Source: Clostridia bacterium (GTDB taxonomy: Bacteria; Bacillota; Clostridia; UBA1381). From it: a stretch of 64,000 nt of DNA. Below, one piece after another: positions 1-64,000 of the stretch (position 1 is its first letter; the number at the start of each line of letters is the position of its first letter). A program made the position numbers and the translations under genes. The DNA is taken from NCBI GenBank assembly GCA_017443895.1, contig JAFSXU010000053.1, positions 40,802 through 104,801 of the forward strand, given 5' to 3'. The notes under the pieces are model-generated. The model saw nothing but the letters and a program-made list of their open reading frames with translations. It made no database searches and was not told the DNA's origin.

Positions 1-300
1 TGCTAAAACTGAGCAGTGCATTTTATGCGGTGGCAAGCCGTCAAGCGCCTCGGCAACTGCCTTGTTTGTAAGCTTTAGAGCATCTGTTACAGGCTTGCCC
101 TTTATAAGCTCAGTTGCCATAGAGCTTGATGCAATAGCGCTTCCACAACCAAAGGTTTCAAACTTTATATCGGTTATAATATCGTTATCTATCTTTAGAT
201 AGATTTTCATAATATCGCCGCATTTTGCGTTGCCTACCTCGCCGATACCGTCAGCGTTCTCTATCGTTCCTACATTTCTTGGATTTTTAAAATGATCCAT
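1..300 (-). CDS. iscU: Fe-S cluster scaffold protein NifU/IscU (first 100 aa; 3' end runs off the window)
   Basis: Own translation from ATG at 300: MDHFKNPRNVGTIENADGIGEVGNAKCGDIMKIY...FETFGCGSAIASSSMATE...PPHKMHCSVLA. The scaffold Cys motifs are present. It lies directly downstream of nifS. Confidence 0.9.
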   Translation of the reverse strand, partial: MDHFKNPRNVGTIENADGIGEVGNAKCGDIMKIYLKIDNDIITDIKFETFGCGSAIASSSMATELIKGKPVTDALKLTNKAVAEALDGLPPHKMHCSVLA

Positions 301-307
301 TACCTTT

Positions 308-1498
308 TCACTGTATAACATATTCTCTCTTTCCTTTCTGCAAATCACTCCATACAGGAGACATATTTCTTAAATATTCAACAACCTTTGCGGTCTTTTC
401 TATAATATAATCCATTTCCTCGTCCGTGTTTTCATAGTCAATGGATAACCTCAAAGACCCGTGTGCAATCTCATGCGGACGACCTATCGCCAAAAGCACA
501 TGGCTTGGATCAAGTGATCCCGATGTGCAGGCGCTTCCCGATGATGCATAAATTCCGTCCATATCAAGCATCAGTAAAAGTGACTCACCCTCAATGCCCT
601 CAAAGCATACATTTACATTGCCCGGCAATCTGTCCTTCGGGTCGCCGTTTAGAATTGTATGCGGAATTTGGAGTAATCCGTCTATCAATTTATCACGCAT
701 TTTTATAAGCTTCGGCGTATGAGCGTCAATACTGTCGCACGCCTCTTTTATAGCCGCCGCCATACCGACGATTGCAGGCATATTATGTGTTCCTGCTCTT
801 TTACCCTTTTCCTGAGCACCGCCCTCGATAATGTTTGTAAGTCGGATACCTGTTCTTGCATACAGAACTCCAACGCCCTTAGGCCCATGGAATTTATGCG
901 CAGACATTGAAAGCATATCAATATTTTCGTCTTTTACATCAATATGCACATGACCTACTGCCTGTACGGCATCTGTATGGAACAGCACTTTTTTCTCCTT
1001 ACATACCGCGCCAATCTCTTTTATGGGCTGAATACTGCCTATCTCGTTATTTGCATACATCACTGTTACAAGACAGGTATCGTCGCATATTGCGTCCCGT
1101 ACCTGATCAGGTGTTACCATGCCGTTTTCATGAACATCAAGCAGTGTTATTTTAAAGCCCTCTTTTTCAAGCTTGTCCAAGGTGTGCAAAACTGCATGGT
1201 GTTCAAATGCGGTTGATATAATGTGCATTTTCCCCTTTGCCTTGCCTATCATGGCAGCGGATACTATCGCCTGATTATCCGCCTCAGAGCCACCCGATGT
1301 AAAAATTATTTCATTTGGCTTTGCGCCTATGCAATCAGCAACCGTTTCCCTTGCTTTTGTCAATGCCTCCATTGCCTCCTGACCGGGGGTATGCAGGCTT
1401 GACGGATTTGCATAAAAAGTATCAAAATACGGCATCATTGCATCAATTGCAGTTTTGCTCGTCTTTGTTGTTGCCGCATTGTCAGCATATATCTTCAT
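308..1498 (-). CDS. nifS: cysteine desulfurase NifS/IscS family (PLP-dependent)
   Basis: ORF 308..1522. MKIYADNAATT start, SAHKFHGPKG (PLP Lys) and SSGSACTS (active-site Cys) motifs. I prefer the ATG at 1498 over the upstream TTG. Confidence 0.93.
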   Translation of the reverse strand: MKIYADNAATTKTSKTAIDAMMPYFDTFYANPSSLHTPGQEAMEALTKARETVADCIGAKPNEIIFTSGGSEADNQAIVSAAMIGKAKGKMHIISTAFEHHAVLHTLDKLEKEGFKITLLDVHENGMVTPDQVRDAICDDTCLVTVMYANNEIGSIQPIKEIGAVCKEKKVLFHTDAVQAVGHVHIDVKDENIDMLSMSAHKFHGPKGVGVLYARTGIRLTNIIEGGAQEKGKRAGTHNMPAIVGMAAAIKEACDSIDAHTPKLIKMRDKLIDGLLQIPHTILNGDPKDRLPGNVNVCFEGIEGESLLLMLDMDGIYASSGSACTSGSLDPSHVLLAIGRPHEIAHGSLRLSIDYENTDEEMDYIIEKTAKVVEYLRNMSPVWSDLQKGKREYVIQ

Positions 1499-1620
1499 TT
1501 TATAAAAACTTGCTCCTTTCAAAAACCAAGACTGAAAGAAAATTGTTCACAGTGCGGTTTACGCAGTCGTACCTGTAGATTTACGCTGTGGGCAATTTAA
1601 TTCAGGCTTTTCACTTATCT

Positions 1621-1647
1621 ATTTAGCTACTTCTTTGGTAGCTAAAT
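1621..1647. promoter_or_regulatory. perfect 10-bp inverted repeat ATTTAGCTAC-N7-GTAGCTAAAT at the predicted nifS transcription start (operator or 5' stem-loop)
   Basis: Read directly from the sequence. It abuts the -10 box of the nifS promoter. Confidence 0.4.
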
Positions 1648-1648
1648 G

Positions 1649-1677
1649 ATTATAGCATTGTTTTGTATTATTGTCAA
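1649..1677 (-). promoter_or_regulatory. sigma-A type promoter of the nifS-iscU operon (TTGACA-17-TATAAT on the minus strand)
   Basis: The reverse complement reads TTGACAataatacaaaacaatgcTATAAT. Confidence 0.6.
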
Positions 1678-1700
1678 CAGTTTACAGTAACTTTATTTAT

Positions 1701-1737
1701 AAAAAAGAAAAAAGTCTGAAACCTAAGATTTCAGACT
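1701..1737 (-). terminator. intrinsic terminator after the response-regulator gene
   Basis: Stem AGTCTGAAA/TTTCAGACT followed by a T-run on the minus strand. Confidence 0.7.
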
Positions 1738-2410
1738 AACAACCTATAAACCTATAGCCTACGCCATAAACTGTTTCGATAAATTTTGCATTGCCTATCT
1801 TATCACGGATACGCTGTATATGTACGGTAACGGTTGATACATCGCCTAAAGCGTCCATGCCCCAAATCCTGTCAAAAAGCACATCCTTTGAAAACACACG
1901 GTTTGGATTGCTCGCAAGAAATTTTAACAGTTCAAATTCCTTTACGGTAAGCTGTATCGGCTTACCCGCAAAATATACACGGTAGCCCTCGGTGTCAATG
2001 GTAAGCTCGCCGTATTTTATCAAGCCCTTGCCCTTTTTGTTTGATAAAATATCGTATCTGTTTATATGCGCTTTTACCCTTGCAACAAGCTCGTTAGGGC
2101 TAAACGGCTTTGTCATATAATCGTCGGCGCCCAGCCCAAGACCCCGTATTTTATCAATATCCTCAGATTTTGCACTGAGCATAATAACAGGTATCTGCTT
2201 TTTCTTTCTAAGCTCCGTGAGTACCGTAAATCCGTCCATAAACGGGAGCATTATATCAATTATGACAAGCGAATAATCACCTTTTAATGCCATACTAAGT
2301 CCCACATCGCCTGCAAAAGCAATATCACATTCAAACGAGTTTATCCTAAGATAATCAGCCTCTAAAGCTGCGATTGCCTCATCGTCCTCAATTATCAGTA
2401 TTTTATCCAT
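1736..2410 (-). CDS. OmpR/PhoB-family response regulator
   Basis: Receiver domain (ILIIEDDE..., DIMLP) plus a winged-helix C-terminus (VHIQRIRDKI...TVYGVGYRF). Confidence 0.92.
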   Translation of the reverse strand: MDKILIIEDDEAIAALEADYLRINSFECDIAFAGDVGLSMALKGDYSLVIIDIMLPFMDGFTVLTELRKKKQIPVIMLSAKSEDIDKIRGLGLGADDYMTKPFSPNELVARVKAHINRYDILSNKKGKGLIKYGELTIDTEGYRVYFAGKPIQLTVKEFELLKFLASNPNRVFSKDVLFDRIWGMDALGDVSTVTVHIQRIRDKIGNAKFIETVYGVGYRFIGC

Positions 2411-3563
2411 TGTTTTCCTCCCATACAGGCAAGCAAATTATATTTGTTATGCCAATCTTATTGGGGCAAATCCAAATTCTGCCTCCGTGCCGTTCAATAA
2501 TCTGCTTTGCAATGCCAAGTCCCAAGCCGCTGCCTCCTGTGTTTAAGTTCCGTGAGCTGTCGCTTCTGTAAAAGCTCTCAAACACCTTTTTGGCCTCGTC
2601 ATCACTCATACCTATCCCGTTATCGGAGATTTCTATATATGCGTTCTTTCCCGAAATATATGTCCTGACCTTTATTTTCCCCGTATCGGAGCCTTTGTAT
2701 TTTAACGAATTGGTTATAAGATTTAACAGTACCCTCGATAATTTTTCTCTGTCGGCCCTTACCGTAATCGGAGTTTTTGAAATGTCAAGTGTAGTGCTCA
2801 TATTATTTTTTTCAAGGTCAAGACTGAAATCTTCTATAAACTCTAAAACAAACGCATTTAAGTCAATTTTTGAAAAATAAAATTCAAGCTTTCCAAGCTC
2901 CAATTTTGAATACTGCGACAAATTATTTACCATATCCAAAATCATATCCGTTTTCTTTGTTATGGTGTCAAGATAGAGCTTTAATTTTTCGGGCGTATCG
3001 CAGAGTCCGTCATTTACGCCCTCAACATAGCCTTTTATAGCGGTTATGGGAGTTTTTAAATCATGGGATATGTTTGCAATAAGCATATTCTTTTCCTTGT
3101 TTGCAAGCTCCGCCTCATACCCTGCACGCTTTAGCGACAGCCTCATTTTATCAAAGCTCTCGCACAGCTTATCAATCTCGTCATATTCAGAGCCGACTAT
3201 GCCGAAATTAAGATTGCCGTTTCGTATCTCGTTTGCGGAGCGGTTAAGCTGTATAATCGGGTCATAAATGGATTTTGACAAATACTGCGTCATAATGGTT
3301 ATAACCGTTACAAGCACCACAAGGCAAATCAAAAACCACACAATAATATACCAAATTGCAGACGGGTTATCGTGGAGCCACACGCCTATTGCATCCGTAA
3401 AAACCTTTGGGTCTATTAAGGCACTGCGACTGATATTCATTTTCTCAACAGGGAATTTTAATATGAACAAAACAACGCAAAACGCACTTATAACACCGAT
3501 ACATATTATCGGTGTTACAAGCATTATAATATTTGAAATTGCAAATTTTGTCTTTATCTTCAA
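2403..3563 (-). CDS. membrane sensor histidine kinase (HAMP-HisKA-HATPase)
   Basis: H-box ISHDLKTPIT, N-box LITNSLKY, and G-boxes DNGIGM and GGSGLGLGIAKQI. TTG start with a GGGGA RBS. Overlaps the RR gene by 8 nt. Confidence 0.9.
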   Translation of the reverse strand: MKIKTKFAISNIIMLVTPIICIGVISAFCVVLFILKFPVEKMNISRSALIDPKVFTDAIGVWLHDNPSAIWYIIVWFLICLVVLVTVITIMTQYLSKSIYDPIIQLNRSANEIRNGNLNFGIVGSEYDEIDKLCESFDKMRLSLKRAGYEAELANKEKNMLIANISHDLKTPITAIKGYVEGVNDGLCDTPEKLKLYLDTITKKTDMILDMVNNLSQYSKLELGKLEFYFSKIDLNAFVLEFIEDFSLDLEKNNMSTTLDISKTPITVRADREKLSRVLLNLITNSLKYKGSDTGKIKVRTYISGKNAYIEISDNGIGMSDDEAKKVFESFYRSDSSRNLNTGGSGLGLGIAKQIIERHGGRIWICPNKIGITNIICLPVWEENNG

Positions 3564-3573
3564 AATACATTCC

Positions 3574-3695
3574 CCTTAGAAATCCATATTATCGAGCTAA
3601 GCGAATACGACTCGTCAGCCGCCACAAGTGGCGTCAGTCGAGTTCTTTTAAACATACGAAAACCGGATAGCCTTACCTTAGAAATCCATCTTATC
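3574..3695. repeat. 20-bp direct repeats (3574-3593 and 3676-3695, 1 mismatch) flanking an ~82-bp hairpin-containing segment
   Basis: CCTTAGAAATCCAT[A/C]TTATC occurs twice, 102 bp apart. Each copy encodes a ...(N/K)MDF-stop gene end on the minus strand. Confidence 0.75.
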
Positions 3696-4427
3696 AAATA
3701 TTATATATGATATTGAATATAAAATCAATATACTTCCTGCCACTATACCCGTTTTTGACACAATAACATAGAACGGTACTGTGCTTCCAAGCAGGAGCTT
3801 ATGCCATTCAAGGTAGCTTGTAAACATAAACGAGCCTACCGTACCGTTATAGTAGCTAAGATATGTAAGCGCAAGGTATACAATTACAGAAACCAAAAGC
3901 GACAATGCAGGGCCTTTTAGCATAAGGCTTATACACACGCTCATTATAACTACGCCCATAAGCGGTATAAGGTCAATTACATATGCAAGAAATACCGTAA
4001 ATGCATTATTAAAACCACCGCCCGAGATAAGCTGCATAAAAAGGCACATAAGATACAATGAAAAATAGCAAATACACCCGATTATAAGCACCGCAACGGA
4101 TTTTACTGCCAGCACTCTGCCCCTTGTAATAGGCTGCGACAATACGCTTTTTATTGTGTCCTCCTGGATTTCTGACGGGAACAGGTCAGATACCGCCAAA
4201 AACACCATAAACGGAGTAAACACACGCACATTAAACGATACCATATCATATACCGACGCCATACCCTTGCCTAACTCAAAGCCGTTATTTAACGCCCAAT
4301 GCGCCATACCGCCAATAATAATCGTGCCTAAAAACCGTACAAGCACAATAGCTAAGGCTATTATAAGAAACACGATATATTTCTTTTTTGAAAACAGCTT
4401 TATAAGCTCATTTTTTAATGCAATCAT
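3678..4427 (-). CDS. ABC-2 type transporter permease
   Basis: 249-aa polytopic membrane protein translationally coupled to the upstream ABC ATPase (4-nt overlap). Confidence 0.75.
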   Translation of the reverse strand: MIALKNELIKLFSKKKYIVFLIIALAIVLVRFLGTIIIGGMAHWALNNGFELGKGMASVYDMVSFNVRVFTPFMVFLAVSDLFPSEIQEDTIKSVLSQPITRGRVLAVKSVAVLIIGCICYFSLYLMCLFMQLISGGGFNNAFTVFLAYVIDLIPLMGVVIMSVCISLMLKGPALSLLVSVIVYLALTYLSYYNGTVGSFMFTSYLEWHKLLLGSTVPFYVIVSKTGIVAGSILILYSISYIIFDKMDF

Positions 4428-5149
4428 AACAGGGCACCTCTCTTTTGCTTTATCTGTTCAAGAAAATACTCCTCCAATGACGGGTATTTTCTCTCTATAT
4501 CCGATACCGTATCCTCTGCGGCTACCTCGCCGTCATACAACACCGCAACACGGTTACATACCTTTTCAAGCTCGGATGCGATATGTGATGAAATAATAAA
4601 GGTCGTTCCTTTTTTGTTTTGCTCCTCTATTATCTCCCTAACGCCCACAACGCCCTCTATATCAAGACCGTTTACAGGCTCGTCTAAAATAACAAGCTCA
4701 GGGTTACCCACAAGTGCCATACTAAGCCCTAACCTTTGCTTCATACCAAGTGAAAACCGTTCCGCGTGGTCATTGGCATACGGTAAAAGTCCGACTGTTT
4801 TTAAAGTTTCCAAGGCTTTTTCCTTATCAACACCGTGCATTCTTGCAACAAGCATAAGATTATCAATTGCCGAGAGCTTTTTATATATCGCAGGCGCCTC
4901 TATCAATGAGCCGACGCTTTTCATAACACGCTCAAAATTATCCTCCGCATCAAGTCCGAAAAGCGTTAGCTCGCCCGAATTTTTCCGTATAAGTCCGCAC
5001 AAAAGCTTCATTATTGTTGTCTTTCCCGAGCCGTTTGGACCAAGCAAGCCCAAAACATCGCCCTTGTTTACACTAATGGTTATGTCCTTTATGCCACGGT
5101 TATTTTTATACAGTTTTTTGACCGCATTTATTCTTACTATTTCCGCCAT
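4424..5149 (-). CDS. ABC transporter ATP-binding protein
   Basis: Walker A GPNGSGKTT, signature FSLGMKQRL, Walker B LVILDEP. Confidence 0.93.
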   Translation of the reverse strand: MAEIVRINAVKKLYKNNRGIKDITISVNKGDVLGLLGPNGSGKTTIMKLLCGLIRKNSGELTLFGLDAEDNFERVMKSVGSLIEAPAIYKKLSAIDNLMLVARMHGVDKEKALETLKTVGLLPYANDHAERFSLGMKQRLGLSMALVGNPELVILDEPVNGLDIEGVVGVREIIEEQNKKGTTFIISSHIASELEKVCNRVAVLYDGEVAAEDTVSDIERKYPSLEEYFLEQIKQKRGALL

Positions 5150-5162
5150 AATTCTGCCCTTT

Positions 5163-6074
5163 TTATTCTTCTTCTGTTACTTCTTCCGTATACTCTACTT
5201 CCATCGGTGCGTAATCTTTTGACACATCGTATGCATTTTTCCTGTCCTCTTCGCTTATTTCCTGTGGTACGGTTGTGCCAATATCTGTAAGATTGGCATT
5301 TACCTCCAAGGTCATAGTATGCTCGTTGCCCTCAAGAACGCCTACTATCTTTGCATCTGTTATTTTATTGTTTTTATCAACCACAAACTTTAGCGAAGCA
5401 GTTTTTACAGTTGGGTTTTCGCCCATCTGCTTTACAGCCTTTTCCTCGTCCGTCATATGCTCCTCATCAATATACTCCATGACATTTGCATATATTACCC
5501 CAAAGCCTGCATTTACAATTTCGGGTATCTGTACGGAGCTTAGCGTAATCTGATATGTTTTTTCATCATCTGTCTGCAATGTTAAGATGAAGTTATTTTT
5601 TAAATCACCGACAAATGTGTCAACAAATAATTCGGCAAATCTTATATACTTTGCAACGGTTTTATCGTTTTTGTCGAGTGACAGCGTACTTCTGATCCCT
5701 ATTTCTTCTCTTATTGGGAATTTATGAAATTTTATTTTATTGTCCTCTATATCCATATATGAGGTGTACTCATATGGCTCATTGGCTATAACGCACTCTA
5801 TGTGCCTGGAATTGTTATTACCCTTATCTTCAATATACAGTGCACCGCTTGCCTTGTCAAACTGCTCATCCCTTGACTCGGTATCAAGCACCTTACCGTC
5901 AGCCTTTAGTGTTAAATCGTATTTAAGCGTGTAATTGGGTGTGTCAAAAGTATCAATAACCGCCTTTTTTAAAACATCGTATCCGTTTGATGATGTATAG
6001 CTTGCAAATGCGGCAGTGGATAGGGTTACAATGCCTACTGCCAAGGCTATCAGTGCTTTTGTCTTTTTTTTCAT
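5163..6074 (-). CDS. secreted protein of unknown function, first gene of the ABC/TCS operon
   Basis: Signal peptide MKKKTKALIALAVGIVTLSTAAFA. I recognise no family. Confidence 0.6.
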   Translation of the reverse strand: MKKKTKALIALAVGIVTLSTAAFASYTSSNGYDVLKKAVIDTFDTPNYTLKYDLTLKADGKVLDTESRDEQFDKASGALYIEDKGNNNSRHIECVIANEPYEYTSYMDIEDNKIKFHKFPIREEIGIRSTLSLDKNDKTVAKYIRFAELFVDTFVGDLKNNFILTLQTDDEKTYQITLSSVQIPEIVNAGFGVIYANVMEYIDEEHMTDEEKAVKQMGENPTVKTASLKFVVDKNNKITDAKIVGVLEGNEHTMTLEVNANLTDIGTTVPQEISEEDRKNAYDVSKDYAPMEVEYTEEVTEEE

Positions 6075-6202
6075 ATAAATCCTTCCTTTCGTTATTTGAA
6101 TTTTTAAAAGAGTTGCATCTCTTTAATCCTATATTAAACTGTCTTTATAAAGATTATATAATACAATTCTAAACTTTTTATAAACAAATGAAAATTTTTT
6201 AT

Positions 6203-6222
6203 ATAAATTTTGGTTTACCGCA
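6203..6222. repeat. solo terminal segment of the MITE-like family (ATAAATTTTGGTTTAccGCA)
   Basis: A 15-nt exact match (ATAAATTTTGGTTTA) to the ends of the elements at 29201 and 46392; the copy at 20218 matches from its second base (AAATTTTGGTTTA). Confidence 0.5.
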
Positions 6223-6223
6223 C

Positions 6224-6253
6224 AAAAAAATCCGAAACCTTACGGTTTCGGAT
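6224..6253 (-). terminator. intrinsic terminator of rpmA
   Basis: Stem ATCCGAAACC/GGTTTCGGAT, TTAC loop, and a T7 run on the minus strand. Confidence 0.8.
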
Positions 6254-6265
6254 TTAACAGACATA

Positions 6266-6520
6266 TTAGTCAGCATAAACACTGCACTGTTTCTTATCTC
6301 TGCCTTTTCTTTCAAACTTTACTGTACCGTCGATAAGAGCGAATAATGTATCATCGCTACCGATACCAACATTGTTACCAGGATGAATTTTTGTTCCTCT
6401 CTGTCTAACAAGAATGTTACCGGCTAAAACAAACTGACCGTCAGCACGCTTTGCGCCGAGTCTTTTTGATTCACTGTCACGACCGTTTTTTGTACTACCC
6501 ATACCTTTTTTATGAGCCAT
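6266..6520 (-). CDS. rpmA: 50S ribosomal protein L27 (no N-terminal propeptide)
   Basis: [31 protein letters not shown]... An in-frame TAA lies immediately upstream of the ATG. Confidence 0.97.
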
Positions 6521-6562
6521 TTAAAACACCTCGTTTCTCAAAAATCTAATTTATACCGATAT

Positions 6563-6874
6563 TCAGGCGTTAATCTTAACGATTTCAACCTTTGTATATG
6601 GCTGTCTGTGGCCACGCTTTTTACGCTCATTCTTCTTGCGCTTCATTTTGAAAACATAAATTTTCTTTGCCTTGCCATTCTTAACAACCTTAGCTGTAAC
6701 TGTTGCGCCCTCTACTGTAGGAGCACCTACTGTTACTGCCTCGCCTTCACCTGTTAAAAGAACCCGGTCAAATGTTACCTCTGTTCCCTCTTCTGCTTCA
6801 AGCTTCTCAACGAATAATGTATCACCCTCTGATACCTTATACTGCTTTCCGCCTGTTACGATTACTGCATACAT
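6563..6874 (-). CDS. rplU: 50S ribosomal protein L21
   Basis: [25 protein letters not shown]... Confidence 0.97.
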
Positions 6875-6966
6875 TATAAAAACACCTCCTCTTACTTTTT
6901 TGAGGACACGCTATTGTAGGTATTTGCCTATTACGGCAAAATTTGAGACCTATTCTATGCGGTCGC
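6875..6966 (-). promoter_or_regulatory. 5' leader of rplU-rpmA (possible L21-leader-type structure)
   Basis: A ~90-nt untranslated leader between the promoter and the RBS, containing the hairpin TTGCC-gtaata-GGCAA. Assignment to the Rfam L21 leader is not verified. Confidence 0.3.
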
Positions 6967-6972
6967 TAATAC

Positions 6973-7001
6973 ATTTTAACAAAGAAGGTGACAATTGTCA
7001 A
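6973..7001 (-). promoter_or_regulatory. sigma-A promoter of rplU (TTGACA-17-TAAAAT on the minus strand)
   Basis: The reverse complement reads TTGACAattgtcaccttctttgtTAAAAT. Confidence 0.6.
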
Positions 7002-7174
7002 GCATTTTCCAAAAAAAATTTTCAGGCTTTTTGCATATGATTTATCGGGTCCGTCGGTTAAATTTGTAGGATAAACAGGTAAAAAATGTCACCTTGTAAC
7101 GGTATATTCCAAATGATATAATATTATATAATCCATATAATATGTACATTTACGCTCTGGGAATGGAGGGCAAT

Positions 7175-8032
7175 ATGAAGATAGGCATAAAATTTAATAT
7201 TTTTAACAGTGGCTACTGCCGATACGGTGATAAGAAATATATAAAGCTCAAGGAACACGGATTTTCTTGTATTGACTTTAATATGACAAGCACCAATACA
7301 GAGCTGTATACCTCTCCTGCCCCGGACAGGCTTTTGCTTTATGAAAAAGCGTTGGCGGATGATGCAGGCATTGAAATACACCAAGCCCACGGGCCATGGA
7401 GATCCCCTCCAAAGGACGGAACTTCTGAGGAGCGTTTGGAGCGGATGGAAAAAATGAAAACATCAATTTACCTTACATCTCTCCTTGGCTGTAAGAATTG
7501 GGTTATTCACCCTCTTATGCCATTAGGAGCGGATGATTTGGTAACGGGCAACGAAAAAGGGACATGGGATATAAACCTTCGGTTTATGAGGGAACTGCTC
7601 ATCAGTGCCAAGGAATACGGCGTTACAATTTGCCTTGAAAATCTGCCGATGACGAAGTTTTCCCTTGCAAAACCTGCATCAATTTTGAATTTTGTTGAAG
7701 AAATAGCGGATGAGAATTTTAAAATCTGTCTTGATACGGGGCATGTATCTGTATTTGATGATTTATCTTTATGTGATGAGGTAAGGCGTCTTGGAGATAA
7801 AATAAAAGTCTTACATGTTCATGATAACAAATTCGGCAAAGATTTGCACTTGATGCCCTATTTTGGCTCTATAGATTGGAAAGCCTTTGCCCGTTCTCTT
7901 AAAGAGATTGGCTATGACGGCGTGTTTTCTCTTGAAACAACAGCGCCTGATACACTGCCTGATTTCCTTTTTGAAAAGTGCAATATCCTGCTTTATGAGA
8001 TTGCAGACCAAATTATAAACGGAAATGAATAA
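7175..8032 (+). CDS. sugar phosphate isomerase/epimerase (xylose-isomerase-like TIM barrel)
   Basis: A GGAGGG RBS precedes the ATG at 7175. AP_endonuc_2-like pattern (ICLENL..., LDTGH, LHVHDN, FSLE). Confidence 0.8.
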   Translation: MKIGIKFNIFNSGYCRYGDKKYIKLKEHGFSCIDFNMTSTNTELYTSPAPDRLLLYEKALADDAGIEIHQAHGPWRSPPKDGTSEERLERMEKMKTSIYLTSLLGCKNWVIHPLMPLGADDLVTGNEKGTWDINLRFMRELLISAKEYGVTICLENLPMTKFSLAKPASILNFVEEIADENFKICLDTGHVSVFDDLSLCDEVRRLGDKIKVLHVHDNKFGKDLHLMPYFGSIDWKAFARSLKEIGYDGVFSLETTAPDTLPDFLFEKCNILLYEIADQIINGNE

Positions 8033-8116
8033 AAAGCTCTAATATACCGATGCCCTGCACCTGATTTTTAAGATATTGTTATAACGAAAAAATAAAAAGA
8101 TACGGAGGTAAAAAAA

Positions 8117-11100
8117 GTGAAAAAGCTGTTATCTGTAATATTATCAATTTCAATCCTTACGGCTCTGGCTCCCTGCACAATTGCTGCCCAAGCCGCAGAC
8201 AATAACGCCAATCAAAATCAAATAAAAAACATAATTTATCTTATTCCCGACGGAGGCGGTTACGGACCTTATGATTTTGCCAATATGGTAAAGGTTGCGG
8301 GCGGATTTAACGAAGAAAAATTCCCAAACAAAACCCCTACCGATACAGAGCCGATGAGTATGCGTGCATGTCTTGCAGGAAGTATGACAACCGCATCCGC
8401 ATCAAGCTCAGTTACCGACTCTGCCGCAGCAGGAACAGCTATGGCTACAGGTTATAAAACCATAAACGGTTTTGTGGGCATTGACAAAAACCTCGTTCCC
8501 AAAGCCAACCTTGTTGAGGCTGCCGAATCTGTAGGTAAGGCAACGGGAATTATTTCTACATATCATTGGTCGCACGCAACACCTGCCACATTCACAGCTC
8601 ACGCAACGGACAGAGGCGATGATTATAATATCTATCAGCAGATAGAAAACAAAGGGCTTGAGGTAGTGCTTGGTGTGGGCTACGGTATGGTATCGCAATA
8701 TGCAACCATACAAAACGCCATAGACAACGGATATACTGTTGTTGAAACAAAGGATGATTTATTAAATGTCAAACCAGGCGACAAAATTTGGGGAAACATC
8801 GCAGAAAAGAATTATCCCTATGATACGCACTTAGGCAAGACACAGGCAACCCTTGCGGAAATGACAAGCGGTGCAATTCGGGCACTTTCGGGAGATCCCG
8901 ACGGTTTCTTCCTTATGGTTGAGGGCGGAAAGGTTGATACAGGCGGACATTCAAACAGCGCTCTTGTAACAACCAGCGAATATCTCGCCTTTGATGCGGC
9001 TTTTAAGGTTGCATTGGACTTTGCAAAAAGCCGTACAGACACAGTTGTAGTCTGCGGTCCCGACCACGACACGGGCGGAATGATTATACCCGACAACCCC
9101 GAAACGGCAGTTTCAGAGGTAATGGACGGAACAGAACCGACAAGCATTTCCTGGACAACGGCAAGCCACACAGGTCAGAATGTAGGAGTATGGGTTTATG
9201 CTCCTGAGGGTGTGGAGTTAATCGAAGGGTTAAATCCCGTTACGGGTGACACTCAAAGCACTCGTGAGGATTATATAATTGATAATACGGCTATTGCGCC
9301 CTGGTGCGCCGATTTTATGGGCGTTAATCTCGACGCTTTATCGGAGGAGCTTTTTGTGAGTGTGTCAAATATCGGAAAATACAGCTCCATTACAAAAAAA
9401 TTTACCTTCAATAACGGCGATAAATATGTATACAGCAATCAGGACGAATACTTTAAAGACGGCGAAAAAATTTCCACAAACGGAAAGACTGCCTTTCAGA
9501 TAAATAATAATTTCTATGTTCCTGCCGAAATGGTGGACAAAGAGGACTGGAATTATGTAACGGAGGTGGAAGCAGGCGACGGCATAACGGGAAAAGGTAC
9601 GGCTTCGGATCCGTATATACTTGACGATGCTTATGACTTTATGGAATTTACAGGTAATATGATTTCGGGAATGAGCTACAAGGGTAAATACATCCGTCAG
9701 ACAAAGGATATTGACTTAACAGCCTTTTCCGATTACCACGGTATCGGCGACGGCGCCACTTTTGCAGGCATATATGACGGAAACGGCAAGAAGATAACCG
9801 TTTCTATAGCATCGGATGCGGATGTTTCCGTGTTCCCCAAGGTAACAGGCGTGCTTATGAATGTGGGTACGGAGGGGACAATTATGTGCACAAAAAGCGA
9901 TGGTTATGCATCGGGTGTGGCATATTATGTAGGCACAGGCGGAAAAATAATAAACTGCTACTCCAATGCGACTATTAAATCATTGTATGCCGCAGGAGGT
10001 ATTACAACATATAACTTCGGTTTGGTCGGAAACTGTTCCTTCTGCGGAGCATTAAGCGGTAGAGCAAGCGTTCCTATAGGAATGGCACGAGGCGATGCAT
10101 ACGAGTTTGTGGAATGTTATTACTTAAAAGGTGTAGGCACTACTTCATTGGATGTAGGCACTGCAACAACCGTAACACAGGCAAAAACTCAATTAGCCGA
10201 TAAGTTAAATTCTAACCGCAAGGGAGCGGCGGCTAAGCTCGGCTACAGCGCCGGCCTTATGTCTTATTGGACTAATGATAACGGCTATCCTGAGCACTAT
10301 GTTCCAAGCCCGACTGTTGATAATATAAGCATAACTCCGCAGGGTGCGGTTGTGGACAAGGGCGACGGCATTTTGCTCTCGGCAACGGTAACAGGTCAGT
10401 TTAATCCCTCAACTGAGGTTACCTGGTCAATTGAGGGCGATGTTTTGGAGGGAACAACCATTGCCTCGGACGGCTTCCTTGTAATAGACAAAAACGAAAC
10501 AGCAACCTCATTTGGTGTTATGGCAAAGTCTAAGCAAGACGGCGGTAAGGCTGCCACTGTAACTATAACTGTAGGTGAAAACACAATTTCCGAGCCTGAC
10601 GGCACTCGCGCCCGTCCGTATTTAATTCAAACAGAAAACGATTTTAAGGCGCTTTGTGACGGTATAACTTCGGGAAATGATTATTCGGGGCTTTATTTCA
10701 GGCAGACAAAAAACATAGATTTAGCAGATTTTAAAGGCTATAACGGTCTTGACAGCAACAAAGTGTTTGCAGGATTTTATGACGGCGCAGGATATACCGT
10801 AAATATTGATATTGTATCAGATACGGACAACTGCTTATTCCCAAGCGTATCGGGAACTGTAATAAACCTGGGCGTAACGGGAAGTGTTAAAAACAAATCC
10901 GTAGCAGGAGCTATATGTTCAACGGTAGCAGAGAACGGAAAGATTGTCAACTGCTGGTCAAATGCATATATAGAGGGTATCAATCCCGGAGGTATTGCTT
11001 CAAACAACCTCGGAACAGTTGCCTCTTGCTTCTTCTTTGGAGAACTAAACGCAAGCTCGGGCAAGGCTTGTGATATTGCAGGTATTGCGCAAAACTCTGT

Positions 11101-11536
11101 AAACCGCAATAACTTCTATATCGGTAACGAATATGTAGAAAGCTCACACAACAGCCAGGTAACAGCTTCTCAGCTAAAAGACGAGATTTCAGGCCTGATA
11201 AATTTGGAGCTTTCAGATACAGCAAAATTCACAAAATTACCAATAAGCGGATTTTCAACCTGGTACTATGCAGACGGAATTTTAAGCTTTGCAAAGGACA
11301 ACACAATGAGTGTTGCCCCCTCCATGACAGTATCCCTTGACGGGAATACAAGCATAGGCACGGTTTATGCAATAATGTATAATGCCGACGGAACACTTTG
11401 CGCAGTTAAGGAATATAAGGCGTCGCAGAATGTTCAAGTTAAATTTGATGCCAATGCAAAAGGCGCATATGTAAAAATAATGTGGTGGCACGGAAATATG
11501 TATCCGATGTGCGCTCCGCAAAAAATTTCTTTATAA
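8117..11536 (+). CDS. secreted alkaline phosphatase fused to two GLUG-type beta-helix modules and a Big_2 Ig-like domain (1139 aa)
   Basis: GTG start with a GGAGG RBS, then a signal peptide. PhoA motifs IPDGGG, VTDSAAAGTAMATGYKT (Ser nucleophile), VDTGGHSN, GPDHDTGG, ASHTG. Two paralogous modules follow (RQTKDIDL...FAGIYDGNGKKI and RQTKNIDL...FAGFYDGAGYTV). Confidence 0.85.
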   Translation: MKKLLSVILSISILTALAPCTIAAQAADNNANQNQIKNIIYLIPDGGGYGPYDFANMVKVAGGFNEEKFPNKTPTDTEPMSMRACLAGSMTTASASSSVTDSAAAGTAMATGYKTINGFVGIDKNLVPKANLVEAAESVGKATGIISTYHWSHATPATFTAHATDRGDDYNIYQQIENKGLEVVLGVGYGMVSQYATIQNAIDNGYTVVETKDDLLNVKPGDKIWGNIAEKNYPYDTHLGKTQATLAEMTSGAIRALSGDPDGFFLMVEGGKVDTGGHSNSALVTTSEYLAFDAAFKVALDFAKSRTDTVVVCGPDHDTGGMIIPDNPETAVSEVMDGTEPTSISWTTASHTGQNVGVWVYAPEGVELIEGLNPVTGDTQSTREDYIIDNTAIAPWCADFMGVNLDALSEELFVSVSNIGKYSSITKKFTFNNGDKYVYSNQDEYFKDGEKISTNGKTAFQINNNFYVPAEMVDKEDWNYVTEVEAGDGITGKGTASDPYILDDAYDFMEFTGNMISGMSYKGKYIRQTKDIDLTAFSDYHGIGDGATFAGIYDGNGKKITVSIASDADVSVFPKVTGVLMNVGTEGTIMCTKSDGYASGVAYYVGTGGKIINCYSNATIKSLYAAGGITTYNFGLVGNCSFCGALSGRASVPIGMARGDAYEFVECYYLKGVGTTSLDVGTATTVTQAKTQLADKLNSNRKGAAAKLGYSAGLMSYWTNDNGYPEHYVPSPTVDNISITPQGAVVDKGDGILLSATVTGQFNPSTEVTWSIEGDVLEGTTIASDGFLVIDKNETATSFGVMAKSKQDGGKAATVTITVGENTISEPDGTRARPYLIQTENDFKALCDGITSGNDYSGLYFRQTKNIDLADFKGYNGLDSNKVFAGFYDGAGYTVNIDIVSDTDNCLFPSVSGTVINLGVTGSVKNKSVAGAICSTVAENGKIVNCWSNAYIEGINPGGIASNNLGTVASCFFFGELNASSGKACDIAGIAQNSVNRNNFYIGNEYVESSHNSQVTASQLKDEISGLINLELSDTAKFTKLPISGFSTWYYADGILSFAKDNTMSVAPSMTVSLDGNTSIGTVYAIMYNADGTLCAVKEYKASQNVQVKFDANAKGAYVKIMWWHGNMYPMCAPQKISL

Positions 11537-11555
11537 CAATCAAAGAAACATAGAT

Positions 11556-11606
11556 GAGACGGTTTTAGCAGGCTTAATAAAAGCCCTAAACCGTCTCCTT
11601 CTTTAA
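11556..11606 (+). terminator. probable terminator of the phosphatase gene
   Basis: Stem GAGACGGTTTTAG/CTAAACCGTCTC, followed by only a weak T-tract. Confidence 0.5.
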
Positions 11607-11707
11607 TATGGAAATGTTATTTTTGGAATTTACAATTTGTTAATTGACACCTTGATATTTTGATGTTACACTCTGTATATAACATTATATCGGGAGGTAT
11701 TTATATT

Positions 11708-12415
11708 ATGAAACGATATTTAAAAGCAATAATTGCCGTAGCTGTGATTTCGGTGCTTTGTGCGTGTTCTTCAAAAACGGATGAAAAAACTGCCTCAAAC
11801 ACGGTTAATACATACCTTGACAGCATTAAAAGCTCGGATTTTGACAAGGCTTTGGGGGTTACGGATTTATCCTCAACCGACACTGCACTCTCAAAATATT
11901 CAGCGCTTGCCGATGATGCAATTGACAAAATAAGCTCAAAAATTGCCGACAAATCACCGCTTATAAGCGAGGATATAGTAAAGGCGGTTGCAAAAAATCT
12001 GGCGTCTGAATTTACAGATACCATTGACTACACAATAAATTCCGTCTCAGAAACCTCCGACGGTGCAAAGGTAAATGTAACAATTAGCGTTCCCGACATC
12101 ACACAGGTCAGCGATGAGGATGCAAGGGCAATTTTGGGCGATGTTTATGATGCTATGGGTATAGACAGCACCGCAGACCTTGTTGAAAAGTTGCTTGATC
12201 CGTCAAGTGAGCTTGATATTTCAACCGACAGCATAAAAGAGGCTTTTGAAGGAATGGGTGTGAGTGATTATGCAAGGCTTTTGAAAAAGGCAAAGGAAAT
12301 TTCAAAAACATCAAATTCTATACTCTCGGATTTACCTCTCACCTCTAAAAATCTTGATTTTTATTTACATCAAGACGAAAACGGTGAATGGAAGATATAT
12401 GATATTGCGGATTGA
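11708..12415 (+). CDS. lipoprotein of unknown function
   Basis: GGGAGG RBS. Lipobox MKRYLKAIIAVAVISVLCAC|SS. Confidence 0.7.
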   Translation: MKRYLKAIIAVAVISVLCACSSKTDEKTASNTVNTYLDSIKSSDFDKALGVTDLSSTDTALSKYSALADDAIDKISSKIADKSPLISEDIVKAVAKNLASEFTDTIDYTINSVSETSDGAKVNVTISVPDITQVSDEDARAILGDVYDAMGIDSTADLVEKLLDPSSELDISTDSIKEAFEGMGVSDYARLLKKAKEISKTSNSILSDLPLTSKNLDFYLHQDENGEWKIYDIAD

Positions 12416-12474
12416 TAACTGAACAAAAAAATTTCTGATACCCTGCAAAGGCTGATTAAATTTGGATGCAAAAC

Positions 12475-12540
12475 GCACCACACTCACCTGACGGCGTATG
12501 TGTATACTCCCGAGTGGTGAATGTGGTGCGTAGTTTTTTT
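12475..12540. repeat. terminator-like palindromic element, copy A (conserved loop GTATGTGTATAC...AGTGGTGAA)
   Basis: 14-bp stem GCACCACACTCACC/GGTGAATGTGGTGC plus a T7 run. It lies between convergent genes and is related to the element at 21062-21128. Confidence 0.65.
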
Positions 12541-12565
12541 AGGCTCTTTGTCAAAGGGGGCAACC

Positions 12566-13888
12566 TTAATCCAATACATTTATTATTGTTCCTATAGACG
12601 GTTTTGGGAACACATTTATAGTGTTATACGGCAATCTTTCGCCCTCTGCCGCAACATTTTTAATTTGCTCCGTCTTTACAGGATTTAATATGAATATTAC
12701 CTGGCACTCGTCATTTTGCAAGTTCTTAAATGCCTCATGTCTTGAATTTATACAGGTTACTCTGTCCTCATAGGTTTCATCATTGACATTTAATAAATCC
12801 TCTAATACCAGCTTCTTTAATACTACCGTATCAACTCCGCAATACGATTTTGATTTTTCGGGAAGAAGCGTTGATTTTATGAAATCCTTATCGGTAAGCG
12901 TTATTCTATAGAAATAATCGCCGCCGCAATACACGGCAATCTTGGTCTCCATTCGGGTTGTTGAGATTTGCTTTTTCATTGTATCAACAAGCTCTGTTTC
13001 GTCATTGTCAACAATTATCTTTTCAATCTTGAAATGGTCCTGAACACCCGCAATAAAGAAATCCTCCTTAAAGCCCCTTGGACATTTTACCTCTCTGTGC
13101 AACGGCATTATTACAAGTCCGTCGGAATTTGCGTTCATTAAGGATACAAGCGTATAGTTATATGCCTCATTACCCGTATGGTTGGGGTTATTCTCTTTCA
13201 TATAGTTTCTGTATCTTAAGCACGCCTCATATCTTGTCTGTCCGTCTGTTATGTACAAAGGAAGCTCCCTGAACTGATTAACTATAAAGTCTATTGTCTC
13301 CTCATCCTTTATTATCCAGACTTTTTCGTGTACGCTTTGCTTATCCTTGGTATTGAACTCAAAGTCCGGCTCGGTTGTGGCAATGCTATTCATAAGATTT
13401 AAAAGCTTTTTCTCACGCTCCATATACAAACAGCTTATCATGCTGATATTGGCATTTGTACACGAAATATTTGCATAATAATCGTTTAGTGATGTTTCGT
13501 GAAATTCCTCGCACGGCTTGATATTTCCGTCGTCTAAATCCTCAATCTCAACAAGAGTAATAAAATTCATATTTGAATATGTAGAGCCATAAACCGTCAC
13601 AGTTTGCTCACACATATAAATTGCCGGCTTATCCTCCTGTGCCATTACATTATCCGCAATCCAGTTTTTTAAATCCTCGCCCGCCCTTGTAAATCTGTTT
13701 GAGATATAACTGTCGTCCTCACGCTCTTCGCCCGAAAACAGCCTTACAGCATTATAATCACTCGTACCGTAAAGCCTTGTTCTTTGCTCATCTGTTAATT
13801 TATATAATGATGGGCATACAACATCGCCTATATCCCCAACTTTTTCTGTATTATATCTATAGCCTTTAAATGGTTTAATATTAGCCAT
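12566..13888 (-). CDS. DUF1015 family protein
   Basis: MANIKPFKGYRYN N-terminus and a length (440 aa) typical of DUF1015. The family call is from memory. Confidence 0.7.
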   Translation of the reverse strand: MANIKPFKGYRYNTEKVGDIGDVVCPSLYKLTDEQRTRLYGTSDYNAVRLFSGEEREDDSYISNRFTRAGEDLKNWIADNVMAQEDKPAIYMCEQTVTVYGSTYSNMNFITLVEIEDLDDGNIKPCEEFHETSLNDYYANISCTNANISMISCLYMEREKKLLNLMNSIATTEPDFEFNTKDKQSVHEKVWIIKDEETIDFIVNQFRELPLYITDGQTRYEACLRYRNYMKENNPNHTGNEAYNYTLVSLMNANSDGLVIMPLHREVKCPRGFKEDFFIAGVQDHFKIEKIIVDNDETELVDTMKKQISTTRMETKIAVYCGGDYFYRITLTDKDFIKSTLLPEKSKSYCGVDTVVLKKLVLEDLLNVNDETYEDRVTCINSRHEAFKNLQNDECQVIFILNPVKTEQIKNVAAEGERLPYNTINVFPKPSIGTIINVLD

Positions 13889-14088
13889 CTCTTACACCTC
13901 ACACTATATATAGTATACTATACTGCATTTTATAATATATTACAACATCAAAGCGGTTTAGTCAATACATTTAGCACAAAAATAATTTTTATTTTTTTTA
14001 AATTTTGCCTTGTTTATTTTATATCTTTTTTTCAGATAATATTATCATAAAAGCATTTAAATTCGTTTTTATATTGGAGGTGTTTATA

Positions 14089-14265
14089 ATGGGTAATTAT
14101 CAAGGATTTATTAAGGGTATCGCAACAGGTATGGTTATGGGCTCGGCTATAACCTTAATGGTCGAGCCGTCACGCAAGGACAAGCAAAAGCTTCAAAAGA
14201 AGGCTGAAGGAGTTTTCAGAAGTATCGGGTCTATGATAGATACGGCTATCGGTATGCGAAAGTAA
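14089..14265 (+). CDS. small YtxH-like membrane-associated protein (58 aa)
   Basis: GGAGG RBS then ATG at 14089. MGNYQGFIKGIATGMVMGSAITLMVEPSRKDKQKLQKKAEGV... Confidence 0.55.
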   Translation: MGNYQGFIKGIATGMVMGSAITLMVEPSRKDKQKLQKKAEGVFRSIGSMIDTAIGMRK

Positions 14266-14310
14266 AAAAGATAGCCGGCGTATTTAGCCAAAAAACGCAT
14301 AAAGGCATAA

Positions 14311-14344
14311 AAATGCGGTGTCGTATAAGGCACCGCATTTTGTT
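14311..14344. terminator. bidirectional terminator
   Basis: Stem AAATGCGGTG/CACCGCATTT between convergent genes. Confidence 0.7.
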
Positions 14345-14771
14345 ATTCTGTAGTTATAATAACCGCATATCTTTCCTGATTCCATTCAACCTTTTCGCCC
14401 AATGCCTCAACAACAAATCTGAGTGGTACGAAGGTTCTGTCGTTTTTAATAGTCGCCGTTACATCCAGTGTTTTTTCTTCACTGTTTACAAATGCCTTGT
14501 CATGGTCAATCTGCAAGGTTACAAGCGATGTATCATCATTCTTTTCTCTTACGGCATACACCGTTCTTGTATCCTGATCCCAGCCTACCGTTGCGCCCAC
14601 TGCCTCAAATATTGCACGCATAGGAACGAGAGTTCTTCCGTCCTGTATAAATGGGTTTACATCAAATGTCATCTGATTACCGTTTAAGTATACAGACGGT
14701 TCATTGCCTGCCGCAAACACGCTTGTTGACATTGCCATTATCATAGCAAGTGCAAAAATAAGTTTTTTCAT
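14343..14771 (-). CDS. copper amine oxidase N-terminal (stalk) domain protein, secreted
   Basis: Signal peptide, then QDGRTLVPMRAIFEAVGATVGWDQDTRTV and DRTFVPLRFVVEALGEKVEWN repeats. Confidence 0.8.
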   Translation of the reverse strand: MKKLIFALAMIMAMSTSVFAAGNEPSVYLNGNQMTFDVNPFIQDGRTLVPMRAIFEAVGATVGWDQDTRTVYAVREKNDDTSLVTLQIDHDKAFVNSEEKTLDVTATIKNDRTFVPLRFVVEALGEKVEWNQERYAVIITTE

Positions 14772-14844
14772 ATTTTATATATCCTCCAAGTATTAAATGC
14801 AAGGCTATTTTAACACAAAGCCCGTTTTTTTTCAATGCCTTATT

Positions 14845-15702
14845 CTACTGTGCCTGTCTTTTGTTGATAAAGAACATCACAACCGACACGCCTACAATTA
14901 TAAAATATCCGATAAAGCTATAGGCATTTGGCACATCGCCAAACATCAAAAATCCCAAAAGTGCGGTAAAAACAATTTGTGTATAGTCAAACACCGAAAT
15001 TTCCCTTGCAGGTGCATACGAATACGCCGCAGTTATTGTAAACTGTCCGCCTGCCGCCGCAATTCCTGCGCCTATTAAGGACAACCATTGATGCATGGTC
15101 ATGGGATAAAAATTAAATATAAGGTACGGCGCCGTAATAAGGCATGAGAACACCGAGAAGAAAAACACAACCGTCGGCCCCTTCTCACCGTTATTTGTTA
15201 CCTTTCTTACATATGTATAGGCAAGTCCTGCGCACATTCCGCCAAATGCCGCAATGAGCATTGCAGGTGAGAACGCACTGCCTCCGGGCTGAATTACAAA
15301 CAATGCGCCGATAAACGCAATTACTACCGATATTGCCTGATACAGCTTTACCTTTTCGTTCAATATAAAAATTGAAAATATAATTGCAAAGAACGGCGAG
15401 AGCTTATTTAAAATTGAAGCGTCGGCAGTCATAAGCTTACCGATTGCATAGAAATTACACAGCACGCCCAGCGCGCCAAAGCCTGCACGCATAAAAAGCC
15501 CGAAGGTGTTTTCCTTTCTCCAGCCAAAGCCTATACCTGATTTTACAAGCACGCCCATTGCAAGCAATGCCGCAAAAAAGTTTCTGAAAAATGTTTTCTG
15601 CACAAACGGCACATCTCCCGCAAGCCGTACAAATGCAAACATCCACGCAAACGAGAATGCCGATAAAATTATTAAAATTATGCCCTTTGTCTTATTGTTC
15701 AC
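14845..15702 (-). CDS. DMT (EamA-like) family transporter
   Basis: 285 aa, about 10 TM helices, two EamA-like halves. Overlaps the upstream gene by 11 nt. Confidence 0.8.
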   Translation of the reverse strand: MNNKTKGIILIILSAFSFAWMFAFVRLAGDVPFVQKTFFRNFFAALLAMGVLVKSGIGFGWRKENTFGLFMRAGFGALGVLCNFYAIGKLMTADASILNKLSPFFAIIFSIFILNEKVKLYQAISVVIAFIGALFVIQPGGSAFSPAMLIAAFGGMCAGLAYTYVRKVTNNGEKGPTVVFFFSVFSCLITAPYLIFNFYPMTMHQWLSLIGAGIAAAGGQFTITAAYSYAPAREISVFDYTQIVFTALLGFLMFGDVPNAYSFIGYFIIVGVSVVMFFINKRQAQ

Positions 15703-17269
15703 TAAAATCCATCTTCTTTCCGTTTTGTTTTACAACAGCTTCTGCAATCCGTATTCCGTCAACCGCCGCCGAGGTTATGCCCCCTGCATACCCTGCACCC
15801 TCGCCACATGGATAAATACCCGATATGCTTGCTTGATAGCTCTCATCCCTCAATATCCTGACAGGTGATGATGATCTTGTTTCGGGTACGGTTAAAACTG
15901 CATTTTTATCCATAAAGCCTTTTAGCTTTTTGTTAAATTCCGGCAATGCCTCTTTTATTGCACTAACCGCATAATCGGGTAAAACATCTGATATTCTTCC
16001 CCATTTTATGCTTGGTTTATATGTTGGAGTAATATCCGTCTTATTTTCACCGCCGTATAAATGTCCTACCGTTTCACACACTGCGCTGTAGTCTTCTCCG
16101 CCCATTACAAAGCCACGCTTTTCTATCTCCTCCTGGAAATACATTCCCGATAAAACATCATTATCATCAAAGTCTTCGGGATAGACATTTACCAAAACCG
16201 CCGCATTTGCATTTTCACCGTCACGGGCAAAATTACTCATTCCGTTTGTAACAACGGTGTTTTTTGACGATGCCGACGCTATAACCTCACCGCCCGGGCA
16301 CATACAGAATGTATAAACTCCCCTGCCCGACTTGCTTTTTGTGTTTAGCTTATAACTTGCATTTTCAAGACATTCCCATGCATTACCGTACATGGATTTA
16401 TTTATCATTTCCTGCTTATGCTCAATCCTTGCGCCAATTGAAAAGGTTTTCTTTTCCATATCGATGCTATGCCTTTTGAGCATACGGAATGTGTCCCTTG
16501 CGCTGTGCCCCGTTGCTAAAACAAGCGCATCTGCTTCAATTCTTTCATTTCCGTTTACAATAACGGCATTTAGTTTGTTGTCCACAACCTCAATATCGGT
16601 AAGAGTGGTTAAAAAGCGTATCTCACCGCCTAATTGTATTATATCCTCACGGATATTTCTTACCATATTAAACAGATTATCCGTTCCGATATGCGGCTTA
16701 CTGTAGTATAGGATTTCCTTTGGCGCACCGTGAGTATAAAACTCCCAAAACACCTTATCAATTCTTGTATCGTTTATGCCTGTGTTTAGCTTGCCGTCTG
16801 AAAATGTTCCTGCTCCGCCCTCGCCAAACTGCACATTTGAGTTTTCATCTATTATGCCGTTATTTGAGAAGTTCTCTACATCTTGTTTCCTTTCCTCAAC
16901 GCATTTGCCACGCTCAATAACTATAACTCTGTGCCCGTTTTGGGCAAGAGTCAGGGCGCACAGCATTCCTGCAGGTCCAAAGCCTGCAATTATAATCGGC
17001 TTTTCTGACTTTGGCATTTGGGGAAACACATACTCTTTTTTTACAAACTCGGATATGCTTTTATGCTTTTTTATAAGCTGTTTTTCATTTTTACAGCTTA
17101 TTACCACACTGTAAACATAATGAACATCGTCTTTTTTCCGTGCGTCAACAGACTTTTTTGAAATGGAAAAGCTTTGAATATCCAAAATCCCGTATTTAGT
17201 TTTTACATATTCCTCTAAATCCTCTTCCCGACTTTTTATATCGTAGCGGATATTTGAAATTTTTATCAT
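15692..17269 (-). CDS. FAD-dependent oxidoreductase (COG2509-type uncharacterised dehydrogenase)
   Basis: Rossmann motif IIIAGFGPAGMLCAL and C-terminal CGEGAGYAGGITSAAVDG. Confidence 0.8.
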   Translation of the reverse strand: MIKISNIRYDIKSREEDLEEYVKTKYGILDIQSFSISKKSVDARKKDDVHYVYSVVISCKNEKQLIKKHKSISEFVKKEYVFPQMPKSEKPIIIAGFGPAGMLCALTLAQNGHRVIVIERGKCVEERKQDVENFSNNGIIDENSNVQFGEGGAGTFSDGKLNTGINDTRIDKVFWEFYTHGAPKEILYYSKPHIGTDNLFNMVRNIREDIIQLGGEIRFLTTLTDIEVVDNKLNAVIVNGNERIEADALVLATGHSARDTFRMLKRHSIDMEKKTFSIGARIEHKQEMINKSMYGNAWECLENASYKLNTKSKSGRGVYTFCMCPGGEVIASASSKNTVVTNGMSNFARDGENANAAVLVNVYPEDFDDNDVLSGMYFQEEIEKRGFVMGGEDYSAVCETVGHLYGGENKTDITPTYKPSIKWGRISDVLPDYAVSAIKEALPEFNKKLKGFMDKNAVLTVPETRSSSPVRILRDESYQASISGIYPCGEGAGYAGGITSAAVDGIRIAEAVVKQNGKKMDFSEQ

Positions 17270-17442
17270 AACTGTTTCCTTACTATAGTATACTCATTTC
17301 CGGGTCTGTAGTATGGGCATTCTTTAAATCTGCCTGTTATAAACAGCTCCATTTCGTCCTCGTCAAGGTCCATTATACAGGTATAGCATTCGTATTCATC
17401 ATCATATTCATAGTTCATGCAAAAATCACAATTACTTTTCAT
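17266..17442 (-). CDS. 58-aa Cys-rich mini-protein (zinc-ribbon-like; DUF6472-like from memory), absent from the ORF track
   Basis: Own translation: MKSNCDFCMNYEYDDEYECYTCIMDLDEDEMELFITGRFKECPYYRPGNEYTIVRKQL. TAATG overlap with the upstream gene and ATGA overlap with the downstream gene. Confidence 0.6.
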   Translation of the reverse strand: MKSNCDFCMNYEYDDEYECYTCIMDLDEDEMELFITGRFKECPYYRPGNEYTIVRKQL

Positions 17443-17726
17443 TATTTACCCTCAATCGCATCAAAAAACATTTCATAAAAATCGTTCCAGCCATCAGGCG
17501 CCTCAACACCGCCTCCGTTTACGGAGCGGAGCATAGCTGAACAAAACGCATCGCCTGCGCTGAATAATTCGCCAACGGTTATTTTATCATAGCCAAGCCT
17601 GCTGCAAACTTCACAGAATGCGTGCATGGGGTATTTATCCTGTCTTGTTTTTAAAAGCTCCTCACAAAGAGCTTTGTCCGACATTGCCCTCTCCTGCAAC
17701 AGGGCAAGCTGTTCATGCATATCCAT
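17442..17726 (-). CDS. Nif11-domain-like small protein (94 aa)
   Basis: MHEQLALLQERAMSDKALCEELLK...FCEVCSRLGYDKITVGEL resembles the Nif11 N-terminal domain. It is followed by NGGG and an acidic/aromatic tail. Confidence 0.55.
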   Translation of the reverse strand: MDMHEQLALLQERAMSDKALCEELLKTRQDKYPMHAFCEVCSRLGYDKITVGELFSAGDAFCSAMLRSVNGGGVEAPDGWNDFYEMFFDAIEGK

Positions 17727-17775
17727 ATATACCTCACATTAAAGATACAGGCTGTTGCAAGCAACAGCCCTAAAT

Positions 17776-19005
17776 TTAGTTGTATTTTTTAACTATTACA
17801 GACGAGTTTTGTCCGCCAAATCCAAACGCATTTGACATAGCGGCAGTTATATCTTTCTTAACCGCCTTATTCGGTGTGCAGTTTAAATCACATTCGGGAT
17901 CGGGTGTTACATAATTTATGGTCGGCGGTATAATGCCGTTCCTTACCGCCATTACGCACGCAATCGTTTCCGTTACTCCGCCTGCGCCCATAAGGTGACC
18001 TGTTGAGCTTTTGGTTGAGCTTATGAGAATATCGTGAGCCTTTTGACCAAACACCGATTTTATAGCCTTTGTCTCAATAATATCACCGCTGTGCGTTGAT
18101 GTTCCGTGTGTATTGATATACCCGATTTCGTCTTTTTGGATATTTGCCTTTAACATGGCATCTTCCATACATTTTATTGCACCTATGCCGTCAGGGTGCG
18201 GTGCTGTTACATGATGGCCGTCTGTATTATTTGCATAGCCTGCGATATAGGCATAAATTTTTGCACCGCGCCTTTTTGCGTGTTCCTCTGTTTCAATAAC
18301 CAAGGCTCCGCCGCCCTCGCCCATTACAAAGCCTGTTCGGTTCAGGTCAAACGGACGACAGGCAGTTTCGGGGTGTTCATTATCGCAAGATAATGCCTTT
18401 GCCATTGCAAGACCGCTCATAATCGTTGGATCAAGCGATGCGTCCGCACCAACGGCTATCATTGCCTCCGACGCGCCCGACTCTATAAACATACAAGCAA
18501 GGCTTATAGCATCCGCGCCCGATGAGCAGGCTGTGTTTATCGTCATTGAGGGGCCTGTTATATTATTTGCAATCGCAATCTGTGCCGCACCGATATTGCC
18601 TATATATTTGGGTACAAACCTCGGACTGATTTTTTTTACAGTGCCGTTTTCATAGTCACGAACCGTCTGCGTTACGGTTGTAATACCGTTCATGGCAGTA
18701 CCCAAAACTATACCCGTATTCCCCGGTTCTATCTCAATTTCACTATCCGCTATTGCCTCAGCTGCCGCCGCAAATGCGTATTGCATAAACAAATCAAGCT
18801 CACGGGTGAGCTTCTTTGGCATATAGTCCTCTGCATTAAAGCCCTTTACCTCTGCGCCGATTTTTACAGGCAGGTCGGTTGTGTCAAACCTGGTTAAAAG
18901 TCCTATTCCGTTTTTTCCATCTATCAAATTATTCCAGTATTCGTCTACGCCCATTCCTATCGGTGTTACAGCACCCATACCGGTTATAACTAACTTTTTA
19001 CTCAT
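17776..19005 (-). CDS. fabF: beta-ketoacyl-ACP synthase II
   Basis: Cys-His-His triad contexts NTACSSG, HHVTAPHP, NTHGTST and C-terminal FGFGGQN. Confidence 0.92.
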   Translation of the reverse strand: MSKKLVITGMGAVTPIGMGVDEYWNNLIDGKNGIGLLTRFDTTDLPVKIGAEVKGFNAEDYMPKKLTRELDLFMQYAFAAAAEAIADSEIEIEPGNTGIVLGTAMNGITTVTQTVRDYENGTVKKISPRFVPKYIGNIGAAQIAIANNITGPSMTINTACSSGADAISLACMFIESGASEAMIAVGADASLDPTIMSGLAMAKALSCDNEHPETACRPFDLNRTGFVMGEGGGALVIETEEHAKRRGAKIYAYIAGYANNTDGHHVTAPHPDGIGAIKCMEDAMLKANIQKDEIGYINTHGTSTHSGDIIETKAIKSVFGQKAHDILISSTKSSTGHLMGAGGVTETIACVMAVRNGIIPPTINYVTPDPECDLNCTPNKAVKKDITAAMSNAFGFGGQNSSVIVKKYN

Positions 19006-19176
19006 AAATTTGTTCTCCTTAACAAAAATATCACATTATACTATATCACAAATTTATATTTTTTGCAATACAACTTATGCCGATTTTTCGGTATAATGTT
19101 TGCAAAAGGCAAAAATGCTTGATTTTGCCCTGTTTTTATGTTAGAATTTAGTTAGTAATTTTTTGGAGGAAGATAT

Positions 19177-20019
19177 ATGTCAGCAGGCGTTAAGATATTA
19201 AAAGCTGTTAATCGCCTTTTCCCGTTACCGGTGCATCCGTTTAATATGCAGCTTGACGGCAAAAAATCGTATGCTATGTGGCAGTATGAAAAGGGCGATG
19301 TTACGATACAGAATTATTTAAGATATACAAATATGGACGAGATGTTCCGTGACAAGGTAGTGCTTGATATCGGCTGCGGTGCAGGCGGAAAATCACTGTA
19401 CTATGCATCTCACGGCGCAAAAAAGGTTGTCGGTCTTGAAATTCTTGAAAAGTATAAGGACGAGGCATACGCACTTGCAAAGGAATTAAATATAGATAAC
19501 TTTGAGTTTGTTGCGGCAGATGCGGCAAATACTCCATTTGAGGACAACTCTTTTGACTGCATTATAATGAACGACGCTATGGAGCATGTAGCCCGTCCCG
19601 AGGCGGTACTCAATGAAATGTACAGGATTTTATCACCAGGCGGAAAGCTGTATGTAAACTTTCCTCCGTATAACCACCCATTCGGCGCGCATTTAAGCGA
19701 TGCCATTGCAATACCTTGGGTGCATGTATTTTTCTCGGACAAGACCTTGATTGAGGGATACAAGGACTTGGTTAAGGATGTGCCTGACGGTGCAGACCGT
19801 GTAAAGTTCCGTATAAGCAAGGACGAAAACGGAAACGAGTATTTTTCATATATCAATAAAATGACGATAAAGAGATTTACAAATATTAAAAAGAATGTGA
19901 AGCTAAAAATTGTGCATTATGAGGAAATTCCGCTCCGTTCATTCTTTAAACCGCTGTGCCATGGCATTGGCAGGGAATATTTTGTAAAAATGGTTGTATG
20001 CATATTTGAAAAGGAATAA
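19177..20019 (+). CDS. class I SAM-dependent methyltransferase
   Basis: Motif I VLDIGCGAGG and motif post-II IIMNDAMEH. GGAGG RBS. Confidence 0.85.
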   Translation: MSAGVKILKAVNRLFPLPVHPFNMQLDGKKSYAMWQYEKGDVTIQNYLRYTNMDEMFRDKVVLDIGCGAGGKSLYYASHGAKKVVGLEILEKYKDEAYALAKELNIDNFEFVAADAANTPFEDNSFDCIIMNDAMEHVARPEAVLNEMYRILSPGGKLYVNFPPYNHPFGAHLSDAIAIPWVHVFFSDKTLIEGYKDLVKDVPDGADRVKFRISKDENGNEYFSYINKMTIKRFTNIKKNVKLKIVHYEEIPLRSFFKPLCHGIGREYFVKMVVCIFEKE

Positions 20020-20024
20020 AGTAA

Positions 20025-20053
20025 TTGACATACAATTTAAAATGATATATAAT
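20025..20053 (+). promoter_or_regulatory. consensus sigma-A promoter (TTGACA-17-TATAAT) with no ORF downstream
   Basis: TTGACAtacaatttaaaatgataTATAAT, read directly from the sequence. Confidence 0.6.
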
Positions 20054-20059
20054 AATAGT

Positions 20060-20148
20060 AGAAAAGGCAAGACCTTCAAACGGTCATGCCACAGTAATGT
20101 CAACAAAGTGACCGTACTTTAGCAGGGGCGGTCACTTTGCTTTTGTTG
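20060..20148 (+). ncRNA. candidate ~85-nt sRNA (5' hairpin, single-stranded tract, intrinsic terminator)
   Basis: Hairpin GGCAAGACC/GGTCATGCC, then terminator GTGACCG/CGGTCAC followed by TTTGCTTTTGTT. No ORF longer than 3 codons. Confidence 0.4.
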
Positions 20149-20217
20149 CAAAAACTACAAGGATTATTGCAATAACGAGCAACATTATAGCTATTCGTAA
20201 AAAATATCTACCGGCGT

Positions 20218-20366
20218 TAAATTTTGGTTTAGCGGTGTATTAACCCAATGTATTGTAGGGCAGGGGCTTGCTCCTGCCGTATCCCCGACAACGCATATTA
20301 GGAACGGCAGGAGCAAGCCCCTGCCCTACAAATTGTGATCCCCATTTACACCGCTAAACCAAAATT
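20218..20366. repeat. MITE/REP-like palindromic element, copy 1 (149 bp)
   Basis: Terminal inverted repeats AAATTTTGGTTTAGCGGTGT/ACACCGCTAAACCAAAATT. Inner 27-bp arms TGTAGGGCAGGGGCTTGCTCCTGCCGT/ACGGCAGGAGCAAGCCCCTGCCCTACA. Confidence 0.85.
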
Positions 20367-20429
20367 CATATTGCAGTTGAACAAGGGCTGTGTGCATAAA
20401 AATGCAGACAGCCCTTTTATATTGATTTA

Positions 20430-20975
20430 TCACTTTTGTTCTACCGATGTGCTTTCGTCTATAACGGGTGCCGGCATTTGCTCTTCAAATTTTGAAACGG
20501 CAATTCTTGCCAGGGTTAAGAGCTGATTTTTCTGGTTTTCATCAGCGCCCGAGCCTGCTGTTATCTTGATATAACAGCCTCTGTCATAAATATTTATAGA
20601 CGGATATGCAACAAATGCCGTTTCGCCAAGCTCCGGTATTTCCTCAGCCGATGACCTTAATGCTCTTGCGGTGTCATAGGCATAGAATACTACCTCAGGA
20701 GTTATATCGTCTGTATACTGCGTAATCTCAATAGAAACAGGGTCCTGTCCTATCGGATCGCTTAAATACAAAGCCTTGCTATAGTTACCGTCAGTAGTTA
20801 TTGCTCCGCCGTCTAAAACAGGCTGGTAGCCTGTTGCCAACGCAACATCGTCAATCGTTAAAAGTGTTGACGGGTCAATGGTCGGAACGGGTTCCTTTGT
20901 TTCGGTTTTACCGCCACACGAGCAAAGTGCAAGTATGGTAACAAATACAGCTAAAAATAAAGATATTTTTTTCAT
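20430..20975 (-). CDS. lipoprotein of unknown function
   Basis: Lipobox MKKISLFLAVFVTILALCSC|GG. Confidence 0.7.
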   Translation of the reverse strand: MKKISLFLAVFVTILALCSCGGKTETKEPVPTIDPSTLLTIDDVALATGYQPVLDGGAITTDGNYSKALYLSDPIGQDPVSIEITQYTDDITPEVVFYAYDTARALRSSAEEIPELGETAFVAYPSINIYDRGCYIKITAGSGADENQKNQLLTLARIAVSKFEEQMPAPVIDESTSVEQK

Positions 20976-21061
20976 TTTTATAACCGTTTAATCCTTTCTA
21001 AGCTAATGTTTAACTTTATCAAACGCACCATATTTTGTTTGAGGGAAATACGCTAAGCAGG

Positions 21062-21128
21062 TTGTGCATTTGAACCACGCCGATGTATGTGTATACCTCA
21101 AGTGGTGAAAATGTGCAAGATGCAACGC
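21062..21128. repeat. terminator-like palindromic element, copy B
   Basis: Stem TTGTGCATTTGAACCAC/GTGGTGAAAATGTGCAA with the same loop core GTATGTGTATAC...AGTGGTGAA as copy A, then a T7 run. Confidence 0.6.
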
Positions 21129-21143
21129 ACATTTTTTTCAAAC

Positions 21144-22079
21144 TTATTTTTTAAGTTTTATAGCCTCTTTTACATTCTTAACTATGTTCTCTGCCGTCAA
21201 GCCATATGCTTCAAACAGTTCCGCAGGCTTACCCGACTGTCCGAACTCCTCTGTACCGATAATCTTTACAGGGCATGGTGCATTTTTACAAACAACCTCT
21301 GCAACTGCCGAGCCAAGACCGCCCATGATATAGTGCTCCTCCGCTGTTACGATAGCGCCTGTTTCCTTTGCGGCTGCTGTTATAATCTCCTCATCAAGCG
21401 GTTTAATGGTATGGATATTTATAACTCTTGCCGAAATCCCTTCATCCTCTAATATCTTTGCGGCTTTTAATGCCTCCTGCACCAAAAGACCTGTAGCAAC
21501 GATTGTTGCATCCTTACCGTCACGGAGCATTACGCCCTTACCAAGCTCAAATTTATAGTCATCATCATATAAATCATCAACCGCAAGTCTGCCAAATCTC
21601 ATATATACAGGGCCTTGGTGTTCAATTGCCGCTTTAACCGCAAGCTGTGCCTCCCTGTCATCGGCAGGGTTTATGATAACCATGCCCGGAATTGTACGCA
21701 TAAGCGCAATATCTTCAAGACACTGATGTGATGCGCCGTCCTCACCTACGGAAATTCCTGCGTGAGTAGCGCCTATCTTAACATTGAGTCCCGGATATCC
21801 GATTGAGTTTCTTATCTGTTCAAATGCTCTGCCTGCCGCAAACATTGCAAATGTTGATGCAAATGCAATCTTACCGCAGGTTGCAAGTCCTGCCGCAACG
21901 CACATCATATCCGCCTCGGCAATACCCATATTTATAAATCTTTCGGGGCATACCTTTTTAAATGTGTCCGTCTTTGTTGATTTTGAAAGGTCTGCGTCTA
22001 ATACGACAACATTTTCGTTTGGAACACCGTATTTAACAAGTGCTTCTCCATATGATACTCTTGTAGCTACCTTTGCCAT
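21144..22079 (-). CDS. transketolase, C-terminal (pyrimidine-binding) subunit
   Basis: Split-transketolase C-terminal half (FINMGIAEADMM..., GATHAGISVGEDGASHQ). Confidence 0.93.
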   Translation of the reverse strand: MAKVATRVSYGEALVKYGVPNENVVVLDADLSKSTKTDTFKKVCPERFINMGIAEADMMCVAAGLATCGKIAFASTFAMFAAGRAFEQIRNSIGYPGLNVKIGATHAGISVGEDGASHQCLEDIALMRTIPGMVIINPADDREAQLAVKAAIEHQGPVYMRFGRLAVDDLYDDDYKFELGKGVMLRDGKDATIVATGLLVQEALKAAKILEDEGISARVINIHTIKPLDEEIITAAAKETGAIVTAEEHYIMGGLGSAVAEVVCKNAPCPVKIIGTEEFGQSGKPAELFEAYGLTAENIVKNVKEAIKLKK

Positions 22080-22927
22080 TATAACTGTGCCTCCAATCCT
22101 TTGATAATCTCGTCAAGCTCGGAAATTGCCTGATTATACTGCTCCTCGTTTGGCGCAGAACCGTGCCATGCAGGATTATTCTCCATAAACGATACATTCT
22201 TACCCTTTACAGATTTCATAATAACCGCTGTCGGCTTACCCTTTGTAGCCTTTGCCTCGTTAATTGCCGATTCAATCTCGTTGTAGTTATGTGCGTCAAT
22301 CACGATTACATGCCAGCCAAATGCCTCAAACTTCTTATCAATCGGTGTCGGGTTCATTACCTTTGTAATGTCGCCGTCAATCTGCAAGCCGTTATTGTCA
22401 ACAAATATTGTCATATTATCAAGTTTATAGTGGGGCGCAAACATTGCCTGCTCCCAAACCTGACCTTCTTCAAGCTCGCCGTCGCCTAAGATTGAATATA
22501 CTCTGTATGATTTATTATCAAGCTTTGCCGCAAGCGCCATACCGCCTGCCACACATACGCCCTGACCTAATGAGCCTGTTGACATATCAACGCCGGGGAT
22601 CTTGCCAAGAACAGGATGTCCCTGCAGGAAACTTCCAAACTTTCTTAAATTTTTCATTTCGGCAGGATCGAAAAATCCTCTCTCTGCCAGCACTCCGTAG
22701 AGTGCAGGTGCGGTGTGTCCCTTTGACAAAACAAGCCTGTCCCTATCCTCCATTGTTGGGTTCTTCGGGTCAATGTTCATCTCTTCAAAATAGAGATATG
22801 TAAGCAAATCTGCTATTGACAATGAACCGCCCGGATGTCCTGCCGCCGCACTATACACGCCTGTCAAAGCATCTTTTCTTACTTTGTTGGCGATAATAGA
22901 TAACTCGGTTATTCTTTTTGCGTCCAT
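22079..22927 (-). CDS. transketolase, N-terminal (TPP-binding) subunit
   Basis: GHPGGSLS, LSKGH and GDGELEEGQVWE motifs. 1-nt overlap with the C-terminal subunit gene. Confidence 0.93.
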   Translation of the reverse strand: MDAKRITELSIIANKVRKDALTGVYSAAAGHPGGSLSIADLLTYLYFEEMNIDPKNPTMEDRDRLVLSKGHTAPALYGVLAERGFFDPAEMKNLRKFGSFLQGHPVLGKIPGVDMSTGSLGQGVCVAGGMALAAKLDNKSYRVYSILGDGELEEGQVWEQAMFAPHYKLDNMTIFVDNNGLQIDGDITKVMNPTPIDKKFEAFGWHVIVIDAHNYNEIESAINEAKATKGKPTAVIMKSVKGKNVSFMENNPAWHGSAPNEEQYNQAISELDEIIKGLEAQL

Positions 22928-22966
22928 GTTTTATCCTCCACATTTTTATATTTATGCTAACGCATT

Positions 22967-23386
22967 TTAAACTGTATCAATGGCGTTTATAAACGCCTTG
23001 TCCATAATAAATTCAAGCCGTTCCACATCTCCCATAAGGTATAAATACCCCATAAGTGCCTCAAAGCCTGTGGCTCTGTGGTAATCGCCAAGGTTGGCGT
23101 TTTTCGGCACGGTATACGACTTTGCATTTCGCCCACGCCGAAATACTGCTATCTCATCATCGGTAAGTATTTCCATTATGGCATTTATGCTGTTACTCTG
23201 TGCATGAGCCTTTACATATTTTACCGTCTGCAAATGCAGTTTATGTGCCGGCATTGTAGGATGTTCATGGATTACCCTGTTTCTTACATACAGCTCATAC
23301 ACCGCATCGCCCAGATGCGCCAAAGACAGGGGCGCTAACTGTGACGGGTTTTCATTTGCTTCATTCATTACTCGATATAACTCCAC
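22967..23386 (-). CDS. mrnC: mini-ribonuclease III
   Basis: [14 protein letters not shown] motif, 139 aa, in the conserved position downstream of cysS. Confidence 0.88.
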
Positions 23387-24777
23387 TGAACACCTGTAGG
23401 CGTGTCTTTTAACACGATGTTCATTTCCTTTAACTTATCACGGATTTCATCGGCTCTTGCCCAATTCTTGTTTGCTCTTGCCTCGTTCCGCTCCTCGATA
23501 AGCTTTTCTATCTCATCATCAAGGGTTTTATCAACCTTTTTTTCAAACAAGCCCAATACTCCGCCAAGCTCATGGATAAGATCCCTACCCTTGTTTATAA
23601 TAGCTGTTGCATTTTTATCGGTGTCTGAAAGTCCTGTGTTTAATGCGTATACAATTTCAAAAATTGCAGAAATCGCATCTGCGGTATTTAAGTCATCGTC
23701 CATTGCGGAAATGAATTTTTGCTTGCAATCATCAAGTTTTTTTGAAAGCTCAATGTCTTTTTCCGTAAGCTCCCTATCCTCTGCATTGTTAAGCAGGAAA
23801 TCCAGTCTTTCAAGGCATACATAAACCCTTTCAACAGACGATTTTGCCGACTCCATCAGCTTATCGGAGAAGTTTATCGGGTTTCTGTAATGAGCGCTCA
23901 GCATGAAAAATCTGATTACCTCGCTGTCGTAATGCTCTCTGATATCACGAACAGTCTTGAAATTGCCAAGCGACTTACTCATTTTCTTATTATCAATATT
24001 TATATAACCGTTATGCATCCAGTAATTTGCAAACGGCTTTCCGTTTGCCGCCTCACTCTGGGCAATCTCGTTTTCATGGTGCGGGAAAATCAAGTCCTGA
24101 CCGCCCGAATGAATATCAATCGTTTCGCCAAGGTATTTATTTGCCATTGCACTGCACTCAATATGCCAGCCCGGTCTTCCCATACCCCATGGGCTTTCCC
24201 ATGCAGGCTCGCCCTCTTTTTGCTTCTTCCACAGCGCAAAATCCATGGGATCTCTTTTCTCGTCGCCCACTTCTATTCTTGCGCCTGCCTCCAAATCCTC
24301 TAACGGCTGTTTTGAAAGCTTGCCGTATTCCTTGAATTTCTTGGTTGCAAAATATACATTGCCGTCAACATTATATGCGTATCCGTTATCAATCAGCTTC
24401 TTTACTATGTCAATTATTTCGTCAATGTGCTCCGTTGCTTTTGGGTGCACGGTTGCCTCATGTATTCCCAAAGCGTGCGAATCGGTAAAATACTCGTTTA
24501 TAAATTTCTCGCCAAGCTCCTTTACCGTTATCCCCTCACGGTTTGCACGGTTTATCATTTTATCGTCAATATCTGTAAAGTTCTGAACAAATTTTACCTT
24601 ATAGCCCGAATACTCCAAATATCTGCGCATTGTGTCAAATACAATAAACGGACGGGCATTACCGATATGAAAATAATCATATACGGTAGGTCCGCAGGAG
24701 TACATCTTTACCTCTGTAGGGTCAATAGGTACAAACTCTTCCTTTTTCCTTGTGATTGTATTATAAATCTTCATCAA
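23368..24777 (-). CDS. cysS: cysteine--tRNA ligase
   Basis: [16 protein letters not shown] (HIGH) and KMSKS motifs. Confidence 0.97.
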
Positions 24778-24887
24778 TCATACCTCTTTTTGTCATAAAC
24801 TTCCTACATATAAGTATAACGCAAAACACAACAAAATACAACCTCTAATTTATCTGTTAAAATGTACAAAAATAACCCTTTTGAGCA

Positions 24888-24918
24888 TAAAAAAAGTGAT
24901 GCTATTTAACATCACTTT
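24888..24918 (-). terminator. intrinsic terminator of the SPOCS/LysM gene
   Basis: Stem AAAGTGATG/CATCACTTT followed by a T-run on the minus strand. Confidence 0.7.
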
Positions 24919-24926
24919 AAGTATGG

Positions 24927-26462
24927 TTATCTTGCCGATACAAATATCCTCTCGCCTGCCCTTAATTTATCTTGGTTATCAATATTATTATACCTTAGTA
25001 TATTATCCACAGGCACGGAATACCGCTTTGCAATATCCCAAACGCTGTCGCCTTTTTTGGTAAAATATATAACGATATTTGCGCCGTTATTTTCCATATC
25101 GGTATCTGTTATATCGTCTATGAGGCTTATTTCATTATTTCTTACAATATCGGCGCTGATATTTAAAATACACCTTAGCTCTATCTCGCCTGCGGCGTTT
25201 AGTGTATAGCCCGAATGTTTTATCTCAACCCTTGGATTTATCACAAGATCATCACCCGATACATTTACATCAATCGCAACGGTATAGGGCATCTCATGGT
25301 GCAGGCTGTAGACAGGATTTTCACTGTTTTCCGATAAGTAGAGAATATACGCATCAATCTTACCCTCGCAGATAAGTCTGCCTCCCACTATATCGGTTTT
25401 TGAAACAACAGGCGTCATAACCACATTATATACGCTTTTTACCCTCGGCACACCGTCGGGAAAATCCACAATATCACGGATTGTATTCTGCTCCTCAACA
25501 CTCAGTACATTTTCTTCAATTGTTATATCCTCGCTCTTTATTTCGGTATTTTTGCCCGGTATATAGCAGTCGGATATTACATTTATCTCCTCGTTTCTGC
25601 TTGCCTTTACCCCTGCCATAATGTCAATGCTCAGTTTTATATCACGCATATCGCCGTCCGAATTTTCGCCTGCCTCACAGGACGAATCAATGACCGAATA
25701 CCAAACATCACAGTCCATATTATCAAGCGTGCTCTCGCTCTCAACTATTTCCGTAAACGGCATTTCATTTTCCGTATGCTCAATTTCGCCGTTATCGGCA
25801 AGATACAGCACGCATACATTTACTATGCCCTTTAATATAATTCTTCCCGATATTGTTTTATACTCGGTATCGGTTATTTCAACATCGGTTTTTAAAATAT
25901 CGCTTACATCGTTTTGACCTGCTAAAAGTGAAATATCCTCGTTCATCACAAATTCATGGTCGCATATGTCATAGACATTTTTCATTTTTACCGATTCGGT
26001 TTTGACCTCAATATTATCGTCCTCAACGCCCGTTGCGACATCGACATTTTTTATTTCGATAACCTCATATGTAAGGCACAGCACATTTTTAATATGTATC
26101 TTACGGCTGTTTATTATGTTAAAGTCAACCCTTGTAACATCAGCCGATGCAATAATGTTCATGCCCTCTTCCACGCCTGATACATTCACGGTTTCAGAAA
26201 AATCAAAGCTTGAATTTATTGAGGCGATATTTTGACTATCGCTGTCGGGGATATATAAAATAGTAAGGCAAACCTTTCCCGAAAGACTTATTTTATTGTC
26301 ACGCACAACCTTATCCGTTATGCACGCCTTTGAGTCCACCTGTACCACCTTTAAAATATCGGGTTTTTTATCGGGTACTATTATATTCCCGTCACATACG
26401 GTATCTGTTTTGCCCTTTGCAACGGTTTGACTTATATTTATATTCTCGCTCATAATTTCCAT
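24927..26462 (-). CDS. SPOCS (DUF3794) repeat protein with C-terminal LysM domain (SpoVID/SafA-like spore-coat morphogenesis type)
   Basis: Repeated DUF3794-like beta modules. C-terminal LysM YFTKKGDSVWDIAKRYSVPVDNILRYNNI. Confidence 0.7.
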   Translation of the reverse strand: MEIMSENINISQTVAKGKTDTVCDGNIIVPDKKPDILKVVQVDSKACITDKVVRDNKISLSGKVCLTILYIPDSDSQNIASINSSFDFSETVNVSGVEEGMNIIASADVTRVDFNIINSRKIHIKNVLCLTYEVIEIKNVDVATGVEDDNIEVKTESVKMKNVYDICDHEFVMNEDISLLAGQNDVSDILKTDVEITDTEYKTISGRIILKGIVNVCVLYLADNGEIEHTENEMPFTEIVESESTLDNMDCDVWYSVIDSSCEAGENSDGDMRDIKLSIDIMAGVKASRNEEINVISDCYIPGKNTEIKSEDITIEENVLSVEEQNTIRDIVDFPDGVPRVKSVYNVVMTPVVSKTDIVGGRLICEGKIDAYILYLSENSENPVYSLHHEMPYTVAIDVNVSGDDLVINPRVEIKHSGYTLNAAGEIELRCILNISADIVRNNEISLIDDITDTDMENNGANIVIYFTKKGDSVWDIAKRYSVPVDNILRYNNIDNQDKLRAGERIFVSAR

Positions 26463-26479
26463 AATGTTTTGTCCTCCAT

Positions 26480-26517
26480 AAAAAAATAATCTTCACAGTA
26501 AATACTATGAAGATTAT
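26480..26517 (-). terminator. intrinsic terminator of rhaB
   Basis: Stem ATAATCTTCA/TGAAGATTAT followed by a T-run on the minus strand. Confidence 0.7.
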
Positions 26518-26536
26518 TTTACCTTTATGAATTTAA

Positions 26537-28024
26537 TCAGATTTTTTTGATTATTTCCTTCCACTTCTCATAAGCCTTATCCCATGCTTCGGTATTTTGC
26601 GGAGTGTACTCGGTAATATCAAACGAGTTCTTAACGATTGCTCTGCCCTCGTTTAAGTCCTTTATTGCGCCCATTGCAATACCCTGGACAACAACATTAC
26701 CTATGCTTGTCGCCTCAACGGGGCCTGTTGATACAATTCTGTTTGTTGCGTTTGCGGTAAACTGGCAAAGCACCTTATCCTGTATTCCGCCGCCGACAAT
26801 GTTTATAACATTGTACTTGTTGCCTGTTACCTCTTCCATTCCCTCAACGGTTGCACGGTAGCGCATTGCAAGGCTCTGTGCAATACAGCATACAATTTCA
26901 CCCTTGGTTTCGGGAACTTTCTGACCTGTCTTTTTGCAATACTCACGAATACGGTTTGGCATATCGCCCGGTGTTGAAAACTCAACATAATCAGGATCGA
27001 TAAAGCTCTCAAGCGGAGTTGATGCCTGTGACATCTTTGCAAGCTCGCCAAATGACAGCTCCTCGCCCTCTCTTATCCACTGGCGTCTTGACTCCTGAAC
27101 AAGCCACAAGCCCATAATATTTTTTAAGAAACGGATTGTTTTTCCATATCCGCCCTCGTTTGTAAAGTTATGGTTAAGTGCCATATCGGAGGTGTTTGGC
27201 TCTTTTAATTCAACGCCCATAAGTGACCATGTTCCCGATGAAATATAGATAAAGTCGTCTTTATCGGGAACGGGCACGGACACTACCGCAGAGCCTGTAT
27301 CATGGGATGCAACGGCAATTACCGGCACCTCGCCGATACCCAATTCCTTTGCAAGCTCGGGTTTTACGGTACCAACTACCTGACCCGGCTCTATAACCTC
27401 TGTAAATATGTCCTTTGGAATACCCATTTTATCCATCAAATCGTATGCCCACTCGTATGTTTTTGAGTTATAGAGCTGTGTGGTTGATGCATTAGTGTAT
27501 TCGGTTTTCTTAACGCCTGTTAAGAAGAAGTTAAATAAATCGGGCATCATAAGAAGAGTTTTTGCTTCTTTTAATGTTGAATCATCACTGAGTTTTGCAG
27601 ATAAAAGCTGGAAAATTGTATTAAACCAGTTATATGCGATACCTGTTTCTTTATAAATATCCTCTTTTGATACGCGCTTAAATGCCTCGTCATACATTCC
27701 TTCCGTTCTTGTATCACGGTAATGGTACGGATTTCCCAAAAGCTTATCGTCTTTGTCAAGCAAGCCGTAGTCAACGCCCCATGTATCTATACCTATACAG
27801 TCAATATCACGGTCGCCCGAATTTGCACATTTTAATATTCCCTGCTTTATCTCAAAAAACAGTCTTAAAACATCCCAGTGCATATTTCCGTTTATATTAA
27901 CAGGATCGTTTGAAAATCTGTGTTTTTCCTCTAATTTAATCTTTTCACCGTCAAATGTGGCAAGGATTGCCCTGCCCGACGATGCGCCAAAGTCAAACGC
28001 CAAAAATTTATATGTTTTTGCCAT
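26537..28024 (-). CDS. rhaB: rhamnulokinase (FGGY family)
   Basis: N-terminus FDFGASSGRAIL...HRFSN...MHWDVLRLF matches the RhaB signature (E. coli DLGASSGRV...HRFNN...WDV). Confidence 0.8.
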   Translation of the reverse strand: MAKTYKFLAFDFGASSGRAILATFDGEKIKLEEKHRFSNDPVNINGNMHWDVLRLFFEIKQGILKCANSGDRDIDCIGIDTWGVDYGLLDKDDKLLGNPYHYRDTRTEGMYDEAFKRVSKEDIYKETGIAYNWFNTIFQLLSAKLSDDSTLKEAKTLLMMPDLFNFFLTGVKKTEYTNASTTQLYNSKTYEWAYDLMDKMGIPKDIFTEVIEPGQVVGTVKPELAKELGIGEVPVIAVASHDTGSAVVSVPVPDKDDFIYISSGTWSLMGVELKEPNTSDMALNHNFTNEGGYGKTIRFLKNIMGLWLVQESRRQWIREGEELSFGELAKMSQASTPLESFIDPDYVEFSTPGDMPNRIREYCKKTGQKVPETKGEIVCCIAQSLAMRYRATVEGMEEVTGNKYNVINIVGGGIQDKVLCQFTANATNRIVSTGPVEATSIGNVVVQGIAMGAIKDLNEGRAIVKNSFDITEYTPQNTEAWDKAYEKWKEIIKKI

Positions 28025-28168
28025 AACCAGTTTCCCCTTTTTTAGTATGTTTTATATAAGTTTATTATACAATAAATAGTCTTTTGTGTCAATCATTGCC
28101 AAATATTTATTTACAAAATATCGTTGCTATGGTATACTTAACCTATCAAAAATGAGAGGTGATTTATA

Positions 28169-29155
28169 ATGTACAGCGCAAACGAAAAAAGATACGATAC
28201 AATGAAATACAACCGTTGCGGAAAAAGCGGACTGATGCTAAGCGCCCTGTCGCTTGGAATGTGGCATAATTTCGGCACATATGACGATTACGATAATATG
28301 GTTAAAATGGCAACAACCGCATTTGACCTTGGAATTACACATTTTGACCTTGCAAATAACTACGGACCAATCCCCGGCAGTGCAGAGGAAAATATGGGCA
28401 AAATGCTAAAGAACGAGTTTAAGCCCTACCGTGACGAGCTTATTATATCAACAAAGGCAGGCTATGGTATGTGGGACGGCCCTTACGGGGATCACGGCTC
28501 AAGAAAATACCTCGTTGCAAGCCTTGACCAGTCCTTAAAGCGTATGGGACTTGACTATGTGGATATTTTCTATCACCACAGACCCGATAAGGAAACACCT
28601 ATGGAAGAAACAGCAATGGCGCTTTATGATATTGTAAGATCGGGAAAGGCATTGTATGTGGGTATTTCAAACTACTCGCCCGAGGATACAAAGAAAATGT
28701 CCGATATTTTAAGGTCGTTAAATACACCGCTACTTATTCATCAGGTACGGTATAATATGCTTGAAAGAACACCTGAAAACGGACTTTGGAGTGTTTTAGA
28801 ACAGGAGGGCATCGGCTCAATTTCGTTCTGCCCTCTGGCACAGGGACTTTTGACAAATAAGTATTTAAACGGTATCCCTGCAAATTCAAGAGCGGCAGGC
28901 AGTTCAAAGTTCTTAACATCTGACAGAATTACACCCGAGCTTATCGAAAAAGTTAAAAAGCTAAACGATATTGCCATAAACAGAGGACAAACTCTTGCAC
29001 AAATGGCAGTGCTATGGAATTTAAGAGATAAGCTTACCACCTGCCTTATAGGAGCATCAAGACCTGAACAGATTATGGAAAATGTAAACTCACTTTCAAA
29101 CAGCAAGTTTACAGACGATGAATTAAGGGCAATAGATAAAATTTTAGCAGAATAA
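28169..29155 (+). CDS. aldo/keto reductase (YghZ/L-glyceraldehyde-3-phosphate reductase-like)
   Basis: HFDLANNYG, STKAG and ISNYS motifs; 328 aa. Confidence 0.85.
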   Translation: MYSANEKRYDTMKYNRCGKSGLMLSALSLGMWHNFGTYDDYDNMVKMATTAFDLGITHFDLANNYGPIPGSAEENMGKMLKNEFKPYRDELIISTKAGYGMWDGPYGDHGSRKYLVASLDQSLKRMGLDYVDIFYHHRPDKETPMEETAMALYDIVRSGKALYVGISNYSPEDTKKMSDILRSLNTPLLIHQVRYNMLERTPENGLWSVLEQEGIGSISFCPLAQGLLTNKYLNGIPANSRAAGSSKFLTSDRITPELIEKVKKLNDIAINRGQTLAQMAVLWNLRDKLTTCLIGASRPEQIMENVNSLSNSKFTDDELRAIDKILAE

Positions 29156-29161
29156 TCAACT

Positions 29162-29197
29162 ACCGCCATTGGTTTTATACCGATGGCGGTTTTTTTG
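29162..29197 (+). terminator. intrinsic terminator of the AKR gene
   Basis: Stem ACCGCCAT/ATGGCGGT plus a T7 run. Confidence 0.8.
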
Positions 29198-29200
29198 CGG

Positions 29201-29422
29201 ATAAATTTTGGTTTAGCGGGGTAAATGGGTATTGTTATTGTAGGGCAGGGGCTCTATCAACGGCGTTGTTGCCTCTAAGGGCAACACGCCTATAAATCGC
29301 TTTGCGATTTATCAAGGCTCCTGCCGTTCTGAATATGCGTTGTCGGGGACGGTTGGAGCAAGCCCCAACCCTACGACCATACCAATTTACGATTTTGCAA
29401 TGGTACGCTAAACCCAAATTTA
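29201..29422. repeat. MITE/REP-like palindromic element, copy 2 (222 bp; inverted relative to copy 3; carries a ~66-bp internal insertion at 29254-29319)
   Basis: Same termini and arms as copies 1 and 3. The arm CAGGGGCT|...|CCTGCCG is interrupted by a segment with two small hairpins. Confidence 0.85.
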
Positions 29423-29485
29423 TTTTTGTTTTGTACCCCTGTACCGTATATGCTCAGAGCGAGAGATTTTTGATGCAGAACGGAT

Positions 29486-29530
29486 AAAAAGTAACTCCGA
29501 TAGTACGAGGGTACATCGGAGTTAATTTTT
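29486..29530. terminator. bidirectional terminator
   Basis: Stem TAACTCCGAT/ATCGGAGTTA flanked by an A-run and a T-run. Confidence 0.65.
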
Positions 29531-29574
29531 ATTCGTAGTGTGACGGTCTGCGCAAAAAGATCCGCTCTGAAAAG

Positions 29575-30564
29575 TTATTTAGCCAGCCATACATCCCTGT
29601 AAACGATGTTTCCATGGGTTGCTTCATAGTGGGAAGAAACGGCGACATCAATGTGATGGTAGCCGATACCGCCACCGGTGTCCTCGGCACGGCGCCAGCC
29701 GATACCGTCGATGTAGAGCCATGCAAGCTTAGGAATACCGTCTTTTAGATTTACGCCGATGGTCTGCCCGGGGATAATCTTGCCTGCCCATGCGGTGTTA
29801 TTGCCCCAACCGCCGTTACAGATATTGCAAGGGCAGTATTTGGTTAATTTAAATGTTCCCAGATACTCGCCAATCTCATGAACACCGTCGGGGATATAGT
29901 TAGGCGGTGTAAAACCTGCATAGTAGCGTTCAGGCACCCAACGGTCGGTTTCTTCCAAATTATCCTGCACCTTTACCTCATACGGAATGGAAACATAGGC
30001 AGTCATTTGCTCCTGACTCCATTCAACATTTAAGCCCAATATCTCCATAAGGTTTCTCAAAGGCACCATAAGCGCACTGTCGTCTATCAAGGTTGCGGCG
30101 CCGTCCATTTCAAAGGTCTTGCCAAGACCCCGTATATGCCCCTCGCCTATATCATAGTTATACCTAAACACCGCTTCGCTGTTATCTATCATCATGGAAA
30201 CTGTAATACTTGACGGTGTTCCAAATCCGTTATCGCCAAGCGCATCAAACTGCTCGGCTGCATAGACCTCAATGGGTTTATCTGAATTTTTATCGGCAAT
30301 AACCTTTATAAATGCAGTCTGATTATCCTGATCCCAGCCAACCTTCATTCCTGCATTTTCCGCAAATGTCCGTGTATGTACATAGGTGCGACTGTCAATC
30401 TGTAAAGGCTTATATTCGCCAAAATCTATTACACCTCCGCTGTTATGTAAAATTCCGTCTATCTGCACTTTTATATCGTAGTTTTGCGCCATTGCGCCTG
30501 CACCGAGTGATATGGCAATTATACCTGTAATCAGCATAAGTGCCGTTCTTTTAAGCTTTTTCAT
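29575..30564 (-). CDS. secreted cell-wall protein: copper-amine-oxidase-N stalk domains plus a C-terminal 3D domain
   Basis: Signal peptide, stalk-domain repeats, and a C-terminus FKLTKYCPCNICNGGW...AEDTGGGI...HIDV typical of 3D (MltA-like lytic) domains. Confidence 0.75.
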   Translation of the reverse strand: MKKLKRTALMLITGIIAISLGAGAMAQNYDIKVQIDGILHNSGGVIDFGEYKPLQIDSRTYVHTRTFAENAGMKVGWDQDNQTAFIKVIADKNSDKPIEVYAAEQFDALGDNGFGTPSSITVSMMIDNSEAVFRYNYDIGEGHIRGLGKTFEMDGAATLIDDSALMVPLRNLMEILGLNVEWSQEQMTAYVSIPYEVKVQDNLEETDRWVPERYYAGFTPPNYIPDGVHEIGEYLGTFKLTKYCPCNICNGGWGNNTAWAGKIIPGQTIGVNLKDGIPKLAWLYIDGIGWRRAEDTGGGIGYHHIDVAVSSHYEATHGNIVYRDVWLAK

Positions 30565-30631
30565 TGCTTGTCCTCCTGTGTATATTGCGTATGTACTTTT
30601 GCTACTGTGTTTTTGGTGTTCACCTTATATT

Positions 30632-31708
30632 TTATTCACTGTATGTGCCAAATATGACAATTTCCGTTGCAATATCGTTTACAACCCTTACAAATGCATA
30701 ATTATATTCATATTCGTCAAGATACGCCTTGATATTATCATCCTCATCAAATGCCACATTCGGGATTTGGGATTTTAAAATATCCGCCGTTGTGCCAAGG
30801 CTCACCCTGTTACTTGCCTTTACATCACACAGATATACTATGGTATCGGGCGTATAGGTAATCTCAATCGCCTTATCCATAAGTCCTGTTTTATTATACA
30901 AAACAAGGGTTTTACTGTGTTTTTTTATAACAGGTCCATATGCGAATTGGTATTTATCAGACGAGTGTATGCCGTACTGCATAACCGTACCGATTTTCGG
31001 AGCGCCGTAAACAAAATTATCAAATGTTGCAAACAGCTTTTCAAAGTTTGTGCCGTAATCAATATCAGATGTTACGGGGTTATCATCGGCAGGGCGTGTT
31101 ACAAGCGCTATATTTTTAACCTCGCCCGATGCCGAGATTTCAAGGTATATTACATCACCCTCCGATAAATCCGAGGCGTTTTTGCCCTCCATATAGCTAA
31201 AATGCTCCGCCGCCGCTTTAATCTCCACATCACGGGGTATAATAAATCGCTCCTCGCCTCCCCGTATATATGTATCCACCGCATACTTGGTATCGCCGTT
31301 ATTATGTACTGCGCTTATCTCCTTAACAATCGCTATTGTATGCACTGCATCTGCCGCGCGTTCATAGATTTTAGGGTATGTGCTTTGCGGTGTAGGTGTA
31401 GGTGCTATAGTGCTTTTAGGTAATATATCAACATCGGAAAATGTGCTGTTATGCGGTATATACACCTTATAATTTAAGCTGTTATCCGCATTTTGAAGAA
31501 CAAACCCGTCATCTGTTTTGTTAATCAGCTTTGACATTAAGAGCTTTTTGTTATCATCATAGCCCGAGAGCACTATATAGCTATCCGACACTGCATTTAT
31601 TCTAAGGTCAGAATTATAAAATTCTGCATTTATAGTATTTGCGCTTACGCTTGTTCCAAGCAACATAAAAAGCGCAAGAACAAATGATGCAAGTTTTTTC
31701 ATTACCAT
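30632..31708 (-). CDS. secreted protein of unknown function
   Basis: Signal peptide MKKLASFVLALFMLLGTSVSA. Its start overlaps the stop of the upstream ATPase gene. Confidence 0.6.
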   Translation of the reverse strand: MVMKKLASFVLALFMLLGTSVSANTINAEFYNSDLRINAVSDSYIVLSGYDDNKKLLMSKLINKTDDGFVLQNADNSLNYKVYIPHNSTFSDVDILPKSTIAPTPTPQSTYPKIYERAADAVHTIAIVKEISAVHNNGDTKYAVDTYIRGGEERFIIPRDVEIKAAAEHFSYMEGKNASDLSEGDVIYLEISASGEVKNIALVTRPADDNPVTSDIDYGTNFEKLFATFDNFVYGAPKIGTVMQYGIHSSDKYQFAYGPVIKKHSKTLVLYNKTGLMDKAIEITYTPDTIVYLCDVKASNRVSLGTTADILKSQIPNVAFDEDDNIKAYLDEYEYNYAFVRVVNDIATEIVIFGTYSE

Positions 31709-32865
31709 TATTTCTCCTTATTTTTTGCCACATAGTTTGCCACAAACTGCTTTGCGCAACGGCCTGTTTTTCCGCCATGGTTCATCTGCCATACAACAGC
31801 CGCCTTTTCTATATCGGCATTTATCTCTATGCCATGATTTTTAAGCATTTGATCTACAATATGCAGATACTCCTTTTGGTCGGGCGCGGAGAATACAAGA
31901 CTTATCCCAAAACGCTCCGATAATGACAGGGTTTCTTGCATCTGGTCGTTTCTGTGTACCTCGCCTCCGTCTCTGTCAGCCCATGTTTCACGGATTAGGT
32001 GACGGCGGTTTGAGGTTGCATATATCAAAACATTTGACGGATTTGCCTGTAACTGTCCCTCCATTGCAATTTTAAGCGTTCTGTACTCCTTTTCATGAGT
32101 TTCAAAGCTTAAATCGTCAAGGAACAGTATATACTTATCAGGCTTTTTACTGAGCATTTTTGTAAGCTTTGGAATATCGGTAATATATTGTTTGGGGATT
32201 TCGATAAGCCGTAGCCCGTCACCTGCATACATATTCAAAAGTGCCTTTACGCACGATGATTTACCTGTTCCCCTGTCTCCGAACAGTAGCACATTATTTG
32301 AAAGCTTGCCTTTTAAAAATGCCTCGGTATTGTCAATTAAAATCTGTTTCTGATACTCAAGTCCTATAAGCGAATTAAAGGTTACATCTTCAATTTCGCT
32401 TATTCCCTCTATCATACCGTCATACTTAAAGGCGCAGTATTTTGACAGCTCACCGCTTCCCAAAGTCTTATAGTGATTTATTAAAAGCTCCAAAAGCTCC
32501 TTGGCGTTTTTTGCCTCCGTCATTTTTGTTACGGAGTCGGTATATGCCGAAAAATAACCCTTGTCAAAGCTTGACGGAGTGTATTTTATGGTTGCGGCAA
32601 ATAGTTTATCGTAAATCTGGTTTATGTCAAAAAGCGCAATCTTCTTTAAGTCCTTGCCTATCTCTCCGCCTGACTGGGCAATATTTGACAGTACATTATC
32701 ATCGTTTATAAGCAGTGTTACAACATACTCACGAATACTGTTTTTTGTTATGCCGTAAGTCTCGGCAAATTCAATAATCGTACGCATAAGAACAGTGTTA
32801 TCCTTATCAAGAATACCCTGCACGCATTTATCATTTTCAAGCTTGTTATACAGATATAATTCCAC
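31708..32865 (-). CDS. DUF815/COG2607 AAA-type ATPase
   Basis: Walker A GDRGTGKSS and Walker B ILFLDDLSF. Confidence 0.8.
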   Translation of the reverse strand: MELYLYNKLENDKCVQGILDKDNTVLMRTIIEFAETYGITKNSIREYVVTLLINDDNVLSNIAQSGGEIGKDLKKIALFDINQIYDKLFAATIKYTPSSFDKGYFSAYTDSVTKMTEAKNAKELLELLINHYKTLGSGELSKYCAFKYDGMIEGISEIEDVTFNSLIGLEYQKQILIDNTEAFLKGKLSNNVLLFGDRGTGKSSCVKALLNMYAGDGLRLIEIPKQYITDIPKLTKMLSKKPDKYILFLDDLSFETHEKEYRTLKIAMEGQLQANPSNVLIYATSNRRHLIRETWADRDGGEVHRNDQMQETLSLSERFGISLVFSAPDQKEYLHIVDQMLKNHGIEINADIEKAAVVWQMNHGGKTGRCAKQFVANYVAKNKEK

Positions 32866-33033
32866 CGTTTTTCTCCTTTAATATATGTATTCTGTGCATT
32901 ATATCATATATCTTTAAAAAATGCAAATTTTTGATTTTTGTGCGGTAAATATGCCGATATTTAGGCAACTCTTGAAAATCTGTGCAGGATATGATATACT
33001 GATACAAAACATTTTACAAGGAGAAATTTGACT

Positions 33034-33726
33034 ATGTTAGAAGAATTAAAAGAGCAGGTCTGGCTTGCAAACCTTGATTTACCAAAGCACGGACTTGTTA
33101 CATTTACATGGGGTAATGTTTCGGGTATTGACCGTGACAAGGGATTATTTGTTATAAAGCCGTCGGGCGTTGAATATGACAAGCTAAGGCCTGAGCATAT
33201 GGTGGTTGTTGACCTTGACGGAAACAAGGTTGAGGGCGACCTTAACCCATCATCGGACACACCTACACATCTTGAGCTTTACAAGGCATTTCCTGAGTGC
33301 GGAGGCATCGTGCACACCCATTCATCATGGGCAACAACCTTTGCACAGGCTTGCCGTGGAATACCTGCATTTGGGACAACTCACGCAGATTATTTCTACG
33401 GTGAAATTCCCGCAACAAGGGTTTTAACAAAGGAAGAGATTGAGGGCGAATACGAGAAAAATACAGGCCTTGTTATAATCGAAACCTTTAAGGATTTAGA
33501 TCCTATGGCAATCCCGGGCGTTCTTGTATCAAACCATGGCCCGTTTGCCTGGGGCACAGATGCTCACAATGCAGTGCATAATGCGGTTGTTATGGAGGAG
33601 GTCGCAAAAATGGCACTCCATGCAATTGAGTTAAATCGTGAGCTTATGCCTATTTCACAGGCAATCCTTGATAAGCACTATTTAAGAAAGCACGGTAAAA
33701 ACGCATATTACGGTCAGGGTAAATAA
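33034..33726 (+). CDS. araD: L-ribulose-5-phosphate 4-epimerase
   Basis: [34 protein letters not shown]...VIKPSGV...HTHS. AAGGAG RBS 10 nt upstream of the ATG at 33034. Confidence 0.9.
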
Positions 33727-33750
33727 CCCATACTTTTTAAGGAGCTACAT

Positions 33751-35382
33751 ATGAAAAAGGATTTACTTGCCGTATATGCTCAAAAGGCGGCATTTGGAGC
33801 TATTCTTCTTTTAGTTTCGATTATAGGCTATTCCATGCTCTTATTTGCAATACATATACCCATGGGCGTGTACAGCGCAACCGTCCCTGCAATCGGGCTT
33901 TTAATATATTTCTTTGTTTTTGACAGGGAAGTATTTTGGGGACTTTTAATTGATATTGCAATACTTATAGTTTTTGCGATAGTCTGCACGCACATATTTG
34001 ACTGGTCATATGACGGAATGTATTATCATAAAGAGGCTATTATAACACTCCAAAAAGGCTGGAACCCGATTTATGAGAGCTGTACCCGTCAAGAGCCGTT
34101 AAATGAAAATGCAGATTTGACGCTTTGGCTTGATAATTACCCAAAAGGGCTTTGGATATGCTCGGCAGCAATTTATTGCCTTACGCATCTTTTAGAGTCT
34201 GCAAAGGCGATAAACATAATGTTTATTATACTGCTGTTCGGCGTGGCACTTGATACATTTATAACGGTATTCGGACAGTCAAAAAGAAAGTCAATTGCAT
34301 TTTCGGCGCTTGTATGTATCAATCCTTTGTTTATCAGCCAGATATTTACAACATATAACGATTTGGCAGTCGGTGTTTTGGTTATCACAACCGCATTTTT
34401 AGGCATCAGGATATACAGCGAGGCTGCAAATTCATACACATACGGAACACTGTTTTTAGTATGCGTTATGAGCTGTCTTGTTAAGTTCACGGCACCGTTA
34501 TTGGTGGGAATTGTGCTTATAGCATACGGGATTATGTATGTGTTAAAGGTTAAGGGTATAAGCGTTGATTTAAAGAAAAGCGCAATTGCAATTTTTGCGG
34601 GTTTTTTTGCAGGAACCTTGCTCTTTGGCTATGCGCCGTATACAAAGCATATTATTGACGGGCAGAATTTGGTATACCCCGTTCTTGGCGAAAATTCCTA
34701 CGATATTATGAATACAAATCCACCCAAGGGCTTTGAAAAGAAGTCAGGGCCCGAAAAATACTTTATATCGCTCTTTTCAAAGACCTCAAACGACAAGGAA
34801 AAGGGATATACTCTAAAAATCCCGTTTTCAATACATGAGGATGAGCTAAAAAGTCTTTCCAATGCCGATATACGGCTTGGCGGTTTTGGGGTATGGTTTA
34901 GCGCAATACTCATTTTATCCGTACTGCTTACCGTAATCGCAATTATAAGGCGGAAAATGTATTTTGGAAAAGAGACACTCATACTGCTTGTAACCTTTAT
35001 CCTGCTTGGTCTGTTCTTCCCTGAGAGCTGGTGGGCAAGATATGCAAGCTATACCTACTATATACCTATATTCCTGCTGTTTTTGGTATCGCAGGATAGG
35101 GCGCTTAAAGTCCCTGTACTTCTTATAATGCTTATAATCTTAACAAACAGTGTATTCAGCGCCTTTTATGTAGTAAAAGACGGCTTGTATATGACAAATT
35201 ATTTAGGAGAAATGCTTGATAGTATAAAAGCGAAAAATAAAAAAATAGAAATTCGTATAAACGATTTCCCGTCACATTTGCAGATGTTTTACGAAAAAGG
35301 AATTGATTTTACAATTTCATATACCCCTATCCCCGATGCAATCGTTTTTCATGGGGATACAAAGTACAGATTTATAGATTAG
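33751..35382 (+). CDS. polytopic membrane protein of unknown function (543 aa)
   Basis: At least 10 hydrophobic segments and a soluble C-terminal tail. The shape resembles a glycosyltransferase-C fold, but I recognise no motif. Confidence 0.5.
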   Translation: MKKDLLAVYAQKAAFGAILLLVSIIGYSMLLFAIHIPMGVYSATVPAIGLLIYFFVFDREVFWGLLIDIAILIVFAIVCTHIFDWSYDGMYYHKEAIITLQKGWNPIYESCTRQEPLNENADLTLWLDNYPKGLWICSAAIYCLTHLLESAKAINIMFIILLFGVALDTFITVFGQSKRKSIAFSALVCINPLFISQIFTTYNDLAVGVLVITTAFLGIRIYSEAANSYTYGTLFLVCVMSCLVKFTAPLLVGIVLIAYGIMYVLKVKGISVDLKKSAIAIFAGFFAGTLLFGYAPYTKHIIDGQNLVYPVLGENSYDIMNTNPPKGFEKKSGPEKYFISLFSKTSNDKEKGYTLKIPFSIHEDELKSLSNADIRLGGFGVWFSAILILSVLLTVIAIIRRKMYFGKETLILLVTFILLGLFFPESWWARYASYTYYIPIFLLFLVSQDRALKVPVLLIMLIILTNSVFSAFYVVKDGLYMTNYLGEMLDSIKAKNKKIEIRINDFPSHLQMFYEKGIDFTISYTPIPDAIVFHGDTKYRFID

Positions 35383-35415
35383 GGAGATTGTTATATTTTA
35401 AACAATCAAAAACAC

Positions 35416-35448
35416 AAAGAGACTGTTGCCTAACGCAACAGTCTCTTT
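35416..35448. terminator. bidirectional terminator
   Basis: Perfect 14-bp stem AAAGAGACTGTTGC/GCAACAGTCTCTTT. Confidence 0.8.
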
Positions 35449-35451
35449 AAA

Positions 35452-35742
35452 TTATTCTGTTATTTCTGCCATGTCGTCTTGTATTTCTGCATACTTGTCC
35501 AAAATTTTTCTTTCAAGTTCTGCACGAGTTTCACTATTGATTGGGTGTGCGATGTCCTTAAATACACCTTCAGGTGTTCTTCTGCTTGGCATTGCTGTAA
35601 ATAACCTGTCCTGGCTCTCTATAACTTTTATGTCATGAACAGCAAATGCATCGTCAAATGTAACTGATACTATCGCTTTCATTTTACCCTCACCCGATAT
35701 TTTTTTAATTCTAATATCTGTAATGTTCAACCCGTTCACCAC
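35452..35742 (-). CDS. spoVG: septation/sporulation regulator SpoVG
   Basis: ITDIRIKKI...[21 protein letters not shown]...[12 protein letters not shown]. The true start may be the TTG at 35730. Confidence 0.93.
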
Positions 35743-35807
35743 CTTCCGTATTATTTTCCCCTATCAGGGTTTCTGATGTCGCTCCAGTGATGTCCTTGTT
35801 ATCATAT

Positions 35808-35836
35808 ATAATACCTAAAATTCTACAAATTGTCAA
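35808..35836 (-). promoter_or_regulatory. sigma-A type promoter of spoVG (TTGACA-17-TATTAT)
   Basis: The reverse complement reads TTGACAatttgtagaattttaggTATTAT. Confidence 0.45.
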
Positions 35837-36090
35837 GTGACTTGTCGAATTTTCCTAAAATTATGCGAAAAAATCACTGTTTTTTATTTATCAACTGTCC
35901 GTATCTGTGTACATTATTTTTTCACAGACACGATTTTTTATGATTTTTTCTATAATATGCACAAATAAGCAAGGAAATATAAAAAAAGTATTTTCATTTT
36001 TACGATAAAGGTGTATAATATAAGTGTATGCAATTAAATGGGCTAACTTGACTGCTAAATCAGTTACCCATTGCAGAATGGAGATTTTTT

Positions 36091-37479
36091 ATGGAACGAT
36101 TTGACATTTCTAATTTAAAGCAAAACGATAGTATTCACTTTATCGGCATAGGCGGAATAAGCATGAGCGGACTTGCGCAGATTGCCATAAAGCTTGGATT
36201 TAAGGTTTCAGGCTCGGACTGGAACCAAACTCATATAACAAAGAATTTGGAAAGTAACGGTGCGGATATTGTATACGGCAAGGGGGCGTGTAACGAGAAA
36301 GGAATAAAGCGTGCAAGCCTTGTTGTGCACACCGCCGCCGCAAAGCCTGATAACCCCGAAATGGTTTTTGCAAGTGAGCTAAACAAGCACATTATTGACC
36401 GCGCGGAGTTTTTGGGTGCGATAATGAAAATGTATCAAAACTCAATAAATGTTGCAGGCACGCACGGCAAAACCACAACAACTTCAATGCTTGCACACGC
36501 TTTTATGTATCTTAGTCTTGACCCGACAATTTCAATAGGCGGTGAGCTTGATTTAATCGGCGGAAATATAAGAACGGGAGCGCATAAGTATTTTATAACA
36601 GAGGCTTGTGAGTATACAAACAGCTTTTTAAAGTTCTTCCCTACCATTGCGCTTATCACAAACATTGAGGAGGATCACCTTGATTTCTTCTCAGGACTTG
36701 ACGAGATAATTGAAAGCTTTAAAACCTTTGCAAATCTTACAAAGGGCAAGGGCACGGTAGTTGCAATGTGGGACGATAAGAATGTACAAAAGGCACTCAC
36801 AGATACCGACCTTGACATTAAAAAATACGGAATGGGTAAGGATTGTGATTATTATCCCGAAAATCTTAAATACAAGGCAGGTTATCCGCAGTTTGATGTA
36901 TATTCAGACGGCAAAAAGCTATGCCATATAGATCTAAATGTACCGGGTGAGCACAATGTTTTAAATGCGCTTGCAACCGTTGCGGTATGCGATATATTGG
37001 GACTTAACCTTGAGTTATCGGCAAAGGGAATTGAAACATTTAAGGGAACACACCGCCGTTTTGAGAAAAAGGGGTATATTAACAATGCAATCGTAATTGA
37101 CGATTATGCACACCACCCCACCGAGATTATGGCAACCCTAAAAGCGGCAAAGGCATTTCCACACAAAAGAATACGCTGTATTTTCCAGCCGCACACTTAT
37201 TCACGAACAAGAACGCTTTGGAACGATTTTGTAAAGGCATTTGATGAAAGTGATGAGCTTATCCTGACGCATATCTATCCTGCCCGTGAGGTATTTGACG
37301 GAGTAACAAAGCCTCAGGATTTAGCGGAGGATATTAAAAAGCGCGGCGTAAATGTAAAATACATTGAAGAATTTTCAGAAATTGCAAAATATATAAAGGA
37401 AACCGCAAAAGAGGGAGATATAATCTTTACCATGGGCGCAGGCGATGTTACTGAGATCGGGCCTATGATATTGGAATAA
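36091..37479 (+). CDS. murC: UDP-N-acetylmuramate--L-alanine ligase
   Basis: HFIGIGGISMSGLA, GTHGKTTTT and DDYAHHP motifs. Confidence 0.95.
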   Translation: MERFDISNLKQNDSIHFIGIGGISMSGLAQIAIKLGFKVSGSDWNQTHITKNLESNGADIVYGKGACNEKGIKRASLVVHTAAAKPDNPEMVFASELNKHIIDRAEFLGAIMKMYQNSINVAGTHGKTTTTSMLAHAFMYLSLDPTISIGGELDLIGGNIRTGAHKYFITEACEYTNSFLKFFPTIALITNIEEDHLDFFSGLDEIIESFKTFANLTKGKGTVVAMWDDKNVQKALTDTDLDIKKYGMGKDCDYYPENLKYKAGYPQFDVYSDGKKLCHIDLNVPGEHNVLNALATVAVCDILGLNLELSAKGIETFKGTHRRFEKKGYINNAIVIDDYAHHPTEIMATLKAAKAFPHKRIRCIFQPHTYSRTRTLWNDFVKAFDESDELILTHIYPAREVFDGVTKPQDLAEDIKKRGVNVKYIEEFSEIAKYIKETAKEGDIIFTMGAGDVTEIGPMILE

Positions 37480-37518
37480 AAGCTTTTATAAATCATTGTC
37501 AATTTAAGGTGATATGAT

Positions 37519-37863
37519 ATGAAAATATTGAGAATAGCTGTTTTGGCTATTATACTTGCATTTGTTCTGACTTGGCTTGGTTCAATCGCCATATGTGAAT
37601 ACAACACCAACAGGCATGGAGAATTTTTCAGAAATATCCAAATACACGACATCAGCGGTGAAAGATATTTACAAGACGAAAAAATCAAAGTTTTAAAATA
37701 TTCTTCTGACAGTGCCAAAGTATATGCCGTTTCTGAATACCAAAACGGTAGTGTGTATTATTTTAAATGCGACAGCGAAAATAATTGGAAGTTTGACTAT
37801 TCGGATACTATATGGTCAAAAAGCGGCAGTGCTGATAATTTTATATGGCCTTATATAAGATAA
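37519..37863 (+). CDS. membrane-anchored protein of unknown function
   Basis: N-terminal TM helix MKILRIAVLAIILAFVLTWLGSIAI. No family recognised. Confidence 0.5.
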   Translation: MKILRIAVLAIILAFVLTWLGSIAICEYNTNRHGEFFRNIQIHDISGERYLQDEKIKVLKYSSDSAKVYAVSEYQNGSVYYFKCDSENNWKFDYSDTIWSKSGSADNFIWPYIR

Positions 37864-37909
37864 ATCTCTTTTTATGTATTTACTATTTTATATTTATACC
37901 GGAGGACAC

Positions 37910-37957
37910 AAAAAATCCGCAAGCTATGGGTTATACCCTATGCTTTGCGGATTTTAT
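37910..37957. terminator. bidirectional terminator
   Basis: Stem AAAAATCCGCAAAGC/GCTTTGCGGATTTT-type long hairpin between convergent genes. Confidence 0.75.
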
Positions 37958-37959
37958 TA

Positions 37960-39726
37960 TTATCTGGTATATTTCTCTATGTACTTATCATAAACACGCA
38001 TATATTCATCGGATTTATTTTCATGCACAAGCTTTAAATGCTTATGCGGATCGAAATTAGCCGCTGAATTACTGTTCATCTGCTCAACTGCCAAGCTGAT
38101 ATTTGAACAGTATGCGCTTATTCTCTCAAGTGAGTTTACAATATCCAAGAACACGATACCTGTTTCATAGTTACATTCCCTATTTGACAAACGCTCCAGA
38201 TGCTCTGAACGGAGGTTATCCTCCAAATAATCAACCACATCTTCAAGCGGATGCACAGCAGATGCAAGCCGTACATCCTCCGCCTCAAATGCCTGAACGG
38301 TCATATCCATAAGCTTTTCAACAGCCTTATACATATTCACAAGCTGTTTCATGCCCTTTTCGGTTATCGGCGGAAGCTCTGTTAATCTGTCATACGACTT
38401 TGCTATGATATAGGCATGATCGCCAATTCGCTCGGCGTCGTTTATAACATGGAGCATTGTGGTTACCGCCGCACTGTCGGTATCGGTCATGGAACGGTCG
38501 GTAAGTCGCATAAGGTACTGCGTAATATCTGATTCGTACCTGTCAACAAGCGTTTCCTTTGCGTGTACCTCCTCGGCGCTGTAGCTTGCCTCACCTATCA
38601 GATTTTTATAGCACATATTAACACTCTCACGGGAGAGCATCATCATATTTACAATTTCACGCCTTGTCTGGTTAATGGCAAGGGTCGGAGTATTTAAAAG
38701 TCGTAAGTCCAAAGACAGACGGTATTCTTCGTCCTCTTCCTTTCCGTCGTCCTTTACAAGGAATACCACCAGCGAAACCAACGGCTTTGAGAGGGCTATC
38801 ATTATAAGTGAATTGAAAATATTAAATGCAATATGGAAGCCCGAAATATTAAACATAGTAGCAGGTAAGTTCCACAAATTCATCGGCAAATGCGGGCCTA
38901 AACCGCATACCCATAAGAGTATTGATGCAATCAGCATACCGCCTACCATAAAAAATGAATTTAATATTGCAGCTCTTTTTGAGTCCTTATTAGCGCCCAT
39001 TGACGACATCAGCGCCGCAACGCACGAGCCTACATTACAGCCCAAAACCATTGCCGCCGCCGTAGGAAACGATATTGCGCCCGTTATTGCCGCCGCCTGC
39101 AAAATACCTATTGATGCAGATGACGACTGGATAACTACCGTTAAGAGCAAGCCTACCAAAATGCCAAGCACAGGGTTTTTAAGGCTCTCCATAAACGGCT
39201 GGAACCATGGCAGTTCATTTAATCCGCTCATTGCACCGCTCATTGCGTCCATTCCCAAAAACAGTATGCCAAAGCCTGCAAGGATTGTTCCGATATTTAT
39301 TGCCTTATTTGTTTTTACAAACATTATAAGCACAATTCCTGCCGCCAGTGCAACAGGCGCTAAGGTTGACGGCTTAAAGAGCTGTAAAAACCAAAGACTG
39401 TCGCCTATCCCGTTTAAGGATACAATAACCGATGTTATCGTTGTTCCTATATGCGCGCCGAGCATTACGCCCACAGATTGCGAAAGCGTCATAAGCCCTG
39501 CATTTACAAAGCCGACGACCATTACAAGCGTTGCATTGGAGCTTTGAATAATCGCCGTAACAAGCGTTCCTACCAACAGTCCCTTAAACAAGCTACCCGT
39601 AAGGCGGTCAATTATCTGACCCATTTTCTTTCCTGCTACCTTTTCAAGACCGTCACCCATGGTATTCATACCATATAGGAACATCGCAAGACCGCCCAGA
39701 AGTGTTAAAATATTTACAAAACTCAT
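37960..39726 (-). CDS. Na/Pi cotransporter family protein with PhoU-like C-terminal domain
   Basis: Duplicated Na_Pi_cotrans motifs (IQSSNATL and VIQSSSASIG) plus a PhoU-like helical C-terminus. Confidence 0.88.
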   Translation of the reverse strand: MSFVNILTLLGGLAMFLYGMNTMGDGLEKVAGKKMGQIIDRLTGSLFKGLLVGTLVTAIIQSSNATLVMVVGFVNAGLMTLSQSVGVMLGAHIGTTITSVIVSLNGIGDSLWFLQLFKPSTLAPVALAAGIVLIMFVKTNKAINIGTILAGFGILFLGMDAMSGAMSGLNELPWFQPFMESLKNPVLGILVGLLLTVVIQSSSASIGILQAAAITGAISFPTAAAMVLGCNVGSCVAALMSSMGANKDSKRAAILNSFFMVGGMLIASILLWVCGLGPHLPMNLWNLPATMFNISGFHIAFNIFNSLIMIALSKPLVSLVVFLVKDDGKEEDEEYRLSLDLRLLNTPTLAINQTRREIVNMMMLSRESVNMCYKNLIGEASYSAEEVHAKETLVDRYESDITQYLMRLTDRSMTDTDSAAVTTMLHVINDAERIGDHAYIIAKSYDRLTELPPITEKGMKQLVNMYKAVEKLMDMTVQAFEAEDVRLASAVHPLEDVVDYLEDNLRSEHLERLSNRECNYETGIVFLDIVNSLERISAYCSNISLAVEQMNSNSAANFDPHKHLKLVHENKSDEYMRVYDKYIEKYTR

Positions 39727-39867
39727 TATGTATGTTCTCCTTTGTATAAGGATTTTTTGAAGAGCTATAATTTTTATAACTACAGCAATGTATAAAATAA
39801 TGTGAATGATGCTTATACAAGAAAAAACCTTCGTTTTTTCTTCAATAATTATTCATTATTCATTATC

Positions 39868-40512
39868 TTAATATCCAAGCGTCTCAGGTACCAAAACTAC
39901 CGTTATACGCTTCGGGAAATATGTTGAGCCCTCGCAGATACTTGTTACATTACAAACTCGTGGCTGAACTGTGCAGTTTGAACATTTTATATTATCGTCT
40001 GTTGCACATGGGGTTTTATGTGTAATTCGTCTTGCGTTCATGGGCGCAACCGACTTTGCACGCTTTATACCCTCTTCAACATTCTCAACTATCTTATTTG
40101 CTCCCGCAACGATTATTACCTTTTTAGGTCCGAAAACTATCTGTGATGTTCTGTTTCCCGTGCAGTCGATATTTACAAGCTGTCCCTGCATGGTAATTGC
40201 ATTTGTGCTTGATACAAACACATCTGCATAATAGCCCTCACGGTATTTATCAAGCATTTCCTCAAAGCTCTTTGTATTATATCTGTCGATAAAGTTATAT
40301 TTATCGCTTCTTATCTCATCCAATATTCCCGTTTCGTTTAAGGTTACGCTGCCGCCAACGGCAATCTTTGCGCCCTCGGGAATCATATCCATAACGATTT
40401 TTCTTGCCTCGTCCTTGTCCTTTGCAAAGATTGGATCGTATTGTCTTTCCTCAAGAACCTTCATGCAATCATAAATTCTTCTCTCATATGCCCATTTTTG
40501 TACTTTGTCCAT
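39868..40512 (-). CDS. LUD-domain (lactate-utilisation YkgG/LutC-like, DUF162) protein
   Basis: 214 aa with IAVGGSVTL, NAIT..GQLVNID.TGNR and a Cys-rich C-terminus. Confidence 0.75.
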   Translation of the reverse strand: MDKVQKWAYERRIYDCMKVLEERQYDPIFAKDKDEARKIVMDMIPEGAKIAVGGSVTLNETGILDEIRSDKYNFIDRYNTKSFEEMLDKYREGYYADVFVSSTNAITMQGQLVNIDCTGNRTSQIVFGPKKVIIVAGANKIVENVEEGIKRAKSVAPMNARRITHKTPCATDDNIKCSNCTVQPRVCNVTSICEGSTYFPKRITVVLVPETLGY

Positions 40513-40697
40513 TATAATTTACCGTCCTTTCAAAAATCTTATGAACGAAAACTGTCCATATTCTGCTATTATACATTTTACAACAAAATCAGAATAAAAT
40601 CTATAGTATTTTTAAAATTCGTATAATATTTTTAAAAAAAGCAAAAAAACCTCTAAAATCACGCCGATCTTAAAGGTTTTTTGCCGTTTGTATAGGT

Positions 40698-43600
40698 TTA
40701 TTTTATAATTTCTCTTATCTCTTGATGAGTACAGTTTAGTTTTAATGCCTCGTTTGCATATTTTTTTGCATTCTCCGTATCATTGAGTCCTAAATACCCA
40801 AGTGCCGCCATAAAGTTACAATGCACTTTATTATTCTTTGTCAAATCTCCCTCAAAGATTAAGAAATCGGGCAGTGATACGGCAAAATATTCAATGCTTA
40901 CAATATCGTTCATATGCTCATTTGCATAGTCAATAAATGCCTTAAATCTCTTGTTTGCCTCGTCCTTATTTCCAAGTTCGTATAGTGCCTTTGCAGAGTA
41001 ATACATCATCTGTGGCGGCTGGTCATTATAATACATTGCCGATGATAAATTAAACTCTCCCCTTGATGCCAATTTATATGCCTCTTCTTTCTTCTTCGCA
41101 TCGGTATAGAGGTTTCCAAGCATATAATAAATATCGCTATCCATATTTCCTATAAGCTTACCCTCGCCCAAGTTATGCGGATATGTAAGAGCCTTAACAA
41201 GATACTTGATTGCAGTTTCTTTATCTGCTGCCTTTGCCATATTCATAAGCGAAATTCTGTACTGCGCAGGAATCTTGCCTTCTCCGCCCTCCCATGGGTG
41301 GAAGTTATGGCTCATAATACGGTTATACGCATTTTCATATTCGCCGTTTAAATTAAGCAGGGTTATATACTCGGTATATAAATCGTCTCTCTTTTCTAAA
41401 AGTCCGCTGTTATTATTCATATTTGACAAGCGTTTATCAAGCGAGTAGTTAAGCGTTTTATACAGTTGGTCAAGCTCAAAGAATACCCTTGCATCGGTTT
41501 TGTCCATTGAAAATGCCTTCTCCATTGCCCATACCGCTTTTTCACTGTCATGGAGCTTGTTGTAATATACCAAGGACAGGTTTCTGTATACCGTCGGCAG
41601 GTTAATCTTATCCATACAGTTCTCCCAAAGTGTGAGAGATTTTTCCCATATACCCTTGTCATAGTAAAGACAGGCAAGGTAATATGCCGCATAATTACCG
41701 CCGTTATCAACAGCTTTTTTTAACACTGCAATATCCTCTAAACGGTTTGGGAAACAGTAAAGACTTGATGCCTCCTCAGCCTTCTGAAGCTCGGCTTTAT
41801 CATTACCGCACATAAACTTATAATAATGTACCATAGGCTCATCATTTGGTGCAAGCTCCAAAATCTTCAATGCCTCATCATAAAGATACGCATTCATATA
41901 TGAGATGGCAAGCTCTATATAGTTATGGTTATCACCGCGCATTATAGCCTTAAATTCATCAAGTCCCTTACCCGTCATTAAATAAAGCTCGTATGCGCTT
42001 GCATGGTCAAGTGCGTCTATCGTTCTTGTTTCCTTTGCAAAGGCAATTGCCTCATCTGTTTTACCCATAAGCCTTAAAAGTGCGGTTTTAAGCGCTCTTG
42101 CCTGCATATTATGAGCGCCCTTGACAAGTGATTTTTCAACAAATGAGAGCGCCTCGTTATAATCCTCACTAAGGCATGCAAGCTGATAAAATGCGCAGGA
42201 TTGCTGATTTCCGTCCCATACCGCCTTATAAAATGCGTCAAATGCCTTATCCTTGTTCCCCAACGCCTTTAAGCTAAGTCCAAGGTTATAATACGGCTCG
42301 CAGTCATAGGGGTTCGGGTTTTTCCATGTCGATGATTTTATCGCCTTTTCAAAATACGGTACGGACTCTTCAAACCTGCCACGGTTATACAAATATTTTC
42401 CGTAGCCGTTATTTAATCTTATATCGCCATCGTCCCTCTTTAAGCCCTCCAAATAATACGGCTCAGGCGAATATGTAGCATGGCGGTACTGTTCAAGATG
42501 TGTTGCGGCAAGGAAGAGTTTTTCGTTTGTAGGCACCTCCTCGGGTGACGGGAGTGCCTCGGCAGGCGACGGTATATCGTCTGCAAGCTCTTTTTCGGGC
42601 ACATAATAAAGGATTTCCTTACCGTCTTTTTGGGCGCTTAATTTTAACTTTGTTTTATCCACATCGGGGACAGGTAGCTCCTTTTCATATGACATATCGG
42701 GCTTTAACTTTACATTATCGGTATATATAACCTCGCCGTTATATGAAAGTGATAATGTGACATTGCCAAGCTCAACAGGAGAATACGCCCTTACATATGC
42801 CTTATCGCCCTCAATATCAAGTCCCACTGCAATATCTGTTGATGCGTTCTTTATCGCACCCACACCCTTATACGGCATAAAGTACTGCTTGAATGTTTTT
42901 TCTTCATACGGCTTTAAATATGTAAAATCGGGCTGGTTATCGGTAAACATACCTGTCATAAGCTCAATATACGGACCGTTTTCATCTGTTAAGTTTCTGT
43001 CCCATGCCTTGCCGAAATCGCCGTTACCCCATGTCCACTGCTTTTTACCCGGCGATACATGGTGGTCTGCAATGTGCAAAAGTCCTGCTCGCTTCCCATA
43101 GTCATAGTTTCCGATAAAGTTATAGTCTGAATGGTATGCCATATACGATGTAGGAACAGGGATATTTTTGTATCTTGAAATATCCGTACCCGGAGCATAG
43201 TCCATTTTATAATACACGCCGTCTGCAATAGGGAATTTTGAAACATCACGCTTGCCGTGATCCATTACGGCGTGGACATCGGGTGGAAAAATTGACTGTG
43301 TGTTATCATTTACCGCAACGGCAGGATTTGCCCACCATAAAAATGTCTGCGGCCGGTCGGTTGGGTTATATACCTGACCTGTAATTTCAACATATGCACG
43401 GTCGGGGTATACCGTAAAGCCTGCCATACCCTTTGTATGGAACATCTTTTCCGTCTCGCCCACCCATACTGTTTTTGAACCGTCATCATTTTCGCATACA
43501 GTATAGTCAACAGGGTCAAATGTTGACGGGCGGTGGTGCTGCGGCCAGTTAAACTCAATTCCGCCCGAAATCCAAGGCCCTGCAAGGCCTACCAATGCAG

Positions 43601-43901
43601 GCTTTATTACCTCGTTATAGTAAACCGCATCATAGCCGTTTGTTTTATCGTAGAGTCTTTGGATTTTTCCGCCTATTTCGGGTAAAATCATTACAAGGAT
43701 ATAATCGTTCTCCAAAATTATTGCATTATATTCCTTATCCGTTTTTGTGTCCGATACACCCTCGCATACAGGGTGCGGATAAACCCGTCCCGATGAACCC
43801 TGATATACCCTCTTTTCCAAAAACATTGGATTTTTGTCATACTCTGAAATCTCATATGTAGGTATTGTTATTTTCTCCTGCCTTAAAATTACCTCGCCCA
43901 T
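40698..43901 (-). CDS. DUF5107 (aldose-epimerase-like) domain protein with long TPR C-terminal region
   Basis: N-terminus ...IPTYEISEYDKNPMFLEKRVYQGSSGRVYP is typical of DUF5107 (from memory). The C-terminal ~550 aa is TPR-like. Confidence 0.7.
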   Translation of the reverse strand: MGEVILRQEKITIPTYEISEYDKNPMFLEKRVYQGSSGRVYPHPVCEGVSDTKTDKEYNAIILENDYILVMILPEIGGKIQRLYDKTNGYDAVYYNEVIKPALVGLAGPWISGGIEFNWPQHHRPSTFDPVDYTVCENDDGSKTVWVGETEKMFHTKGMAGFTVYPDRAYVEITGQVYNPTDRPQTFLWWANPAVAVNDNTQSIFPPDVHAVMDHGKRDVSKFPIADGVYYKMDYAPGTDISRYKNIPVPTSYMAYHSDYNFIGNYDYGKRAGLLHIADHHVSPGKKQWTWGNGDFGKAWDRNLTDENGPYIELMTGMFTDNQPDFTYLKPYEEKTFKQYFMPYKGVGAIKNASTDIAVGLDIEGDKAYVRAYSPVELGNVTLSLSYNGEVIYTDNVKLKPDMSYEKELPVPDVDKTKLKLSAQKDGKEILYYVPEKELADDIPSPAEALPSPEEVPTNEKLFLAATHLEQYRHATYSPEPYYLEGLKRDDGDIRLNNGYGKYLYNRGRFEESVPYFEKAIKSSTWKNPNPYDCEPYYNLGLSLKALGNKDKAFDAFYKAVWDGNQQSCAFYQLACLSEDYNEALSFVEKSLVKGAHNMQARALKTALLRLMGKTDEAIAFAKETRTIDALDHASAYELYLMTGKGLDEFKAIMRGDNHNYIELAISYMNAYLYDEALKILELAPNDEPMVHYYKFMCGNDKAELQKAEEASSLYCFPNRLEDIAVLKKAVDNGGNYAAYYLACLYYDKGIWEKSLTLWENCMDKINLPTVYRNLSLVYYNKLHDSEKAVWAMEKAFSMDKTDARVFFELDQLYKTLNYSLDKRLSNMNNNSGLLEKRDDLYTEYITLLNLNGEYENAYNRIMSHNFHPWEGGEGKIPAQYRISLMNMAKAADKETAIKYLVKALTYPHNLGEGKLIGNMDSDIYYMLGNLYTDAKKKEEAYKLASRGEFNLSSAMYYNDQPPQMMYYSAKALYELGNKDEANKRFKAFIDYANEHMNDIVSIEYFAVSLPDFLIFEGDLTKNNKVHCNFMAALGYLGLNDTENAKKYANEALKLNCTHQEIREIIK

Positions 43902-44044
43902 AACATTTAAACTCCTTAAAATTTATTTGATAATCACAGTATATACCAATCCCGATTTTTTGCACTAAACATTATTGCCATAAAATACAAAATTATTGCT
44001 TTTTATAATCTATTGTTGTATAATGGGTATGAGGTGATATATCA

Positions 44045-44905
44045 ATGGGTAAATATGACGAGTTGATTGACGACAGTTCAATATGGTTAAGCGCTACTCC
44101 CACACAGCTTACAACCACACTGCCCTTCTATATAAGCGAGGTCGGGCATTTTATTGCCGAGGAGGGATATGAGGTTATACGGAATACTCATAATAGTTTT
44201 TTATTGCTTTTTACAAAGTCAGGCATGGGAACAGTTATATCCGAGGATATGCCATTCGTTTTGGAAAAGGGCAATGCAATTATAATTGATTGCCATACTC
44301 CGCACAGGTATTTTTCCGTAGGCGAGGGCTGGGAATTTTACTGGGTGCATTTTAACGGTGCAATGGCAAAGGATATGTTTAGCATACTATACCCTGACAA
44401 CATTAGTGCCGTTAATATAAATGACGGTGTGGCTATGCTTGAAATTATAAACGGGTTATTGGAGCTTGCAGGGCAAAATGATATTTCGGGAAGTCTTAAA
44501 ATTTCGCTTGGTATTCATAATATATTTAATATTATGGTAAGCTCATTGCTTGAAGGCGAGCAGGTGCGCCATAACGGCAGGTATTATGAATACATTCAAA
44601 ATGCTGTTGATTTTATCCACAAAAACTATGACAAAAACATCACCATTGACGATATAATTGACGAGCTTCACATATCAAAATTTCATTTTATACGGCTATT
44701 TAAGCGGACTATGGGTACAACGCCGTATAATTACATTATGGCATACAGAATAAACACATCAAAAATGCTTTTAAGAAGTACCGACAAGCCTGTAAGCGAA
44801 ATTGCCGAGCTTTGCGGATTTTTGGACTCAAGTAACTTTATAAGGCAGTTTAAAAAGCACTGTAACCAAAAACCTACCGCATACAGACACGATTTTTCAC
44901 TTTAA
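44045..44905 (+). CDS. AraC family transcriptional regulator (cupin sensor plus HTH)
   Basis: C-terminal double HTH ...ELHISKFHFIRLFKRTMGTTPYNYIMAYRINTSKMLL... Confidence 0.9.
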   Translation: MGKYDELIDDSSIWLSATPTQLTTTLPFYISEVGHFIAEEGYEVIRNTHNSFLLLFTKSGMGTVISEDMPFVLEKGNAIIIDCHTPHRYFSVGEGWEFYWVHFNGAMAKDMFSILYPDNISAVNINDGVAMLEIINGLLELAGQNDISGSLKISLGIHNIFNIMVSSLLEGEQVRHNGRYYEYIQNAVDFIHKNYDKNITIDDIIDELHISKFHFIRLFKRTMGTTPYNYIMAYRINTSKMLLRSTDKPVSEIAELCGFLDSSNFIRQFKKHCNQKPTAYRHDFSL

Positions 44906-44976
44906 AATAAGTCATTGACTATATATAAAAAGTAATGGTATAATGTATCGGTATAAAAATTATCAGGAGGCAGGAT

Positions 44977-46287
44977 ATGTGGGCATATGAAAGTGTATTT
45001 TATCAGATATATCCGTTAGGATTTTGCGGTGCGCCGTTTGAAAATGACGGTATAGAAGAACACAGGATTTTAAAGGTTTTGGACTGGTCCAACCATATAC
45101 AGAACTTAGGCGCAAATGCGGTATATTTTTCGCCTGTGCTTGAGTCGGACACTCACGGCTACAATACCCGTGATTATAAGAAAATCGACTGCCGTTTAGG
45201 TACAAACGAGGATTTTAAGGCGGTTGTAGATGATTTTCACAAAAAAGGTATAAAGGTAGTGTTAGACGGTGTGTTTAACCATGTTGGAAGAGGATTTTGG
45301 GCATTTTTGGATGTACTTAAAAACCGTGAAAATTCGCCGTATAGAAACTGGTTCTATCTTGATTTTAACGGCAATTCTCCCTACAATGACGGACTTTATT
45401 ACGAGGGCTGGGAAGGAAATTATGATTTGGTAAAACTAAACCTTGGCTGTGAAGAGGCGGTTTTGCATGTTTTAGAGGCTGTCAAGTTCTGGATAGACGA
45501 GTTTGACATTGACGGAATACGGCTTGATGTTGCATATTGTCTGAGCCATGAGTTTTTAAGGCGATTAAGAGCATATACAGACAGTCTAAAGCCTGATTTC
45601 TTCCTTGTGGGCGAGCTTTTACACGGCGACTATGCACAGTATGTAAACGATAGTGAGCTTCATTCCTGCACAAACTACCAGTGCTATAAGGGTGTATATT
45701 CAAGCTTTAATTCTATGAATATGTTTGAAATAATCCACTCAATATTGAGGTTTTTCGGCCCTGAGCAGTGGACAACGCTAAAGGGAAAGCATTTGCTTAA
45801 TTTTGTTGACAACCATGATGTAACAAGGATTGCAAGTATTTTGACAAATCCGCGCCATCTTCCGCTTGTATATGCAATGATTTTCGGTATGCCTGGTATT
45901 CCATGCGTGTATTACGGAAGTGAATGGGGCGAAAAAGCAGAAAAATCACAGGGCGATCCTGCACTCCGCCCCTGTCCCGAAACTCCTATTGTAAACGAGC
46001 TTACGGAATATATTTCCAAATTAGCTTTGGCACATAAAAACTCAAATGCTCTTTGCTACGGAGATTTCAGGACTGTGGTATTACAAAACAAGCACTGTAT
46101 TTTTGAGAGAAAAACCGATACGGAACGGGTTTTGGTTGCTATAAATGCAGATGATAATGAGGTTACCTGTCACTTTGATGCAGGCTGCGGAACAGCCGTT
46201 GATTTAATAACGGGCAATGTCCATGATTTTGGCGGTGGCTCTACCCTGCCGCCGTACAGTGCACAATTCTGGGAAATGGAAAAATAA
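44977..46287 (+). CDS. GH13 alpha-amylase family glycoside hydrolase (intracellular; no signal peptide)
   Basis: GH13 regions DGVFNHVG, GIRLDVAY, VGELLHGD, FVDNHD. Confidence 0.9.
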   Translation: MWAYESVFYQIYPLGFCGAPFENDGIEEHRILKVLDWSNHIQNLGANAVYFSPVLESDTHGYNTRDYKKIDCRLGTNEDFKAVVDDFHKKGIKVVLDGVFNHVGRGFWAFLDVLKNRENSPYRNWFYLDFNGNSPYNDGLYYEGWEGNYDLVKLNLGCEEAVLHVLEAVKFWIDEFDIDGIRLDVAYCLSHEFLRRLRAYTDSLKPDFFLVGELLHGDYAQYVNDSELHSCTNYQCYKGVYSSFNSMNMFEIIHSILRFFGPEQWTTLKGKHLLNFVDNHDVTRIASILTNPRHLPLVYAMIFGMPGIPCVYYGSEWGEKAEKSQGDPALRPCPETPIVNELTEYISKLALAHKNSNALCYGDFRTVVLQNKHCIFERKTDTERVLVAINADDNEVTCHFDAGCGTAVDLITGNVHDFGGGSTLPPYSAQFWEMEK

Positions 46288-46335
46288 AGTGGTCTGTTGC
46301 CTTTAAATTTTCATTTTAATTATTCTACGACACAG

Positions 46336-46370
46336 GAGGCTGTTTCATTATGAAACAGCCTCTGATTTTT
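46336..46370 (+). terminator. intrinsic terminator of the GH13 gene
   Basis: Stem GAGGCTGTTTCA/TGAAACAGCCTC followed by a T-run. Confidence 0.8.
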
Positions 46371-46391
46371 ATATATTTTTTTATTTTAGAT

Positions 46392-46550
46392 ATAAATTTT
46401 GGTTTAGCGTACCAATGCGAAATCGTAAATTGGTATGATTGTAGGGTTGGGGCTTGCTCCAACCGCATCTCTGATACCGTGAACAACGGCAGGAGCAAGC
46501 CCCTGCCCTACAAATTGTGATACCCATTTACGCATATAAACCCAAATTTA
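46392..46550. repeat. MITE/REP-like palindromic element, copy 3 (159 bp)
   Basis: ATAAATTTTGGTTTAGCG...GTAGGGTTGGGGCTTGCTCCAACC...GGCAGGAGCAAGCCCCTGCCCTAC...AAACCCAAATTTA. Confidence 0.85.
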
Positions 46551-46566
46551 ACGGTGGCAATGCCTT

Positions 46567-47229
46567 TTATTTCTTTACCGAAATTGTTACTCCGTCGCCA
46601 AGCGGAAGGAGTGAGGTTTTAAGCTCCGGTGCGTTTGTAAGTGCCGTAATGTAATCACGGAGCCGTGATACAATCGTTTCCTTGCGCTTTATGATATGCT
46701 CATCATCTGCCGTCATTCCCTTATACAGCACATTGTCAGAGATTAACACACCGCCTTTTTTTAAAAGCCTTATGCAATCATCGAGCATATAATAATAATG
46801 CCCCTTTGGTCCGTCTAAGAAAATCATATCAAAGCTCTCATCATCGGATAAAAACGAAAGGTAATCCTTTGCATCCGCCTCGCAAACCGTTATTCTTTCA
46901 TCCAATCCTGCAAGGTGTATATTCTCCCTTGCAACAGGTATTATATCACTGTTATATTCAAGGCTGAGAATATGCGCGCTCTTGCCTGCCCTTGCCATAA
47001 TGATTGACGAATACCCTATTGCCGTACCTATTTCAAGTACGGATTTTGGGTTTATAATTGATGTCATAACCGACAAAAAGCTTGCCGTTTCAGGCTCTGC
47101 AATGGGGATATGGTTTTCCCTTGCATACTCCTCCATAGAATGGAGAAGCTCATCATTATGCGTTTGATTATCCCTTAGCCATTTCGTTATATAATCGGGA
47201 ACTATTGCATTTTTATCATATTCTATCAC
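46567..47229 (-). CDS. trmR: class I O-methyltransferase (YrrM/TrmR-like, tRNA 5-hydroxyuridine methyltransferase type)
   Basis: Methyltransf_3 pattern (LEIGTAIGYSS, IFLDGPK). It follows mltG, as yrrM follows yrrL in Bacillus subtilis. Confidence 0.65.
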   Translation of the reverse strand: MIEYDKNAIVPDYITKWLRDNQTHNDELLHSMEEYARENHIPIAEPETASFLSVMTSIINPKSVLEIGTAIGYSSIIMARAGKSAHILSLEYNSDIIPVARENIHLAGLDERITVCEADAKDYLSFLSDDESFDMIFLDGPKGHYYYMLDDCIRLLKKGGVLISDNVLYKGMTADDEHIIKRKETIVSRLRDYITALTNAPELKTSLLPLGDGVTISVKK

Positions 47230-48323
47230 TGTGTCGCTCCTGTATTTTGCATACTGTCCTGATTTTCGATTGCGGTTTTATCCACGCTTATTGTCGGATC
47301 GTTTTCCTGCATCGCCTTAATGTGTTCATCATATGTTTTTGAGAAAATATGCTGACCGTTATTCCCCTGAACAAAATAATACGCATCTGTATCTTCGGGG
47401 TATAATGCCGCCTCAATACAAGCAATGCCCGGACAGCATATAGGGCCTAACGGGAAGCCTGCATATTTATATGTATTATACGGCGAATCAATCTGTGTAT
47501 CGGCAATAGCCAAAACTGGCTTTCTCTCACCAAGCACATACTGCACCGTTGCGCACGACTGCAATTTCATACCCGACCTTAATCTGTTATAAAACACGCC
47601 TGCAACCTTTGCACGCTCTGCGTCCGAGTCCGTTTCACGCTCGATAATTGACGCCATTGTTATAATTTCATCAACGCTCATGCCCATCTCTTCTGCTCTT
47701 TTATAATACTCGTCCTTAAACTGGTTGTTAAAAGCGCTAAGCATTAAATCAATTATGTCATGCTCTTCCATACCCTCTGGTATCTCATATGTTGCAGGGA
47801 ACAAATATCCCTCCATTTTATTTTCACGCTCGGGTAGGTTTTCCAAAAATCTGTATCCGTATTCGTCATTGTTAAGAGCGGCATAAAAATCGTTCCAATC
47901 GGCAATACCTGCCTCACATAAGGTTTCGGCGATCTGCCTTACCTCATAGCCCTCGGGAATAATAATCTTTGTTGCGGCACGGTTTGGAGTTATTAAAAGC
48001 TCCAAAATATCCTTGTATGACATTCCGTTCTCAATTTTTAAATTTCCGGGCTGAACATTGCCGTCATATCCGCCAAGCTTTGATATTATGCGGAATACAA
48101 CAGGATTTTTTACAATCCCCTCGTTATTGAGTATCCGTGCCACCTCCGATACTCCCTCGCCGTCAGATATTGTAATGGTCTTTTCCCCGTCTGCCATGCT
48201 TACCGAGGCAGAATCCTTTAACACTATTGCTCCAAATGCCACTATTGCAACAAGGCATATAACTACAAGCACAGCTATAACTCTGCCCTTACCCAATTTG
48301 CTTTCCTTTATCGTAACCGCCAT
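47226..48323 (-). CDS. mltG: endolytic murein transglycosylase MltG (YceG-like)
   Basis: N-terminal TM helix. YceG motifs ASIIERE, LQSCATVQY, SPYNTY and PLGPICCPG. Confidence 0.92.
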   Translation of the reverse strand: MAVTIKESKLGKGRVIAVLVVICLVAIVAFGAIVLKDSASVSMADGEKTITISDGEGVSEVARILNNEGIVKNPVVFRIISKLGGYDGNVQPGNLKIENGMSYKDILELLITPNRAATKIIIPEGYEVRQIAETLCEAGIADWNDFYAALNNDEYGYRFLENLPERENKMEGYLFPATYEIPEGMEEHDIIDLMLSAFNNQFKDEYYKRAEEMGMSVDEIITMASIIERETDSDAERAKVAGVFYNRLRSGMKLQSCATVQYVLGERKPVLAIADTQIDSPYNTYKYAGFPLGPICCPGIACIEAALYPEDTDAYYFVQGNNGQHIFSKTYDEHIKAMQENDPTISVDKTAIENQDSMQNTGATQ

Positions 48324-48467
48324 TTTGGTTAGTCCTCCTTAAAAATATGTCAAATAATTGTACCTACACATTTTCAGGGTATATTGTATACTAAATTATA
48401 TAAATCGTCAAGTTTATACATTATTTTGTAATATTTTTGCTTTAAATCGGTAAAGCATAAAATTTTA

Positions 48468-48496
48468 TTGCATTTGGATAATGGATGTGTTATAAT
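48468..48496 (+). promoter_or_regulatory. near-consensus sigma-A promoter (TTGCAT-17-TATAAT), divergent from mltG, with no ORF downstream
   Basis: TTGCATttggataatggatgtgtTATAAT. Confidence 0.6.
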
Positions 48497-48502
48497 GGTT
48501 TT

Positions 48503-48698
48503 GCCAAACTAATTGAATATTTTTAACAAGGACTTTTTTTTGCTATTTTTAAAAAAGTTTTATTGCCGTAGAACAATTTGCTAAAACTGCAAATCCTAAC
48601 GGCAATAGAACAATTCTATATCCTTGTTAATCGATTAGTTTGGCGACTATCGGGGTTTGCGTTTTGATGCGTCGGCTCCGGTTGGCGCATTTTTTATT
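48503..48698 (+). ncRNA. candidate ~195-nt structured sRNA (long bulged hairpin plus intrinsic terminator; 6S-like shape, identity unknown)
   Basis: Hand fold: 48503-16 pairs with 48631-44, 48523-32 with 48621-30, 48561-69 with 48599-607, and 48576-81 with 48589-94. Terminator 48667-76/48681-90 followed by a T-run. Confidence 0.5.
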
Positions 48699-48876
48699 TG
48701 CAAGTAAAGCGGTAAGGAGGTTTTTATTGGATTTGGCAGGTAAAAAAGCGTAAAAATGCTGTGGTTTTGGATAATAAAAACTTACTTGAAATTTAAACAG
48801 AAAAATACTATGAATATTCGTATTACGAATAAATTAAAAAATCCAAAATTCGGTATATCCGATTATTCGCCAAATG

Positions 48877-48950
48877 ATTTTAACAAAAAAACACAGCCCT
48901 GCACACCGTTTTATGCAGGGCTGTTTTATTTAGCTTATAAATTCTTGCGA
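48877..48950. repeat. 74-bp direct repeat, copy A (bidirectional terminator hairpin plus a relic of the last 6 codons and stop of the CAP-domain gene)
   Basis: About 90% identical to 49814-49887. Hairpin ACAGCCCTGCA/TGCAGGGCTGT. Confidence 0.85.
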
Positions 48951-48996
48951 TGTTTAACAATAGCTGATTATCACAAATCTTTTTACCGAAAATTTA

Positions 48997-49025
48997 TTGA
49001 CATATTTTATAGTTTTTAGTATAAT
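48997..49025 (+). promoter_or_regulatory. consensus sigma-A promoter (TTGACA-17-TATAAT) of the cassette
   Basis: TTGACAtattttatagtttttagTATAAT. Confidence 0.65.
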
Positions 49026-49031
49026 AATATT

Positions 49032-49212
49032 AGCAACAGGCAACAGGTGTGTCTGTTAAAGCGGTGAAGCGAAAGGCTGTGTCAGCAATCAGTGTTTTGC
49101 GGAGCTTCGGGCGGGTTGTATGTGTAAACCGCAAGCTGACTTTATGCACACAGGATGTGCAGACAGAAAACATTCAAAGCTCTGCCTTTTTTCGAGGCAG
49201 AGCTTTTCTTAT
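49032..49212 (+). ncRNA. ~180-nt structured leader or independent RNA ending in a strong intrinsic terminator, directly upstream of the PBECR4-like gene
   Basis: Nested helices by hand: 49050-55/49160-65, 49077-86/49135-40 plus 49150-53, and 49097-102/49129-34. Terminator AAAGCTCTGCC/GGCAGAGCTTT at 49176-49206. Confidence 0.5.
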
Positions 49213-49232
49213 GTATGCAAACGGAGGAAAGT

Positions 49233-49814
49233 ATGGACAAGCTACAACAGAGAGCTTTTTTATTCAAAAGGCTATTGGACTATGAATATAAAATTATATT
49301 AGGAAGAAAAGGCAAAAAGACGGAATTTGTTATAACCTTTGAAAAATCCGATTTTCCGCACATTATAGGATTACACAAGCTGACAGATGTATTAAACGGC
49401 AATATCTCTACCGAAAAGCTGTTTGATCAATGTTTGAAAGGTAAGGTTTCTTATGACTTAATTTCACAAAGTGAATTTTTCCCAAAACTCGGAAACAGAT
49501 TTGAATATTTCGACAAACTTGAAACAATGCTCGACAGCAACGATATAATATTCAAATGCAACAATAAGAATATGGCTGCATTTTCAAAAATAATTGCAGA
49601 TTTTGAGCTGAAAAATATATATGAAGAACTCATTTTTTACTTGTTTATCGAAAAAAGAAATTATTCCGATAAACAATACTGTAAATCTTTTATACAAGAA
49701 AACAAAATAGATTATACATACGGTCAAACAAAAATGACCTTGCTTTACAAAGAAAAAATAAATAAAGTAACAGGCAAATCCCAAATTCAGTATAACCGCC
49801 TATCCAGAAAATAA
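49233..49814 (+). CDS. stand-alone PBECR4-like (barnase/EndoU/colicin-E5/RelE-fold) putative RNase, 193 aa
   Basis: GGAGG RBS then ATG at 49233. MDKLQQRAFLFKRLLDYEYKIILGRKGKKTEFVITFEKSDFPHIIGLHKLTD... This resembles PBECR4 members as I remember them; not verified by an HMM search. Confidence 0.45.
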   Translation: MDKLQQRAFLFKRLLDYEYKIILGRKGKKTEFVITFEKSDFPHIIGLHKLTDVLNGNISTEKLFDQCLKGKVSYDLISQSEFFPKLGNRFEYFDKLETMLDSNDIIFKCNNKNMAAFSKIIADFELKNIYEELIFYLFIEKRNYSDKQYCKSFIQENKIDYTYGQTKMTLLYKEKINKVTGKSQIQYNRLSRK

Positions 49815-49887
49815 TTTTAACAAAAAAGCTACAGCCCTGCACACCATATATGCAAGGCTGTTTTATTTAGCTTATAAATTCTTGCGA
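49814..49887. repeat. 74-bp direct repeat, copy B (functional terminator plus the true 3' end of the CAP-domain gene)
   Basis: See copy A. The two copies are offset by exactly 937 bp. Confidence 0.85.
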
Positions 49888-50631
49888 CCAGTAATATGTG
49901 CTTCCCGACTTATAACAGCCTACACCTATTTTTGTGAAATTGCCATTCAGGATATTCGCCCTATGTCCCTCGGAATTCATCCATGCTGTTACAACAGCTT
50001 GCGGCGTTCTTTGTCCGTATGCAATATTTTCACCTGCTGATCTGTAGTTTATTCCGTACTCTTTTAAAACCGTAAAGCAACTTGTGCCGTTTGGTCTGGT
50101 ATGCGAAAAGCTTGTTTTTATCTCCTTTGCTCTTGCATATGACGCTCTCATAAGCGTTGTATCGACCTGTAAATTACCCAAACCGTATTTTGCACGCTCC
50201 TTATTTACCAAATCCACAACCTCTAAGGCATATTTATCCTCCTCGGATGCGGTTTGCGCCTGTGGAGTAGGTGTCACGATTGGTTTTTGTGTAACCTGTG
50301 GCGTTACGGTTACCTGTGGCGTTGCCGTTACCTGTGGCTTTGGTGTTGCCTGTGGTTTTTGTGTCGTCTGAGGTGTTACGGTTACCTCAGTATTATTCTG
50401 TTCCTCCTTTTGATTACATGTATCGGTATCACAAATATTATCAATATGTATACCCATCTGCTCCAATATGTCACAGAGCGAATTTACATCTAACTGTCGG
50501 CAACTCTGTGTTTTTTGGTTTAGCAAATTGAATATATTTGTGCAATCAATACTTCCGTTTTGATTAGCGACACCCGCACTGCCACAACACGCAACAGCCG
50601 TTGCCACTACCCATGACGGGATTATAGCCAT
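49867..50631 (-). CDS. CAP/SCP/PR1-like (YkwD-type) domain protein with Cys-rich N-terminus and xTxxPQ hexapeptide linker
   Basis: C-terminal CAP domain (VNKERAKYGL..., NIAYGQ, WMNSEGHRANIL, GVGCY). Confidence 0.8.
   Translation of the reverse strand: MAIIPSWVVATAVACCGSAGVANQNGSIDCTNIFNLLNQKTQSCRQLDVNSLCDILEQMGIHIDNICDTDTCNQKEEQNNTEVTVTPQTTQKPQATPKPQVTATPQVTVTPQVTQKPIVTPTPQAQTASEEDKYALEVVDLVNKERAKYGLGNLQVDTTLMRASYARAKEIKTSFSHTRPNGTSCFTVLKEYGINYRSAGENIAYGQRTPQAVVTAWMNSEGHRANILNGNFTKIGVGCYKSGSTYYWSQEFIS
50253..50390. repeat. ~7 tandem 18-bp units inside the CAP gene encoding (V/A)T(V/A/Q)(T/K)PQ repeats
   Basis: GTTACCTGTGGCGTTRCN-like units, read directly from the sequence. Confidence 0.8.
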
Positions 50632-50925
50632 TATGTGTACTCCTTTCTTTTTTTTGCAAGCGGTTACCTTACTTGCACGAGCATAATAGCATATTAAAAT
50701 TGCTATTTCAATGGTAATGCTTACCTCTAAAATCGGCGTTTCATAAATATTTACAAGGCAGGCTTTGGCACTTTAGGCTATAGCTTAAATCTGTGATGTT
50801 TTTGGCGCTTTGTTTTTACAGAAATTACATATTTATAAATTCATCCAAACTTAGTTTTTGGACTTGAAAAAAAGGATATAATACTGTAAAATATATACAT
50901 CAGATATTTTACGGAGGCTGTAATT

Positions 50926-52515
50926 ATGAATGCAAAGGATATAATAAGCGCAGGAAAAGCGGTATTGGGTATTGAGTTTGGCTCAACAAGAATTAAGGCA
51001 GTTCTTATTGACGATACATATGCACCTATCGCACAGGGCGCACACGACTGGGAAAACAGACTGGAAAACGGGATTTGGACATACTCGCTTTCAGATATAA
51101 CCTTGGGACTTCAGGACTGCTACAGGAGTTTAGCCGAAGATGTCAGAGAAAAATACGGCATAACCTTAACAAAGCTTGCAGGTATCGGCTTTTCGGCTAT
51201 GATGCACGGATATATGGCATTTGACAAAAACGGCGAGCTTTTGGTACCGTTTCGGACTTGGCGAAACTCAATAACTGGAGACGCTGCAAAGGAGCTTACA
51301 GCATTATTTAATTATAACATTCCCCAGCGTTGGAGCATTGCGCACCTATACCAGGCAATGCTAAATAAAGAGGAGCATTTAAGCAATTTGGATTTCTTTA
51401 CCACGCTTGACGGCTTTATTCATTGGAAGCTCACAGGAAACAAAGTTTTAGGTATAGGCGAAGCATCGGGCATGTTCCCTATTGATATTGAAACAAAAAA
51501 TTATGATGCCGATATGATAGCAAAATTTGATGCGCTTTCAAAATCACACGGCTATGATATAAAGCTCGGTGACATTTTACCGAAAGTATTACTTGCAGGC
51601 GATAGTGCAGGAGCTTTAACAAAAGAGGGCGCACTGTTTATTGATCCCACAGGCACATTAGAGGCAGGTATTCCACTCTGTCCGCCCGAGGGTGATGCGG
51701 GAACGGGCATGGTTGCTACAAACTCGGTTCGGGAGCGTACGGGAAATATAAGCGCAGGAACATCAATATTTGCAATGGTTGTTCTTGAAAAGGCTTTAAA
51801 AAATGTATACCCTGAAATTGACCTTGTTACAACACCGACAGGCTCATTGGTTGCAATGGTGCATTGTAACAACTGTACATCGGAGATAAACGCATGGGTA
51901 AATATGTTAAAGGAGTTTTCAACTGCCGCAGGCTTTGATATTCCTACATCAAAATTCTACGAGATAATGTTTAACGAGGCACTCTCAGGCGATACGGACT
52001 GTGGCGGATTGCTCCTTTATAACTACTTATCGGGCGAGAATGTAACAGGCCTTGACGAGGGCAGACCTCTGTTTGTAAGACGGCCTGATAGCAAGTTTAA
52101 TTTCAAGAACTTTGCAAGGGTTAATATTTATTCTGCGCTTGCATCACTAAAGGTCGGACTTGATATTCTTAACGAAAACGAGGATATTAAAATTGATAAG
52201 ATGTTTGCACACGGCGGTTTATACAAGACCCCTGTTGTAGGTCAGAAATTATCCGCCGCCGCAATAAATGCACCCGTATCCGTAATGTCAACCGCAGGCG
52301 AGGGCGGTGCATGGGGTATGGCACTTCTGTGTGCGTACATGCTTGACAAAGAAGCTGACGAGAACCTTGAGGATTTCCTTTTAAACAAGGTGTTTAAGGG
52401 TGACGAGGGTACTTTAATTGAGCCTGACAAAGACGAGGTCGCAGGCTTTAACGAGTTTATAAAGACCTACAAAAAAGGTCTTGAAATAGAAAAATCAGCA
52501 GTTTTAAATATGTAA
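50926..52515 (+). CDS. FGGY-family carbohydrate kinase (xylulokinase/ribulokinase-like)
   Basis: GIEFGSTRIKAVLID phosphate-1 motif and an FGGY C-terminal domain (HGGLYKT). Substrate unknown. Confidence 0.8.
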   Translation: MNAKDIISAGKAVLGIEFGSTRIKAVLIDDTYAPIAQGAHDWENRLENGIWTYSLSDITLGLQDCYRSLAEDVREKYGITLTKLAGIGFSAMMHGYMAFDKNGELLVPFRTWRNSITGDAAKELTALFNYNIPQRWSIAHLYQAMLNKEEHLSNLDFFTTLDGFIHWKLTGNKVLGIGEASGMFPIDIETKNYDADMIAKFDALSKSHGYDIKLGDILPKVLLAGDSAGALTKEGALFIDPTGTLEAGIPLCPPEGDAGTGMVATNSVRERTGNISAGTSIFAMVVLEKALKNVYPEIDLVTTPTGSLVAMVHCNNCTSEINAWVNMLKEFSTAAGFDIPTSKFYEIMFNEALSGDTDCGGLLLYNYLSGENVTGLDEGRPLFVRRPDSKFNFKNFARVNIYSALASLKVGLDILNENEDIKIDKMFAHGGLYKTPVVGQKLSAAAINAPVSVMSTAGEGGAWGMALLCAYMLDKEADENLEDFLLNKVFKGDEGTLIEPDKDEVAGFNEFIKTYKKGLEIEKSAVLNM

Positions 52516-52517
52516 TA

Positions 52518-52889
52518 ATGAAAAATAAAGTATTTATTATTATCTTTGCGACTGTACTGGCTATAACCGGTACAGTTTCATTGTATATTATGCACCGGCA
52601 CACGCCCCAGAGCATTGTGCTTGTAAAATCGGATAACAAAATTATAAGGCGCATTGATTTGGCGGCTGTTACATCACCGTATGAGTTTGATGTCAAATCG
52701 GATTATGGCTATAATACCGTGTATGTATCGCATAATTCCATAAAAATTATTGATGCGGACTGCCCTGATAAGATATGTATATCTCACGGTGAATTAAAGA
52801 GCAACTATTCGCCCATTGTGTGTTTGCCGCACAAGCTCACAATTATTTATGATGATGGCAATACCGATATTGATGTAATAGCAAATTAG
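52518..52889 (+). CDS. NusG domain II-containing membrane-anchored protein (DUF1312)
   Basis: TM anchor plus ...IIDADCPDKICISHGEL...IVCLPHKL. Confidence 0.8.
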   Translation: MKNKVFIIIFATVLAITGTVSLYIMHRHTPQSIVLVKSDNKIIRRIDLAAVTSPYEFDVKSDYGYNTVYVSHNSIKIIDADCPDKICISHGELKSNYSPIVCLPHKLTIIYDDGNTDIDVIAN

Positions 52890-52900
52890 GAGATGGTTTT

Positions 52901-53422
52901 ATGAATTCAAAAAAGCTTGTATTTATGGCGATACTTCTTTCTTTATCACTTGTTATATACATCATTGAGGCACAAATTCCTCCGCTTGTTCCGATACCGG
53001 GCTTTAAAATAGGACTTTCAAACAGTATAACGCTTTTTGCGCTTGCCACATTGAAAAAGCGCGATGCGCTTATTATTCTTGTACTTAGAATTATAACAGC
53101 ATCGGTATTTTCGGGCGGTATGAGTGCGTTTTTATACAGTATTTCGGGCGGTATGCTGTGCTTTATAGTTGAGGCTTTAATAATTAACCTATTTACGGAA
53201 AAACAGCTCTGGATTGTAAGTATTTTCGGTGCAATATCGCATAACATCGGACAGGTTTTAGTTGCGGTTTTGATAACCAAAACGCCGTATATTGCGTGGT
53301 ACATTGTGCCTTTGACGGCAATTTCTGTTATTACGGGCCTGTTTATCGGAATACTTACAACTATGCTTTTATTACATTCAAACGGAATTTTGAAAAAATC
53401 AGTAAAGGATATTAACACATGA
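52901..53422 (+). CDS. Gx transporter family protein (heptaprenyl-diphosphate-synthase component I-like)
   Basis: IIEAQIPPLVPIPGFKIGLSNSITLFAL motif; 5 TM helices. Confidence 0.8.
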   Translation: MNSKKLVFMAILLSLSLVIYIIEAQIPPLVPIPGFKIGLSNSITLFALATLKKRDALIILVLRIITASVFSGGMSAFLYSISGGMLCFIVEALIINLFTEKQLWIVSIFGAISHNIGQVLVAVLITKTPYIAWYIVPLTAISVITGLFIGILTTMLLLHSNGILKKSVKDINT

Positions 53423-54411
53423 AAAAATTACTGTTACCTATAATATTTGTACTTTTTTTAAGCTCCTGTTCCCTGCCGCAAAAAGACGACGGCAAGGTTA
53501 CAACAGATTTTTATGCAATGGACACACCAATGATACTTACCGCATACGGAAATACTGCAAGCATTGCAATTAAGGAAATCAAATCGGAAATCCTTGAGCT
53601 TGACAAAAAATTTAACCGAAAAAGCGAGGACAGCGAGCTTTATAAGTTTAATATTAACGGCAGAGTTAAGGTGTCGGATGATTTAATAGATATAGTTTCA
53701 AAATCGAAGGAAATTTCAGATGCCACAGACGGTGCATTTGATATAACGGTGTCCTCGATTATGGATTTATGGGGATTTTACGATCAGAATTATACCGTGC
53801 CCGATGATAAGGATATACAGGAAAAGCTAAAAAAGGTTGGGTATAAGCATATCACAATTGACGGCGATTTACTTACTGCAATTACAATGCTTGACCTTGG
53901 CGGAATTGCAAAGGGTTATGCCTCGGACAAGGCTATGGAAATACTCCAAAAAACAGGTGTTTCATCTGCCATACTGTCGCTTGGCGGAAATATCTTAGCA
54001 TACGGCAAAAGGAGTGACGGAAGTAACTGGTCGGTTGGAATTGAGGACCCGATACAGACCGATAAGGTAATTGCAACACTTGATATATCCGATAAGTTTG
54101 TTGTTACATCAGGGACTTATCAGCGATTTTTTACGGAAAACGGCGTTTTATATCATCATATAATTGATCCTAAAACAGGCTACCCTGCGGATAATAACCT
54201 TACATCGGTATCTGTAATTTCAGATAGCGGAACAGTTGCCGACGGGCTTTCAACAGGCTTGTTTGTAATGGGACTTGATAAGGCGCGCGAATTTTTAAAG
54301 GCGCACCCGCAAATTGATGCGGTATTTATTGATAATGATAACACGCTTTACTATACGCCAAGCCTTGACGGTATATTAAAAACCGATGCAAATAAAGTAC
54401 CGCTGTTTTAA
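53419..54411 (+). CDS. apbE: FAD:protein FMN transferase (ApbE family lipoprotein)
   Basis: Lipobox LSSC|S. Motifs AMDTPM, AFDITV, DLGGIAKGYA, HHIIDPKTGYP. Confidence 0.9.
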   Translation: MKKLLLPIIFVLFLSSCSLPQKDDGKVTTDFYAMDTPMILTAYGNTASIAIKEIKSEILELDKKFNRKSEDSELYKFNINGRVKVSDDLIDIVSKSKEISDATDGAFDITVSSIMDLWGFYDQNYTVPDDKDIQEKLKKVGYKHITIDGDLLTAITMLDLGGIAKGYASDKAMEILQKTGVSSAILSLGGNILAYGKRSDGSNWSVGIEDPIQTDKVIATLDISDKFVVTSGTYQRFFTENGVLYHHIIDPKTGYPADNNLTSVSVISDSGTVADGLSTGLFVMGLDKAREFLKAHPQIDAVFIDNDNTLYYTPSLDGILKTDANKVPLF

Positions 54412-54419
54412 GGACTGCT

Positions 54420-54632
54420 ATGAAAAACGATTTTGAAAATTTTGGAAATAATTTAAAACTTATACGCAAAAGCCGTGGAATGACAAAGGCGGAGCTTGCA
54501 AAGGAATTGGGCGTGGGCGTTGCCACAATTACAAACTATGAAGCAAACAGGCGCACTCCCTCCCTTGCCACCGTTTCAAAAATTGCCACCGCCTTAGATA
54601 CAACAATGAATATGCTTATACACGGTTATTAA
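54420..54632 (+). CDS. XRE-family helix-turn-helix protein (70 aa)
   Basis: LKLIRKSRGMTKAELAKELGVGVATITNYEANRRTPSLATVSKIATAL. Confidence 0.85.
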   Translation: MKNDFENFGNNLKLIRKSRGMTKAELAKELGVGVATITNYEANRRTPSLATVSKIATALDTTMNMLIHGY

Positions 54633-54646
54633 ATATCAGGAATAGC

Positions 54647-54681
54647 AAAACGCAGAAGCATTTTGGCTTCTGCGTTTTTAA
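54647..54681. terminator. bidirectional terminator
   Basis: Perfect 13-bp stem AAAACGCAGAAGC/GCTTCTGCGTTTT. Confidence 0.8.
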
Positions 54682-54711
54682 TTTAACTGTTTAGTTTTTC
54701 TTAATATCTGC

Positions 54712-55539
54712 CTACTCCGATACTCCCAGGATAATGTCCTGTATCTCCCTTGCCATTGCAAGATAGTACTGATACTTTCCAATCTCGTCCCAGTTTTTCA
54801 ATGTACATTTAAAGCCATAGGAGTAATCAGGCATTTCATACTTATTACGAAGAAATGCATGGAGCAATGATTCATTATCAAACACCGCCGCATTATTTTC
54901 CTTAACCAGTCCCGGAAGATCTAAAAGGTGTGCCGCAAGCCTGCGCCCGGGATCGGTCCATAATCGTCTTCCGATATTATGTATCTGTACAGCACCGTCA
55001 TTTAACTGAATGTATACAGATTTAATATACGGGTGGTTTAGCTTAATCCTAAGCGTAAATGTTTCCATATACAGAATATGCGGTGGATTATAGCTTACCT
55101 GCTGTCCGTTTACCGTTTGCTTTTCTTCACGGCTTGTCTCGGTAATATCTATCTCAAAATCCTCTACCTGATCAAAGCTGATAATATCAGGCCCCAAATC
55201 AATTACATCGTCTATGGATTTTACGCTCCTTTGGTTTCCAAACAGTCCGTTTGCGGTGCTTGGAAATGCAACAAATTTGCGAGCCTCATCGTCTATTAAA
55301 ATTACGCCGTATTCGCCGAACACCTTTGAAAAGTTATAAACCTTAGTAAGTCCTGCATCATTTTCTCTTGCAAGTATCTGTGCGTCCAATGCTCCCGCCG
55401 AGGCGTTTTTATAATCATCAAACCATACGGATAATTTTTTTGTACAATCCTTGCATACTTTTCCGCTCATGCATTTTTTATCAAGCAGTCCTGTTTTTCC
55501 GCCGCACAGACAGCAATTCTCTTTTTTAAACAGTCCCAT
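54712..55539 (-). CDS. DUF4428-like protein (N-terminal zinc-ribbon CxxC...CxxC)
   Basis: MGLFKKENCCLCGGKTGLLDKKCMSGKVCKDCTKKL. The remainder is unknown. Confidence 0.5.
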   Translation of the reverse strand: MGLFKKENCCLCGGKTGLLDKKCMSGKVCKDCTKKLSVWFDDYKNASAGALDAQILARENDAGLTKVYNFSKVFGEYGVILIDDEARKFVAFPSTANGLFGNQRSVKSIDDVIDLGPDIISFDQVEDFEIDITETSREEKQTVNGQQVSYNPPHILYMETFTLRIKLNHPYIKSVYIQLNDGAVQIHNIGRRLWTDPGRRLAAHLLDLPGLVKENNAAVFDNESLLHAFLRNKYEMPDYSYGFKCTLKNWDEIGKYQYYLAMAREIQDIILGVSE

Positions 55540-55576
55540 AGCAGTTATTTCCTTTCTCTTTTACAATATTCCGCTC

Positions 55577-56710
55577 TTATTTTCCGACTGTGCGATAAAG
55601 GAAGGTAACAACATCTGCACGCGGACAATTCACATCGGGAGCAACTTCCTTGTTTATATCCTTCAGAAGTCCGTTATCTTCCGCCCATTTTGCAGCAGCT
55701 TCATACCATCCGTCGTTACCGATATCCAGAGTACGATACAGGAATGTTGTAATATGTGCTGTTGAACAGGTTGCGTCGGGTGAAAAATGAGTGCTGTCGC
55801 TTCCTACTGTGATACCGCTTTCCACCGCCCATAATACTGCTTTGTAATAGTAATCATCAGTTTTTACATCTGCAAACGGATTATTTGTAGTTTTCGGTTC
55901 CGGCTCTCCCATAGCACGCCATAAGAAAGTTACTGTCTGTCCGCGTGTAACGGTTTTATTTGGTCCGAAATGGGTTTCGTCAACACCCTTGGTAACCTGT
56001 GGTTCTGCATAGTAAGCCCAAAGGATTGCATCATAATAATAACTTTCTTCTGCTATATCAACGAAAGGATTTTCCAATTTTTCAACTTCAGCATTCGAGT
56101 CTGTTACTTTTATTGTGACTGTATGTCTTACTATGTCGCCCGTTTCGTACATATGGCACTCAAATGTTACTTCGTATGTTCCTGCTTTTGTTGGTGTGCC
56201 CTGAATATAGGGATCCTCTGCTTCTCCGTAACCCCAGCTGAGTCCTTCGGGAAGTTCTCCGATAAGATCCACTATAGTATATGTTTCTTTGTTATCAACC
56301 TTCAAAACCACACTGCAGGGTTCGTTAACCTTGATATTTACTGTTTCATTTGAGTTATAGACTTCTCCGCCCTCTACAACAATCTCTGCCGTATGTTTTA
56401 TTATGTCGTCCGTTTCATACATATGGCACTCAAATGTTACTTCGTATGTTCCTGCTTTTGTGGGCGTGCCCTGAATATAGGGATCCTCTGCTTCTCCGTA
56501 ACCCCAGCTGAGTCCTTCGGGAAGTTCTCCGATAAGATCCACTTTAGTATATGTTTCTTTGTTATCAACCTTCAAAACCACACTACAGGGCTTGTTAACC
56601 TTAAGGTTGACTGTTTCGCCGGAGGTGAACGCCTTAGCAAATGCAGTCATCGAAAATACGCTGCACAATAACATTATTACTGTTACAAATGCTATGATTC
56701 TGTTTCTCAT
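55577..56710 (-). CDS. secreted protein with two tandem Ig-like (putative He_PIG-type) modules and SLH-like cell-wall anchoring repeats
   Basis: Signal peptide, a 90-aa unit present twice, then FVDIAEESYYYDAILWAY and FADVKTDDYYYKAVLWAV SLH-like repeats. Confidence 0.7.
   Translation of the reverse strand: MRNRIIAFVTVIMLLCSVFSMTAFAKAFTSGETVNLKVNKPCSVVLKVDNKETYTKVDLIGELPEGLSWGYGEAEDPYIQGTPTKAGTYEVTFECHMYETDDIIKHTAEIVVEGGEVYNSNETVNIKVNEPCSVVLKVDNKETYTIVDLIGELPEGLSWGYGEAEDPYIQGTPTKAGTYEVTFECHMYETGDIVRHTVTIKVTDSNAEVEKLENPFVDIAEESYYYDAILWAYYAEPQVTKGVDETHFGPNKTVTRGQTVTFLWRAMGEPEPKTTNNPFADVKTDDYYYKAVLWAVESGITVGSDSTHFSPDATCSTAHITTFLYRTLDIGNDGWYEAAAKWAEDNGLLKDINKEVAPDVNCPRADVVTFLYRTVGK
56121..56625. 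repeat. 2 x 270-bp tandem duplication inside the SLH-protein gene (about 200 bp nearly identical)
   Basis: 56150-56330 against 56420-56600 differ at only a handful of positions. Confidence 0.9.
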
Positions 56711-56781
56711 TTTTATCTACCTTTCTCTTATTTAATGCGTTTATGTGGTCTGTGCATTCGCCACAGTCCATTTTCTCAAAA

Positions 56782-57165
56782 TTATCTTTCGCCCTCTTTT
56801 GCAAAGGTGAGCTTCATGCCTGAGTCCATGATGTTATCAAAAACAAGCTTGTCGTCCTCAAATGTACCTGTTATTTCCTCACCGTCAACATTGATGGTTA
56901 TGGTTTCTCCCTCAAGCGACCATTTAATATTTCCCGAATCTCCGTCAATTTCCATTGTTCCTTTTCCGCCGTTGTTAAGCTCAATTGCCCAGCCTGCAAT
57001 ATCCTCGCCTGTAAGCTCCAAGCCCAACATCTCGCCTGCAACACTTACATACTTACCCTCATAGCCTGTAGCCTCGCCACCATCGCCACAGCCTGAAAGT
57101 ATAGTGATGGCTAACATCATTGCAACTAAAACACCTATAATACCTTTTATTCTCTTCATTGTCAT
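56782..57165 (-). CDS. small lipoprotein of unknown function
   Basis: Lipobox MLAITILSGC|GD. The AGGAG RBS favours the ATG at 57165. Confidence 0.65.
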   Translation of the reverse strand: MTMKRIKGIIGVLVAMMLAITILSGCGDGGEATGYEGKYVSVAGEMLGLELTGEDIAGWAIELNNGGKGTMEIDGDSGNIKWSLEGETITINVDGEEITGTFEDDKLVFDNIMDSGMKLTFAKEGER

Positions 57166-57331
57166 AACCATTAACTCCTTTCACAAAACCGTCCGGGAAA
57201 ATGCTCTAATCAGAATGCTGTTATGAAGGACGCAGTCGTACTTGTGTACTTCAAGTCCTCAGCAGCAGTGCTATGCGACGAGCATTTTTTAAGACTTACT
57301 TCTCCTTTATTACTCCACTTTACTATTTAAA

Positions 57332-58303
57332 TTAAAATCCCGATAATTTGTAAACTAAAATCTGATTTGACATATCTTCTCTTGCATAGCTTGCACATAC
57401 AAGCACTGTACCGTCCAAAAGCGGTGTCATATTTCTTACCCAGATTGTTTTGTCCACTCCGAACAGTGCCTTTGAATCCTCGGCATCACCTATTGCACTT
57501 CCGTCCTTTGCAATAAAGCTCATAGCTCCCACTGCCGCACTTATATATCCGTTTGTGCTCTCACAAACTGCATTGGGCATCGAACCTGAAAGCTCGGAAA
57601 CTGCCAACTGTGTTCCGGCAGTATCATAAACTGCTATTATGTTCTTGTCGGCACCTGCACCGCCTACAAGCACATGACCGTTTTGAATTTCAATTTTATT
57701 TATATTCTTAAAAATACTTCCGCCGCTGTTCATACCGGTTATAACCCACGGCTCTTTTGCTCCGCCTGAAATTTTTGTAACCTCGTCTCTGCCTGACCAG
57801 AAAGTCAGCGCAAAATCCTCTGTCTTTGAAAGGGAAATTTTACCTGACGCCACTGCTTTTCCTGTTTCGTTTCCGTCTGCGTCATATATTTTTGCCTCAA
57901 CTATTCCGCCGTCTGCATAAATATTTCCGTTCATATCTGCCGAAATACCGTTTCTGCACGGAATATCAAGTGTTTTTACATATGTAAGACTGCTGTCTGA
58001 GAGCGTATACACTTTGACTGTGTTGCCACCGTCTGAAATATAAACCGTGTCGCCAAAAACACTCATGTCAGGATCACCGCTTGCCGTACTTTCAAACGGC
58101 TCCTCAAACGGTAAAAATTCAGCTGTAAGTGTGTATGAGCCGACCGTTGTTGAACCGCCCGTGGGGTTAAGAACTTCGGATTCCTTGGCAGGCTCTTGTG
58201 TTGTTATATTATCGTCTTGTGAATTTTCCACCGTTTTCTCCCCGCAGGATACAAGCGAAAATACCATCATTCCTGCAACCAATAATGCCATAATTTTTTT
58301 CAT
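57332..58303 (-). CDS. lipoprotein of unknown function (beta-propeller-like repeats)
   Basis: Lipobox MVFSLVSC|GE. Confidence 0.6.
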   Translation of the reverse strand: MKKIMALLVAGMMVFSLVSCGEKTVENSQDDNITTQEPAKESEVLNPTGGSTTVGSYTLTAEFLPFEEPFESTASGDPDMSVFGDTVYISDGGNTVKVYTLSDSSLTYVKTLDIPCRNGISADMNGNIYADGGIVEAKIYDADGNETGKAVASGKISLSKTEDFALTFWSGRDEVTKISGGAKEPWVITGMNSGGSIFKNINKIEIQNGHVLVGGAGADKNIIAVYDTAGTQLAVSELSGSMPNAVCESTNGYISAAVGAMSFIAKDGSAIGDAEDSKALFGVDKTIWVRNMTPLLDGTVLVCASYAREDMSNQILVYKLSGF

Positions 58304-58389
58304 AATAATTCCCCCTATTCTGTTATTTAATTGTATATCTTGATATACTTTCTCTAATTTAAATTATAGCAATATTTGCCTTGCTTTAC

Positions 58390-58407
58390 ATCAGCCGATT
58401 GGCTGAT
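58390..58407. promoter_or_regulatory. palindrome ATCAGCC-GATT-GGCTGAT just upstream of a weak -35 / TATAAT promoter of gene 57332..58303 (candidate LuxR-type RR operator)
   Basis: A near-identical inverted copy lies at 59161-59178. Confidence 0.35.
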
Positions 58408-58412
58408 ATTAA

Positions 58413-58447
58413 AAAACGGATATACAGCTTATAATGCCATATATCCG
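58413..58447 (-). terminator. intrinsic terminator of the LuxR-type RR gene
   Basis: Stem ACGGATATA/TATATCCGT followed by a T6 run on the minus strand. Confidence 0.7.
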
Positions 58448-59092
58448 TTATACTTTTTGGTCTTCCCACTTGTTTTTTATTACAATACCCAAGCCCCGTG
58501 CTTCGGAAACAAGCTCCGTGCGAGTTTTAAAGCCTGTTTTTTCCATTAAATGCAAAATGTGAGTTTTTACCGTGGCGACAGAAATTGAAAGTCGCTCGGC
58601 TATTTCGGCATTGGTATCGCCTGTGGTAAGCTCTTTTAAAATATCAAGCTCACGCTCTGTAAATTCATGGTTTGTTGCATTGCCGATGCGTATGAGCGGA
58701 GTTTTATCGGGGTAAATATGTTCGCCGGACATCGTGCGCTCCATCACATCAAGTATGCTGTCCTTATAACCGTCCTTGTACCAGAATGAATCTACACCTA
58801 TCCGTCTTGCCCTTGCAATCCATGAATACTCAGGCATGGAGGTTACAATTATAATCTTTATATCGGGGAAGCTTTGTTTTATCTTCTCCGCCGCATCAAG
58901 TCCGCTATGACCAAGCTCTGTCATTACATCCATAAGGATAAGATCCACCTTATTCCGCTGACATACGGAAAGCGCCGCCGAGGCGTTGGCAATTGAAAGA
59001 AGGTGCTCAAATGCCGTGCTTGACTTAATAAGCATCTCAAAAAATTCCCTCGGTATATCCTGATCTTCCACGATCAAGACCTTGTATACCAT
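58448..59092 (-). CDS. NarL/LuxR-family response regulator
   Basis: MVYKVLIVEDQD, LILMDVM, and C-terminal HTH TERELDILKELTTGDTNAEIAERLSISVATVKTHI. GGGGGTG RBS before the ATG at 59092. Confidence 0.9.
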   Translation of the reverse strand: MVYKVLIVEDQDIPREFFEMLIKSSTAFEHLLSIANASAALSVCQRNKVDLILMDVMTELGHSGLDAAEKIKQSFPDIKIIIVTSMPEYSWIARARRIGVDSFWYKDGYKDSILDVMERTMSGEHIYPDKTPLIRIGNATNHEFTERELDILKELTTGDTNAEIAERLSISVATVKTHILHLMEKTGFKTRTELVSEARGLGIVIKNKWEDQKV

Positions 59093-59161
59093 AGAAAACA
59101 CCCCCTTTGTTACTGCCCACAACACCTCTATTTATTATATACCGCCAATTTTAACTATACA

Positions 59162-60418
59162 TCAACCAATCGGCTGATTTTTTGAATTATTCGGAAAACA
59201 TAAAGTGAGAGTAAATGTTTTATCGCACGCGACCGAAATTGTAGCTCCCTGCTTTTTTGCAAGCACTGATAAATTCCTAAGTCCGCCTGTAAATTTGACA
59301 GCCTCGGGCTGACTTTTTATATCGTTTGTAAAATGACAGGAAATATTTGTTTCATTTTCGGAAAACGAAATATTCATTGTTGTTGCCCCCGCATGCTTTA
59401 CGGCGTTTACGATTGCCTCCTTTGCGGCTGTAAAAAACATCTGATGCTGATTTTTCGCTAATGTGTCCGGTAATTCGTTTTGCCATATTAAGCGGATTTT
59501 AAGTGCCTTTGCAAGCTGTTTTAAATCAACCATTGCCTTAGTCTCGGCCGCTTCCTCTGCTTCCATACAAAGCAAAAGTGCGTTTTTCTCCCACATTGAG
59601 AAGATGCCGTTAAGAACAGGTATATCCCCAATATTTGCCGATGCTGTAGAAAGCATGAGCCTGTTCATCTCATCGTGAATATTTATCTTTGCCTGCAAAA
59701 TCTCCTGCCTGCGCACAGTATCGTCAATACTCAAATAATACTCCTGTAGCCTGCGATTAAGCTTGGAAAGCTCTTCTTTATCTTTTCTAAGTGCCTGCGT
59801 TTTGGCATACTCAGTTGAAATGTCCGAGGCAATCATTTCGTGTAATCTCTCATTACCCAATGAAATATCACGGCAAGAAAAGCGCCATACTTGTCCGTTA
59901 ACTGTTATAATTTCATCTTTTACCGCATCGCAAAATTGATTGCCGTTTAAAAGCGGACTGCCTGTAATGGCGGTACATAATTCGTTTATGCAGATATTTG
60001 ATAGCAATATCCTTCCACTATCACGCCAACAGCACACGCCGCACGGTACTTTGTCCAAATACTGTTTGATAGCACCGGGCGTTACAAAGTTTTTATCATA
60101 TTGAATATTACGCACGAATAATATTGACGATGCAACGGTAAAAGCGGTAAGTGCTCCAAACCATATAAGTATCGGGAGTCCGCATAATTTTGAGCTTATG
60201 GGTGCAATTTTCTCCGTTCCGCCAAACAGAGAAAAATCAAATATAACCTGCCACATGTAATAAACGGGAGCAGTCAGCAAAATCGCAGCAACAGCAAAAT
60301 GATGGCGTTTTCTAACCGCTGCAAGAACCGTACTGCCAATACCTAAAAGGCATAGCAATAAAGCCCAGAGTGCAAACATTGCCCGTGCAATTGATGATAG
60401 TGTATCAAATGTCATCAT
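59162..60418 (-). CDS. membrane sensor histidine kinase (HisKA_3 type)
   Basis: H-box NIHDEMNRL, N-box IVNAVKHA and G-box GGLRNL. Confidence 0.85.
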   Translation of the reverse strand: MMTFDTLSSIARAMFALWALLLCLLGIGSTVLAAVRKRHHFAVAAILLTAPVYYMWQVIFDFSLFGGTEKIAPISSKLCGLPILIWFGALTAFTVASSILFVRNIQYDKNFVTPGAIKQYLDKVPCGVCCWRDSGRILLSNICINELCTAITGSPLLNGNQFCDAVKDEIITVNGQVWRFSCRDISLGNERLHEMIASDISTEYAKTQALRKDKEELSKLNRRLQEYYLSIDDTVRRQEILQAKINIHDEMNRLMLSTASANIGDIPVLNGIFSMWEKNALLLCMEAEEAAETKAMVDLKQLAKALKIRLIWQNELPDTLAKNQHQMFFTAAKEAIVNAVKHAGATTMNISFSENETNISCHFTNDIKSQPEAVKFTGGLRNLSVLAKKQGATISVACDKTFTLTLCFPNNSKNQPIG

Positions 60419-62082
60419 ACAACATCGCCTCCTCTTGGAAGGGTGAAGCTGATGTAGGTTACACCGTCCTCATGCTTTATTCCGGTCTTTACACCAATGC
60501 TATAAAGCTGTTTTTCCATTTTCTTTGAAAGCGGTTTGGTCAGATTTTCAAAGGTCATTTTAAGCATCGGATTTTCCTTTGATAAAAGATTTACAAATAC
60601 TCCCTGAAGATGTGAATAGTTTTCTTCAATAAGCGTCACAAAGGCTTCAAAAACCAAAAGCGCCGCATCGGCTTTGACCGTACCGGTTGCATTTTGTATA
60701 CACTCACCCCAAACACCGCAAAAATTCAGATAGCGCAGTATCTCCGAAACCGAAAGTCCCAGCTCGCCCATCTCAATAACCTCCTGCTCCTCTGACAACA
60801 GCATAAGGTTTGCATAGCGCTTTATATAAGTACCCAATAATGTGATATACCTTCTGCATTCTTCTCTTTTTGCCGTATCTTCAGACAGCTTAGCCGTTTT
60901 TGCCAGCTCTGAAATTAACAGGGATTGTTTTTGAGTGCGCTTTGCAATCGTATCATATACAAGTGTCCGTTGTTCAAGCTTGGTTTGCCGTTCCTTTAAT
61001 TCATTTTTCAAGCGTGTAAGCTCTGCTTCCTGTGCCAACTTTTCCTTTGTGTCTGAGAGCTCTTTATTGAGGCGGCATATCCCAGCTATGTCCGACTGCC
61101 AAAATCCAAACCCGCTTGGAATTTCCATTTTATATAAAACCGTATGTTCACCGATACGACTGCCGCTTGGCATTAAAAATTGTTCTTTTGTCAATGGAAT
61201 TGCACCGTTTGATACATAGACAGGTGTTCCTGATTTGTCCGTGATTTGTGCAGCGATAGAAAATTTTTGAAACAGCTTGCCGTAATCTGTATTTGTAGGA
61301 ATAAGTCCCAACTGCATACAGCATTCCAACACTATTGCCACCATAAAAATCAATGCTTCGGGAAACTCAATAATATATGCGCCGCCCAACTTTGGCATTT
61401 TTTCAGTTATTAACAGTACATTCATTGCAATACCAACCAGAAACGGAATAAGTATAAGCCATGAATTCTTTTTTGAGCTTGAAATACGGCACTTTATTAC
61501 TAAAATTATAATTGACGCCAAATATAGTGCATATTGCCAGGCGGTTATTGCATAAAACCAACCGCCATAGGAATAGTCATTATTCCAGTTTATAAAATTT
61601 GGTCTAAATTTAAAAATCAGCTGATGTAAATCATTTGTTAAAACCAAAACGATAAATAGCAAAGTCAATGCCAATGTGGGATACCAAATTTTTAAGATAT
61701 GTGTAGATTTTTTTGGCGATATCAGAAGTGATATATCAAACAAAAATAACGGAATTAAAAGAATGGGCACATAGTAAAAATACCATGTGTGACGGGCAAG
61801 TATGTCTACCTCTGCAAATACGCTGTATTTTATGCCACGAAGCAAAATCATAAGAAGTGCCATCCATGAAAGCAATTTCATCACGGCAGACAGGCGAAAA
61901 ACAGGTGTTACTCGGTGAGAGTAGTAGAAAACAAGGCATACAGAAAGTATCAGCAGATATACTGTTGAAACATTCCGTGTAGGAAAAATATCAGGAATAA
62001 CATTTCCGCATGGGATAATGTTAATAGCAAGCAACAGATAGTAAAATGCCATCCGCCCAAGCACAGTTTTCGTTTCATTCAT
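60415..62082 (-). CDS. 7TM-sensor (HisKA_7TM-like) kinase-like protein lacking an obvious phospho-acceptor His
   Basis: About 7-8 TM helices, a coiled coil, then ...TLVYDTIAKRTQKQ where HisKA_3 proteins carry xHDxxxQ. Degenerate ATPase region. Confidence 0.6.
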   Translation of the reverse strand: MNETKTVLGRMAFYYLLLAINIIPCGNVIPDIFPTRNVSTVYLLILSVCLVFYYSHRVTPVFRLSAVMKLLSWMALLMILLRGIKYSVFAEVDILARHTWYFYYVPILLIPLFLFDISLLISPKKSTHILKIWYPTLALTLLFIVLVLTNDLHQLIFKFRPNFINWNNDYSYGGWFYAITAWQYALYLASIIILVIKCRISSSKKNSWLILIPFLVGIAMNVLLITEKMPKLGGAYIIEFPEALIFMVAIVLECCMQLGLIPTNTDYGKLFQKFSIAAQITDKSGTPVYVSNGAIPLTKEQFLMPSGSRIGEHTVLYKMEIPSGFGFWQSDIAGICRLNKELSDTKEKLAQEAELTRLKNELKERQTKLEQRTLVYDTIAKRTQKQSLLISELAKTAKLSEDTAKREECRRYITLLGTYIKRYANLMLLSEEQEVIEMGELGLSVSEILRYLNFCGVWGECIQNATGTVKADAALLVFEAFVTLIEENYSHLQGVFVNLLSKENPMLKMTFENLTKPLSKKMEKQLYSIGVKTGIKHEDGVTYISFTLPRGGDVV

Positions 62083-62157
62083 TTTGATTTCCCTTTACCC
62101 CTATTTCGTAACCGTTGCAGTGGATAAAAATCTAACCTGTGCAATTTTTAAGAACCT

Positions 62158-62283
62158 TTAGCTTACTTCACCACCGTCAATTCTTTTGAGGTTTTTAATA
62201 CTTTCCTCACTAATCTCCATACTTTCAACAGCAAAAGTTCCTTTTAAGTTTTTTAAATTACTTTCAAAATCTGTAGATGCCAT
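62158..62283 (-). CDS. 41-aa VbhA-like small protein (Fic-antitoxin-type fold/motif), absent from the ORF track
   Basis: Own translation: MASTDFESNLKNLKGTFAVESMEISEESIKNLKRIDGGEVS. It aligns by eye to the VbhA pattern ..LEGLEVSEEA......GKIT. It has its own TTGACA..TATAAT promoter upstream. Confidence 0.4.
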   Translation of the reverse strand: MASTDFESNLKNLKGTFAVESMEISEESIKNLKRIDGGEVS

Positions 62284-62412
62284 ATCCGCTTTATTTCTCC
62301 AATCCCTGATCTAATTCTCGCATCTTTTATTGTTAGTATATCCATTTCAACATCTCATCTATCCATATTATAATACCAAAGATAGAACAATGTCAATATT
62401 TCATCGCATTTT

Positions 62413-63366
62413 CTATTTTTGCATATGCGCTTTTAAAACATCGGTAATTTTATCCGATATTTTCATCACTCCGTAAATATTGGGGTGTATAGTATCTGCT
62501 GACATATATGATATATTATCTATACAGTCAAGCCCGTCTATATAAGTAACATTCGGGAGGTTAAGCTCCTCTGTAATAAGCTTTAAGAGTTTTCGCCATT
62601 TCTGTCCGTGGCAACAGTTATCCAAAAGCTCTGCACCGTAATAAAACGGGGATATTACAAATACAGGCTTTTCAGGATTTCTTTTTGCCACCTCGCCTAT
62701 CATATTCCTTGAACGCTGTATAATCTTTTCACTATTCCATTCAAGAACATTTATACCAAGCTCCAGTATTGCTATATCCCAGTTGCCTTTTTCGCCCTCA
62801 GATGCAATATATTCCGCAAACTCAGGCTCTATGGCACAGCTTCCTGCCATACCTAAATTCCTCACATCCATATTAAGCTCATGTGCCACAATTGATGCCC
62901 ATGAATGTGACATATCCAACGCATTTGAGCCATGAGTTATTGACGAGCCGTAGCACCACAGCGTTTTTTGGGGGTACTGCTCTTTTTTTGCAGGCTCAAT
63001 ATCCCCCGTTATATCATAGATCTTTATCTTACCCTTATCAAATATAACCCGTATTACCTCACTGTCCCAGTCATAACCTGAGGCGTCGTTTATTATTTTT
63101 AATTTTTCGGGAGCTTCGGTGCGCTCTATTATAAAATCCTTTGGTTCTTTTTCTATATTCTTATCACCTTCATGGTCAAACCATGCGCCTTGAACACCGC
63201 CACGGTATACATGAAACCTACCGCCAAATTCCGCAGACATTCGTATTTTCACCTTATCCCCATGCATTATAAACCGCAGTTCAACGCCTGTGCTGTTTCG
63301 TGCCATAGAATGCCCCTGCTCTCTCTGTTCTAAGTTATCATATACATTTTCGGTATACGAAGCCAC
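62413..63366 (-). CDS. SGNH/GDSL hydrolase family protein
   Basis: Block I WCYGSSITHG and block V ADTIHPN. GTG start. Confidence 0.75.
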   Translation of the reverse strand: MASYTENVYDNLEQREQGHSMARNSTGVELRFIMHGDKVKIRMSAEFGGRFHVYRGGVQGAWFDHEGDKNIEKEPKDFIIERTEAPEKLKIINDASGYDWDSEVIRVIFDKGKIKIYDITGDIEPAKKEQYPQKTLWCYGSSITHGSNALDMSHSWASIVAHELNMDVRNLGMAGSCAIEPEFAEYIASEGEKGNWDIAILELGINVLEWNSEKIIQRSRNMIGEVAKRNPEKPVFVISPFYYGAELLDNCCHGQKWRKLLKLITEELNLPNVTYIDGLDCIDNISYMSADTIHPNIYGVMKISDKITDVLKAHMQK

Positions 63367-63430
63367 GAAACGCTACCGTCAGGGTTATGTATCAGTTCCT
63401 CAATGTTGTATATATCTACATTCTTATATA

Positions 63431-64000
63431 TCATAATAACTCACCTTTTTTATGCAAACCAAATTCCACGAAACAATAATCATCGTTCCATGTATCCTCT
63501 GCCCTATCATTCCATATGCAGTTTTCCTTATAAAACGATGACGGACATACATTATAGCACTCTCCCTCTTTTAAATGATGAGGGCCCAACAGGTTTCTAA
63601 GGTTATTTATAAGTGTAAGTTTTATTTTCTGTTTGCCACACTCACAGTCGGAGAGTGATACTTTATTATCGGTAAGCATTGTTTTTTCTTTGCCGTTTAT
63701 CTCAACTCTCACCGCATTTACACCTGTAGCATTAAGTTCCAGAACAGGATTTTTACCGTCAATTACAGCCTCGCCGACAAGTGACAGTTCTCCGCTAAAG
63801 AACGGGAAACCCTGCTGTTCAATATTGTTAAGGCTTATACATCCGGGCAGTTTGTCTATAACAAAACCACCGCTGTATCGGAGGGCATTTTTTGAAAGCG
63901 AGTGCCACCTGCCATCTGTTTTTACCGAAAAATTACCGACAAGATATACAGCCTCTATTTCCATATCGTATGAGAGTTTATTTTTCTCACTCTCAAATAT
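63431..64000 (-). CDS. C-terminal part of a larger protein (glycoside-hydrolase-like beta-sandwich region); 5' end lies outside the window
   Basis: The reading frame stays open from 63964 to the window edge. Contains ...LINNLRNLLGPHH. Confidence 0.45.
   Translation of the reverse strand: MFESEKNKLSYDMEIEAVYLVGNFSVKTDGRWHSLSKNALRYSGGFVIDKLPGCISLNNIEQQGFPFFSGELSLVGEAVIDGKNPVLELNATGVNAVRVEINGKEKTMLTDNKVSLSDCECGKQKIKLTLINNLRNLLGPHHLKEGECYNVCPSSFYKENCIWNDRAEDTWNDDYCFVEFGLHKKGELL

Follow-up and report, generated by a model that had tools for sequence, protein, structure and literature searches.

What does an elaborately folded RNA do in front of a lone gene for a predicted RNase? The question is raised by a locus in a 64,000-nucleotide stretch of a contig from a Clostridia bacterium (JAFSXU010000053.1; this whole stretch is the window). 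A preliminary description, made from the sequence alone, had proposed either a new kind of RNA antitoxin paired with a PBECR-type toxin or a novel riboswitch or attenuator gating a toxic RNase. We found that the RNA is the known drum motif, and we identify PBECR4 here as its partner gene. The locus is a real and well-defined instance of drum RNA with its associated gene.

Layout of the cassette and identity of its parts

The cassette lies on the plus strand and begins with a sigma-70-type promoter, TTGACA-17-TATAAT (49025 being its last position and 48997 its first), which had been proposed at 48997-49025 and scored 12/12 consensus matches in our scan. A 5' hairpin, P0 (ACAGGC / GTCTGT, with loop AACAGGTGT; 49036-49056), and the drum RNA core with helices P1 to P4 (49059-49178) come next. 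They are followed by an intrinsic terminator that has a 13-bp G+C-rich stem and a 5-nt loop (49176-49206) and a tail, the interrupted U-tract TTTTCTTAT, ending at 49213. From the predicted transcription start, and including the terminator, the RNA measures about 175-180 nt, in line with the original estimate of about 180 nt. A ribosome-binding site, GGAGG, is at 49223-49227, and similar sites occur in homologous loci. The PBECR4 gene itself (49233-49814) starts with ATG at 49233 and encodes 193 amino acids. Terminator, GGAGG, and ATG were all found where the preliminary description had placed them. The terminator is separated from the ATG by 26 nt, and this gap is free of promoters. Therefore, PBECR4 is expressible by read-through only.

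The start codon agrees with the alignment of homologues, which begins at M1-D2-K3, a conserved M-D-K N terminus. Longer open reading frames that start inside the RNA, such as 49155-49814, were rejected as artifacts because the homologues align from the start at 49233. The next gene downstream is convergent and encodes a CAP-domain protein (49867-50631, minus strand), an assignment made earlier and now supported by a Pfam match. The unit of promoter, RNA, terminator, and gene is small and self-contained, and it is found in varied genomic contexts.

To identify the RNA, we used an Rfam scan. The region matched drum (RF02958) at 49059-49178 with 76.8 bits (gathering score, 43; E, 3e-14). The match is full-length (model positions 1-112 of 112), and it is the sole Rfam match across the 64 kb; in particular, the abiF motif (RF03085) had no Rfam match in the window. 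The RNA had been proposed as a new kind, but it already had a name: drum was described by Weinberg et al. in 2017 (PMC5737381), and a gene link was reported then. In its account of the motif, that paper presents drum as a terminator-followed RNA near a specific protein gene, which may lie on either side and in either orientation, and gives no function. The same account singles out drum, with a few other RNAs that are widespread in bacteria, as complex enough to hint at a sophisticated function. The partner protein is not named in the main text of the paper, and our literature search found no report of a function for drum since the 2017 description.

We examined covariation in 87 distinct drum sequences, each with a 30-nt 5' extension. 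The named drum structure had 85% of cells paired, compared with 33-39% when the partners were slid by 1-3 columns. A pseudoknot between GTCAGC in the P2 loop (49081-49086) and GCTGAC (49135-49140) was 95% paired, with compensatory changes at 6/6 pairs. The P0 hairpin was 86% paired, also with compensatory changes at 6/6 pairs. Helices, pseudoknot, and P0 are all supported, and the nested helices that had been folded by hand over about 180 nt do represent a structured RNA. P0 is an extra conserved 5' hairpin outside the Rfam model, and together P0 and the pseudoknot extend or confirm that model. Because P0 covaries upstream of the Rfam model, the functional RNA begins almost at the predicted transcription start, no more than a few nucleotides away. 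The terminator stem begins 3' of the last drum pair, and both structures form in the minimum-free-energy fold.

Drum contains long invariant single-stranded tracts (for example, GAAAGAAAA and GGGUU). Its variable parts are paired stems that covary, and no variable guide-like segment was evident. Four degenerate recurrences within the RNA had been pointed out earlier. These did not hold up as a repeat array by TRF, which reported only two copies of GCAACAG as tandem repeats in the leader, and the four strings sit in different drum helices. They are chance similarities. We therefore rejected a repeat-array antitoxin; the RNA is a single complex fold.

The 193-residue protein had been likened to PBECR4, and the Pfam search agreed. 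PBECR4 (PF18813) was its only Pfam match, with 119.1 bits (gathering cutoff, 27 bits; E, 3.9e-34) over positions 1-187 of 188. Our first protein search detected 196 relatives, all of them single-domain proteins of about 190 amino acids, and a profile search of 1.84 billion representatives returned about 940 clusters (50% identity) at an E of ≤1e-10. The invariant residues are H43, K49, D52, R89, E97, D101, N103, S118, Q165, K173, and K175. Besides S118, the residues S152 and T169 vary little or not at all. Iyer et al. (2017; PMC5512222) predicted PBECR domains to be metal-independent RNases of conflict systems, with an active site made of an N-terminal histidine and a C-terminal Ser/Thr. On this published prediction for the family, PBECR4 here is a predicted BECR-fold RNase.

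An AF2 model of the protein was confident (pLDDT, 91; pTM, 0.85; 56 sequences). A Foldseek search of the PDB with this model found no significantly similar solved structure (best E, 0.3; TM, <0.25), and hmmsearch with a sequence profile found nothing among PDB sequences. Among predicted viral structures, two unnamed proteins matched (E, 6e-9 and 3e-7; TM, about 0.6), and there were weak structural matches to polyvalent and minor-capsid (MuF-like) phage proteins. These viral matches fit the PBECR family as defined by Iyer et al. The protein had no match in PADLOC or NCBIfam, and its one match in PHROGs was weak and to a family of no assigned function. The PBECR4 clade of the window is rare in viral contigs, in which we found four distant relatives.

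Co-occurrence of drum RNA and PBECR4

To ask how regularly the RNA accompanies the gene, we fetched 76 genomic loci from uncultured Clostridia (Oscillospiraceae, Lachnospiraceae, and others), which together with the window made 77 sources. At the gathering score, Rfam drum was present in 13/14 loci of one set and 19/19 of another. A covariance model built from those hits was then run over all 77 sources and found drum in 71. In every evaluable PBECR4 locus (71/71), drum was directly upstream on the strand of the gene and ended about 45-60 nt before the start codon. Of the six sources in which drum was not found, three had the gene at a contig edge, two had a gene fragment, and one (L007) had a 5'-truncated PBECR4 pseudogene whose upstream region has been replaced. 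Only the last counts as a drum-less copy. An intact PBECR4 gene without drum was seen in 0 of the 71 evaluable loci. Drum was still present with two viral PBECR4 relatives of only 33% and 26% identity.

The flanking signals are conserved as well. A promoter with at least 10/12 consensus matches was at a fixed distance in 62/70 homologous loci, 31 of which had 12/12, and a terminator-like hairpin with a T-rich tail followed drum in 67/71 loci. No protein is conserved in the same way. When about 700 neighboring ORFs were clustered, no family occurred in more than 7 of 63 loci. The preliminary description had seen no adjacent gene for an antitoxin or immunity protein, and across these 63 loci neither a protein partner nor an immunity gene is conserved. 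One genome has two cassettes (L037 and L047), whose proteins are 72% identical.

We also searched from the side of the RNA. A degenerate drum pattern was scanned on samples of viral and metagenomic contigs, and the hits were later checked with the covariance model, which confirmed at least 45 viral and at least 48 metagenomic copies. Among the metagenomic matches listed, 46 were evaluable. An intact PBECR4 ORF was 48-77 nt downstream in 22/46, PBECR4 was disrupted in 7/46, and there was no PBECR4 within 2.5 kb in 17/46. The seven disrupted genes among the matches listed included four that were 3' truncated, one with an internal deletion, and two with a stop or frameshift. Among the matches listed in these RNA-first searches, then, about half of the drum copies had no intact PBECR4.

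Among the viral matches listed, only nine had PBECR4. No PBECR4 was within 2.5 kb on either strand of at least 21 strong hits, which came from about 10 distinct phage groups. A Pfam search of 62 ORFs neighboring the listed viral drum copies found no member of a PBECR family. The neighbors included HipA (twice), Abi_2, AIPR, an AAA_21 ATPase, IS200 TnpA, Rha, a holin, a portal protein, and an integrase. Since stand-alone drum lies beside other toxin-like genes, it may function independently of PBECR4.

Therefore, drum often persists or travels alone, whereas intact PBECR4 was never seen alone in our samples. Part of this asymmetry of loss is expected, since the gene has about four times the length of the RNA and so offers a larger target. 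As a rough expectation, free loss of either part, scaled by length, would predict that among the 71 intact genes about 5 to 19 are without drum, and we observed 0.

Insertion of the cassette

The preliminary description had the unit bracketed by 74-bp direct repeats. Repeats are present on both sides, but they are longer, about 123 nt, with an upstream copy at 48828-48950 that aligns to the downstream copy at 49761-49887. Each has two parts. The first corresponds to the last 17 or so PBECR4 codons (about 50 nt, about 81% identical), which in the upstream copy form a PBECR4 3'-end remnant with a broken frame (48828-48877, plus strand). The second consists of a bidirectional terminator and the last CAP codons and is 97-100% identical. 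In the upstream copy, an A-tract with the bidirectional terminator (48893-48924) is followed by the duplicated final codons of the CAP gene (48926-48950, minus strand). The downstream copy spans the end of PBECR4 and a bidirectional terminator (49831-49861) and includes the genuine 3' end of the CAP gene.

A sister species (L330), reached through its MltG homologue (86% identical), has an empty site at which CAP and mltG are adjacent. The gap between the two genes there is 187 nt with a single bidirectional terminator, compared with 1543 nt in the window. That single terminator and the CAP end are homologous to both copies in the window, and the two species are homologous again from about 48460 toward mltG and from 49875 toward CAP. 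Therefore, the cassette is an insertion, and the resident terminator was duplicated. About 1.35 kb was inserted, and about 70 nt of resident sequence (the A-tract, the terminator, and the last codons of CAP) were duplicated. The additional 50 nt or so of 81% identity come from the 3' end of a second PBECR4 copy, probably older, that has lost its body. We found no empty site within the same species: PBECR4 was present in 8/8 listed contigs (of 11) that reach past the identical CAP 3' end. A hairpin unit farther upstream (48461-48830) had relatives only in the same species among 335 fetched loci and had no Rfam match.

Flanking duplications of local sequence, 26-123 nt long, were found in 9/62 loci (the window and eight others), and 53/62 had no flanking repeat. 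Where positions were measured (L006, L009, L011, L037, and L064), the upstream copy was 10-60 nt before the -35 element, and the downstream copy started at or overlapped the PBECR4 stop codon. The duplicated sequence was a host terminator in L006 and the 3' end of the upstream host gene in L064 and L065. These findings mark the cassette as an inserted mobile unit. There was no recombinase within the cassette or consistently beside it, and insertion may have occurred by a Campbell-type single crossover, by illegitimate recombination, or by a process specific to the module. The cassette behaves like a selfish or defense-island element: it is inserted, sometimes twice per genome, and in varied contexts.

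Possible functions and comparison with known systems

An RNA antitoxin paired with an RNase toxin best fits the combination of layout, conserved terminator, asymmetric loss, no protein partner among the loci clustered, and stand-alone drum copies in phage accessory regions. We give roughly even credence to the view that drum and PBECR4 are the RNA and protein halves of a module acting like a type III toxin-antitoxin or abortive-infection system. Here we infer the RNase activity and toxicity of PBECR4, its binding by drum RNA, and the trigger. The strong constitutive promoter would produce a transcript of about 175 nt that runs from P0 through the pseudoknotted core of drum to the terminator. 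Most transcripts would halt at the terminator, leaving drum RNA in excess, and the read-through minority would be translated into the predicted RNase. Drum RNA would bind PBECR4 and hold the nuclease inactive. If transcription of the cassette stopped or the RNA were degraded, as might happen during phage infection or upon loss of the cassette, the longer-lived nuclease would be freed and the cell would be arrested. Stand-alone drum genes, in phages or chromosomes, would then be antidote-only copies with an anti-defense or anti-addiction role.

Strict co-occurrence and a single-operon layout would be equally expected if drum helped PBECR4, as a cofactor, guide, sensor, or scaffold of an active RNP, instead of inhibiting it; the nuclease would then depend on the RNA to locate or recognize its target. 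HEARO and other earlier gene-linked orphan RNAs proved to be guide RNAs. The complex conserved fold of drum, with its long invariant single-stranded tracts, would suit such a role, and the account of drum by Weinberg et al. (PMC5737381) deemed the fold more elaborate than a simple binding site would require. However, an RNA of this kind would be useless alone, and yet high-scoring drum copies without PBECR4 were common among the matches listed, including those in about 10 phage groups. Intact PBECR4 without drum would be harmless, and yet it was never seen in the loci evaluated. The variable parts of drum are covarying stems, and no guide-like segment is evident. We consider a positive partnership unlikely. 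A fuller version, in which drum programs PBECR4 as an RNA-dependent nuclease (a sensor or guide), phage drum copies are decoys in an arms race over this RNP, and repeated insertion beside terminators with long target duplications is the module's own activity, has in our estimate a slim chance of being correct. Insertion is also central to the idea that drum and PBECR4 are a self-mobilizing element whose RNA helps the cassette to insert beside terminators or gene ends. The cassette is indeed inserted, its downstream duplications fall at the PBECR4 stop codon in the five loci named above, and no recombinase accompanies it. Nevertheless, PBECR4 is predicted to be a metal-independent RNase and not a DNA transposase, and most loci have no flanking repeat at all. 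The duplications vary widely in length and identity, which is better fitted by homologous (Campbell-type) or illegitimate recombination. Self-mobilization is highly improbable.

The other original proposal, a riboswitch or attenuator, can be stated as a cis-acting leader, responsive to a ligand or a protein, that controls read-through of the terminator into PBECR4. Drum is in the 5' leader of all 71 PBECR4 loci with the terminator after it. In one divergent clade (L064-L067) the terminator and drum share sequence, the 5' arm of the one and the 3' end of the other, so that the two folds are mutually exclusive. The 3' tract of drum (AAGAAAA) and the terminator tail (TTTTCTT) are also complementary. 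In the clade of the window, however, the terminator is outside the conserved fold, and there is no competing antiterminator. Moreover, many drum copies among the matches listed (17/46 metagenomic and at least 21 viral) have no downstream gene or an unrelated one, and in their account of such RNAs, Weinberg et al. (PMC5737381) judged a riboswitch or ribozyme role improbable. A cis-acting leader is therefore decidedly unlikely as the explanation. Cis and trans roles of drum are not mutually exclusive.

The RNA-antitoxin reading gives the orphan RNA drum a concrete hypothesis. It has a constant partner, a predicted RNase, in an arrangement with the operon logic of ToxIN and AbiF/RCd22; the intact gene never occurs without the RNA in our samples, and phages carry the RNA alone. 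If it is true, a large family, with the approximately 940 protein clusters counted above (50% identity; E, ≤1e-10), would join the RNA-antitoxin systems. Phages reportedly escape ToxIN by means of antitoxin-like RNAs, and stand-alone phage drum would be a new case of counter-defense by antitoxin mimicry, in gut Clostridia.

How does the cassette compare with what has been described? It is a full-length, high-scoring member of the drum motif, with the Rho-independent terminator and linked gene recorded in the account by Weinberg et al. (PMC5737381). It differs from that account in that, in our set of loci, the gene always followed drum in the same orientation. PBECR4 belongs to PF18813 and has a conserved histidine toward its N terminus (H43) and conserved C-terminal Ser/Thr residues, similar to those described for the predicted active site of PBECR domains (PMC5512222). 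Those are domains of virion-packaged polyvalent proteins, whereas the PBECR4 of the window is a stand-alone chromosomal protein of about 190 amino acids with an obligatory RNA partner.

The order of promoter, RNA, terminator, and toxin had been recognized from the outset as a type III toxin-antitoxin layout, and it does match ToxIN and also AbiF/RCd22. Like ToxIN, CptIN, and TenpIN, the cassette has one promoter, an RNA gene, an intrinsic terminator, and then a gene, which in those systems encodes an endoribonuclease and here encodes a predicted RNase. Type III systems are also small, self-contained cassettes that have spread horizontally. In ToxIN, the terminator between the RNA and the toxin gene sets the excess of RNA over toxin. 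However, the antitoxin of type III systems is a tandem array of short repeats, and drum has no array by TRF. Their toxins are of the ToxN/AbiQ, CptN, or TenpN type, whereas the protein here matches PBECR4 only in Pfam. The toxin processes the repeat array in those systems, and drum is a single complex RNA.

The AbiF/RCd22 system of Clostridioides difficile (PMC12373285) differs in that its RNA is the abiF motif (RF03085) and not drum, and its protein is a HEPN-like Abi_2 protein and not PBECR4; the window has no Abi_2 domain. With neither an array, ToxN, nor Abi_2, the cassette would work like those families and is not a member of them. In other respects the likeness to AbiF/RCd22 (PMC12373285) is close. 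There, a SigA promoter is followed by a structured, nonrepetitive noncoding RNA, a terminator, no second promoter, and a ribosome-binding site with the toxin gene, and the RNA came from the same 2017 motif survey as drum. The system makes both a short transcript that ends at the terminator and a long one that reads through. RCd22 has cis and trans roles together, and experiments showed that it binds the toxin directly and neutralizes it in either configuration. ToxIN and, above all, AbiF/RCd22 are the closest precedents for drum and PBECR4.

Direct repeats flanking cassettes in other loci

We inspected the flanks of drum (Rfam RF02958) and the gene for PBECR4, a predicted RNase (PF18813), in homologous loci. 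In eight of these (L006, L009, L011, L035, L037, L045, L064, and L065), the drum-PBECR4 cassette was flanked by direct repeats of local host sequence, ranging from 26 to 104 nt. Furthermore, the downstream repeat copy started at or overlapped the PBECR4 stop codon in L006, L009, L011, L037, and L064. Together, these features suggest that the cassette has inserted recurrently, frequently at terminators or the 3' ends of genes, and that each time a long target stretch of variable length was duplicated.

Multiple and solitary drum RNAs

L037 and L047 are two drum-PBECR4 cassettes in one genome, 24 kb apart on the same contig. Their proteins are 72% identical, and their RNAs clearly differ in the P2 and pseudoknot sequences. 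They could be two pairs that do not cross-react. L012 and L013 each had a second, weak drum-like match (positions 6138-6235; E about 0.03) approximately 0.55 kb 3' of the PBECR4 gene, possibly representing another RNA that has degenerated or diverged. The viral contig L150 had two differing drum copies on the minus strand (10537-10646 and 11321-11432), about 0.8 kb apart, and a sequence resembling a tRNA 3' end (GGTTCAAATCCCAC...CCA) immediately preceded one of them.

Drum without any PBECR4 gene was common in phage and prophage contigs (viral loci L091, L105, L121, L126, L146, L150, L155, L156, and L164 and their relatives). These viral drum RNAs often neighbored toxin or abortive infection-type genes (HipA, Abi_2, AIPR, and AAA_21 ATPase) or were located at the lysis-module end of the prophage.

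Sequences adjoining the cassette in the window

Another inserted unit (48461-48830) lies directly upstream of the drum-PBECR4 cassette in the window. It has a promoter-like TTGCAT-17-TATAAT (48469-48497), a very stable extended hairpin of approximately 150 nt (48498-48700 folds at -70 kcal/mol; z -8.1), and its own terminator (48666-48691), followed by AAGGAGG and an ORF of 8 codons. Both units share the order promoter, RNA, terminator, and RBS. The upstream unit matched nothing in Rfam, and a comparison with 335 fetched loci gave no relatives beyond the window's species, in which several metagenome contigs end at it. On the other side of the cassette, five tandem repeats of 18 nt lie in frame within the convergent CAP-domain gene (50259-50387) and encode a linker rich in Thr, Pro, Gln, and Val.

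Spacing and terminator variants

In L061, a G+C-rich insert of about 420 nt (4691-5111), predicted to be highly structured, separates the drum terminator from the PBECR4 start. A different arrangement, not observed in the window's clade, was found in the divergent clade L064-L067 (about 4940-5000 in L064). Here, AAATGCTTGC serves both as the 5' terminator arm and as the drum fold's 3' end. Therefore, the RNA fold and the terminator are mutually exclusive, which is riboswitch-like.
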